Positions 1-64,000 of a stretch of DNA of 64,000 nt are shown piece after piece. Location of the stretch: contig NC_092388.1 in the NCBI RefSeq assembly GCF_030028105.1, positions 40,802,581-40,866,580 on the forward strand, written 5' to 3'. The position numbers and the translations under genes are program-made. Positions within the stretch are counted from its first letter, which is position 1, and every line of letters begins with the position of its first letter. The notes beneath the pieces are model-generated. The model was not told the DNA's origin and ran no database searches. It saw nothing but the letters and a program-made list of their open reading frames with translations. Origin of the DNA: Mobula birostris. Lineage: Eukaryota.

Positions 1-159
1 TTGTGTCCCACTACTGCTGCTGGTGTTTTGGTGGTCTCTTGTGCAATGCTCTCTTTATTCATGATAAGATTCTGTTCTTAGGTCTGTAGCTGTCATTGAG
101 CCATCTTGCACCCCTGCTCTCGCAGGCTCTAGGGGGTATCTTCCTTTGTTGCCTTTTCT

Positions 160-1350
160 GTGCAAGTCCAAAAGGGCAGGGGAGGCTTTGGTCTGGCAGC
201 TAGTGGACCCACCTGGCACAAGGCCACAATTCCAGAGCAAAGGAAAATGACTGCCAAAGAAGTTTGGTGACAAGAATAGTCAGACAGAACTGCAAAGACA
301 GTTACCCTGGCTAAGCAGGAGCAATGGATGTGGTGGGAAAACATTGAGAGGAGGAAAATCAACTGGAAGGACGTATGGGAGATGGAAACAAACAGACTTG
401 GCTTTCTCATCAGAGCTACATATGATGTGCTGCCCTCACAAAAATAGCCTCCACCAGTGGTTTGCTGAGGACCCAACTTGTTCCCTGTGCCCGATTCTGG
501 CAACCCTCAAACATATCCTGGCAAGCTGCAAAACCAGCCTTATACAAGGCAGATACACATGGCATCACAAATAGGTCCTGAAGAGTGTGGCAGCGGTAAT
601 CAAGACCAAGAAGAGAGCAACCAACTCCTTGCCCCCTAGAACGACTAAAGCTCCGATACCAGCAACATTCGTCCGGGAGGGAGAGAAAGGATCACTAATC
701 TCTCTCCTAAGCTAGAAACAGGACAGATGAACATGGTCTGTGACTTGAAAATGCTGGTGGACATCAATAAACAACTCACCTTTCCACCCGAAATTGCTAC
801 CACCAACCTCAAGCCAAACTTGTTTTGCTGGTCCAATTCATTACAGATCGTCTACATCGTGGAATTCACAGTCGCATGGGAGGATTCACTGGCTGAAGCA
901 TATGAGCGCAAGAGGCTAAGCTATGCAGGTCTAGCAGCTGAAGCTCAGTGACAAGGTTGGAAACCGAAGTTTGTCCTGTGGAAGTGGGTGTCAGGGACTT
1001 ATAGCCATATCCACTATCAAATTGCCGAAGGAGCTGGGGATCCATGCTCAGACTGTATGGCAAACCATCAGAAGTAGTCACTGGCTTTGGATCAAGTGAA
1101 ATGACCTCTCCTGGGCTCCAAGATAGCATTGAGAAAGTGGGAAGACACAACGGGGGAGTGACTCTGGGGCACCAGAAGTCACCGTTGAGTCCTACAGAGA
1201 CGCCATGGGCTAATCAATGAAACATCAAGGAAGGAGGGTGCCCACTTGAAAACCTCCGCGTGTTGATCCTGTAACACTCTCAACATCTAGGCAGTCTCGA
1301 GCAAATGCTCATGATCCATTGGCATGAGGGATATTAACATCTTATCCTGT
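160..1350 (+). mobile_element. HERO-like (R2 superfamily, restriction-like endonuclease) non-LTR retrotransposon, degraded 3' portion
   Basis: Translated pieces read FLIRATYDVLPS, a CCHC knuckle CSLCPILATLKHILASC, GRYTWHH, FPPEIATTNLKPNL..IVEFTVAWEDSLAEAYERKRLSY (PD..E-type RLE) and PVEVG; stops and frameshifts are present. Confidence 0.75.
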
Positions 1351-1364
1351 GTTTTTTGGATTTT

Positions 1365-2727
1365 TTTAAGGATGAGGTTTCAGAGTACTTGGAAACAAAT
1401 GATAAAATAGGTCAAAATCAACATAGTTTCTGTAAAGGGAAATCTTGTTTGACAAATTTGTTAAGAGTTCTTTGAGGAAATAACCAGCAGGGTGGAGAAA
1501 GGAGAGGAAGTGGATGTCATTTACTTGGATTTTCAAAAGGAATTTGACAAGGTGCCATACATGAGGCTGCTTAATGAGATAAAATCCTATGGTGTTACAG
1601 AAAAGATACTGACGTGGATAGAGGAATGGCTGACAGACAGGAGGCAGTGAGAGGGAATAAAAGGGGCATTTTCTGGTTTGCTGCCAGTGACTAGTGGTGT
1701 TCCTCAGGGGTCAGGATTGGAACTGCTACTTTTCTCATTGTTTATCAATGATTTAGATAATGGAATTGATAGCTCTGTGGCAAAGTTTGCACATGATACG
1801 AAGATAGATGGAGGGGTAGGTAGTGCTGAGGAAGCAAAGCGATTGCAACAGGATTTAGACAAATTGGAAGAATGGGCAAAAAATTAGCAGTTGGAATACA
1901 GTGTTGGGAAATGTATGATAATACATTTTGGTAAAAGGTACAATAGTGCAGACTATTAACTAAATGGGGAAAAAAATTCAAACATCAGTGGCGCAGAGGA
2001 ACTTAGGAGTCCTCATGCAAGACTCCCAGAAGGCTAATTTACAGGTTGAGTCTGTGGTAAAGAAGGCAAATGCAATGTTGGCATTTATTTCAAAGGGAAT
2101 AGAATATAAAAGCAAGGGGATAATGTTGAGGCTTTATAAGACACCAATCAAGCAGCACTTAGAATATTGTCAACAGTTTTGGGCCCCATATCTCAGAAAA
2201 GATGTGCTGTCGTTAGGAAGAGTCTAAAGGAGATTCACGAGGATGATTCCAAGAATGAAAGGGTTAACATATGAGGAGCATTTGGTAGCTTTGGACCTGT
2301 ACTCACTGGATTTAAAAGAATGCGGCCGGTGGGCACGGGGGGGGGGGGGTGGAATCTCATTGAACCTACTGAATATTGAAGGAACTAAAGGATTAGATAA
2401 GGTGGTTGCGGAGAGGATGTTTCCTCTGGTGGGGATATCCAGAACTAGAGGGCACAGCCTCAAAACTGAGGGGCAACCTTTCAGAACAGCAGTAAGGAAG
2501 AATTTTTTTAGCTATAGAGTAGTGAATCTGTGGAATGCTCTGCCACAAGCTGTGGTGGAGGCCAAGCTCATGAGTATATTTAAGGCAAAAATTGATAGTT
2601 TCTTGATTAGTCAGGATGGTGAGAAGGCATGTGTATGGGATTGAGTGGAATCTGGGATCAGACATGATAGAATTGCAGAGCAGACTCGATGGGCTGAATG
2701 GCCTGATTCTGCTCCTAAGTCTCATGG
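1365..2727 (+). mobile_element. CR1 LINE, 5'-truncated RT/3' region, degraded
   Basis: SGVPQGSGL..FINDL..KFAHDTK and HLEYCQQFWAPYLRKD motifs; CR1-type 3' UTR. Confidence 0.9.
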
Positions 2728-3289
2728 CCTTTCACCATGACTGAAACATCTCTATTATAATTCATGATCTTTGAAAAGTTCAATTAGCTATTATCCTTCT
2801 TTGTGAAAAGAATAACACCAGCTTCTCAGATCTGTTACAATGTTATTTCTCATTTTCTGTACTATTCAAGTAAATTGCCCCTGATCCAAGGTTTTGCCAT
2901 TTTGTCTAAAACATTCAGACTTGGCGATGTCAAAAATGGCCAGTAGTGAAATAAAACCATTCCACTACTTCAGCAAGTTAGGAACTATGAAGAATTTGAA
3001 GGTATCGTCAATCACCTTGAATGTTACAATGAAAATGCATATTTGGAGTACTGTATGTATTGCATTGTATTGTATAAAGGCAGTCCATTATCTACACCAG
3101 GTGTTTGCGCATATTTTGTTCATTTACAGTCAATCAAAAGAACACGACAGCACATTGGTTCTCTGTTGTATCCAACGATGACAGTGAAACCTGTGGGGAA
3201 AATTTTTAAAGTGGAAAAGCCATTGCACTGGGTCAGTTCCACTCTCTCGACTTCATTAGTCCAGGTCTAGTAGTACAAGTAGTCATTAA

Positions 3290-3660
3290 AAACTGGGGTC
3301 TTCTTTGGTTGATTTCTTTGCCTTATCATGCCCTCTGCTCTCCCTGAAGCATTGCTGAACCACATCGCACTGTTGATCTCATTGCCCGGTTCCCTGGAGC
3401 TGACGTCATATGCTAGGACAGGCATATCCCTTTTTCACCGGGGTATGAGGCCTCCTGGCTACTCTTACCTGGTTTAGACCGCCTGTTGAAGCGGTGTACT
3501 GGGATCTGGCCGGTATCAAATGTAAACTGTTACTTGGAGCTACAGGTGAGAGCCGAGTGTCCAGTGGGTACCGAAGGTGAGTGAGCTGCCTCAGAATGGA
3601 CACAAGCCCATTCACCAGAGGTGCTAGGCCACTCTGGACACCCCATCCAAGGCAGTGGAT
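3290..3660 (-). mobile_element. Possible RTE-type LINE/SINE 5' fragment
   Basis: GC-richer block resembling RTE-clade 5' UTR sequence from memory; no protein motif. Confidence 0.3.
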
Positions 3661-4352
3661 ACCGGATGAATTCCTGTCGATAACTATTAGGAACTAATAG
3701 ACAGTTTATAGTATTGCAGTTGCATTGGTAGTGTTCTAACTTGTTCTGTATTTCATTTAAATACATAATTTATTCCTCAGTTAAAATAGTTTGTCTTTTT
3801 TTATAATAGCTTTTTAAACTACTTCCATGAAACTGATGTGTCCCAATTAACCAGAATTCATTGTATCCTCAAGGCATTTGGTAGACTGCTTTCAAACATT
3901 ATGGAAAAACTTGCAAAAATACGAGGGACAAGGTACTGGAAAAATGAATGGGATTAGAAACAGATTATCACAAGATCCCAATATCCTGCAGAAGACAGGA
4001 AAGTTTTTACAAAATTCAAAGAACTTTGGGAGAAATTTGGAAAACAGTAAACATAATTCTGTTTTTCAAAGGAAGGCAACAAAAGAAAGGGTACTATTTT
4101 GTCAAGATATTGTTGACATGATGCTGGAATCTATCACCAAGAAAGAAATATCCAGTGATTTAGAAAGAAATATCCAGTGATTTTGACAATTTTGCTAGAG
4201 CTCAAGGATTTTAATAAGCAGATTTGATATATAGGAAATTATATTCCTTTTAGTTTCATAGATACTCATTTGCCATCAGTCAAAAGCTTTCTTGAGGCCC
4301 ACACACAGCACATTATTTGTGTCTATGAAATGTGTAAAATTCCCCTGATGCT

Positions 4353-4970
4353 TAGAAACATAGAAAATTTACAGCACAATACAAGCCCTTCAGCCCACAA
4401 AGCTGTGCAGAACATGTCCATGCCTTAGAAATTACCTAGGGTTACCCATAGCCCTCTATTTTTCTAAGCTCCATATACCTGTACAGGAATCTCTTAAAAG
4501 ACCCTATCATATCCGCCTCCACCACCGTCGCCAGCAGCCTATTCCACGCACTCACCACTCTCTGCGTAAAAAACCTACCCCTGACATCTCCTCTGTACCT
4601 ACTTCCAAGCACCTTAGGACCGTGCCCTCTCGTGCTAGCCATTCCAGCCCTGGGAAAAAGCCTCTGACTATCCACATGATCAATGCCTCTCATCATCCTA
4701 TACACCTCTATCAGGTCACCTCTCATCCTCCGTCCTCAAGGAAAAAAGGCTGAGTTCTCTCAACCTATTCTCATAAGGCATGCTCCCCAATCCAGGCAAC
4801 ATCCTTGTAAGTCTCCTCTGCATCCTTTCTATAGTTTCCACATCCTTCCTATAGCGAGGCGACCAAAACTGAGCACAGTACTCCAGGTGGACTCTGACCA
4901 AGGTCCTATATAGCTGCAACATTACCTCTCGACTCCTAAACTCAATCCCATGATTGATGAAGGCCAACCA
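4353..4970 (-). mobile_element. CR1 LINE 3' fragment
   Basis: ORFs LYRTLVRVHLEYCAQFWSP and RGDLIEVY..FFTQRVV; (TTTCTATG)-like tail at ~4353. Confidence 0.9.
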
Positions 4971-6369
4971 AGTTTGCTTTTCTAATCACGTGTAAAGAAA
5001 TTCTTGACTATTACTGGACAAAGGCTCCAATTAATAGTGACCACCTAACAATAATGTAAATCAAGTCAATTCTCAAGTGTAGCCAATGTCACAGCTTGTC
5101 ACTTGTGATACATGTCAAATTCTTGATCACTCAACAAATTGCCTGTAGCCACAAGCTCACAAGACAAAAATACTGGAGACATTTTGTTAAGTGATAATTA
5201 GTACCATTCACTAATCATGAATAAGTACAGTACTGTGCAAAAGTCTCAGACATATATTAGTGTCCTGCCTTTTCCCAGCAAATGTTGCCCACTTACTAAC
5301 CAAGAGCCTATCAACCAACGCTTTAAATATACCAAATGACTTGGCCTCCAGAGCTGACCGTGTTGAAAGATCCATTAATACTTATTAACACAGGAAACAG
5401 ATTAAAGCATCTATAACGCTGGAGTTCAAGTTTAAAATTACTACCTTTACAGAAATGGCTGAAGATTAAACCAAAGCTGACTAGGTGTAGTATATGAGAT
5501 TTGTAAAGCAATGAGTGATTGACTATCGGTCAGGTCAGGTGATAATTTAACTCTTTCTAAACTTGTAGCACGTGAGATCTGTGGGTCTGTTAGGGAGAAT
5601 GTCAAGTGGGATTCATAGCTGAATTTTTTTGAAATCCCGGTGTATTGGTTATCTGTAAACATTAATGTACTGTGTAAACCCAAGGAATGTTGTGTGTCAT
5701 AGGCATTGTGAGATTAAGGAATGAGATAAAAAGAAGTGACCATTAAAACATCTGTGTTGAGATGTGCTGATGAATATGTTGTTTGAATGAAAGAAACCAG
5801 ACTGTGTTAATGGGTAAGAACAAAGGATTTTTCTAACTTTTGATCACTCTGCACTTGTGAAACTTGATTCTGTTTAGACCTGTAACTTGGTAAGTGGCAC
5901 TGTACAGCTTATTATGGCTTGGGTAGAAATCACCATTTTATGGATCAGAAACTGGACCCCTGCATCAGTAAGGAAACTGTTCTATACACTTCTGAAATAT
6001 ATGTGGGTGATTCTGGTATTGCGGTGGCAGTGTGACTACCTCACGAGTTTCAGTGGTAAACATCAGGAGAACAGGGAATCCCACCTAACTAGCAGTTCCC
6101 AGAGGTAAAACGGAAAAGGACCTTGGACCAATGGTTAAGGGTCTGCAAGGACTGCCACAACAAAAGGTCCTGGTAACAACTGGGTGGAGTCTGTGGCAAA
6201 TGGAACAAGGTAAAGGCTTTTTGTTCCACTTCCTAGTACATTAGGAGCAGAGGCAGCCTTTAACAGGAAGTTGTAGGAGGGTTGTTGTTCAATGCTGGTG
6301 TGGAACCTTTATTCTTCAAGGCCCCATTGCAACTTTGGACCCTCCAGCCAAGCCGAATGGGTAAGATGC

Positions 6370-6663
6370 TCACAGCTGAGCTGCATAAAGTGACCATCAA
6401 CCCAAATGCTGTTCTGCCCCACAGGGCACAATACCCCCATTCCCTGGAATCAAACGTGGTATGCCCCTGGATAATTGCAAGCTATAAATCCAGATGTGAA
6501 CAATTTTCGTTATGTATTTTACAAAACCCAGGGAAATTTGGTGAAGATGGAGGATCTCATACACCACCCTCTGATGGACTGTTCATGCATTAACAGATGG
6601 ATTTTATAGAATTACCTCCATGTTAAGGATATAAATATATCTGGGTCATTATTGATTTTTTTA
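6370..6663 (+). pseudogene. ERV pol remnants (RT N-terminus joined by a deletion to the integrase N-terminus/core)
   Basis: VTINPNAVLPHRAQYP resembles the retroviral RT start; RCEQFSLCILQNPGK resembles the end of the IN zinc finger; 6594-6659 reads QMDFIELPPC*GYKYIWVIIDF (first catalytic D region of DDE integrase). Confidence 0.75.
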
Positions 6664-6669
6664 TATGAT

Positions 6670-7437
6670 CACAGAATCATAGAAATCTGCAGCATATAGT
6701 CATAGTCATACTTTATTGATCCCAGGGGAAATTGGTTTTCATTACAGTTGCACCATAAATAATTAAATAGTACTAAAACCATAAATAGTTAAATAGCAAT
6801 ATGTGAATTATGCCAGGAAATAAGTCCAGGACCAGCCTATTGGCTCAGGGTGTCTGACCCTTCAAGGGAGGAGTTGTAAAGTTTGATAGCCACAGGCAGG
6901 AATGACTTCCTATGACGCTCTGTGCTGCATCTTGGTGGAATGAGTCTCTGGCTGAATGTACTCCTGTACCCACCCAGTACATTATGTAGTGGATGGGAGA
7001 CATTGTCCAAGATGGCATGCAACTTGGACAGCATCCTCTTTTCAGACACCACCGTCACAGAGTCCAGTTCCATCCCCACAACATCACTGACCTTACGAAT
7101 GAGTTTCTTACAGGCCCTTACGCCAACAATGTTGTGCTGACCATGTTACCTACTCTAGAAACTGCCTAGAATTACCCTACTGCATAGCCCTCTATTTTTC
7201 TAAGCTCCATGTACCTATCTACGAGTCTCTTAAAAGATTGTACCTGCTTCTACCACTGTTGCTGGCAGTGCATTCCACACACCGATCACCTTCTGTGTAA
7301 AAAATCTACCTCTGACATCCCCCTTGTAACTACTTCCAAGCATCTTAAAAATATGCCCCCTCGTATTAGCCATCTCAGCCCTGGGAAAAAGCCCCTGGCT
7401 ATCCACACAATCAATGCCTTTCACCATCTTGTACACC
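6670..7437 (-). mobile_element. CR1 3' fragment inserted in the ERV, itself split by a Rex1 fragment
   Basis: ORF 7230-7439 (RGRFFTQKVIGVWNALP); CR1 tail at 6670-6695 resumes at ~7108. Confidence 0.8.
6697..7107 (-). mobile_element. Rex1/Babar LINE 3' fragment
   Basis: ORF 6837-7079 (ILDNVSHPLH..RHRKSFLPVAIKLYN); short tandem tail (atagtc)n on the + strand. Confidence 0.8.
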
Positions 7438-7439
7438 AT

Positions 7440-8400
7440 TTCTGCTGTGGGTGCTTCCCTTTAATTCCAGCAAATGGGGCTTGGAGTGTAGTTTGGGAAT
7501 GAGGAAAGCCACACTGAAAACTCTGAAGAGTTACAGGACAGACACCAATTGCCATTACAAGTGTTTTAACAGATGGTATGTTTCCCCCTTTAAGCACAAT
7601 TGTTGTAGCCAGATCCCGACATGAAACTGTCTGGCATAATAGCTGAAGGCGCTGATCAGGTTACACATCTGTGCAACTGGAAATGCCGGAGCCCCTGTTT
7701 GAGGAGCAGTATTAGTATATGTATGGACCTGACAAATCTCAGTCTTCCCTGTTCATTGAACAGCATTTACTGGATATGTGGCTACAGTGCCTATCCTGTC
7801 TGCCTGGCATGTCCCCTGACTATGAGGGGAAATGGAGAGAGCCATGAATCTGGAAGGATTGCTGTGATCTTACCCCCATAGTGCCCCATGTTTCACTTGG
7901 CATCACTACCTTACCACCCTCTGGTCTGACAGCACCATAACAGGGGCCAAAAAATACTGGATGATTGCCTTTCTGGGATATGAGACTGCTCGAATGTTCA
8001 GGAAACTGAGCATATGGCATCGGCTTCGGAGAAAATAGCCAATAAAACCGCCTATGCCTTTGATCAAACCCAACAAGGATTAACCAATTTGTCGGCAGAA
8101 CTGATGGCTGTTCGTGCAGTAGCATTACAGAGGACCATGGCTTTGGATTTATTCTATCAGAAAAAGGGATAGAATAAAATCCAAAGCCATGCTGTTCTGT
8201 GTTGCTGTATATAATTAAGATGACAAATCACATTCAAGAAGCTACCAACGAGATTAAGAAAGTGGGGGGTCAGTATCACAGCTATTACACTCCAGAAGTT
8301 GGATGGTGATCATTGAAGATGCCGGGAGGATGACGGGCAACTATTCTACACTATGTTATAACAATTGGCATTATAATAAATTTTGTGTGAAATAACCGGA
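7440..8400 (+). pseudogene. ERV env remnant (SU C-terminus and TM ectodomain)
   Basis: YWICGYSAY (SU motif); a fusion-peptide-like TITGAKKYWMIAFLGY; heptad plus immunosuppressive domain NKTAYAFDQTQQGLTNLSAELMAVRAVALQRTMALD (8041-8148); later hydrophobic ILHYVITIGIIINFV. Confidence 0.75.
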
Positions 8401-8560
8401 CAAAGGAGAGGATATTGAGGAAAGGAATGGGTACTTGTGGCAGTGGATGGATGAAAAGCAAATTTTGGATAAGGCCTTGAAACTGCATCACTGCTTTATA
8501 TACATATATTCATATTTCAATTACCATATTTAATGAAATGTAGTTTTGTCATGAAATGAC

Positions 8561-8979
8561 AAAAAGGAGGGAATGTGGAAAAGTTATTTAAGTTATTTAC
8601 TTGGAGTAGCAAAATGGCACTTTTGTCTGTAACAAAATGGAACCTGTATTGTAGCAGAGTGCTTTGCTAATAGTGTTTGTGCAACATTATGCCGATGGAC
8701 CTTGAGTATATGACAAACTATAGAAAGACAATCAGAAGCGTTACTGGAAGAATGCCAAATACACTGCAAATGGAATGCACCCCGACCTTGAACTGGTGCA
8801 CAGCAGCCAACACATGGGTATAAAGGAGTGACTATGCTGTCCGTTTTTTTCTCAAAGCTATCAGCAGCTCCTGTGGTGCTAGCTTTCCCTTGCTGCAAGT
8901 AAAATAAACGTGCTTATAATTGATCCACTCTGAGTTAGTTATTGTTTTGTTATAAGATATAATGAAAAGGTGCTCAACA
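8561..8979 (+). repeat. Polypurine tract plus 3' LTR of the ERV
   Basis: PPT AAAAAGGAGGGAA 8561-8573, TG start at 8574, TATAAA 8819-8824, AATAAA 8903-8908, CA end at 8979. Confidence 0.75.
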
Positions 8980-9085
8980 GAACTTGGAGATCCCTCTGAG
9001 GCCCATATCAGAATCAGGTTTATCATCACACACGTGCCATGATTTTTTTTTACAGTAGTACAGTGAATTACATAAAATGACTAGA

Positions 9086-9144
9086 ATACTGTGCAAATGT
9101 TTTAGGCTCCCTAGCTATATGTGCCTAAGACTTTTGCACAGTAT
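9086..9144. mobile_element. Tc1-type TIR-only mini hairpin
   Basis: atactgtgcaaatgtttaggc..gcctaagacttttgcacagtat inverted repeat; a single related TIR (cagtactgtgcaaaagtc) lies at ~5228. Confidence 0.6.
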
Positions 9145-12100
9145 TGTAAACAGTGCCACTCAAATCAGCAGGCAAGAAGGGGAGACAATCAAACCGCAGA
9201 ATTCTGTTTTGGAAGCTACCAATCTCATATTGATGAGAAGCCAGTATCAAATTCTATTGATCCAAAAATTGGGAAGTTTGAATTATTTTGAATTCATTTT
9301 ATAAGATCTGGGCATTCCTGGCATGGTCATCTTTTATTACCCACACCTAACTACCAATGATAAGGTAATAATGGGCTGCCTTCTTGAACTACTCTGGAAC
9401 TTCTGATGAAAGAACCACACTGACAGAGTTTGATTGGTTCCCTAGTGAGAAAGTCACAAACAAGAGGACAATTCCTTTAAACTAAAGTGCATTGACATTT
9501 AATCTCAGAGGCCATTGAATTTCTGGATTTTTTTTTACCCCCGAGGATGATGGAGGAAAGATTATTAGTTATACTTAAGGTCAAGAAAGATAACTATTTG
9601 AAAGATCAAGAAATTGAGACATAGGAAACACAGGGGTTGAGGCTAGCATAGATCATATTGAATAATTTGGCACACATGAAAGCCCTGGTGGCCTATTCCT
9701 GCTCTGATTTTCTTGTCTTCTAGGATTTACAATTATAATTATGATATTATAATTAAGCAATGCAAATTGATGGCAGTGCCTGTGACCTTTACCATACTTG
9801 GTTGTAGAGGTCAATGGCGGGAGGCGACATTGTTGTCATCCAGCTGTGTAGTTGATATATATTGTATCTATTTGGCTCTGTGCAGGGAATGAATATTTAA
9901 ATAACATGTTGCCAATCAAATGGGGTGCTTTGCCCTGGATAACATTAAGCTTCACTTGAGCTATGAATAGCAAACTCATCTAGGCAAATGGAGAGTATTC
10001 CATCTCTTGCATCTTGTCTATAATGGAAAGGATTTTTGGATATTAGGAGGCTTTTCCTTGTATACCTCAATCCACTGATGTGATGAATTGATTTGTATGG
10101 ATGGCATGCTAAATAACATTTATTCATTACACCTCCCATTTAGGAGGCAAGTTAATCATTGCAGGATACCCAGCCTCTGTACTTTTAGTCGCGGTATGTA
10201 AGACTGGTCCAGCTGAGCTTCCCATTAATGTGGGACTCAGTGACAGTAATGCTTGAATGTCAAGGATAAGTGCTAAGCCTCCCTTTTGTTTGGGAATATT
10301 CCATGCCTGATGTCTTTGTGGCATAAATGTTACCTATCACTTACAAGGACATATCTCAATATTGTGTACGTCTTGCTGCTTGCTGACATGACTATTTAAT
10401 TTGCTGAATTGCAAATTAACAGAACATTGTACAATCATAAAACATCCCCACATCTGATTTTACAATGGAAGGAACATCTTTGAAACAGCAGCTAAAGATT
10501 GTAATATCCAAGGCATTGCTCAAAAAAAGTCAGTGATGATGGATCTGGGTTGATTGATGTCCAGCAACTCCAGACATCTTTTCTTGTGCAAAATACAAGT
10601 TCAACCACTAGAGTGCATCTCCCATTTGGCACTCAGGGCTTCAATTTTACCAATGCTCCTTGATAATTAATCAAATGCTACAAAGTGATGAACAAAGTCA
10701 TCAATTGCGCCATCAAGTGACATACTAATCAATAACTTGGTCACTGATGACCCATTTAGGCTTATTTAGAATCAGTCCACTCCAGACCTCATAGACCAGA
10801 GAGCTGAATTCCAGAGTTGAGAATAACTGCCTTTGATATCACTACTGACGACTCCTTTCATTATTCCGCCAATGACTGAGAAGACCAATTTGACAAATAA
10901 TTAACCAGACTGGATCTGTCCTATGTTTTGTGAACAGGACATATCTGGGCAATTTTCCACATTGCAGGGCAGATTTCAGCACTGCATTAGTATTGAAAAA
11001 TGATGGAATGGCTTGATTACGTTGCTAATTTGAAGAGTAGTCTTCAGCACTTACAATGGGATGTTATTTGGTCTTACAGCCATTACTGTATCTATCAAAT
11101 TCACCCATTTTTTCCCAACAGAAGTTGATGTACATTAAACTTTAACTAAAAATTATTCTGACAAGTGAAGATTCAGAAAATAATCTCCATTTTAAAGTAC
11201 ATCTGAGTTAAGCTAATTATATTTACCTCATTAGTCATTATTAAACAAAAAGATTGTGCAGGTCAGAAAGCACCTGCACAAAGAGAAACAGACCAAATGC
11301 TTCTACTTAATGATGCTTCATTTCTAACTTTTCCCAGTACTGATTTAACAATTCATCAGGAAAGGGATAAGGAAAGGGAAAAGGAAGGGCTGCGATAAGA
11401 GTGCAGACCCGGAGAAATTGAATTACAATTAATGATAGCATCAGCTGAAAGTGAAAATAAACCCTAATGCATGGTATCTTGAACTAGAAAACTACAAATG
11501 CTAAATCCTTGTTCTGGAGGGTGTAGGATTAAACCCAGCAACTACAGGGCAATTTAACAGCAGTGGTAGGGCAAATTCTAGAGAATAATTAGAGAGAGAA
11601 ATAGCAGAAGATGGGAAATGTCAAGAATGACTACTTGATATCGCTGTATTTCACGACGATCCCTAGAGGCAGTAACACGTCATTCAGAAGATGTGGTGCT
11701 ATATTCTTCCAGCATACTTTGAGCTTTGTTGGAACAATGCAGCAGGTTAGAGAGACAGAAGTCAAAGGAGAAATGGGAATTACCTTACAGGGCAGTGAAA
11801 TCATCTTGGAATTGGCACCAACATAGTGAATAGGATTGCGTTACCCAATATTTACTATTCTACAAGATCAATTTTGGTCATAGCCTATCATTCTTTGGCC
11901 AAATTTCATCAGTACCCTCTTAACTAAAAAAAGTTTGAAAAATGATGTGCGATCCATTTCGGTTTATAGTACATTAAAGTGCACAATCTGACTCCCCCCT
12001 AATTATGTTAACTGAATTAACTGTACAGCAGCATCCCCTTTTTTCATTTCATTAAGGAAAATCAATAATTAGGGCAAACATGTTTCTACAACACTTCAAT

Positions 12101-12729
12101 AAACCCAACATCTCAGCTTTTCGGATTGCCATAATATTCCAATCTTGGAAGCATCTTTATAAATCTTGTATCTTTAAGTGCAATCATACCTTTCCTATAT
12201 TATATACCAAATTAAGCAAGCAGTACAGATTATCCCCAGGTTACACACACCTGACTTACTGACAATCCCTACATGCAAATGAGCTCCTATATTATTAAAC
12301 TCAAAAGTCCCAGCAATACCTTTTGCATGCAGAGTGAATTTTGGATCCAATTATCTACTCTCTTGGAAAAAAAGTCTTCCATTTACCTTTATAGCTGTTT
12401 TCAGTCCACTTCTACTGTATTACTTCAGACTTAGTTCAATTTAGAATTCACACGTTTAGCATATTTCAAAGAGCTTTAAAGATGTAATATGAAAATTGAA
12501 AAAGTCAAGCAAAGAAGATTAGGTTCATTAACAAAATCTCGGTCAAAGAAACTGTTATTGAAGAAAAAATACTTAAGCAAATATGGAAAAAATTACACAA
12601 GTAATTCTATCGAATAGACTTCTGACAACTTTAGAATCTGCCACTAACTAAAGGGAAAGCAGTAAAGCAAGCTGAATTTAAAGAAATTAAGTTTTCAAAG
12701 ATTGAGAGATTCATAAATGTGGGAGATGT

Positions 12730-15722
12730 GGGAGCAGCAGGCCGACAAATCCAGGGCAAGCATCAAAAAGGGCCACTTTTCAACATAATTGTATAAGGGC
12801 TAAGAGAGTTGTAAAAGAGCGCCTGAAGGCTTTGTGTGTCAATGCAAGGAGCATTCGTAACAAGGTGGATGAATTGAAAGTGCAGATTGTTATTAATGAT
12901 TATGATATAGTTGGGATCACAGAGACATGGCTCCAGGGTGACCAAGGATGGGAGCTCAACGTTCAGGGGTATTCAATATTCAGGAGGGATAGACATGAAA
13001 GAAAAGGAGGTGGGGTGGCGTTGCTGGTTAAAGATGAGATTAACGCAATAGAAAGGAAGGACATAAGCCGGGAAGATGTGGAATCGATATGGGTAGAGCT
13101 GCGTAACACTAAGGGGCAGAAAACGCTGGTGGAAGTTGTGTACAGGCCACCTAACAGTAGTAGTGAGGTCGGAGATGGTATTAAACAGGAAATTAGAAAT
13201 GTGTGCAATAAGGGAACAGCAGTTATAATGGGTGACTTCAATCTACATGTAGATTGGGTGAACCAAATTGGTAAGGGTGCTGAGAAAGAGGATTTCTTGG
13301 AATGTATGTGGGATGGTTTTTTGAACCAACATGTCGAGGAACCAACTAGAGAGCAGGCTATTCTAGACTGGGTTTTGAGCAATGAGGAAGGGTTAATTAG
13401 CAATCTTGTCGTGAGAGGCCCCTTGGGTAAGAGTGACCATAATATGGTGGAATTCTTCATTAAGATGGAGAGTGACATAGTTAATTCAGAAACAAAGGTT
13501 CTGAACTTAAAGAGGGGTAACTTTGAAGGTATGAGTCGTGAATTAGCTAAGATAGACTGGCAAATGACACTTAAAGGATTGACGGTGGATATGCAATGGC
13601 AAGCATTTAAAGATTGCATGGATGAACTACAACAATTGTTCATCCCAGTTTGGCAAAAGAATAAATCAAGGAAGGTAGTGCACCCGTGGCTGACAAGAGA
13701 AATTAGGGATAGTATCAATTCCAAAGAAGAAGCATACAAATTAGCCAGAAAAAGTGGCTCACCTGAGGACTGGGAGAAATTCAGAGTTCAGCAGAGGAGG
13801 ACAAAGGGCTTAATTAGGAAGGGGAAAAAAGATTATGAGAGAAAACTGGCAGGGAACATAAAAACTGACTGTAAAAGCTTCTATAGATATGTAAAAAGGA
13901 AAAGACTGGTAAAGACAAATGTAGGTCCCCTACAGACAGAAACAGGTGAATTGATTATGGGGAGCAAGGACATGGCAGACCAATTGAATAATTACTTTGG
14001 TTCTGTCTTCACTAAGGAGGACATAAATAATCTTCCAGAAATAGTAGGGGACAGAGAGTCCAGTGAGATGGAGGAACTGAGGGAAATACATTTTAGTAGG
14101 GAAGTGGTGTTAGGTAAATTGAAGGGATTAAAGGCAGACAAATCCCCAGGGCCAGATGGTCTGCATCCCAGAGTGCTTAAGGAAGTAGCCCAAGAAGTAG
14201 TGGATGCATTCGTGATAATTTTTCAAAACTCGTTAGATTCTGGACTAGTTCCTGAGGATTAGAGGGTGGCTAATGTAACCCCACTTTTTAAAAAAGGAGG
14301 GAGAGAGAAACCGGGGAATTATAGACCGGTTAGCCTAACGTCGGTGGTGGGGAAACTGCTGGAGTCAGTTATCAAAGATGTGATAACAGCACATTTGGAA
14401 AGCGGTGTAATCATCGGGCAAAGTCAGCATGGATTTGTGAAAGGAAAATCATGTCTGACGAATCTCATAGAATTTTTTGAGGATGTAACTAGTAGAGTGG
14501 ATAGGGGAGAACCAGTGGATGTGGTATATTTGGATTTTCAAAAGGCTTTTGACAAGGTCCCACACAGGAGATTAGTGTGCAAACTTAAAGCACACGGTAT
14601 TGGGGGTAAGGTATTGATGTGGATAGAGAATTGGTTAGCAGACAGGAAGCAAAGAGTGGGAATAAACAGGACCTTTTCAGAATGGCAGGCAGTGACTAGT
14701 GGGGTACCACAAGGCTCAGTGCTGGGACCCCAGTTGTTTACAATATATATTAATGACTTGGATGAGGGAATTAAATGCAGCATCTCCAAGTTTGCGGATG
14801 ACACGAAGCTGGGCGGCAGTGTTAGCTGTGAGGAGGATGCTAAGAGGATGCAGGGTGACTTGGATAGGTTGGGTGAGTGGGCAAATTCATGGCAGATGCA
14901 ATTTAATGTGGATAAATGTGAAGTTATCCACTTTGGTGGCAAAAATAGGAAAACAGATTATTATCTGAATGGTGGCTGATTAGGAAAAGGGGAGGTGCAA
15001 CGACACCTGGGTGTCATTATACACCATTCATTGAAAGTGGGCATGCAGGTACAGCAGGCGGTGAAAAAGCCGAATGGTATGCTGGCATTTATAGCGAGAG
15101 GATTCGAGTACAGGAGCAGGGAGGTACTACTGCAGTTGCACAAGGCCTTGGTGAGAACACACCTGGAGTATTGTGTGCAGTTTTGGTCCCCTAATCTGAG
15201 GAAAGACATCCTTGCCATAGAGGGAGTACAAAGAAGGTTCACCAGATTGATTCCTGGGATGGCAGGACTTTCATATGAAGAAAGACTGGATGAACTAGGC
15301 TTGTACTCGTTGGAATTTAAAAGATTGAGGGGGGATCTGATTGAAACGTATAAAATCCTAAAGGGATTGGACAGGCTAGATGCAGGAAGATTGTTCCCGA
15401 TGTTGGGCAAATCCAGAACGAGGGGTCACAGTTTGAGGATAAAGGGGAAGCCTTTTAGGACTGAGATTAGGAAAAACTTCTTCACACAGAGAGTGGTGAA
15501 TCTGTGGAATTCTCTGCCACAGGAAACAGTTGAGGCCGGTTCATTGGCTATATTTAAGAGGGAGTTAGATATGGCCCTTGTGGCTACGGGGATCAGGGGG
15601 TATGGAGGGAAGGCTGGTGCAGGGTTCTGAGTTGGATGATCAGCCATGATCATAATAAATGGCAGTGCAGGCTCAAGGGGCCGAATGGCCTACTCCTGCA
15701 CCTATTTTCTATGTTTCTATGT
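12730..15722 (+). mobile_element. Young CR1 LINE with near-complete ORF2 (APE endonuclease + RT)
   Basis: ORFs 12832-14262, 14266-14979 and 14995-15630 share one frame, broken by two stops; motifs NARS, ETWL, YRPP, GDFN, SDH, PQGSVLGP, FADD; ttctatg tail. Confidence 0.97.
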
Positions 15723-17382
15723 GCATTAATATGACAGGATATCCTACAGTGGGATAAAGATTGTACAGGTGAGAACATGAATTTCAGTTACTGATTAAGC
15801 AATGGCAATTACAACTGATTTAAAGAGAAAAAAATTATAGAAGATCCATCGAATTCTATGGCAGACTTTACTTTTATGGAATTCATTTGCAGTCAAGCGT
15901 CAGTTCAAATAATGATCCCTGGGAGCTTTAACGACATCAGGCTGCCTTAAGGCAGCTGATCAAAATGAATTTTCAGATGGCAAACCCCAGGAAGGGAAAA
16001 AGACAAATTTCTGAATTATAATTTAAACATTTTGCAAAGTGCATAATGTTAGAACCTTAACAAGGATTAAAAATCTCTTATGTTAAATAAACTTCTACAA
16101 TACAACCTACAAAATTAGTGGGCCTTTAGAGTTTACTGTACAATGATTACGGCTTACTAAATGACAATACCATTGATGCTCAAAGTCTGAAATAAAAAGC
16201 AGAAGATATGGAAAACATTTTGTTGATTGGGCAATATCTATCATGGAGCTGAGTTAAAATTTCATGCTAATGATCTTTCATCAGATATCTCATTCTGATG
16301 TTCACTAACCAAAACACAAACTATTGCTTTAACAACACACCATATATTTCCCCATCCGCCAAGTATTTCTAGCTTTTTTGGCAATCACAGGATTGCATTT
16401 CACTAAGAGGACATTTTCAGAGTATTTTGCAAGGACAGCTTGCAAATGCTTTAAATTCCCAAAATTTCACTGATTTCTGTTGATAACAGAAGTGGCTGTA
16501 AAGCACCATTAACAGTAGGGCAGCACCAAATCCCTCAAAAAAAATGTGGATTTCTAAGCTGAAATACGCATGCATGCAAATTACTAAATGAGTAACTAAA
16601 TTATCGCTACGTAGTGTAATAATGCCAAACCACAACGATTTCACTGTCATTAAAACTGTAATATCCAGGCTAATGTTTTTTTAAACTTAAAGGGCTCAAG
16701 GACATGGATCCAAGGTGCATCAGTGAGGTCTAGAATATATACAAAACTTACCCTTAATTATAGAATGGCAAGCTTGCCAATAGTCAAAGCCATGAGGCTA
16801 ATGGTGGGGGAGGAAGAGGAGTAATCACTGGGGTAATCAAGTCTAAAGCAATCTCTGCCAGCCGCGGAGCAAATACAGCCTACCTCCCAGATATCAAAAA
16901 ATTTGTGAAATCTTCCGCTTCTATAGAACAGGGGCACAAGAATATAAAGTGGAAATTGCAAATACAATTTACTAAACGATTAGCCAAATTAACGATGTCT
17001 AGTAATTTTAAGTAGGTCACTGGTTTTATATTTCAAAGTTTGATGTTGTTTTCTGTTAAACATTAGCTGAACTTTTTAAAACTAGTTTGGACATTTAAAT
17101 CTAAGCAGGCTTTTCTTAAAACATACAGCATGTTATTTTTTTAACCCTCCCACAATTTTAAGTGCCTAAACATCCAGGCTACTTCAATATAATGCAGTGA
17201 CCTTGATATATTAAAAAAATGTGCAATATAAGCACTGATCTTTTACAAAGGCTCATCTGGACCTCAACTATAAAACACTTCCTTCATACAAAAAGATAAT
17301 TACCACCTATCTGTTAAATTGTCTCAAAATACTTAGGTCACCCTTCTAGAGTGAACAGAATCTGTTACGTAATAAGCAACAA

Positions 17383-18059
17383 ATAATCATTCTGGTTAAT
17401 TGGTACACATATGGACCAGTACACTTTGGTCCACTTAAGCAGCAGCACTAATTAGCTGAGGCTTCATGGAAATAGTTAAAAAGGTATTAAAGCGAAAAAC
17501 AGTAACAAATTATTTATTTAAATGAAACACAAAAAATATATTAGAACACTACCGGTGGTACTACAGTACTATAAAACTGTATTTTGGTTTCCAATAGTTA
17601 TCAATGCAGGGATTCATCCAGTGTACTAAGGAACAAAATCAGCGCAGACACCTAGTGCAGATAATCGACTGTCTTTATACAATGCTATTTGAGGCATTCT
17701 TCAAATCTTCACTTTCATTGTAACATTCAAGATGATAGTCGGTACCATCAAATTCTTTGTAGCCTAAACTTGTTGAGGTAGAGAAATTGTTTCATCTTCC
17801 AAGCCTGAATGCTTGAAACTGCAGAAAGCAAAAGAATTTGAAATCATCTTACTACTTAATACTAGTTAATCACTGTTGGTTAGTTAGTCACTACTAGTTA
17901 GAACCTGTTCAGCAAGTCTCCTGTCCGAATTAAGCATCACAGTGTCCCAAATAAATGAAGGGAATCCCAGCAACTGTATCGGTGAAATTTTGTTCAAGAG
18001 TTGTCCCAAATAAGGGGCTGCCCTGATTAACCAATGGGCCAATTAACAGAAATCCACTG
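17383..18059. mobile_element. Tigger/pogo-like non-autonomous DNA transposon
   Basis: Terminal inverted sequences attctggttaattgg / ccaattaacagaaatccactg; a related remnant lies at ~3680-3865. Confidence 0.55.
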
Positions 18060-18493
18060 TGTTGTGTGAAAGACAAATCTTTGGAATCTGATCACAAGAT
18101 TGTTTTACTGAAAACCAGTTACATGATTAATGGAAATCAAAATAACAGAAGAGTTCAACTGACTTTTTAACGCAGAGAAATATTTGATCAAGTATACAGC
18201 CTTTTACAAAAGTGTTAAAACTAGAATCTGTATTTATAACTTGTAAGGACAGAAGTACATAAATAATTAATACCAAATACTCAAAAAAATCCAAGAAAAT
18301 GAAACCAAGTCCTTTAGATAACCTGCACAAAAATTAGGTCAAAAATCATTGTATACAGTGCAAAACTTTGAGAGACTACGCCCAAAGCAAAATCTTAATC
18401 AGAACTGGGATGTTGAATGTCAGAAAAACAAATTTTGCAAATGTTGTTCCTAAGGTGTAACTTCATTACTAAATTCAGTGCTACAAATCAGAA

Positions 18494-19553
18494 AAACAAC
18501 AGGAATTCTGCAGATGCTGGAAATTCAAGCAACACACATCAAAGTTGCTGGTGAACGCAGCAGGCCAGGCAGCATCTGTAGGAAGAGGTGCAGTCGATGT
18601 TTCAGGCCGAGACCCTTCGTCAGGACTAACTGAAGGAAGAGTGAGTAAGGGATTTTAAAGTTGGAGGGGGAGGGGGAGATCCAAAATGATAGGAGAAGAC
18701 AGGAGGGGGAGGGATAGAGCCAAGAGCTGGACAGGTGATAGGCAAAAGGGGATACGAGAGGATCATGGGACAGGAGGTCCGGGAAGAAAGACAAGGGGGG
18801 GGGGAACCCAGAGGATGGGCAAGAGGTATATTCAGAGGGACAGAGGGAGAAAAAGGAGAGTGAGAGAAAGAATGTGTGCATAAAAATAAGTAACAGATGG
18901 GGTACGAGGGGGAGGTGGGGCCTTAGTGGAAGTTAGAGAAGTCGATGTTCATGCCATCAGGTTGGAGGCTATCCAGACGGAATATAAGGTGTTGTTCCTC
19001 CAACCTGAGTGTGGCTTCATCTTTACAGTAGAGGAGGCCGTGGATAGACATGTCAGAATGGGAATGGGATGTGGAATTAAAATGTGTGGCCACTGGGAGA
19101 TCCTGCTTTCTCTGGCGGACAGAGCGTAGGTGTTCAGCAAAGCGGTCTCCCAGTCTGCGTCAGGTTTCGCCAATATAAAAAAGGCCACATCGGGAGCACC
19201 GGACGCAGTATATCACCCCAGTCGACTCACAGGTGAAGTGTTGCCTCACCTGGAAGGACTGTTTGGGGCCCTGAATGGTGGTAAGGGAGGAAGTGTAAGG
19301 GCATGTGTAGCACTTGTTCCGCTTACACGGATAAGTGCCAGGAGGGAGATCAGTGGGGAGGGATGGGGGGGACGAATGGACAAGGGAGTTGCGTAGGGAG
19401 CGATCCCTGCGGAATGCGGGGGGGGGGGGGAGGGAAAGATGTGCTTAGTGGTGGGATCCCGTTCGAGGTGGCGGAAGTTACGGAGAATAATATGTTGGAC
19501 CTGGAGGCTGGTGGGATGGTAGGTGAGGACCAGGGGAACCCTATTCCTAGTGC
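18494..19553 (-). mobile_element. Penelope-like element, inverted 3' arm
   Basis: Reverse complement of 20025-21028; the ORF track shows identical mirror-image peptides. Confidence 0.92.
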
Positions 19554-21028
19554 GGTGGTTCCTTCGCTACATCGACGACTGCATTGGCACTGCTTCCTGC
19601 ACACATGCAGAACTCGTTGACTTCATTAACTTTGCCTCCAACTTTCACCCTGCCCTCAAGTTTACCTGGTCCATTTCCGACACCTCCCTCCCCTATCTAG
19701 ATCTTTCTGTCTCTGTCTCTGGAGACAGCTTATCCACTGATGTCTACTATAAGCCTACTGACTCTCACAGCTATCTGGACTATTCCTCTTCTCACCCTGT
19801 CTCTTGCAAAAACGCCATCCCCTTCTCGCAATTCCTCCGTCTCCGCCGCATCTGCTCTCAGGATGAGGCTTTTCATTCTAGGACGAGGGAGATGTCTTCC
19901 TTTTTTAAAGAAAGGGGCTTCCCTTCCTCCACATTCAACTCTGCTCTTAAACGCATCTCCCCCATTTCACGCACATCTGCTCTCACTCCATCCTCCCGCC
20001 ACCCCACTAGGAATAGGGTTCCCCTGGTCCTCACCTACCACCCCACCAGCCTCTGGGTCCAACATATTATTCTCCGTAACTTCCGCCAGCTCCAACGGGA
20101 TCCCACCACTAAGCACATCTTTCCCTCCCCCCCTCTGCATTCCGCAGGGATCGCTCCCTACGCAACTCCCTTGTCCATTCGTCCCCCCCATCCCTCCCCA
20201 CTGATCTCCCTCCTGGCACTTATCTGTGTAAGCGGAACAAGTGCTACACATGCCCTTACACTTCCTCCCTTACCACCATTCAGGGCCCCAAACAGTCCTT
20301 CCAGGTAAGGCAACACTTCACCTGTGAGTCGACTGGGGTGATATACTGCGTCCGGTGCTCCCGATGTGGCCTTTTATATATTGGTGAGACCCGACGCAGA
20401 CTGGGAGACCGCTTTGCTGAACACCTACGCTCTGTCCGCCAGAGAAAGCAGGATCTCCCAGTGGCCACACATTTTAATTCCACATCCCATTCCCATTCTG
20501 ACATGTCTATCCACGGCCTCCTCTACTGTAAAGATGAAGCCACACTCAGGTTGGAGGAACAACACCTTATATTCCGTCTGGGTAGCCTCCAACCTGATGG
20601 CATGAACATCGACTTCTCTAACTTCCACTAAGGCCCCACCTCCCCCTCGTACCCCATCTGTTACTTATTTTTATGCACACATTCTTTCTCTCACTCTCCT
20701 TTTTCTCCCTCTGTCCCTCTGAATATACCTTTTGCCCATTCTCTGGGTCCCCGCCCCCCCCCCGTCTTTCTTCCCGGACCTCCTGTCCCATGATCCTCTC
20801 GTATCCCCTTTTGCCTATCACCTGTCCAGCTCTTGGCTCTATCCCTCCCCCTCCTGTTTTCTCCTATCATTTTGGATCTCCCCCTCCCCCTCCAACTTTC
20901 AAATCCCTTACTCACACTTCCTTCAGTTAGTCCTGACGAAGGGTCTCGGCCTGAAACGTCGACTGCACCTCTTCCTACAGATGCTGCCTGGCCTGCTGCA
21001 TTCACCAGCAACTTTGATGTGTGTTGCT
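19554..21028 (+). mobile_element. Penelope-like element (RT C-terminus + GIY-YIG endonuclease + pLTR)
   Basis: FLRYIDD..LPYLDL..YYKPT..SSHP (PLE RT); YCVRCSRCGLLYIGETRRRLGDRFAEH (GIY-YIG). Confidence 0.93.
20928..20965 (+). ncRNA. Minimal type I hammerhead ribozyme (PLE-borne), intact core
   Basis: agtc CTGACGA a GGGT-ctcg-GCCT GAAA CGTC gact: stem I agtc/gact, stem II, palindromic ACGT stem III, GUC cleavage triplet. Confidence 0.75.
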
Positions 21029-22699
21029 ACAAATCAGAATCAGGTTTAATATCACTGGCATATGTTGTGAAATATGTTGTTTTGCAGCAGCAGTACATTC
21101 AGAAGCAAAGTTAGCTATTTAAGAACACGTTTTAAACACCCAAGTTTTATGATTGACTATGCTACTGTCTGTACAACCCCCGCTCCCTCAACTATTCTGG
21201 CCCTTTCAATGGACTGATACACTGTTTTCCCCCCAGAACACTTTCTCTAGCAACCTTTTGGCAATTTATCTACTTATCCATCTTTAATCCAGTGAGAATC
21301 ATGGTTATCTAGCTAAATGTCAATTCAAAACAAAAATAAATAATTTTGTGTTAAACTCATAAATTCCCCAAAAAATAGAAGGGCATGCCCAAATAAAGCA
21401 AGACCAAGGTTTGTGTTAATAAATTGCAAGCTCACTTTTATGCCAAACAACTACTAAAACAATGCCAGTCCAAATAACTCTGACAGTCAGAGTAAATCCT
21501 CCACCATAAACATCTGCTACTTATCATTAAACAGATACTCATCTTGCCTGATCTAATTAATTACCTCATAACATGGTTGGATCAAAGGCAGGATATTCTA
21601 TGGAGATACAATTCACTTCCTGATTTTCCAAGGCCATTTATTGTTTACAAGACACAAATCAAGAGCATGGCTGATTAATTTTCACTATCTGAATGCAACA
21701 CCAACACTCAAGCAACTTCCAGTAAATTGGTCCTTCATTCTGCATGTTAAATTTTCTCTCCTTAAATACCAGCTCATCATTATTCCAGAGTGCAACACTT
21801 GCAAGATGCACTACAGTAACTTGTCAAGGTTTCTTCGATGCTACCTATGACCGTAGCTTTTTCTAAAGTTTCAACAGGTACTGGGGAATGAAAATCTGAA
21901 GTTCCATACAATCCTACTGGGGAAATAATTCTCTGTACTGACACTGTGTATAGTTACACTACACAACTGCAGCAGTACAGGATATACCATTTTCTCATAT
22001 GAAATTCTGGATTGCCTAGCTAATGACATATTTGGAGTTCTGGTCGCTTCATTACAGGAAGGATATGAAAACTCTAGAGAAGGCGCATAGGAGATTTACC
22101 AGGATGCTGCCTAGATTACACAGTGATCTAGGGCTATTCACTGGTGGAGTGGAGGAGGATGAGGGGTGACTAATACACCTGAACCAATACACCAAATAAT
22201 AAAAACTCATACTTCATATCAGTATGCTTCTGGAGGCAATGCAATGAGTCAAGACACATAATGTCAAGCCAGCATGGGAGTTAAATTATTTTATGTGAAC
22301 AACAATTGTATCATGCCATAATATTGTGTAGGATGGCGACTCTTTTTTTTGCACAGACAATGAAGTCCGCTCATTCAGCATTGTTTCTGGAGTCAAGAGG
22401 GTGGACAGGCAGAAATCCGACATCAATTAAGACTATCTATTCGACATGCAAAATGGGCTCGCAAGCTGTTGTTTGCCAGTAACGAATTCGAAACTTGGCA
22501 ATACTAACATCGTAGTTATAAGATTGCATATTTAAGACATCATACAAGTGTATAACTTTTCGAAGAGGATGTGGAAAAGAACAGCCATAAACACTAAAGG
22601 TAGCGGAGGAGTGACGAACATCAGCCGCAGCATTACACAATTGCGTTTATAACGGAGTGTGGACATGAATCCTAGTCCCCTACACAGCTGTAAAAACAT

Positions 22700-23620
22700 C
22701 ACCCCATAATTTAGTAAGCAGAATCATGAAGTGACAAGAACCATGCGGCAAGGTCCGCTGCCTGGTCTTTGTTTTGCAGCATTACCCAGAAACGAGGACG
22801 CCGAGCGCCGACCTGGAGAAGCACATTTTGGGATTTGGGGGCCACGGTTCGGAGGGGCGGAGACCCCCTGCCATGAACCAGGGAGAGATTCTGGCCAGGA
22901 ATGAGAAAGGCGGAATGGTGGGGTTGCCTTGGTGAGGTTTTGCCATTAACGTGACAGCAACAGGGATGGGGCTCGGGTGAGTGAAGAGAAGACGTATATG
23001 GAAGGGCCCGGTAAACAAGGGTACCACGGAACCGGCAGCCGTGACGCAGCAAGTGGCTACAGCATGGCTAAACCTGACCGGGAACACCCGGGTGAAACAC
23101 GATGTGAGAAAATCAATCAGACCGCACCCGCCCAGCCCGGGACAACTCACAAAATTATCCCTGAAGTCGCTGTCTGGGCACAGGACATAGAAAGAAACGC
23201 CGGGATCCGCGTAGAAATCCAGGCGGCTCTCGGCCTCTTCAGTGGCGATGAGCTCGAACGGGGTGTTGTAGCACCATTTGTCCGCGATGTCGACGAACTG
23301 CTGGAATTCCATGGCCGCCGGATCTCCGGTGCGGGCGCGCGTCCTCCGTTACCTCAGCCGCGACCTCGCCCGCCGCATCAGTCTAGAATGGAGCGCGGCC
23401 CACGGAGCGCACCGCGCTTTTGTTTTATTTCTCTCGCGGCTCGTCGCTCGCCTTGTGGCGCACTTCCGCCTTCCCGACGGCTTGCAGCCGACTGCCTCCC
23501 CCCTCCCCCCAGTCCCGAGCGCTCGTTCCTTCCCCGAGCCCAAACCCAAGCGCGGGAGAGGGCGGGTATACTGGTGCGTGCTGCGCAAAGTAACCTGCAA
23601 GCATGAGTACAGCCTGGGGC
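22700..23620. promoter_or_regulatory. CpG island / MTURN promoter
   Basis: Dense CpG in an otherwise CpG-depleted background; ETS-like cacttccgc at ~23461; GC boxes. Confidence 0.8.
23151..23312 (-). CDS. MTURN: Maturin, coding exon 1 (later exons not found in this window)
   Basis: MEFQQFVDIADKWCYNTPFELIATEEAESRLDFYADPGVSFYVLCPDSDFRDNF matches the vertebrate maturin N-terminus; strong Kozak gcggccATGG; GTGAGT donor at 23150. Confidence 0.93.
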
Positions 23621-26600
23621 TCTACTCTTCATCCTTCAAGGACACTCTGGTAGCCTGTTCAATTAATACTGGGATTTGATTCTGCCGGCGATCTATTAGC
23701 TTCACATCTATCGATTTCTAATAGTATACATAATGAACTTAAGTAATTACAACATCCCATAATAGGCAGTGAAATAGTTTCCAACTCCTCACTGTACCGC
23801 AACGTAAATAGTAATATTGTTGGTTCAATAGCTGAAGGAATAGAAGTGCAAACCCTACCGCTAATTTGTGGATTTAAATTGTTAAGTAGCTACTATTAAA
23901 GCTGTAAGGTTTTTTTATAACATTAAACAAATACCGTTTAATGAATACATATAAAATGCTGTTTTCTAGTCTTGCACTAGTGAAAGATCTTTCCGAATTC
24001 CTGTTTTCAAAAGCCTACCACCCCGTCAGTGCAGACAGCTTCTCCAGTGTTCAGTCAAACTGAGTAGAAAAATTTGAAAATACACTTTAATGTCAAAATT
24101 GATGGATGTTGACCTTTTGTAATTGAAACAAATACTGTACCAACCTTCATTCCTTTACTCTTCTTCATAGCACATTTCTTCATGGAAACATCTTTGTCGT
24201 TATGCACCCAGGCTAAGGCAGATTAATAGGAATGACCACACCCTTCAACTAAACTGAACTCTGAATTCAATATGGACATCTTTCTTATGAACCTGCATAT
24301 CGTTTTACATAACATAACCAAATAGGTGGAATTAATGCCAGTTCTCCCCATCCTCCTATACACAGATCTGTCTCAATGATTGTGGAGGCAAAGCCATTGG
24401 CTACATTTAAAGTATAGGTTGAAAGGATCTTGATTGAAAGAACATCCAAGGTTACAAGGCAGGAGCTTGGGGTTGAGAAGGATAATAAATCAGCCATGAT
24501 GAAATGGCAGAGCAAACTTAATGGCATAATTCTGCTCCTACATCTTATGGAACTCAGCCAAAACCCTTCAAGCAGGACTGGAACAGAAGGGAGCAGAAGC
24601 CAAACTAAGAAATTAGGTGCTGCCTTCCTTTTCAGTACTGATTCCTCCCCCCCCCCCACAACCCCATAAATGCTGCCTGCACGATGAGTTTCTCCAACTC
24701 AAGATTTCTGCAAAATTTCTTGTCATTACCCAATGTAGCCTATTTGACATTTCTGTCCTATGTCCCGCAGAAACCTAATTCTCTTATAATTTAATCAGTG
24801 AAACATTGAATTGACAACAAAAATTGCTTTTGGTTCAGGATAAACCAAACTAAATGCAGATGGTTCAGGATACCTCATATAATCACTATAATCCTTTTCC
24901 ATCAACTTAGAAAGATGGGGATAAAAAGCACAAGTCACAATTTACAAGTAGTGTAAAATTGCACAATAAACATTAAAGTCAATCTTACTCTAGAAAGCAA
25001 ATCCAGTATATATGTTAATAGTAGGCCAAGTAATAGGACACTTGACACCGCATTAGGCCAGATAGTGTTTCAGAAATTATTTGAAAGACATTATATATAA
25101 ACATTTCTTTATATGTATTTAAAGCGTGAAGTTGCTTTAAATAAAGAAAACTGGTGAACAGGAGTTTCTTTCCGGCCCAACCTGGATCCATGAGCTGCAA
25201 GATTTGATCAACATAACATTTATGCTGAAGTACTATAACATTAAAATTTCAAATCTACAAAAATAATTTCTCACTTTTCATTCAAGTCTCTACCTGTTAG
25301 GCAAAACCAAAAACATATTTAATATGACAGATTTGGATTGTGAGAATACAGTACTTTAGATACCAGACTTAAGTAACTAAAGAACAACACAGAAGAATCA
25401 AGCTGCTTTACTAAGCTCACTTGCATGAAAACAACAGAAAATAATTAAGAATGTGTTAAATTGGAATAATCCTACAGCATGCTAGACATTAGCAAAGTGG
25501 GGATTAATATGGTCAAATGTTTAAATTTATCAGTCTGTGACAATACTGGTACAAGTTTATATTATCAGAACTACAAATATACAAGATAATCAGACTTCTC
25601 AGGTAGCCCTGTCTAGTTAGCCTTGAGAAGTTATAAATTAAGGTTCTCAGATTTTTTTTTAGAATGTAGAAGTTGAATTTGCTTCTTATAGGAAACTGTA
25701 ATTGAAGGAAACATACAAAGACAAAATAAAGGATAGAAGAACTGTAGAGTAGGCTATAAGACAAATGGCCTTAAAATAGTCACTAAATGGAATATTTTAA
25801 TGAGGAGAAAAAATAAACAAAACAGTGAGTGGAGAAAAAAAATTCTACTTCCAACCTATTTAATATTATGGAGAAATCAGGTGGTTTCAATTAATCACTT
25901 CTCCATTTATTATTTAGCAGGATATAACAAATTCTTAATGTATCTACTATCATTTCACATTTAATTCAAAGTTTTCTGGTTTGGTGAACTGAAGCATTCA
26001 GTATGTTTACGGTACTACACACCCAATCTTGTCAGAGCACATAAAACAGCTTCCAAATTTACTAACATCTTGTTGGATACAAGAACCTCTTTTTATTCAA
26101 AGGATTCAACTGTTAGAATTTGAAAACCATTGAAAATTGATGCAATGGCAGATTGATACTATATTTCTGTTTCAACTGGAAATTTTGAATGATCTTTCAG
26201 TCACATGAAAATACAAATCATTAACCACAGATACTCAGGTCCTGAACTTAAGCTGCAGAGAACAACAGAGAGAAATCTCACAGAAGTAGATGGAGCATTT
26301 AAACTGCAAAATTAGTGACGAAGCTCTGGGAGGGGAATCACCAGCCCACTCACTCAAGCCATGATAGACAATTTTTGTGACCAGAAAGAGAGAATAGGAT
26401 CAGGCTTAAGTAGTAAAGCTTCTTTTTATATTTCATAGATACAAAGTTGAAGGGCATCATGGATTAAATACATATTTAAAAATATAATTGTAGCTTAAAA
26501 CATTTTTTTTTCCCCAATTGAACAGGTCAACAAATTCCAGCTGTGCATCGAACTGCTAAAACTGCAATATGGGAGATCAGTCAGAATATCCAGTTTCACA

Positions 26601-27303
26601 CAAATTCTTTCATTAAAGAAAAAGATGGTTATGCTGCTCAAGAAGTACAAGCAAATAATTTTTATGATACAAAATGTTTTGCTTTTGAAAATTAAACCCT
26701 AGTCTAGCAATTTATTTCACCAGCAAAATTCAAAGATTTAGGAAATAATGTTGCTGTTAATTTCAAGAGTTGTCAATGCCCATTTGTGGTTCTTAAATTA
26801 CTATTCTTAATCCACTATTGGTTCCCACCATTAAACATCATGAACTTCCCATTCATCTTGGTACTTGTAGACAGTGACTCTGCCAATGGATTTCTACACT
26901 GCGTGACATCTGGTATTATATAACTTGTATAAACTTATTGTATAATTAAACATTATGTTAGGGTGGACAGCGCCCTTGTTGCATGACTTAGCATTAAAGT
27001 CTATTTCTGTTTGGTAGTTTTGAATATGCAAGTTTACCATTTAGTTCATTTAAAAGATAAACAAGTCTTCAGAAAATTAATTAGAATATTTGTCAAAATA
27101 TACAAGTAAAACTAATGTCTCTCTAACTTAACTTTTAAAAAGCAATTAAATACATTTTTTGAAAATATACTGCATTTATCACCCCATATTAAAACTGCAG
27201 TAAGGACACACATAATAAATGTTTTACACAAAATTGAATAATGCATCAGCACATTTCTCCTGTTCGATCAGTACGGAGGTAGGTGGTCTATTTTCCTTAG
27301 TCC

Positions 27304-27350
27304 TTAATCATCACTGTCACTCCCAGATTCACTCAATTGCAAGTCATTTC
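27304..27350 (-). CDS. EAF1: ELL-associated factor 1, exon 6 (last coding)
   Basis: ttttcag acceptor; (R)NDLQLSESGSDSDD*. Confidence 0.95.
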
Positions 27351-27684
27351 CTGAAAATAAAGATTTGTGTTATTAACAAGTGGTTGTCATTTTGCAACTA
27401 TTAACATCTATTTTCACTTTGTGGTTGTTCCTGTTGGGACAATATTAACTCCTGTGTGGGCCAAGTACCCAAGAAGTGAGAGTCCAATTCCACTTGTATT
27501 GAAAGATAAGCCAACTATTTGCAGTTTATTCGATTTTGGTGTACAAAGACCAGACAGCCCTGAAAACCATTGATAAATTACAGGTAAGAGAAAGTGCTAG
27601 AGTGAGGAAGGAGGAATTTGAGGTGGCAAAAACACTTATTTCCTCTATGAGATTTAAAAATAAGTATTACAAGGAGGAGGAGCT

Positions 27685-28555
27685 ACCCTGGTCAACTCGT
27701 CCCTCCCCACTGATCTCCCTCCTGGCACTTATCCCTGCAAGCGTGACAAGTGCCACACCTTCCCCTAGATCTGCTTCCTCACCATCACTCAGAGTCCCAA
27801 ATAGTCCTTAGAGGTGAGGCAAGACTTCAGCTGCAAATCTCTTAGGATCATCTTTTGTATCCAGCGCCCCCGATGCGGCCTCTTCCACGTTGGTGAGACC
27901 CGACATAGATTGGGGATTGTTCTGTCAAGCACCTTTTGCTCTATCTGCTGGATTTCCCAGTGGTTTCCTATTTCAATTAAACTTCTCCTTCCCATTCCGA
28001 CATGTCATTCCATGGCCTCCTCTACTGCCACGATAAGGCCACACTCAGGTTGGAAGAGCAACAATTCATTTTCCGTCTGGGTAGTCTCCAACCTGATGGC
28101 ATGAAAATAGAGTTCTCTAAGTTCCAGCAATTTCTCTCCTCTCCCCCTTCTTTTTTTTTAATTCCCCGTTCTGGTTCCCCTCTCACCAATTCTCTCCCCC
28201 TCACCTCCAACTGGTGTCTGTCCTCCCTCCCTTTCTTCCATGGTGCTCTCCTATCAGATTCCTACTTCTTCAGCCCTTTACCTCTTCCATGAATCACCTC
28301 CCAGCTTTTTACTTAATCCCCCCTCCCCCACTTCCCCCTCACCTAATTTCACCTATCAACTGCTAGCTTGTACTCCACCCCTCCCACCCCAACACTGATA
28401 TTTTGGCTTCTGTCCCCTTACTCTCCAGTCCCGATGAAGGGTCTCAGCCCAAAACACTGTTTATTCTCATCCAGAGGTGCTGCCCGACGTGGAGTTCCTC
28501 CAGCATTTTGTGTATGCTACTCAGAATTTCCGGCATCTGCAGAATCTCTTGAGTT
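27685..28555 (+). mobile_element. Older Penelope-like element 3' fragment with a degenerate hammerhead (~28427-28460)
   Basis: IFCIQRPRCGLFHVGETRHRLG and RLEEQQFIFRLGSLQPDG; homologous to 20160-21028. Confidence 0.85.
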
Positions 28556-28819
28556 TACCTGTTATCCTCATTCACTTCATGTAAAAGGCATCAAAAAATT
28601 AGCTGGAAAATTTTAATGATAATGGTGATTAAAAAAAAACATTTTTTAAAAATCAAGGTCAGCTGAACCCTTGTAGTTTAAATATATTTTGTTAAATCGT
28701 ACAAATTGTTCATGAGACTGCACCTGGCAATTTAGTCCTTTCATTTAAGTAAGGTTATACTATTAATTGAGGCCAATACCCGAGTTTACAGAGCTGCCCT
28801 TTCAAAACATTAGATCAAT

Positions 28820-29160
28820 AATTTCTTTTTGGAGTTTAGTAGAATGACAGGTGACCTTATCCAAATACAAGACCCTAAAAGGGCATGACATTTCCAATAG
28901 TGGGAGAAGGGACAGTTTCAAGACAGGAGAAACATTTATAACTGAGGTGCTTGGGAATTTCTTCTCAAGAGTAATGAATCTCTGAAATTCTCTATACAAA
29001 AGAGTTGTGGAGGCTATATTATTGCAGGTAACTTAAGGGGTTTTTAAAAAAAGTGGGGAGATGAAGTCTACATGGGGTCACCACAGGTATGTCCATTATG
29101 ACTGAAGATAGATCAGGTATGATCATAATTGAATGGCGGAGCAGCCTAGAGGGACAAAGT
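28820..29160 (+). mobile_element. Old CR1 3' fragment
   Basis: aatttcttctcaagagtaatgaatctctgaaattctcta and a CR1-like 3' UTR. Confidence 0.6.
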
Positions 29161-29304
29161 GGTTGGATAGTCTTCAAAAACTTTGGCTTGATATTGACTA
29201 ATTTAGCACTTTGGACTTAAAGCAAACATATTAGAAAAGAAAATTGTAAAGTAAAACAGGTAGCTGTGATTAATAACAAATGTAGTTGAGTACTGCATAC
29301 TTAC

Positions 29305-29568
29305 TCAGTGTGGTCATAAGCTGATTGCTTCCTGGTCTGCTGGTACCATTTGTAGAAGCAATTCTGTTACCATAATTCTGTGGCTGCTGCTGCTGATGAG
29401 ATTGGGAATGGGATTGTTGATGTGTTTGTAGCTGTGGCAGTGTAGATGGGCGAGCTTCATTTTCCACATCACTACTAGAGCTGTCATCACTGCCAGATGA
29501 GCTTCCAGATTCTGAGGAACTACTGCTGCTACTCATCTGTTCGATTATATCAACTTCAGCTCTTAGTT
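29305..29568 (-). CDS. EAF1: EAF1 exon 5 (Ser/Asp/Glu-rich activation domain)
   Basis: (E)LRAEVDIIEQMSSSSSSSESGSSSGSDD..NGTSRPGSNQLMTTL; AG acceptor and GTAAGT donor; 264 nt. Confidence 0.95.
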
Positions 29569-30028
29569 CTGGATGGATTAAAAAAACAGGTGCTTTGTTA
29601 AGTCACATCAAAAGGGAAAAAAAGAAAATAAACAAAAAATTTTTTACACTATGATGTGAATACAGAATTTGGGATTTTGCGGTGGAAGGCAAGACTGCGA
29701 AATCTACACCCCTTATAACAGAGCAATTTGGGAAACCTAATGGCACCAGAACTAAAGAATTGCAGGGTTCAAGCTATGGGGAAACGTCACACTATGGAGA
29801 CATTTGAAAGTAAATACTTTAAATTGAGGAGTAGGTTAACTTGGGAGTAAGTGTAGTGCATACAGCAAACATAGCATTGATGGAGGAAGAAGTGAGTTAG
29901 AACACAAAGCTGCTGAGATTTGGATGGCAAGTTGTAGAGAGTAAAATAAGACTGGATGTCCAACAATGATCAGCACATGATCTGAAACATAAATACAGCA
30001 GTGATCTTAGTGGTGGAACAAATATATA

Positions 30029-31600
30029 CAGGTTTCCCCCGCCATCCGAAGGTAGAGCGTTCCTATGAAACGGTTCATAAGCCGGAATGTCGTAAAGCGA
30101 AGAAGCAATTACCATTTATTTGTATGGGAAAATTTTGTGAGCATTCACAGACCTAAAAATAACCTAACAACTCATGCCAAATAACACATAAAAACTAAAA
30201 TAACAGTAACATATAGTAAAAGCAGGAATGATATGATAAATACACAGCCTATATAAAGTAGAAATACTTCTCTCCAACGATTGCCTGCACAGATCTCCGT
30301 AGCGAAAATCTCACGCAAGCGCTGTTGGCATAAACACGTTCTCCAGTAACCTTTAAACTATGAAGCTGCCAAATCTACCAAATAACAAGTAAAAATACAC
30401 AGCCTATATAAAGTAGAAATAATGTATGTACAGTGTAGTATCACTTACCAGAATTGGGAAAACAGCGCCGAGCACACTGATGATGGTGTGTGAGACTGAG
30501 TCGTCGCAGGCTGGGTGCTGCAGTGGCCCCCACAATCCGGGCCGCTGACCCGATATATTGCCGCGAAGAACGCAGCAGTAGCCGGGAGGCACACAGCACA
30601 TCTTTAAGAAAAAAGCCGAAATAAACATGCTAATTAATAAAGCACTGCCCGGCACGTAAATGTTGGCGCAGATCAGAGGCGATTACCGATTGCATTGTCT
30701 TTGATCTGGGCCAACAATTACGTGCCAGGCGGCACCTAATTAATTAGCATGTTTATTTTGGCTTTTTTCTTAAAGATGTGCTGTGTGCCTCCCGGCTACT
30801 GTTGCATTCTCCACGAATCAGTACAGTATCTGTCTGGGGCCCGGGTGTTGGGGTGGTGGGACACGGGGGTGTCATCTCATCGTTGATCAGGGCAGGCAGC
30901 TCATCTTCTCCTAAGACTGCCCGCCTTGGTGTCAAAGGTTGAGGTTTGTCGTCTGCTGTGGCTGATGTGGAAGGCTTGCTTGACTGCTGAGCCTCATGCA
31001 TTTTTCTATCACACAGTTCTTTGTAAGCACTCAAACCATCCTGCAAATATCCCCTAAATCTACGTACCCTTTCAAAATTAAAGTCATACTTCATCATTGC
31101 AATGAAAATCTCACGCAGTTGCTTCACTTTCTGCATTTGGTTTCGATTGTTATCCTTTCCTCTTCCAATTGCATCAGCTCTTCATCTATCAGAACTTGGT
31201 CATGGGATGCCAAAACCTCTTCAATATCATCTTCGTCAGCTTCCACAAGGAAAACTCAATTTGTCCTTGCTTCGTTCAACACGATCAAAATGCTTAATTA
31301 TGGCTAGTTTTACGCTAAGTGTAACACCCTTATGAGCTCTTTCAGGCTTTTCCAACACCTTAGAACTCATCTTGCTAACGGCTGCTCAATGCAACGTGCT
31401 TAAGCAATGCCGTTCCGAATCCGGGGGAGAGCGGCTGCTCCGGGCGTGCGCTGCCTTTTATCGCGCGATTTTTTTATTGCACGTTGCCTTTCTTCGTAAC
31501 AGTGAAAACACCTTCCAAAAGTGAAAACAGGGTACTAATGCAGGTCTTTCGTAACAGTGAGGTTTCATAAAGCAAACGTTCGAAAAGCGGGGGATACCTG
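30029..31600 (-). mobile_element. Tigger-like (TcMar) internally deleted DNA transposon, copy 1
   Basis: TIRs CAGGTTTCCCCCGC / GCGGGGGATACCTG flanked by TA; CENP-B-type HTH start joined to an acidic transposase C-terminus; homologous to 55154-56531. Confidence 0.85.
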
Positions 31601-32159
31601 TATTCCGAAACTTAAAAGTTGACTCAAATATAACAACTGAATGCCAATTGTCCAGTTCCATCATTGGTCAGCTACCAAAGAAATGTTTGAGACTTGTGAC
31701 TAGGAATTGCAATTTTTGACAGGGATCAAAGTAAATAGTTTTGGCCTTCCCTATATTTAACGAAATTTTCTACTTGTCAAATCTCAGATGCTGGATAGTC
31801 TGACACTTCAGAGGCATAAAGAAAAAGTAAGTGCATTCAGAATAATAACATAATGAAGATTATTCAAAAATAACATTAGTCAGATTTTTATAGGACTGTG
31901 GTACTAAGTAATATGGAACCAAGGTGGGTAAATGAGATGCAGATCAATCATGACCTAATTGAATGGTTAGTCAGGTTTCAGCGACAGGAAAAAAAGCTAT
32001 TCCTTTTCCTGTGTTAGGAAATTGCATTATGAGATCATTTGCAAACAGGATTAAAAAGCTAGCTGAAGAACAGAAATACCACTAAATACTTTATTAATAA
32101 CACTTTTTCTGTGGTAAATTGCAATAAACTGTCACCACAAACAATGAAGACTGTTCACT

Positions 32160-32610
32160 CACAATCCCCATGCAATCTGCCAGAGGTTGAGCAGTTTTGT
32201 AAATAGGGAAAAATAGCAGTGTTCAGATATGCAAAGCTGATAGAGACCTATCCACACAGACTCAAGGCTGTAATTGCTGTCAAAGGTACATCTACTACTA
32301 AATACTGATTTGAAGAGTGTGAATACTTGTGCAATCAATTATTTTGTTTTATATTTGTAATCGTCATTATGAAATCATCGTTGAAAATAATGCTTTTTGT
32401 TATGTTTGTACTGACTGAAACAAATTTAATTCATTCATAATTGATTTAAATTACTTTGTAGATATCTGTTTTCACTTTGACACAAAAGAGTCATTTTCTG
32501 TTGATCAGTGTCAAAAAAGCCAAATTAAATCCACTGTGATTCAATGTTGTAAACAATAAAACATGAAAAATTCTAAAGGGGAGGGGTTGACTAGTTTTTA
32601 TAGGCAATAT
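32160..32610 (+). mobile_element. Tc1 transposon 3' remnant
   Basis: AKLIETYPHRLKAVIAVKGTST (Tc1 transposase C-terminus) followed by a TIR-like end. Confidence 0.8.
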
Positions 32611-32681
32611 ATATATATGTAAAGTGATGAACGGTGTTTTGCATCAATTGTTCCTTTCCACACAGACTTTTATTTGCTTAC

Positions 32682-32848
32682 CTCTTTTTATGTCATCAAG
32701 TTGTGGTTCAGGTGATGGATTGTCCTTTGAGGGAGATGTTTTTGGTCCAGTACATGGCTTATTTGGGGCTCTAAACTGCGATGAAGGCTGAGATCTTCTC
32801 ACTGCCTGTGATTCCAATTGAGCCTGGATTTTACTGCTCCCTTCAGCT
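32682..32848 (-). CDS. EAF1: EAF1 exon 4
   Basis: AEGSSKIQAQLE..GPKTSPSKDNPSPEPQLDDIKR; tttttacag acceptor and GTAAGC donor; 167 nt. Confidence 0.95.
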
Positions 32849-33769
32849 CTGTAAAAAAAAAATTAAAAATCAATCATATCACAACAGTAAAAAATACCTT
32901 TAGAATACTATCTCAAAAATATTAGAAGACAGGTCAGTCTAAGTTCTTGTATAAGATTTTAGCAGAAATTAGTAGAAGCACCTGTTTGTGTTTTTTTATT
33001 CCATCCAGAACTGAGAGCTTATACGAGATAAAATTCTCCTACTCCCTATTTACATTTACTCTTTTTCTTACATCATCTCTTGAAGACATTGACTCTGCTG
33101 AAAGCCAGAGGAAGGAAGAGGAGTTTAAGAGTTCTATGGGTGTCTCTATTCCCTAACTGCCTCTCATTTTGTCAAAATTTATGCACCCTGCATCAAAAGT
33201 CTACTTAGCTCTGGGGCTGGGGAATGTGGGGATAAATAAGACTGATAATAGCTTCAGCCAGCACTCACGTATTGCAGAAGTCTTAGGAACTGTGTAATCA
33301 CAATTCAAGTGACCAGTCAGATAATAATAAAAAATACAATGTGGAAAACTTACTGCAATGCCAGAGTTAAAATTCAGTTCAACTGTTTTGACTTCAAAAA
33401 ATCTTAAATGTTACATTAGCAAAAAAACTAACAACAATATAGTTTACAAAATTTCCTGAGTTTTCCCACACTAACCTGGCCTTAAAAAAAAATCAGTTTT
33501 CCTTTTAGTAGATGAGTACAGATCTTAGTTAGATTGAACTGGCTGGTAAATATTAACAGTTTTTCATTATCGTCTGATATCAGGTATGTAACCTGCTAGA
33601 CAGCCAACATTTTCTTTACAAATACAGACTTATAGAAAACAAGTATTTTAATGAATTATTAGTTATATTTTGGGATGTAGCCATTCAGTACAGTGTGCTT
33701 CCAAGCTTCAAAAATGCAGAGAACAGAAGAACCTAAGAACATAGGAAATCGAAGCTGGATTAGGCCATT

Positions 33770-35190
33770 CAGAATAACAATCAGGTTTAGTATGTCGGGA
33801 AATTTGTTGTTGTGGTGAATTGAATTGACTTTATTACTTACATCCTTCATATACATGAGTAAAAATCTTTACATTACAACTCCATCTAAATGTGCAATGT
33901 GCAATTTATAACAAATAGTACGTACAACAGGACAGTCAATATAACATAGAAATACAATTGTATCAGCACGAATTAATCAGTCTGATGGCCTGGTGGAAGA
34001 AGCTATCCCAGGGCCTGTTGGTCCAATCCTGGCTTTTATGCTGCGGTACCATTTCCCGGATGGTAGCAGCTGGAATAGTTTGTGGTTGGGGTGACTCAGA
34101 TTCCCAATGATCCTTCGGGCCCTTTTTACACACCTGTCTTTGCGAATGTCCTGAATAGTGGGAAGTTCACATCTATAGATGTGCTGGGCTGTCCACATCA
34201 CTCTCTGCAGAGTCCTGCAATTGAGGGAAGTACAGTTCCCATACCAGGCAGTGATGCAGCCTGTCAGGATGCTCTCAATTGTGTCCCTGTAGAAAGGACT
34301 TGAGGGACCATACCAAACTTCTTCAACCCTCTGAGATAAAAGTGGCACTGTTGTGCCTTTTTCATCACACAGCTGGTATGTGCAGACAACACGAGATCCT
34401 TGGTGATGTGTATGCCAAGGAACTTAAAGCTGTTCACCCTCTCAACCCCAGATCCACTGATGTTAATAGAGGTTAGTCTGTCTTCATCCCTCCTGTAGTC
34501 CACAACCAACTCCTTTGTTTTTACGACACTGAGGGAGAGGTTGTTTTCTTGACAAGGTAATGACTTCTCTGTAGGCTGCCTCATTATTATTTAAGATTAG
34601 GTCAATCAGAGTAGTATCGTCAGCAAATTCAATTAGCAGATTGGAGCTGTGGGTGGCGACAGAGTCATGGGCATACAGAAAGTAAAGGAGGGGGCTAAGG
34701 ACACAGCCCTGAGGGGCACCTGCATTGAGGGACAGAGGAGCAGAAGTGAGGGAGCCCACCCTTACCACCTGCTGGCCATCTGACAGGAAGTCCAGGATCC
34801 AGTTACACAAGACAGAGTGAAGGCTGACGTCTCTGAGCTTCTTGCCAAGCCTGGCGGAAATAATGGTGTTGAATGCTGAACTGTAGTCCAAGAACAGCAT
34901 TCTCACATAAGCATCCTTCTTCTCCAGATGTGTAAGGACTGTGTGTAGAGCTGTGGCTATTGTGTCAAATGTCGATCGGTTGTGTCGGTAGGCGAATTGT
35001 AGGGGGTCCAGTGTGGTTGGTAACATGCTGCAGATGTAGTCCTTGACCAGCCTCGCAAAGCATTTGCTTATTATTGAAGTGTGTGCAACAGGACACCAGT
35101 CATTCAGACATGTTGCCTTGGTCTTTTTAGGTACTGGAACCATGGTGGAAGTTTTGAAGCAGGAAGGCACTCTACACTGGGAGAGGGAGA
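33770..35190 (-). mobile_element. Rex1/Babar LINE, 5'-truncated
   Basis: [51 protein letters not shown]. Confidence 0.9.
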
Positions 35191-35194
35191 GATA

Positions 35195-37100
35195 CACTGG
35201 GAGAGGTAGCAGTACATCGCAATACATAATAAAAAAACAGTAAATTACAGTATGTATTTATATATTTTTTTAAGTCAAATAACACGGAAAAAAAAAGTAC
35301 TGAGGCACTGTTCATGGGTTCAATGTCCATTTAGAAATCTGATGGCAGAGGGAAGAAGTCGTTCCTGAATCATTGAGTGTATGCCTTCAGGCTCCTGTAC
35401 ATCCTCCCTGATGGTAGCATTGAGAAGAGGTAGTGTCCTGGGTGATGAGGTCCTTAATGATGGGTGCCACCTTTTTGAGGCATTGCTCCTTGAGAATATC
35501 ATGGATGCTGGGGAAGCTAGCGTCCATGATGGAGCTAACTGAGTTTACAATCTTCTGCAGCTTACTTCAATCCTGTGCAGTACACCCCTCCCCACCCCAC
35601 CCCCATACCAGACAGTGGTGCAGCCACGTAGAATGCTCTTCACAGAACACAAGTAGAAATTTGCAAGTATCTTCAGTGACACAGCAAATCTCCTCAAACT
35701 CCTAATGAATATAGCAGCTGTCATGCTATCTTGTAACTGCATCAATATGCTGAGCCCAGGATAGATCCTTAGAGATGCTGACACCCAGGAACTTGAAATT
35801 GCTCACTCTTTCCACTACTGATCTCTTAATAAAGACTGGTGTGTGTACCCTCATCTTACCCTTTCTGAAGACCCCAGTCAATTCTTTGGTCCTACTGACA
35901 CTGAGTGCAAGGTTGTTGGTGCAGCACCACTCAACCAGCTCAGTACACCTTCTCACCACCATCTAAAATTTTGCCAACAATAGTTGTGTCATCAACAAAT
36001 TTATAGATGGCATTTGAGCTGTGGGTGTATAGAGTAGAGCAGTGGGCTAAGCACACATCCAAGAGGTGCGAAAGAGTTGATTATCTGCAAGGTGGAAATG
36101 TTATTTCTGATCTGCACAGACTGTGGTCTTCCAGTGAGTTTGTCAAGGTTCCAGTTGCAGAGGAGGTACAGAGGCCCAGGTTTTGGAGCTTTTTGATCAG
36201 AACTGTAGGAACGATTGTGTTAAACACTGAGTTGTAGACAATGAACAGCACCCTGAAGTATTCGTATTACCCAGGTGATTCAAGGTCACGTGAAGAGCCA
36301 ATGAGATCACGTTTTCTGTACATGTATTGTGGCATTAGGCAAATTGCAGTGGTTACAGGTCTCTGCTTATGTAGCAGTTGATTCTAACTACAACCAATCT
36401 CTCAAACCACTTCATCATGGTAGATGTAATTGGTACTGGATAATAGTCATTAAACCAGATCACCCTACTCTTCTTGGGTTCAGGTATGATTGTTGTTCTT
36501 TTGAAGCAGATGAGAACTTCCGACTATAACAGAGATTGAAAATGCCTTTGAACACACCTGCCAGTTGGTTGGCACAGATTTTCAGAGCCCTACCAGGTAC
36601 ACCACTAGGGCCTGTCGACTTGCAAAAGTTCACTCTCTTGAAAGACATTCTGACGTCAACCTCCAAGACAGAGATCACAGGGTCACTGGATGTTGCTGGG
36701 ATCTTCATACACAGAGTCTTATTCTCCCTTTCAAAGTGGGCATAGAAGGCATTGAGTTCATCTGGGAGTGAAGCATCACTGTCATGCATGAAGTTAAGTT
36801 TCGCTTTGTAGGAAGTAATGGCCTGAAAACCCTGCCAGAGTTGACACATGTTCAATTCCACCTCTGACCTCAATCAGAATTATTCTTTGGCTCTTGCAGG
36901 TAGCTCTCCATAACTTGCACCTGGCCTTCTTGTATAGTCCTGAATCACCAGATTTAAATGCCACAGATCTAGCCCTCAGCAGACTGCGAATCTCCTGGTT
37001 CATCCATGGCTTTTGATTTGGGTATGTTCGGTATGTTCTTGTAGGCACATGCTCATCCACACAGGTCTTAATGAAGTCAGTGACAACTGTTGCATATTCA
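35195..37100 (-). mobile_element. Second Rex1/Babar LINE, degraded
   Basis: YPNQKPWMNQEIR, LPDELNAFYAHFE, WCCTNNLALSVSRTKEL, FKFLGV. Confidence 0.88.
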
Positions 37101-37402
37101 GCTACTCATGGGTCCACCGTTCATTATGATTTCAGATTTTTACTCCAGCACATACACATTTCTGTAATAATCCAATATCCTTGAATTCCTGGGTATCCAA
37201 ATAAACATATTTATCCACGTCTTAAATATATTTCACGATTTCACAAGCCCGTGATAATAAATCTAATTCTGAATGTAAATCCGAAAGGTACAGAAAACCA
37301 ACATTTATGCATAACTGTAGAGACGATGTGCAACAATTAATCAAACACAAAACTGAGTGTATAGTGACAGATTCAACTGAAGAAATAGCTTTGTGTTCTT
37401 AC

Positions 37403-37539
37403 CTAGTCTTCTTCACCTGTATACTGCTACTGAGCTTTTCAAGCACAAACTCTCCAGTGTCATGGTTAATGATAAGTACACAATCCTTCTGATACGGCCT
37501 TTTATTACCTTTGAACACAGTCATTGGTGGAGTGGAGCC
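37403..37539 (-). CDS. EAF1: EAF1 exon 3
   Basis: [45 protein letters not shown](R); CAG acceptor and GTAAGA donor; 137 nt. Confidence 0.96.
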
Positions 37540-40474
37540 CTGGTGACCAAAAAGTATATTACTACAAATGTTAGAAAGAATGCTAAATAATACTATAGTA
37601 ACCCTAAACATTTTATATGATTGTAACAAAGTCCCTGAAACATCTCCTTCATTACACAGGTGTGTTACATGAAAAAAGGCATATTCATAAGCTGAATCAA
37701 CCAGTTCCGATTAAAAAGCCAAGAAATATAATTTATAAAAACAGACTATGACCATTTCAAAAGTAGACATTGATGCATATTTTTCAGACACTATTATAAT
37801 GAAATATTAAATGAGCTTGTGCATTAGTGACTGTAAGAAATCTTTCAGTCATTAATGTAAAGCGGCAGTGCAGGTATGCAATTTCAAAAGCAAAACATTT
37901 ATTACAATGATCTGAAATAGCACTTAATACCATAATGTTGGATTATTCAACAATGAAAATTCCAACCTTCTACCTCATTTCCTGCAGTTGTTATCCCCTT
38001 CCACCATTCTCTTCTGTCAACATTAAATTCCATTCATCTTCAATGTATAACACTTACAAAAATACTTTAATGTACTCATCTTTACCACTCTCCATATTGA
38101 TAGATATTCCTTGTTTTCTTCATATCTTCCCCCTTTTCCCCTTAAAGATAGTTTTATTTCTAACTTTGCATTTCTAATGAAATGTCTTAAATCTACACTT
38201 TAACAGTCTCTGCAGATGCTGTCTAGCCTGCTAAGCTACTTCCACCAATTTTGTTTTCAATACAAAAAAAAATTATAAGTAGCCAGATTGAAATAAGCAG
38301 AACTGGCAAACATGATTAAAAATTCCTAAAGCAGTCATACATAAATATTGCTTTATTACCAATTCTATTATTTTCTCTTGCTGGTGATAGCCTGCGTGAG
38401 GTGTTGAGGCTCAAGAGACATTTTCACAGTTTTTTCATTGTGCTGTACTAAGCAAAAGTGAAACAACTTTCCCTGTTTCTACAAAAAAAGAAACATCTGT
38501 TCAGCCAGCAGGTTAGATGCTTTCAATACTATGTAACTGCTTCGGTAGTTTTCAAATAAAACTTCTCCTGTAGACCCCTTAACTTGGTCCATAGTACTCT
38601 GAGAATCAAGAAATTATACTGTATATATGATAATCTTGTTCTGTTTTGATTTTAAGAATTATACTGAATTCAAGTTTTTATGCTATTCCCATAGCAGAGT
38701 GAAATTAATGCAAATCCTCCATTGGTAATGAGGCAAGGCAGTCTTTTGAAAGTCAGTAAAGAGGCACAAAATTTGTTGCTTTGCAATCATTTTAATAAGT
38801 GTTGATAGAACAGAGGAAAGTTGAACAGATAGTAATATGGAACTACTAAGCAAAGAGAGAGTCAAAGGAACAAGGATAGCACCTAGCATAGAACAGCTAT
38901 TTTTGCGATTTAAAAAATCCATTCAAATTTTTAGATAAGAGACAACCAATTAGAAAGTACTTACTCACTCAATGAAGAACAAAGACACTTCCAGAGCTTT
39001 CCATAAGTATACTTTGTATAGCCACTAGAGGCATATTAAACTTGCATATACATACAAGAAATACTTAAAATACAAGAAGATAATTAACTGTTAAACTGCA
39101 AGGAAAATAACAATTAAACACATATAATCTAGGAATTCAACAGCCAGATCCAATACTATCTGGAAGAGCAGCATGGCCCAAACCCATTCCACTCATTCTA
39201 TCTGTTACTATTGCAACATAAAAGAGTACATTGGTTGGGGCATGCAATCTAAGCCAAATTGTAATGCAGGACATTTAGGATACATCTTCTGAATGAGGCA
39301 TCTACCCTCACAGATGATATGTCCAAACAGCAGTGAAGTTCTCCCAGGTGGCCTAGCCAATGTAAATTCCTCAATGCAGTTACAAGCAAATTACCTAGCT
39401 TTTTATTTTTCTGTGCATAGACCACTGTTGTATATGCTATCTGAACAATTCTTAACTGTAATAGCAACAACGCTTGCTATTGACACTCACAGATGTTACA
39501 AAGGGTTGTAAGCGAGGGGTGGTTGGAAGGGGGTAACTCAGGGCTCCACCAACTTACAACAACAGATCCAGGGGAAGATGAGCAATACAGATAAATTAGA
39601 CAATCTTACTATTGTGTTATTTAATGTTAGAAGATTAAACTCTCCCTACAAGCATTCAAAGGTTTTAGATTTCTTACGCAATAAGAAAATAGATATCGCG
39701 CTGTTACAGGAAACACATCTTAAACCTAATGACATTCCCAGGGTTCAAAACCACTTTTATAAACCCATTGTGGCATCAGCTGATGGTACTCGTACGAAAG
39801 GAGTTATGATATTAATGAGACGCAGTATTAATGTATCAATTGAAAGGACTGGCACCGACAATGAAGGATGTCTAGCTTATTGCTGTACATCTATTCAGGG
39901 TAAAAAAAAAAGTTGCATTCATTAGCTTATATACCCCAACTATATTCGGGGTTGAATTTTTTTTCCCTCAATTACCTCACAATTACTGAAGTTAAGTGAC
40001 TACCAACTATATGTTGGTTCGGACATGAATGCTTTGGTAAACAATAACCTCGATAAATCTTCCTCAACTATATCAAGCTCTCAAGAACCTGCTTCCAAAG
40101 CACTTAACCTTTTTCTAACGGATTTAAATTTAACTGACATGTGGAGGGTGCATAATCCATCAGCTAAAGACTATACCTTCTTCTCCACAAGAACTTTCTC
40201 TCAGCTAGGTTACATTCTTATATCCTCCGGTTTGCTGCCTTTGGTACACTCAATAGAATTTTTGCCCGGACATCTATATGATGACAACCTTATTTTTAAT
40301 TTATGGCAAAGTTAAAAATAAGGCTACTAGGTGGAGGTTCAACTCCACCCTTCTAAGTAATGAATTTCTAACACAACTGAGAATAAAACTGACGGAATTT
40401 ATAAATTTAAATAAAAATAGTGTCTCAGATGTGACAGTGATTTGGGCCTCCATCAAGGGTTTCTTACGAAATAA

Positions 40475-40715
40475 GAACATAGAATAATACAGCATAGTAC
40501 AGGCCCTTCGGCCCACAATGTTGTACCGACCCTCAAACCCTGCCTCCCATATAAGCCCCCAACTTAAATTCCTCCATAGGCCTGTCTAGTAGTCTCGTAA
40601 ACTTCACTAGTGTATCTCCCTCCACCACTGACTCAGGCAGTGCATTCCACGCACCAACCACTCTCTGAGTAAAAAACCTTCCTCTAATATCCCCCTTGAA
40701 CTTCCCACCCCTTAC
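40475..40715 (-). mobile_element. CR1 3' fragment inside the L1
   Basis: ORF GKFKGDIRGRFFTQRVVGAWNALP; the L1 frame resumes on both sides. Confidence 0.85.
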
Positions 40716-41287
40716 CTTAACACCATATGGTTCAGTTCCCACCTACATAAAAGCTGGCTTCAAAAGATTTCCACCCTAGAAAAACAATGTAAGGTTTTGG
40801 AGAATGATCTCAAAAGGAGATACACCATAACAACAAAAAAAAAGCTCAAAACAAGCAGAATTAAATAATTTATTAAGAAGCAGGGCAGAATATATGATCC
40901 ACATAACCAAACGTAATTATTATGCAGAAGGCAGTAGACCAAGCAATCTTTTGGCACTAACGCTCAAACAGGAAGCTACAAGGTCTATACCAGCGATTAG
41001 ATGTGCTAAACGTGCAGTAGTATCTTCAACAGAGGAAATAAATGAGACATTCAAGAATTACTTCAAAGAACTGTATACAAGTGGCTCAGTTCCTTCTGAG
41101 AATGACTTCACAGATTTTTTTAGTGGATTAGACCTCCCTACGTTGTCATTAGAGGACACCAAAACTCTAGACTCTCCTATTACACTGGATGAGCTACTTA
41201 AAGCAGTCAAAGCCACAAATAAGGGCCGTACGCCAGGTATAGATGGCATACCTGTGGAACTTTAGCTAGCACTTTGAGATATTCTTG

Positions 41288-42470
41288 TTTGTCTCCTGGA
41301 ATACTAGTGGTCTTAACCATCCTATTAAAAGGAAAAAAGTTTTTAAAATGTTCCGGAGACTTAAAGCACAAATTTTATTTTTACAAGAGACCCATGTGCG
41401 GAGGGGGGACAGACTACGTTTTTTTAAATTCTGGAAGGATAAACAGTTTCATTCGAACTCTAACACTAAGATTCGAGGCATCTCTATTTTTATAGACTCC
41501 TCAGTTACTTTTATACAACATGATATTATCTCTGATCCGAATGGTAGATTTCTACTGGTTAGTGGTTTACTATTTAATAAAAAGGTAGTTTTGGTTAATG
41601 TTTATGCTCCCAATATGGACTGTCCGGAATTTTATAAATCATTATTCAATCAGTTCCCGAATTTGAATGAGTTTTCATTGATCTGGGGCGGAGATCTTAA
41701 TACCTGTTTATCTCCAGCTTTGGACCGTTCGGCTCCTCTACGGACCTTACCTAATAAATCTGCAACTTTGATTAATTCATTCCTCTCTGATTGTGGGTCG
41801 ACGGACATTTGGCGTTTTTTGCATCCTCAGGAAAAAGATTTTTCTTTTTTTTCCACATGTTCACCATTCCTATTCAAGAATTGATTATTTCTTTATTGAC
41901 TCTCGTCTTATTTCTTCAGTGATTAAATGTGATTATGACTCTACAACCATTTCGGATCATGCTCCACTTATACTTAAGCTTTCTATTAAAATTCAGGCCA
42001 ATACACAAAATAATAGACAATGGCATTTTAATTGGCTGTTGCTTCAGGACTCGGATTTTGTTAACTTTATGAATGAACAGATTGATTTTTTTTTACAATC
42101 AACTATACAGAGGATATTTCTGTGAACATTCTTTGGGATACTTTTAAAGCTTATATTCGTGGTCAGATTATCTCGTATTCTGCTGCTTTGAGGAAGAAGC
42201 TGAAGCAGGAGGAGTTGGTAATTGTGGACAAGATTAAGGAAATTGGTAAGAAATATGTTATAGCTCCCTCTGAGGAGTTATATAAACAAAGAACTGAACT
42301 TCAAATGGAACACAGTTTATTACTTTCGTCCTCGATTGTAAACCAATTAAAGAAAACAAGAAGTGAATTTTATGTACACAGTGACAAAATTGGCAAACTG
42401 TTGGCTAACCAATTGAAATCTAATTATACTAAGTCTCAAATTAATCAGATTTATAACCAAAATGATCAAC
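41288..42470 (+). mobile_element. Internal endonuclease-region fragment of a different L1 family, flanked by a 13-bp direct repeat
   Basis: VSWNTSGLN, FLQETH, NVYAPN, GGDLN, SRIDYF, ISDHAP; tgagatattcttg at 41275-41287 and 42471-42483. Confidence 0.85.
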
Positions 42471-45149
42471 TGAGATATTCTTGGACCAGTATGGTTAGAA
42501 ACATTAAATTATGCTATTGGAAATGGCGCTTTCCATAGAGACCTAAACACAGCTCTGATCACAGTTATACCCAAGCCCGGTAAGGACCCCTTGGAGTGTG
42601 CCAATTACCGTCCAATCTCCTTGATAAATGCCGACCTCAAGATATTTTCCGAAGTTTTAACCAGTAGACTTGAGACAGTAGTTGCAAAAATAATTACCCA
42701 GATCAAACGGGCTTTATCAGGGGACGTCTCGCATCTTATAATATTCACTGGCTCTTACACATACTGAGTGCAACACATAAAATCCTGCTTGCCTGTGACC
42801 TGCTATTTCTAGATGCTGAAAAAATGTTCAATCACCTTGAATGGTCATGTCTTTGGAGAGTTCTAAAAGAATTTAAGTTCGACAATAAACTTATCAATAT
42901 GATTCAAACACTGTATGCTAATCCTTCAGCCCAGGTATGTGTGGGAGGAGGTTTCTCAGAGTTATTTGACATAGGACGGGGCACATGACAAGGGGACCCT
43001 TTGTCTCCTTTAATTTTTACTATATCTGTTGAACCACTTGCACATTTAATTAGAAACTCTACTCAGATCTCCACTATTACAATAGGTAGAAAATCACATT
43101 CGATATCACTTTACCCGGACGACACGCTAGTTTATATTGCAGATGTTCAACAAACTCTCCTCTATGTTTTAAAAACACTGGAACAATTTGGATTTCTTTC
43201 AGGATACAAAGTTAATTTGTCAAAATCAGCACTGATGCTGATTAATACAGATAAAAGTAAGGTGCCTCTCCCTCCCCAGATTAAGGTTACAAATGAGGTC
43301 CTCTACTTGGGTATTAAAGTTAATACTTCCCTATCGTCTGTGGTTAAAACAAATTATTCTTTAATTTTGAAAAAAATAGAATATATTAATAGATGGAGAC
43401 ACCTGCCAGCATCAGTCCCTGCCCGTATATCAGTCATTAAAATGAACATCTTACCCTGCATTAATTTTATCAGCTCAATGATTCCACTTGCGCCTCCAGC
43501 AGGATATTGGCAAAAACTGGACTCCTTACTGTGATGCTATGTTTGGAATGGTAAACGACCCAATATAAAGTGGTCAGCTCTACAATTGAAAAAGTCGGAT
43601 GGGGGATTGGCATGCCCAAATTTTAAATTGTATCACTGGGCATTTGTATTAAAAAGTCTTAGCTATTGGATGGAGGAAGATAAAGTTTCGTCATGGAAAA
43701 ATATAGAACAAGAACTAATAACACCAATAAGGTTGAAGGACTTTCTCCTTATAGGTATGTCTACCAAAAAATGTGATTTGTATTACGGTCCAATTTTAAC
43801 CCATAAGCTACAAGTGTTTAGAGCAGCAGAAAAATTCCTAAACTTTAAAAGCGTATGGTGCAAACCTTCTCCATTATGGAACAATAATCGTTTTCTATCT
43901 GGGGAGAAACCATTCACTAACAGAACTTGGGAGGATAAAGGTATTACTGCTCTTCAAGATATTAATGGGGCAAGTACTATCCTTAGCTTTCAAGAACTGT
44001 TATCTTTATATAATATTGATAAACACCCTCTTCTACTTTAGAGTAAGATCAGCTTGTAAAGCCTACAGGGTTCCCTGGGGGTCAGATTTAAAGGACCATC
44101 CCATTTTAAGTGTGATACCTAGTGCTCCAGGACAGACAGTGTCATATATCTATGATAAATTAAACTCCCAGAAATATATCCCCACATTAGGAATGAAAGC
44201 CTGGGATAGGAACATATCTGAATTAGACTGAATCTGAACAAGACTTAGACTGGGATGTGATTTGGGATAATGCTGCCAGTGCTTCGAAAAACCCAATCAT
44301 AGGTATACACACTCGAAATTTTGTCATAGAGCATATTTAACACCAAGAATTAGACATCAAATGGGACTGGTTCCTGACCCATATTGCTCATTTTGCCCCC
44401 ATGGAACCATTGACTGTTTTATACATGTTGTATGGAAATGTCCAGGGATTCTTGGCTTGTGGGGGAAGGTTATCAGTACTCTTACAGAACTAATGGAGGT
44501 ACAATTATCAATAGACCCCGCTGTACATCTTCTAAATGATGAGTCCCACCTTTCCCTTACAGAAAAAACACACAAAGTCTGGCTGGCAGGCCTGACTGCA
44601 GCTAAGAAGATTGTAGTCCAGCGTTGGAAACCTCCCCATGATATCTCAAGTACTCACTGGCTTTGGAGCTTTTTTGGACATTTCTTACCTGGAACTATCA
44701 TCAGCAAGAGTAAATGATGCATGACCAAACACAATCTTAATGTAGACAGATTTGATATCTAACTTAAAAGATCTTCTGTTAAAATAGGAATGCTCTATCT
44801 GTGTATGCACCACTATTCAGTTGGTTGGTGGAGAGGAAAGGGATGGGGGGGGGAGAGGGGGGTGGGGATGAGGATGAGGGGTGGAGGGGGGATGGCGAAG
44901 ATTGGAGGTGGCTGGGTTAAACAGTCAAAATTTAATTGGCAACTAGTTGTATTGAATGTAATTTGTTGGTGTTGTAATAAAAAAAAATTAGTGATTAAAA
45001 AAATTTAATTGGCTTCAAAATGCTCTGCCATATCTCCAGACTCAAGAAAGCCATATCTCCAGACTCAAGAAAAACACCACATTAACGATAAATGCTATTT
45101 TCCTTTCCACAACCACTTTTAGAGATCATTTTCATCGGAAAATATTATC

Positions 45150-45895
45150 TAGTTCCTTCCCGGCGTATACGAGGAACAAGCTCTTCTCGGGCTTCCAGCC
45201 AGGTACAGATATCAATTATAATTGACGTTTCGATGACAAACTCTGCCTCTTCTTCAGGGATGATGCCAGGGTACGTCTAGACTGGTGGTATTTATACCCC
45301 CGTAGTCCGTCCCTCCTTATTAGTTAGTCCTCATCCAATCAGGTTTCTGCACTCCCTCCTTGTTTACAATCGAATTCCAGTTCTCACTTCGAGCGAGACC
45401 TTCCTCCTGCGGTCAAGGTTTGATAAGGGTACCATTGACCTTTTTGAACATACCCTTACATCAACGTACTTCCTCTATAAGGGGAACTGCTACGAACAAA
45501 AGGACAGAGTGGCCATTGGATCACCCTTGTCACTGGCTATTGCTAATTTCTACATGGAGGACTTTGAGGAAAGGGCTCTGAGTTCATCGCCCTTACATCC
45601 CAAATTCTTCTTTAAATACGTCAATGACACCTTCATAGTGTGGCCTCATGGACTCCAGGCACTCCAACTGCTCCGCTACCATCTGAACAATATACATCCA
45701 AACATTCTATTCATGACAGAGATGGAGAAGAATGGTTGCCTCCTGTTCCTGGACATTCTAATATGACAAAAATCGGATGGTAGCCTTGGACATGGGGTCT
45801 ATTGGAAACCCACTCACACAGGCTTATACCTCAACAGTAACAGCCACCATCACCCCTCCCGACGTAGAATGGTTCTTTCTACTTTAACCATGCAC
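45150..45895 (+). mobile_element. Second PLE family (Poseidon-like): inverted pLTR (45150-45410) then RT fragment
   Basis: AIGSPLSLAIANFYMEDFE..KYVNDTF..LLFLDILI..YWKPTHT; 45150-45410 is the reverse complement of 50810-51040. Confidence 0.85.
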
Positions 45896-46403
45896 AAACT
45901 TTCTTTCTTTTCCAATCTTTTTATTAATTTTCAAAATTATAAACATAGCAACAATATTAATGAACAGAGATTGGGATTACATTATTAATAATTGACATTG
46001 CAAATATAACATTGGTAATAATACAGCTGTATTAAATTTCCCAAACTCTAAATATAATTACACATGGTAGAGGGATAAATGAGAAAAAATCTAAAAAAAA
46101 CCCAAATTAGAAAAGAAAAAAAAGACATTAATTAAACTAAGCAATATTAACCCTAACTAAATAAAACGAAAAACAAAACTATAGAAAAAAAAAGAGGCAG
46201 GCTAACATAGTACATTGGATAGAATCATTAAAGTCATTAACTCCACTCCTCTATCCGTGTATTTTAGGTTTAAAAAAAAGGATTCGGAAAGGTCAAACTA
46301 CATCATATGGAAATATTGCATAAATGGTCTCCATGTTTCTTCAAATTTAACTGAAGGTTCGGAGGTGCCACTTCTAATTTTTTCTAAATTTTAACAAGAT
46401 ATA

Positions 46404-47070
46404 CAGTCAGCTCTCCTTATCCGCAAGGGATTGGTTCTGGGACCCCTCGCGGATACCAAAAGACGCGGATGCTCAAGTCCCCTATTCAACCTCTCTAAAT
46501 GCGATGGACCTTAGGACCCAGCAGAACCCCGGACCTTATTTAACCTGTCTTAGTGCAGTGGACATTAGGACCCAGCAGCAGAGCTCTGAATCCGCAGTGT
46601 TTCTGTTCACAAAAATAATCACCATCACGATTTAAAATAAAGTGGAAATAATAAAGCAATCGGAAAGAGGTGAAATGCCATCGGTCATTGGAAAAGCATT
46701 AGGCTACAGTCAGTCAACGATCAGAACAATTTTAAAGGATAAAGTGAGAAAAGCCCTGCCCCGATGAAAGCTACAATTATTACTAAGCAACGCAGTGGTT
46801 TAATTATTGGGTTTTGGGTTTTTGATCCTCCACATCAACCCGGCACAGATGAGAGCATGCTCGGTAGCGCTCTGTCACTGGATTGCACTCGGGAATTTCC
46901 GTTCCTGAGCCTGGCACTGAAACATACGTTTCTTAAGTGTTTTATAGGCATAGAAAGGAAAAATATTTACTATATACTAAGACAAACATTTGACTAACTG
47001 ACGATAAATAATACCTGATGTACCTGTTCCGACTTACTTAGTAAGAGAACTTACTGTTTTTCTTTCGATC
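46404..47070 (+). mobile_element. Tigger/MER2-like DNA transposon, truncated by the gap
   Basis: TA + CAGTCAGCTCTCCTTATCCGC terminus; CENP-B-like HTH NKVEIIKQSERGEMPSVIGKALGYSQSTIRTILKDK. Confidence 0.7.
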
Positions 47071-47224
47071 NNNNNNNNNNNNNNNNNNNNNNNNNNNNNN
47101 NNNNNNNNNNNNNNNNNNNNNNNNNNNNNNNNNNNNNNNNNNNNNNNNNNNNNNNNNNNNNNNNNNNNNNNNNNNNNNNNNNNNNNNNNNNNNNNNNNNN
47201 NNNNNNNNNNNNNNNNNNNNNNNN
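47071..47224. other. Assembly gap (154 N)
   Basis: Run of N. Confidence 1.
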
Positions 47225-48864
47225 CGAACAACAAGTGCTGGAAGAGCACTTCCAGGTTTTCTCGATTCGCGGTTGGTTGAATTCGCGTATGTGGAACTTG
47301 CGGATAAGAAGGGCCGACAGTAGTTTGAGAAAACCATTGAAATGTAGTGGGGGATTGACCTCTTTCCAGTTCAATAAGTTAAATTTTCTAGCCATTAATA
47401 TTAAAAAAAGCAATCCTCCAACAGGAAGAGATAAGTAACTATCTTCCATCATTGGTAACCCAAAAATTGCAGTAACAGGGTGTGGTTGTAAATTAATACA
47501 CAAAAAAAGTAGAAATAATATCAAAGATATCTTTCCAATATTTACGCAAGAAAGGGCAAGACCAAAACATAAGAGTCAAGGAAGCAACTTCAGAATGGCA
47601 TCTATCACAAATTGGGCTTATATGTGAATAGAAACAAGCTAATTTGTCTTTAGACATCTGTGCCCTATGCACCACTTTACATTGTATCAATGTATGTTTA
47701 GCACACAAAGGGGACATGTTAACTAATTGAAAAATTTTTTCCCATTTTTCTATAGGTAAAATAAATTGGTTCAAGCCAAAAAATTTTACAAAATTGAAAC
47801 CATATTCGTATTGTATGTTTAATTATTGGATTAACCATTTGTTTATTTAATTTAGAAATAACAAATGGTAGAGAAGTCCCTAAAGTGGAAGGCAAAGAAA
47901 ACCCTTGTACAGATTTACATTCCAGGTTTACCTATTGTGGGCATAAAGTTAATATCCAAATCTTGTGTCCAAAGTATTAAATATCAGATATTAATTGCCC
48001 AATAGTAAAATCTAAAATTCAGTAAAGCCAAACCACCATCCTTTTTAGACTTCTATAAATTTTTTATTTACTTAATCTAGGAGTTTTGTTCTGCCATATA
48101 TATTAAGAGATTTTAGAACCTAAAGTATCAAAGAAGGATTTAGAAATAAAAATTGGTAATGCTTGAAACAAGTATAATAGTTTTGGTAGGAGAATCATCT
48201 TAATAGCGTTAATTCGGCCAAGCATTGATAGAAAGCATGGGGACCATTTAATAAACATTTGATTAATTTGATCAATTAATGGTAAAAAAAAAAATTATGC
48301 TTAAATAAATCCTTACATTTCTTAGTAATTTTAACACCCAGGTAAGTAAGATAATCATTAACCAGTCTGAATGGTGAACATCTATAAATTGGAACCTGCA
48401 TATTTAAAGGGAAGAGTCCACTCTTATTAAGGTTCAATTTATAGCCCAAAAAATTACTAAACTTATCAAGCAGGATAGTAGTGCCGGAATAGATTTTTCG
48501 GGGTTAGAAATATATAAGTAATAAATCATCAGTGTATGATGACTTAGATAACTTATCTAAGTTATCAGATGATGATCAGATAACTTATGTGTTTCATCCC
48601 CACGGGTGATACCAAATATATTAGTTGATTCATGAATAGCAATATCAAATAGCAATGGACTAACAGGACAACCTGGTGCCGCAAAGCAACTGAAAAAAAG
48701 GGAGATCTTTGATTGTTGGTAAATACCGACGCCAAAGGGGTAAGGTATATTAATTTAATCCAAGATACAAATGTCGGACTAAAACTAAATTTTTCAAGCA
48801 CACTAAACAAATATGTCCATTCATCTCTGCCAAACGCTTTCTCAGCATCTAGTGAAATGACACT

Positions 48865-50650
48865 AGAAAAGTTATTAAGTGTGAGAACCAGTTCTGCCAA
48901 TCAGAGGAGCGTAGTGGTGGTGGGGAGCTGGTGAGGTCTATTATCCAGGAAGCAGCGGAGGGCTTTGAGGCCTTCTTGATGGGGAGTGGAGGTGTATAAG
49001 GATTGGACATCCATAGTAAAAATGTAGCGGTTGGGACCGGGAAACTGGAAGTTATTGAACAGGTGGAGGGCATGGGATGTATCCCGGATGTAGGTGGGGA
49101 GGGACTGAACTATGGGTGACAAAATGGAGTCCAAGTAGGCAGAATTCTCACACTTAATACTTTCTTTTTTGGCTCTTCGCACTTTCTTCAGACTAAAGGT
49201 GTAGCTATGGGAACTGGCATGGGACCCAGCTACGCCTGCCTCTTCGTTGGTTATGTGGAACAGTCTGTACTCCAAACCTATTCTGGTACTGCTCCCCAAC
49301 TTTTCCTTCGGTACATCGACGACTACATTGGTGCTGCTTCCTGCACCCATGCTGAGCTCATCAATTTCATCGACTTTACCTCAAACCTCCACCCAGCCCT
49401 CAAATTCACTTACTCTATCTCGGACACTTCTCTCCCCTTTCTCGATGTCTCGGTCTCCATCTCTGGAGACAGACTGTCCACTGACATCTTCTACAAGCCC
49501 ACTGACTCTCATACCTACCTCGACTATACCTCTTCCCACCCTGCCACATGCAAAAATGCCATTCCCTATTCCCAGTTCCTCCATCTCCCCCGCATCTGCT
49601 CCCAGGATGAGGCTTTCCGTTCCAGGACATCTCAAATGTCGTCTTTCTTTAAGGATCGTGGTTTCCCTTCTACCGTCATCAATGATGCCCTCACCCGCAT
49701 CTCCTCCATTTCCCGCACTTCGGCCCTCATCCCATCCTCCTGCAACCACAACAGGGACAGAGTTCCCCTTGCCCTTACCTACCACACCACCAGCCTCCGG
49801 ATAAAGCACATTATCCTCCGCAACTTATGCCACCTTCCCAACAGGACCCCACCACTAAGCACATCTTTCCCTCTCTACCCCTCTCCGCTTTCCGCAGGGA
49901 TCGGTCCCTCCATGACTCCCTTATCCACACGTCCATCCCCACTGATCTCCCACCCGGCACTTATCCCTGTAAGCGTAAGTGCTAACCTGTCCCTACACCT
50001 CATCTCTTGCAACCATTCAGGGCCCCAAACAGTCCTTCCAGGTGAGACAACACTTCACTTGTGAGTCTGTTGGGGTCATCTGTTGCATCTGGTGCTCCCA
50101 GTGCGGCCTCCTCTACATTGGTGAAACCCGACGCAGATTGGGGGACCGCTTCGTCGAGCACCTCCACTCTGTTCGCCACAACAGACAGGATCTCTCAGTA
50201 GCCACCCACTTCAACTCTGCTTCCCATTCCCATTCAGATATGTCCATACATGGCCTCCTCTACTGCCATGATGAGGCTAAACTCAGGTTGGAGGAGCAAC
50301 ACCTCATATACCGTCTAGGTAGTCTCCAGCCCCTTGGTATGAACATAGAATCCTCCAACTTCCGGTAATTCCCTCCCCCTCCCTTCCTCTATCCCTATTT
50401 CACTCTACCCCCTCCCCCAGCTCCCTCATGGTTCCGCCTCCTTCCTCTACCACCCATTGTTTTCAGGGCTATGACGTCAATGCTTCCCCTCCCCAACCCC
50501 TTTGTCTTTCAAATTACTGGTCTATCAACTGACGCTAGAAGCATTCTTCAAATCCTTCCCCATCTTTCATTCTTCAGTCCTGACGAAGGGTTCCGGCCCG
50601 AAACGTCAACTCGTTTCTGACTGATGCTGCCCAACCTGCCGATTATTTTG
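48865..50650 (+). mobile_element. Penelope-like element with an inverted 5' segment (48865-~49144 on -)
   Basis: - strand FTMDVQSLYTSTPH; + strand KGVAMGTGMGPSYA..FLRYIDD..LYIGET; hammerhead-like motif at 50576-50611. Confidence 0.9.
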
Positions 50651-50659
50651 TGTTTACAG

Positions 50660-51040
50660 TCAGTTTGGGTTACCTGGAGAAATTGGTGATAGTAGAACAC
50701 TACATTCACAAAGGCCATAGGATTGACTTCAATAGCACAAAACTACTATGCCACTCTAATGCCTTTTGGGATTGTCTGGTAAAGGAAGCCATTGAAATAA
50801 AACGAAGACGAAGGTTTCGTTCCAAGTAAGAAGTGGAATTTAATTGTAAGCAAGGTGGGACAAGCAGAAACCTGATTGGATAAGGACCAACCAATCAGGA
50901 GGGATGGACTACGGGGTATAAATACCATCGGTCTAGACATACCTAGGCATCACCCCTGAAGAAGATGGCAGAGCTGTCATCAAAACCTCGGTTATAATTG
51001 ATACCTATACCCGGCTGGAAGCCTGAGAGGAGTTTATTCA
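50660..51040 (+). mobile_element. Poseidon-like PLE 3' end (end of GIY-YIG + pLTR)
   Basis: EHYIHKGHRIDF..LVKEAIEIK; CCAAT boxes, TATAAATA and a degenerate hammerhead at 50953-50992. Confidence 0.8.
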
Positions 51041-52267
51041 TCATAATCATTTTAAATATTTTTGTAACCCAGCTCTTTAACATGGCTACAAAGGTAACTC
51101 CATGCCCATATCAGTGCTGCCAGGTCATTTGTCCATTGTCAGAAACTATACAATCGAATATCATCCAAACTGGAGAACTTAATTGACTTCTAAAACTACC
51201 ATTTCACTGTGTCCCTGCTTAGTGACTAGATAAGTTGCAAACCATTCATGCACTGTATCCACATAGCTCCAATTCCTTCAATATTGTCTGCTCCTATATT
51301 TGCATCCTCCCCCCAACGCACCACTGCTGAGAAAGTGATAATCTCACCCACTTAGATACTTAGTAGATTTTATTCTTCACAATTCCAAACTCTGCAGAAG
51401 TCTGGCATCCACACATTGCCCAACAAAGTCATTCTTTGCCATTTCTGTCACTGGTGTCTGTGTTGACTTCTCATTGTTTAAAAACCATCTCCTTAACATG
51501 GTTTTGCTCATTATTTCTATGTCCCTACTACTACAGTTTCTTTTTAAAATACAGTTGCACTTACTTGACACTTGCAACAGAAAAATATCCTAAAGTCCAT
51601 CACAGCTAATCTTAAGGAAGGTGTTTGAAGGTTCGGTTACAATTGAATTACCAGAATCTTAAATGAAAAAAAGATGGATCAATACAGGAATACCACAAGT
51701 CCAAAATATTTTCCTCACCTTTCCAAATTTCTTTTTTAATTCTTGGTAGGCATCTCCTCATGACATTTGAGAACTATCACTGAGGAGCTTATTTCTCCCA
51801 AACATCCTGACTCAAACCAACCCTAATGGAAGCTATATTACAGACATAGCAGGAGGTTGTGAATTAAGTAATGAAAAAAAAAAGTTCTTTGAATTTAGAT
51901 ATAGAGGTTTTGCAGAAAATGGCACACATGGAAAAGAAACAACTTGGTTTCACAAATTGAAAACCAGGAACAAAAATAGGTCATTTAACTCCTTAAAATT
52001 ATTATATAATTTAATAAGGTGGTGGTTCATCTGTCACTTAATTCTACTACCTGGCTTCACTACATTTGCTAAAATACTTTGTTATATATAAACACAAATT
52101 CATCAAACTCGTATTTAAAATTAATAAGCAATTTAGTATGCATTGCATTCATAAAAGATCACTCAAATCATTGAATGCCCTTTGCACATAGAAGTATTTG
52201 AGAAAAAGATTGCAATTACTCTTTAAAGTTTTGGTTTTATCTTTTAAAAGAAAGATTGCAAACTTAC

Positions 52268-52362
52268 CGGGATGTGTGGCAAAGTTATGGTAACTTGGTC
52301 ACCTTTTCCAACTTGTAGCTCACCCTCACAAGAGGTGTCAATGGATGCTGGTTTAAAATCAT
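52268..52362 (-). CDS. EAF1: EAF1 exon 2
   Basis: (Y)[31 protein letters not shown]; tttcag acceptor and GTAAGT donor; 95 nt. Confidence 0.96.
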
Positions 52363-52669
52363 CTGAAAGCAAGCAGATAGACAGATTAATTGACAAAATA
52401 GAAAATTCTGTCCCTTGATTTGCAGCAGATTGTTTTCCTTATTTGTATGCTTTTTATTCTTGAGAAAGATTGATAAGGAAACATGCCCCAACTTAATTGC
52501 ACTTCTGTTTAAGAGCCTACAGAAGTTATTGCAATGTGTGCAAGACAATATAATACTGAATGAAAGTCTAAATTAGTGCCTTTAGGTATCCTTACAGCAG
52601 GCCATTTGAACTAATGAATCCACTTCATGTCACGAGAGTTGTTAAGGATATGGATTTTTGTAAATAAAC

Positions 52670-53100
52670 TGTCAATATCTCAGAGGATTAATCCTGACCC
52701 AACACATTGATGCAATTACAAAGAAGGCACACCAGTAGCAATACTTCATTAAGAGTTTGAGGAGGTTTGATACGTCAGCAAATTCCGATAGATGTATAGA
52801 GGACAGTATTTCAATTGACTGCATTACAGTCTGGTATGGAGACTCCAATGCACAGGATTGAAAGAAGGTGCAGAGGGTTGCAGGCTCAGCCAGCTAATCA
52901 TGGCTACAACCCTCCCCACCATCGAGGACACCTTTAAATGGCAATGCCCATCACCATCTAGGACATGCCTTCTTCTCACTAATACCATTGGGGAGAAGAT
53001 ACAGGAGCCTGAAGACTCTCACTCAATATTTTAAGAACAGCTTCCTCCCCCAGCAGATTTCTGAATGGTCCATGAACTCAACATCACTATTTCTCTTTTG
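52670..53100 (+). mobile_element. Rex1/Babar 3' fragment
   Basis: Homologous to the 3' end of the 35195-37100 and 61670-64000 elements. Confidence 0.75.
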
Positions 53101-53639
53101 AACTTTGTTTCATTGTAACTTAATTTTAAATGCCACGCAACAATACGTCAGTGGTGACAAGCCTGATTCAGATTCTGCTTTTGGATAGATAAAATTACAA
53201 GCACAGTCAATACTTATTTCTTTTTTCAAAGATGTTGCCTGACTTGCAGGCTATTCTTAATTCTTGCATTACTATCATTGCTCACTCACAGAAACCTCTG
53301 TTGAATACTCAGGCAGGAGGAAATGCTTGCATGTGAACATAAATAATTGCACTGAGGGAAAACTAAAAATACAAGGAAATAAGTTCTTAAATAGTATCAT
53401 TACCATTCGATGGTATGTCCCTTTCAAATATTTATCACACCAGTGCATGTCCAGTATTCCGGAAAAAACATTAAATCAAAAGCCCTTGCTTTCTAATAAA
53501 GATGCAATATACACACACATACACATATACCGTCTAAACTGAAATTGCAGAAAACTGCAGATACTGGAAATCTCAAGTAAAGCAGAACATGTCGGAAACA
53601 CTCAGCAGGCCTGGCAGCATTTGCGGAGGGAGAATCGTT

Positions 53640-54720
53640 TACTGGTCCACAGAACAGATAAGGTGTGCAATCTGTTTCCGTCGGCACACCGGGCCCGCCC
53701 GGTTGCGCTCGGACTGGTCGGGGGCGAGGTTTGGCAGCAGGATGGGCAGAGTGGCGCTTCCACCCAGAACAACCGCTAGCCCCGCTGCGGCCTCCCCGGC
53801 TTCGGTTCGGCCTGAACACGGGGATTCTCGCCATGCAAGCCGAACACCATGGTGGCCCAAGCCTGCCGAGTGTCCCGCTGCTGTTTAAGATTCCCAGCGT
53901 GTGCAGGCTGCAGATGTCCAGACCGCCGCCTCCCCACTCACAGCGGATGGTGTGGAACGAGCTTTTAGGCCGTTTCTCGAAGCTCTCGCCCAATTTCAGC
54001 ACATGTTCCTCCTTGCCCAGCGCCGGCTGTGCGGTGCCATTCATTGCCGAACTGCTCACTCATCAACCGCCTGGCTTCGATTTGGAAAGGCCGGCGGGGT
54101 TGGGGGGGGGGAACGGCGACCACCGGCAACGGGCCGAAGTCGTGGCCGTTAAACTCTAAACGTAAACATGCCCAGCTCGCGGGCCGCACTCGCCACGCAT
54201 GCGCCAACCGGGGGGGGGGTTACGCATGCGCGTGTCGCGACGCTGTCAGCGGGCATAGTCGAGTGAGTAAGGTGAGGGCCGATATTTTCTCGTTTGCTTA
54301 GGCAACGGATTTCGTACCGAACGCTTCAGCAGCTAGCGAGTTTTGTTATTAAATGTGTTTCTCGCTCTCTCACGGACGTAGTGTCGCAGACTTCGGCTTG
54401 CGTTTCTGTCGAGCCTTGAAAACGTTAACGCGATTCAAAGCCGTGACCTGTACGCAGTGAGTCCTTAGGCTATTAGTGGTACCGTACCTTGATCACTAAA
54501 GTTGAGTATTTTCCTAAGGGGTTGTCTATTAGTGAGGCCTCAGGTGGCTGTAGAAGCCGATCCGCGACCTACATAGACTGGTTCAGTGTGGGCAAGAGTA
54601 GTGGTGGCTGTGTTTAGTGGTTGGGTCTTTTGTTCAGTCTTTACTTTCGCAGAACGGCGGGCTATTAGCGCACTCGTGAGGGATAGCACATTCTGCTTTA
54701 CGTACGGTCATTTGAAAACC
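53640..54720. promoter_or_regulatory. CpG-island bidirectional promoter EAF1/METTL6
   Basis: CpG-dense; two NRF1-like ACGCATGCGC motifs at 54195-54204 and 54222-54231; candidate + strand donors GTGAGT/GTGAGG at ~54263-54277 for a non-coding METTL6 exon 1. Confidence 0.8.
53942..54044 (-). CDS. EAF1: EAF1 coding exon 1
   Basis: [34 protein letters not shown]; GTGAGT donor; phases of all six exons are compatible (103+95+137+167+264+47=813). Confidence 0.96.
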
Positions 54721-55153
54721 ACGTGTGTACAAGGTTAATGCGATGTGTCTGATCCTTAACCCCATAATATTGATGCGTGTGTGAATAATGATTTTTTTGA
54801 GATGTTGGGATCTAAAAGAGATGTCTCTATGGATGATATACAGGCTCACTTCATGTTACGAACGCCACGTATACATAAATGAGTTCCCGTAAATGTTACT
54901 AAATTCAAATGAGAACCAGTCTTGGTGGTGGTGGGGGGGTGGTGGCGGGGAAGAGGGTGGAACACTATTTATCAGTAATCGGGCACCACTGTCTTTTAAG
55001 TACACAGACTGTCAGTTTCAGCTTTTAAATGAGGCCATTTAAAGAGCCTTTCTTTGAAAATTGAAAAGTATTTTCTACTGTTATGAATAATGCCCGCTGA
55101 TACGACAAGCCTATCGAAATCAACCATAGGGCATGGGACATCACGATTTTATA

Positions 55154-56531
55154 CAGGTGTCCCCCACTTTTCGAACGTTTGCTTTACGAAACCTCACTGT
55201 TACGAAGAAAGGCAACGCGCGCCCCGAGCAGCAGCTCTCCCCCGGATTCAGAACTGCATTCTCGCCGGCATTGCTTAAACACGTGCCTGTGAGCAGTCGT
55301 TTGCAAGATGAGTTCTAAGGTGTCGGAAAAAGCCTGAAAGAGCTCGTAAGGGTGTTACACTTAGCGTAAAACTAGACATAAGTAAGCATTTTGATCGTGG
55401 TGAACGAAGTAAGGATAAAGTGAGTTTGGCTTGTGGAAGCTGACCAAGATGATGTTGAAGAGGTTTTGGCATCCCATGACCAAGAACTGATAGATGAGGA
55501 GCTGATGCAATTGGAAGAGGAAATGATAACAATCGAAACCGAATGAGTAATGATAAAAAGTACGACTTTAATTTTGAAAGGGTATGTAGGTTTAGGGGGT
55601 ATTTGCAGGATGGTTTGAGTGCTTACAAAGAACTGTATGATAGAAAAATGTGCGAGGTTCAGCAGTCAAGCAAGCCTTCCACATCAGCCGCAGCAGACGA
55701 CGAACCTCGACCTTCGACATCGGGGCGGCCAGACATAGAAGAAGATGAGCTGCCTGCTCTAATGGAAACAGACGACGACAAGATGACACCCCAGTGTCCC
55801 ACCACCCCAACACCCAGGCCGCGGACAGATACCGATTCGCGGAGAATGCAGCGATAGCCGGGAGACACACAGCACATCTTTAAGAAAAAAGCCGAAATAA
55901 ACATGCTAATTAATTACATGCTGGGTGGCACCTAATTAATTAGCTTGTTTATTTCGGCTATTTTCTTAAAGATGTGCTGTGTGCCCCCCAGCTACTTCTG
56001 GACCCCTGCATGCTTCGCAGCAATGTATCGGGTCGCTGCCTGGAGGGTGGGGGCCACTGCACCACCCCAACCTCCGACTCAGCCTAACACACCCAATTCC
56101 GGTAAGTGATACTATACTGTACATACATGATTTCTACTTTATATCAGCTGTGTATTTTTACGTGTTATTTGGTATGATTTGGCAGCTTCATAGCTTAAAG
56201 GTTACTGGAGAGCGCTTGCGCCGTGTTTCTGCTGACGGCGCTTGCGTGAGGTTTTCACTACGGAGAACAGTTCAGGCAATGAATGTGGAGTAGTATTTCT
56301 ACTTTATATAAGCTGTGTATTTATCATATCATTCCTGCTTTTACTATATGTTACTGTTATTTTAGGTTTTATGTGTTATTTGGCACAAGTTGGTAGGTTA
56401 TTTTTGGGTCTGCGAACGCTCACAAAATTTTCCCATATAAATAAATGGTAATTGCTTCTTCGCTTTACGACATTCCGGCTTACGAACCGTTTCATAGGAA
56501 CGCTGTACCTTCGGATGGCGGGGGAAACCTG
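55154..56531 (+). mobile_element. Tigger-like internally deleted DNA transposon, copy 2
   Basis: TA-flanked TIRs CAGGTGTCCCCC / GGGGGAAACCTG; opposite orientation to copy 1. Confidence 0.85.
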
Positions 56532-56749
56532 TACTATTGTCATTTTGCAGGGAAAGACGTTCACGTTAATTATATTTTATCAACACTGTTACAATACTGT
56601 GGAGGTATGGTACCATATTAAATCAAAGGTTCAAAGGTACAGTTTAACGTCAGAGAAATGTATACAATATACATCCTAAAATGCTTTTGCTTTGCAACCA
56701 TCCACAAAAACAGAGGAGTACCCCAAAGAGTGAACAACAGTTAAATATT

Positions 56750-56886
56750 CAAACACGAGGAAATCTGCAGATGCTGGAATTTCAAGCAACACACATAAAA
56801 GTTGCTGGTGAACGCAGCAGGCCAGGCAGCATCTCTGGGAAGAAGTACAGTCGACGTTTCGGGCCGAGACCCTTCGTCAGGACTAT
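56750..56886 (-). mobile_element. Solo PLE pLTR end carrying an intact hammerhead (56849-56884)
   Basis: Reverse complement reads agtc CTGACGA a GGGTCTCGGCCC GAAA CGTC gact, then the PLE terminus. Confidence 0.8.
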
Positions 56887-57444
56887 TAGAACCCAAAGTC
56901 TCCCCCCACCCCCCAGCTCCCCAATTATGAGCTCAATTTGCCATTGCTCATGTGATCTACATTTGACTAACATCAGGCAGTAGTTACTGCTGCAGAAAAA
57001 CTGCAAGGCATATTTTATGGGACCAAGATGAGCGCACTCCACTTCCCAGTTTTTACCTCCATTGATTGCTCCAGTAATTCCCTTAAAACCATGAGATATA
57101 GGAGCAGAATTAGGCCATTCATCATTCTGTGTATTTTCTAACTTATGGACAAATTCAACTATTCAACCGAAAAGTGGAACATGTTTGCAACCTAGGCTTG
57201 ACCTGTAGTGGGCTGAACATGAGAATTGATAACTGATGCTCTTGATAAATACACTGAAATCTGGCTCTATTGAATGGATCTTTTAGCAGCAGTTTACAAT
57301 CAATATCAGTGATTTGGATGAAGTGATTCAGTAAATATATCCAAAGTAAAAGCTTAAAATCGTCAGCAGTTCTGGATGCATCCAGGCCTGTAGATGATAC
57401 AAAGATGAGCGGAGATGAGGGTGCAGAGAGGCTAAAGATATTAG

Positions 57445-58095
57445 AACATAGAACCTAGAAAACCTACAGCACAGTACAGGCCCTTTGGCCCACAAGGTTG
57501 TGCCGATCATGTCTTTACCTTAGAAGTTACCTAGGGTTACCCATAGCCCTCTATTTTTCTAACTTGTCCAGTAGTCTCTTAAAAGACCCTATCATACCCC
57601 CTCCACACTGTCTCCGGCAGCCTATTCCAGGCACTCACCACTCTCTGCATAAAAATCCTTCCCTGGCATCTCCTCTGTATCTCCTTCCAAGCACCTTAAA
57701 ACTGTGCCCTCTCATGCTAGCCATTTCAGCCCTGGGGAAAAAGCCTCAGACTATCCACATGATCAATGCCTCTCATCATCTTGTATACTTCTGTCAGGTC
57801 ACCTCTCATCCTCCGTCGCTCCAAGGAGAAAAGGCTGAGTTCATTCAACCTATTCTCATAAGGCATGCTCCCCAATCCAGGCAACATCCTTGTAAATCTC
57901 CTCTGCACCCTTTCTATGGTTTCCACATCCAACCTGTAGTGAGGTGACCAGAACTGAGCACAGTACTCCAAGTGGGGTCTGACCAGGATCCTATATAGCT
58001 GCAACATTACCTCTCAGTTCCTAAACTCAATCCCACGATTGATGACGGCCAAATCACCGAATGCTTTCTTAACCACAGAGTCAACCTGCGCAGTG
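57445..58095 (-). mobile_element. CR1 3' fragment
   Basis: LYRILVRPHLEYCAQFWSPHY..RGDLTEVYKMM. Confidence 0.9.
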
Positions 58096-58209
58096 CAGGT
58101 GGAGGAATCAGAGATCATCCGATTTGGTAATGATGTTGATGTGCAGAGGGATTTGGGGTCCTGGGACATCTGCCACTGCAAGATAATGTTTAAGTACAGC
58201 AAGAGAGTT

Positions 58210-58770
58210 TGGGAGCAAGTGTATAGATAGATGGTTTCCTTTAATTGTACAGGGTCCAAGTGAGACTGCACATAGAATGATATGTGCAGGCCTCGTCTCC
58301 TTACTTAAGGAAATGGTGATTGAGGAACAACGAAGCACTTTACCAAATTGATTCATGGAATGTGGAAGTTGTCCGATGAGAGATTAACTGGACTAAGCCT
58401 ATATAGTCTCCTGAGTTTAGCAGAATGAGAGGTGATCACACTGAAACATGTAAAATCCTTCCAGGGCTTAACAAGACAGTGTTGGAATAATGTTTCTGTT
58501 AGCTGAGGTGATTGGAATCAGTGGTCACAGCCTTAACTTAAGGGTTTGATCATTCAGGACTGAGGCAAGAACCAAGTTATTCATTTAGAAGGAAGTGAAG
58601 TTTTGACATTTTCTACCAAAGCTTTGGAGGTTCACTGGCTAAAGTGTATTAAAATTACAGATATTAAAGAAATTGATGGATATGGGAATAGTGTTGATCA
58701 GCCATGATCTTATTATTGAATTTCTGGGCTGACATGAGGATCCAAATAGCCTACTCTTACTGTTGTTTCT
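58210..58770 (+). mobile_element. Old CR1 3' fragment
   Basis: agaatgagaggtgatc..acatgtaaaatcctt, ggtcacagcctt and a CR1-like 3' UTR. Confidence 0.6.
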
Positions 58771-59088
58771 TTGTTAAACTGCAAGAACTGGTTGCTGGTT
58801 TGTGGCAGTACATTAATCATTGCACCCTTAGAGATATTTGAAGTGATAACTTGTTACTCTTTGGGAGATACTCTTGTTGATACATAGAAATGTCTGTAAC
58901 AATGAGATGTATAGATTGTTATATATTTTAATTTTATATTTTTTAAATGTGTTCGTTGTTACTTTTGTTTGCAGTGTTGACATCCAGAAAAATTTTAAAT
59001 TGCATTATACAGTTTTGAATTTTAAACTAAAGATGCAACGTTTACTTTTCCTCTTTGCTTTAAGATCAGCTGGAATATTGAAGACGCA

Positions 59089-59424
59089 ATGAATTATGTG
59101 GGGACAAATGATTCATGTCCTAGTCAAATGCCTGCAACAGAAGGCATACATGATGGCACTCTACAGAGCAGCACAGTTACTGTAACGTATTCAAAATCAG
59201 AGACCCCTTTACCTGTAACAGGGAATAAGGGAAGGATCCTCACCCCTGCAGAGGTGGAAATGCTCATGAAGGACCAGAGCTTGGTGTCAGACTTTAAACA
59301 ACAAAAGCTGGAAAGAGAGGCACAGAAAAACTGGGATTTGTTTTACAAGAGGAACAGCACCAACTTTTTCAAAGATAGACATTGGACAACCAGGGAGTTT
59401 GAAGAACTGAATGCATGTAGAGAT
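59089..59424 (+). CDS. METTL6: tRNA m3C methyltransferase METTL6, first coding exon
   Basis: RILT..LVSDFKQQKLEREAQKNWDLFYKRNSTNFFKDRHWTTREFEEL; acceptor ~59064, GTAAGT donor at 59425; the start codon choice is uncertain. Confidence 0.93.
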
Positions 59425-60326
59425 GTAAGTAACAATAAACTAGTGCAGTGATAAACTATCTAGCTGTGGGTCAGGAAACTGGTTGACTTTTAGATGTTTT
59501 AAAATGGTTTGAAATGGTTTAGCAAGCTGCCCAATTAGGATTAGTGAATAAATACGGGCCTTGGTATTGGTATACAATCCTAACAAATGACAAAGTGATA
59601 GGTATTAGCTCCCACTACTATTCAAATGGCCCTACTGAAGTCAGAATAAAACCTCCAGCAAAGGGTTTCTATAATTTTCCCATCCCTTGTCATTTCTGGC
59701 ATAATTTGAAGTCCCATGTTTATTCCCTTTTTCATTGCTGCTTCTTCTTAGCTCCACCCCCTTGTTTACATTATGTTTCCAGCAAAGTTGGTGCAGGCAT
59801 AAGGTGTTTTTCGGATGGCTGTCAACAATGGGAGATGTACTTCTCTATCACTGTTAAATTGATCATTACTTTTTAATCAGACTGCTTACTAAGTAATTAC
59901 CAATAAACAAGACTGCGCTTTCTCTGTTATTCATTTTGAAAGGTGAATGCACATTATTATGAACTCTTCACTTGCATCTTCCAAGTGCTCACTCAGGCCA
60001 ATTCAGATAGCACACAAACTTATTTTGTTGAGCTTCCACCACCAAGAATGCTTCCTTCTGCCCTGAGAGTAGCATGCCTCGACCCTCTCATTCTCCAGTG
60101 TATCTGCCCTTTCTGCTCATCTATCAATGTCATCTTCACACCTTTCAACTTTTTAGTCTAAAACATTCTTGCCAAAGCCCATTACCAATCCACCCACTTT
60201 CTTAGCTTATCTTCTTAATTACGTGCCTAATATTTTCTTCTATCACTGATGGTGATGTTCAGTTTTTAAGTGAAGCTCATGGTATCATCTTGTTATGTTA
60301 ATGCTGCTGTAAATTTTCCTTTGCAG

Positions 60327-60461
60327 CTTGAGCATCAAAAACTGACCATCTTGGAAGCAGGCTGCGGAGTTGGAAACTGTCTATTCCCTCTATTAGAGTG
60401 TGATCCAAATGTTTTCATTTATGCTTGCGACTTCTCTCCCCGAGCTGTAGAATTCGTGAAG
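60327..60461 (+). CDS. METTL6: METTL6 second coding exon (SAM-binding motif I)
   Basis: [37 protein letters not shown]; tttgcag acceptor and GT donor; 135 nt. Confidence 0.96.
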
Positions 60462-60864
60462 GTAGTCAAAAGTAGTTAAAATGTTAATATAAATATTTCT
60501 GACGTTTGTATTAACACTTTTTTTCTTTATAATCTTTTCTGCCAAAATTCTTAAAAATGAAATGTGTTAAATATATGATGGCGATAGATTTGATCATAAA
60601 CACTATGTGTACAGATGATAAATGGTGCACACAAAAGTCTTGTTGATGCAAATATAAATACAAAAACCTTGAAACCAGCAGCAGAAACAGACAATTTGGA
60701 TTGTTACATTACCGTCTAAGAATGAAAAACATTCCAAAGTACTTCTGAATGCCCTCAGTGCTATAATGGAAAAAAATATCACCTCTATGTTGGATATAGC
60801 ATTATTCCACAGCTAACATTGTTATGACACTGAGGTACATCCTAGGATGCCCTGGGATATATCA

Positions 60865-61185
60865 TTATTATCATCAGGATGTAACCTGAGGTCATCGGGT
60901 GTTTTGAGTTATTTCAGTATCTAACAACTTTACCCAGGCGACCCAGCCAGGGTGGATTAGGCCCTGGCTTGTGTCCCAGCAGTACTGGTCCATGGGTCAC
61001 ACCTTTTGATTCATAGCCACTTGGAGGCTTGCTCTGCAGCCTCTGTGATGGTCCTGGTGGCTGCTTTCTTTGCAGCCCTGTAACGCCAAAAAGAGAATAG
61101 GTTCTGCAGTGACCTAGCCAGCAAAACCTCTACATCCCACTTCTATAGGCTTGCATCGTGTCCCCAACCCATGTCTTTGACATGC
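60865..61185 (-). mobile_element. Second HERO-like RLE retrotransposon 3' fragment
   Basis: Reverse complement reads CQRHGLGTRCKPIEVGCRGFAG and KKAATRTITEAAEQASKWL*IKR. Confidence 0.65.
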
Positions 61186-61411
61186 AGTTAGATTTCAGTG
61201 GAATGCAGTATTTATTTGTTTTGTTAAGGAAAGCAATTGTTTCAAAATATTTTATAATTCAATAACTATTTTATGCAGTGTAGGAAGCAATTTAAAGTGA
61301 CCGTAGTAAGTAATCGCTGATAATGATTCAAGTTTATGTTATAGAGGACAATTGATGTGAGAATCCGTCATAGAATTTTTTCATCTATTGCAATGTTTCT
61401 TGTTCTTAAAG

Positions 61412-61582
61412 CAAAATCACTTGTATGAGTCTGAAAGATGTAAGGTCTTTCAGTGTGACCTGACAAAAGATGATTTACTGGAGAACGTGCCTGCTGATTC
61501 TGTGGATGTTGTTATGCTGATTTTTGTGCTCTCTGCCATTCATCCTGAGAAGATGCAGATGGCCTTAGAAAATATTTATAAA
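61412..61582 (+). CDS. METTL6: METTL6 third coding exon (gene continues beyond the window)
   Basis: QNHLYESERCKVFQCDLTKDDLL..VDVVMLIFVLSAIHPEKMQMALENIYK; AG acceptor and GTAAGT donor; 171 nt. Confidence 0.96.
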
Positions 61583-61669
61583 GTAAGTACTTAACAAATC
61601 ACACTATATTCTATTCTGCTGTGGCATATAATAGAATTAAACTTAATATTAATGGTCTTTTTGATCCGG

Positions 61670-64000
61670 ATGCAGCGATTCAGATCAACGGGTTTACTAT
61701 ACACCGTTAGGCTAAATCTATAGAGTCTCTCAAAAGCAGAGGTGGAGGAGTATGCTTCACGATCAACTCTTCTTGACAAATATATCAGTGCTGTCCCAAT
61801 TCTGCTCACCAGACCTGGAATATCTAGCAGTAAAGTGTCGTCATTTTTACCTACCTCGGGAGTTCTCTGGGGTCATTCTGGTAGCAGTTTACATTCCACC
61901 TCATCCAATGTCAAGCAGACTTTAGATGGTCTGAGTAATGGGACCAACATGCACGAAACAGCATAGCCTAATGCCTTCACCATCGTTTTGGGAGATTTTA
62001 ACAAGGCCAGTCTGAAAAAATCACTAAGCAACTACCATCAACAGGTCACTTGCAATACCAGAGGAAACAACACACTGGACCATTGCTAAACCACCATCAA
62101 TGCCTACTGTGCTATTTCATGCCCTCACTTCGAGAAGTCTGATCATCCTGCTGTACTTCTACTTCCTGAGTGTAGGCAGAGACTGAAGACTTCAGCGCCA
62201 GCAGTGAGGACCAAGAATGTATGGATAAGGGAGCAGAGGAGCACCTACAGGACTGCTTCAAATCAGTGGACTGGACTGTATTCAGGGATTCATCTTTAAA
62301 TCTGGATGTGTATGCTGCAGTTGTTACCAACTTCATTAAAACCTGTGTGGATGAGTGTGTGCCTACAAAGACTTACTGTACATTCCCAAACCAAAAGCCA
62401 TGGATGAACCAGGAGGTACGTCATCTGCTGAAGGCTAGATCTGTGTCATTCAAGTCTTGCAAACTAGGCCTGTACCAGAAAACCAGGTATGATTTGCAGA
62501 GTGCTATTTCAAGGGCGAAGAGACAGTTTCGAATGAAGTTGAAGGCGATATCAGGTACACGGCAACTCTGGCAGGGTCTGCAAGACGTTACTTCCTACAA
62601 AGTGAAACCCAATAGTATGAACGGCAGCAATACTTCACTACCAGATGAACTCGACGTCTTCTATGCACACTTTGAAAGGGAGACCACAACTACGGCTGTG
62701 AAGATCCCTGCTGCACCTGATGACCCTGTGATCTCCGTCTCAGAGGCCGATGTTAGTCTGACTTTAAAGAGAGTGAACCTTCGCAAGGCAGAAGGTCCTG
62801 ATGGAGTACCTGGTAAGACTCTGAAAACCTGTGCCAACCAACTAGTGGGAGTATTCAGAGACATTTTCAACCTTTCACTGCTACAGCAGAAGTTCCCACT
62901 TGCTTCAAAAAGACAACAATTATACCAGTGCCTAAGAAGAATAATGTCTGCCTTAATGACTATCACTGGGTAGCACTCACATCGACAGTGATGAAATGCT
63001 TTGAGAGGTTGGTCATGACTAGACTGAGCTCCTGCCTCAGCAAGGACCTGGACCCATTGCAATTTGCCTATCACCACAATGGGTCAACAGCAGACGCAGT
63101 CTCAATGGCTCTCCACACGGCTTTAGACCACCTGGACAACACAGACACCTACATCAGGATACTGTTCATCGACTATAGCTCAGCATTTAATACCATCCTT
63201 TCCCACAATCCTGATTGAGAAGTTGCAGAACCTGGGCCTCTGTATCTCTCTCCGCAATTGGATCCTTGACTTCCTAACCGGAAGATCACAGTCTGTGCGG
63301 ATTGGTGATAACATATCCTCCTTGCTGACGATCAACTCTGGCGCACCTCAGAGGTGTGTGCTTAGCCCACTGCTCTTGTCTCTATATACACATGTGTGGC
63401 TAGGCATAGCTCAAATACCATCTATAAATTTGCTGGCGATACAACCATTGTTGGTAGAATCTCAGGTGGTGACGAGAGGGTGTATAGGAGTGAGCTATGC
63501 CAACTAGTGGAATGGTGCTGCAGCAACAACTTGGCACTTAACGTCAGTAAGATGAAAGAGCTGATTGTGGACTTCAGGATGGGTAGGATGAAGGAACACA
63601 TACCAATCCTCATAGAGGAATCGGAAGTGGAGAGAGTGAGCAGCTTCAAGTTCCTGGGTGTCAAGATCTCTGAGGATCTCAAAAACTTCTAGTTGTACTG
63701 TGGAGAGCATTCTGACAGGCTGTATCAATATCTGATATAGAGGGGCTACTGCATAGGACCAAAACAAGCTGCAGAAGGTTGTAAATCTAGTCAGCCTACA
63801 AAGTACCCAGGACATCTTTAGGGAGCGGTGTCTCAGAGAAACAGCGTCCATTATTAAGGACCTCCAGTACCCATGGCATGCCCTTTTCTCACTGTTACCA
63901 TCAGGTAGGAGATACAGAAGCCTGAAGGCACACACTCAGCGATTCAGGAACAGCTTCTTCCGCTCTGCCATCCGATTCCTAAATGGACATTGAAGCTTTG
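61670..64000 (+). mobile_element. Rex1/Babar LINE (EN + RT), degraded
   Basis: [49 protein letters not shown]. Confidence 0.9.

What the first reader, a model, noticed from the sequence alone, without database searches (positions are those of the whole stretch)
5650..8979. Hidden class I endogenous retrovirus remnant, largely invisible in the ORF track
Seen: an RT-start-like peptide, integrase QMDFIELPPC*GYKY..IIDF, env YWICG..AY, a heptad plus immunosuppressive-domain peptide (AVALQRTMALD), a PPT and a TG..CA LTR, all in proviral order on + (antisense to MTURN). Known: an ISD-bearing env with this integrase signature marks gamma/epsilon-like retroviruses. Inference: it may be a poorly characterised chondrichthyan ERV lineage, since fragmented by CR1 and Rex1 insertions and large pol deletions.
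Basis: partly seen in the sequence, partly recalled or inferred. Interest (0 to 1): 0.7.

Follow-up and report, generated by a model that had tools for sequence, protein, structure and literature searches.

The report
Old defective retrovirus family in ray
This is a dead, broken copy of an old retrovirus family, sitting in an intron of what is likely a ray or shark genome; most copies of the family share the same deletions, so they likely spread by borrowing enzymes from complete relatives, and they carry the remnant of a domain predicted to fold like the enzyme CNPase, as already reported for fish retroviruses.

Summary
The remnant is real. Window 5863-9002 is one decayed copy of a multi-copy class I endogenous retrovirus family (LTR: 512 candidates, 76-82% identity), antisense in intron 1 of MTURN. 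The window copy alone hits no Pfam retroviral family; paralogues hit rve, RVT_1, RNase H-like and, weakly, TLV_coat, and their RT is closest to MLV-type RT. The pol deletion is not private decay: 38 of 40 scored loci span the same RT-to-integrase junction, against 9 loci that keep RT. Shared NC/protease and env deletions also occur, and integrase codon positions diverge evenly. This fits a non-autonomous subfamily copied in trans. LTR pairs differ by about 21%, so the family is old, and related species share this insertion. Trees make it its own class I branch, unplaced. Epsilon-like shark ERVs, CNPase domains in fish ERVs and trans-complemented ERVs are published, and this scan noted the CNPase-like domain before on other shark and ray DNA. 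New member of a known kind; modest interest.

The parts
5863..6260 (+). Remnant of a CNPase-like (2H phosphoesterase) domain that lies between protease and RT in pol; HxT motifs at 5898 and 6082; broken by stops and frameshifts
   Evidence: Profile of 77 natural homologues gives its two best window hits at 5892-6050 (10.7 bits) and 6089-6157 (3.7 bits); reversed-frame control best -3.1; paralogue L076 34.9 bits. Fold of a natural relative from another ERV family matches CNPase
6261..6445 (+). N-terminal stub of reverse transcriptase
   Evidence: tblastn 6318-6452 to RT of another ERV family, E 0.003; DNA collinear with RT-keeping paralogue L021
6440..6455 (+). Shared pol deletion junction (most of RT, RNase H and the first half of the integrase zinc finger gone); this copy lost about 30 further bases here
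   Evidence: Anchor gap 5-46 in 16 of 17 loci, 3296 in L021, 15 in the window; 38 of 40 scored loci span it
6449..6665 (+). Integrase remnant: end of zinc finger and start of core; rest of the core lost at the LINE inserts
   Evidence: tblastn E 1.5e-8; paralogues hit Integrase_H2C2 and rve
6666..7106 (-). Inserted 3' fragment of a very-high-copy LINE (Rex1/Babar-like label recalled)
   Evidence: Summed contig depth above 1e6 in run X6 against about 1e2 for the ERV parts; absent from paralogues at this place
7108..7437 (-). Inserted 3' fragment of a CR1-like LINE (label recalled)
   Evidence: 76% to another copy at window 4380-4706; 58% to a LINE-type ORF next to an RVT_1 ORF
7445..8400 (+). 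env remnant: 3' part of SU and TM with heptad, immunosuppressive domain and membrane anchor; many stops and frameshifts
   Evidence: Motifs; 67-75% to 40 other scored loci; paralogue L057 hits TLV_coat E 7.8e-4, below cut-off
8121..8206 (.). Inverted duplication private to this insertion, replacing about 40 bases just after the immunosuppressive domain; downstream the copy reads like the short-TM variant
   Evidence: Arms 8121-8150 and 8177-8206, 83% complementary; paralogues match on both sides but not across 8169-8208
8561..8573 (+). Polypurine tract
   Evidence: Sequence; same tract precedes 3' LTRs of paralogues
8574..8979 (+). LTR, TG..CA, 406 bases
   Evidence: 40 scored of 512 candidates, 76-82% identity; ends defined by paired LTRs
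8985..9002 (+). tRNA-Gln primer-binding site directly after the LTR, so this LTR was shared with a second, now lost internal region
   Evidence: 12 of 18 letters match the site expected from a genomic tRNA-Gln gene; best paralogue 16 of 18
23151..23303 (-). Host MTURN coding exon 1 (context; the element lies in the intron that follows it)
   Evidence: PF15167 positions 1-54, E 1.2e-16

Best explanation
The window holds a dead, neutrally decaying copy of an old class I endogenous retrovirus, of a deleted form that is the majority of its family and was likely copied by enzymes borrowed from complete relatives. Shown: the parts and their order; the same RT-to-integrase junction in most copies; a second shared deletion of nucleocapsid and protease start; a third, about 16 bases, in the TM cysteine motif; paired LTRs, 4-base target duplications and a tRNA-Gln primer site on deleted copies; a minority of copies that keep RT. 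Inferred: a deleted RNA arose once by a reverse-transcriptase template switch, kept its LTRs, primer site, purine tract and packaging leader, was packaged by Gag-Pol from helper proviruses and integrated many times; co-packaging let the env deletion recombine between deleted and RT-keeping forms. Later this copy lost its 5' part, took two LINE inserts and a fold-back duplication. The ancestral virus likely made a CNPase-like phosphodiesterase as part of Pol, predicted to open 2',3'-cyclic phosphate RNA ends; untested, and dead in this copy.
For: Junction: 16 of 17 loci with both anchors; among 39 loci picked by LTR, env or integrase, 17 deleted, 4 keep RT, 18 undetermined; genome-wide 38 of 40 scored loci (95 candidates) span the junction against 9 loci holding family RT at 71% or more (19 candidates, all scored). 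Breakpoints coincide to within a 4-base overlap in L133 and L136. NC/protease deletion: gap 1-41 in 14 of 16 loci, 575 in L021, 321 in one; it goes with the RT state in 18 of 18 loci typed for both. TM gap 44-52 in 20 and 59-66 in 12 of 36 loci, 4 other; all four RT-by-TM combinations occur (keep/long 2, keep/short 2, deleted/long 5, deleted/short 11). Integrase differences by codon position are flat within the family (0.174, 0.167, 0.160) while the sister family shows third-position excess (0.205, 0.203, 0.388). Target duplications of 4 bases with at most one mismatch in 5 of 7 loci whose ends the script found correctly, none for 5 or 6 bases. Star-like env tree. The domain.
Against: LTR pairs do not show deleted copies to be younger than RT-keeping ones (median K2P 0.215, n=12, against 0.235, n=3). 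The env tree neither groups nor separates short-TM copies (6 changes, 72 of 500 shuffles as low), so one origin of that lesion is not shown. L032 has a different left breakpoint and keeps NC, and L133 and L136 keep more of the protease, so the lesions are not perfectly uniform. The CNPase-like stretch shows a mild third-position excess (0.221, 0.196, 0.255; one reference copy, not independent). The window's own match to the domain profile is weak (10.7 bits), and the fold was predicted for a relative from another family, not for this one. The window copy has no LTR pair, so its age is borrowed from the family. Searches score only top candidates, so counts are floors and 18 of 39 loci were untyped.
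Confidence: 0.8

Rival explanations
1. Ordinary decay: each provirus integrated complete by reinfection and lost the same pol stretch afterwards through a short repeat hotspot.
For: A 4-base overlap lies at the junction; L032 has another breakpoint; the TM deletion does not map to one clade.
Against: Dozens of loci share one breakpoint of a multi-kilobase deletion and a second, linked deletion; no third-position excess in integrase or TM, which reinfection should leave.
Confidence: 0.07
2. The deleted copies spread passively at DNA level (segmental duplication, gene conversion or carriage by another element).
For: Three of 23 primer-site-bearing LTRs, the window's among them, also have a purine tract upstream, which shows DNA-level tandem or recombined structures; L074 and L080 form a close pair.
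Against: Flanks differ between loci and deleted copies carry their own near-matching 4-base target duplications; copies lie on many contigs.
Confidence: 0.06
3. The window copy, or the retained env, integrase or CNPase-like parts, serve the host (domesticated gene or regulatory LTR in MTURN).
For: The insertion is kept in related species and lies antisense in an intron, the tolerated orientation (recalled).
Against: Every frame is broken; no codon-position signal against paralogues; divergence from organism D inside the element (6.5-7.6%) is like that of its flanks (6.3-7.2%).
Confidence: 0.04
4. It is an env-bearing Ty3/gypsy-type retrotransposon rather than a retrovirus.
For: Integrase of a related family matches foamy and Ty3 chains best in PDB; no Gag_p30 hit in the leader.
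Against: RT is about 30 orders of magnitude closer to MLV-type RT; related integrases carry MLVIN_C; gamma-type TM motifs. No MLV integrase core appeared among the 60 rows shown.
Confidence: 0.02

Closest known systems
CNPase-encoding epsilon-like ERVs of ray-finned fish (Basta et al. 2009, not held; as summarised in PMC4977317) and 2H domains of fish retroviruses (Mazumder et al. 2002, not held; as cited in PMC9503650)
   Same: Class I pol with a two-histidine domain between protease and RT; homologous architecture in Danio, pipefish, tilapia, skate and stingray proteins; predicted fold closest to CNPase, Z 15.2 against 7.5 for the next chain.
   Different: Likely cartilaginous-fish host; forms its own branch apart from the teleost domain-bearing clades in integrase and RT trees; dead and mostly deleted.
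Elephant shark CmiERV lineages II and III (PMC4422223)
   Same: Epsilon-like ERVs in a cartilaginous fish.
   Different: Their LTR pairs differ by 0.024-0.033, this family's by about 0.21; the one Callorhinchus integrase in the tree falls in another clade. CmiERV sequences themselves were not compared.
Epsilonretroviruses WDSV and WEHV1
   Same: Fish-associated class I retroviruses; their Env models hold the same fold (TM 0.69 and 0.72).
   Different: The domain profile does not hit WEHV1 Pol; the family is outside the starred clade holding WEHV1; primer is tRNA-Gln (WDSV uses tRNA-His, recalled); accessory genes not tested.
Trans-complemented defective ERV subfamilies: bovine ERVK[2-1-LTR] D-type, mouse ETn/MusD and IAP I-delta-1, RecKoRV (PMC10924933)
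   Same: Defective form outnumbers the competent form; four-haplotype pattern points to recombination between co-packaged RNAs.
   Different: Those are young or active and mammalian; this one is long extinct, and is made by deletions rather than by a swapped central segment.

Membership tests
Class I ERV | LTRs with TG..CA ends, primer-binding site, polypurine tract | tested here: met
Class I ERV | RT closer to gamma/epsilon than to other retroviruses or Ty3 | tested here: met
   Paralogue L050, E 4.7e-38 against 1.1e-7; the window keeps only an RT stub
Class I ERV | Gamma-type TM: immunosuppressive domain followed by CX6CC | tested here: met
   Literal CX6CC in one frame in 4 of 37 paralogues, decayed or deleted in the rest and in the window; TLV_coat below cut-off in L057
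Class I ERV | Retroviral integrase (zinc finger plus rve core) | tested here: met
   rve 44.2 bits over cut-off 32.6 in L068; Integrase_H2C2 over cut-off in L021
Class I ERV | gag with capsid and one CCHC knuckle, then protease | tested here: inconclusive
   zf-CCHC E 0.0045, below cut-off, in L021 only; no capsid Pfam hit in 4 loci read in 3 frames; weak tblastn to proteases
Class I ERV | 4-base target-site duplication (typical of gamma-type integrases, recalled) | tested here: met
   At most one mismatch in 5 of 7 correctly bounded loci; 4 further loci were mis-bounded by the script and dropped
Epsilonretrovirus genus (WDSV, WEHV) | Pol clade with the walleye viruses | tested here: inconclusive
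   Outside the starred 14-row clade with WEHV1, but deep forks are weak and only one named virus was on hand
Epsilonretrovirus genus (WDSV, WEHV) | Accessory genes (retroviral cyclin and others) | not tested
   Copies too decayed; full-length paralogues span 8-9 kb with inserts, which leaves little room
Gammaretrovirus-like clade (Jin of PMC6001957) | Pol nested among amniote gamma-like viruses | tested here: inconclusive
   Family clade (100/100) lies outside the rodent, primate and snake clade (99/92) in the integrase tree, on an open fork; PMC6001957 reports that clade only from amniotes
CNPase-bearing epsilon-like fish ERVs | 2H domain between protease and RT with two HxT motifs | tested here: met
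   the second motif reads in 14 of 20 paralogues and the first in 4 of 20
CNPase-bearing epsilon-like fish ERVs | CNPase-like fold | tested here: met
   Shown for a natural relative of another family (pLDDT 92) and carried over by profile match
CNPase-bearing epsilon-like fish ERVs | Phosphodiesterase activity | not testable with these tools
   No assay; none found in the papers read
Non-autonomous, trans-complemented ERV subfamily | Many separately integrated copies share inactivating lesions while helper-type copies exist | tested here: met
Non-autonomous, trans-complemented ERV subfamily | No purifying selection among defective copies | tested here: met
   Flat codon positions in integrase and TM, with the sister family as positive control

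The most novel reading that the evidence does not exclude
A deep, so far unplaced class I retroviral lineage invaded ray or shark germ lines well over 100 million years ago, carried a CNPase-like enzyme in Pol, and was overtaken by a triply deleted parasite form that recombined with its helper: one of the oldest readable records of a defective ERV outcompeting its helper, outside mammals.
Probability: 0.3. Interest if true: 0.55.

Novelty: new member of a known kind. Interest (0 to 1): 0.3.

Why it matters
ERVs of sharks and rays are thinly described. This family adds a distinct class I branch with a tRNA-Gln primer and a CNPase-like Pol domain, and shows that trans-complemented defective forms dominated an old fish ERV burst as they do in mammals. 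Because the insertion is shared between species, such loci could help calibrate the slow elasmobranch clock. The locus itself does nothing that I could detect.

Tried and rejected
Pfam scans of the window's own pieces: no retroviral family. Integrase searches in phages, PDB with the decayed L021 piece and viral contigs: nothing. A first tRNA pattern was mis-recalled and found nothing; the corrected one found tRNA-Gln genes. Single-sequence fold failed (pLDDT 40). I first read window 6141-6180 as a nucleocapsid knuckle; rejected, since the knuckle lies further 5' in L021 and this stretch is part of the CNPase-like domain. I first took the env hairpin for a family trait; rejected, it is private to this insertion. 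Window 5650-5862 is not part of the element. No RNA holder listed, which says nothing on expression. TLV_coat search of the genome used a strict first look and returned other, younger families only. Basta 2009 and Mazumder 2002 are not held. Paper searches for this lineage showed no description of it among the rows listed; subscription papers, Dfam and Repbase were not searched, and no supplements were read, so a repeat-library entry or a supplementary table may already hold it.
Full report
Observation. The element begins at about 5863, where matches to other copies start, and ends with an LTR at 8574-8979 followed by a primer-binding site at 8985-9002. There is no second LTR in the window. 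MTURN coding exon 1 lies at window 23151-23303 on the minus strand and exons 2 and 3 lie left of the window, so the element is antisense in intron 1. The window copy alone hits no retroviral Pfam family (0 of 8 pieces; 0 of 8 frames), but its integrase and RT stubs match other ERV families of the same genome.

The family. The LTR has 512 candidate matches, 40 scored, at 76-82% identity apart from itself; the env stretch matches 40 other scored loci at 67-80%. I fetched 43 loci around such hits; 39 are this family and 4 a sister family with partial LTR similarity. Paralogues supply what the window lacks: Integrase_H2C2 and rve, RVT_1 and the RNase H-like connection, a weak zinc knuckle and protease traces in L021, and a weak TLV_coat hit. 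All pieces that I translated carry stops or frameshifts. RT of L050 is closest to MLV-type RT (E 4.7e-38) and far from foamy or Ty3 RT. The primer site matches tRNA-Gln: genomic tRNA-Gln genes were found and 12 of 32 motif hits lie within 6 mismatches of the expected 18 letters, the rest being 3' LTRs, false hits or sites with indels. Target duplications are 4 bases: at most one mismatch in 5 of 7 correctly bounded loci, 4 of 11 dropped for wrong bounds.

Shared lesions. The RT start is joined to the middle of the integrase zinc finger in 16 of 17 loci with both anchors. Among the 39 loci picked by LTR, env or integrase, 17 are deleted, 4 keep RT and 18 could not be typed. Genome-wide, 38 of 40 scored loci (95 candidates) span the junction, while family RT DNA is found at 9 loci. 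A second deletion of about 540 bases removes nucleocapsid and the protease start in 14 of 16 loci and goes with the RT state in 18 of 18 loci typed for both. A third shortens TM by about 16 bases at the cysteine motif in 20 of 36 loci, 12 being long and 4 other. All four combinations of RT state and TM length occur, the pattern that PMC10924933 (abstract and passages read) uses to show recombination between co-packaged competent and defective RNAs in cattle. Differences among copies are flat across codon positions in integrase and TM, whereas the sister family shows third-position excess. Against a tidy picture: L032 has another left breakpoint, L133 and L136 keep more protease; the env tree is star-like and does not show one origin for the short TM; the CNPase-like stretch has a mild third-position excess; deleted copies are not measurably younger.

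The missed domain. Between protease and RT the family has about 190 extra codons with two HxT motifs, at window 5898 and 6082. A younger ERV family of the same genome has the stretch in open frame. It has 171 homologues, many inside protease-RT polyproteins of teleosts and a stingray (5 teleost and 1 stingray cluster named of 10 looked up). Folded with 77 sequences it gives pLDDT 92 and matches CNPase best (Foldseek E 6.9e-6; Z 15.2, rmsd 2.7 over 152 residues, next 7.5). A profile of these homologues puts its two best window hits on 5892-6157 and scores paralogue L076 at 34.9 bits. Among viral models it matches an unnamed 1072-residue entry and the Env polyproteins of WEHV1 and WDSV. The domain is published for fish ERVs (PMC4977317 and PMC9503650, passages read; the primary papers were not held) and this scan noted it three times on other shark and ray DNA; I had reached it before that look-up.

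Placement. In the integrase tree the family plus sister family form a clade at 100/100, apart from the other ERV families of the genome, the teleost domain-bearing clade and the amniote gamma-like clade, on an open fork (63 rows). In the RT tree two copies form their own branch outside the clade with WEHV1, with weak deep support (53 rows). Epsilon-like in the wide sense is the best label, since PMC6001957 (passages read) finds gamma-like viruses only in amniotes and PMC4422223 (first of two parts read) finds epsilon-like lineages in elephant shark; genus membership is not shown.

Age. Nineteen LTR pairs differ by a median K2P of 0.21 (0.17 without CpG-type sites; range 0.15-0.29). With the mammalian rate quoted in PMC4422223 this is about 40-50 million years; with the tenfold slower shark rate assumed there it is about 390-480 million, which seems too old; PMC10587355 (abstract and passages read) confirms a low per-generation rate in one shark. 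So the age is bracketed only widely. The window insertion itself is shared: organism C holds it at about 98% with contigs across the LINE-env junction and the hairpin, and organism D holds 6 of 8 listed pieces at about 93%, one running from the LTR into the 3' flank. LTR-pair divergence is thus roughly three times the A-D divergence.

History of this copy (inferred). It integrated as the deleted, short-TM form. Its LTR has a purine tract before and a primer site after it, as in 2 other of 23 primer-bearing LTRs, so it was once part of a tandem or permuted structure; the 5' LTR and leader are gone. Two LINE fragments replaced the integrase core and the env start, and a fold-back duplication replaced about 40 bases of TM. 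Nothing suggests a host function.

Verdict. Real, correctly read as class I, and better described as a copy of an old non-autonomous subfamily with a CNPase-like domain. I found no description of this lineage in the paper searches made (listings and abstracts, plus PMC10699275 passages), but repeat libraries and supplements were not checked. Each of its notable traits is known elsewhere. New member of a known kind, interest 0.3.

Noticed in passing
BFVD matches of model m310b0104c701: The CNPase-like fold that sits in Pol here matches the Env polyproteins of WEHV1 and WDSV, while the profile misses WEHV1 Pol: the domain seems to have moved between genes or been captured twice.
   Followed up: partly
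L104-L123 and the hit lists: The genome holds several other, much younger class I ERV families with long open frames in pol and env; at least four integrase clades, most with the same 2H domain.
   Followed up: partly
L084, L085, L086, L088: A sister family with partly similar LTRs and third-position-biased divergence from this family.
   Followed up: partly
L075 and L063: LTRs with a purine tract upstream and a primer site downstream, as in the window: tandem proviruses sharing an LTR.
   Followed up: partly
window 5220-5257 and 9076-9148: Short inverted-repeat elements with matching ends, high copy in related runs; look like Tc1-type miniature elements (label recalled).
   Followed up: no
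G000:C34:23.79-24.62 Mb: About ten integrase hits of another ERV family cluster within 0.8 Mb, suggesting tandem or segmental amplification.
   Followed up: no
window 23151-23303 and beyond the left edge: MTURN intron 1 is about 41 kb long and rich in LINE fragments.
   Followed up: no
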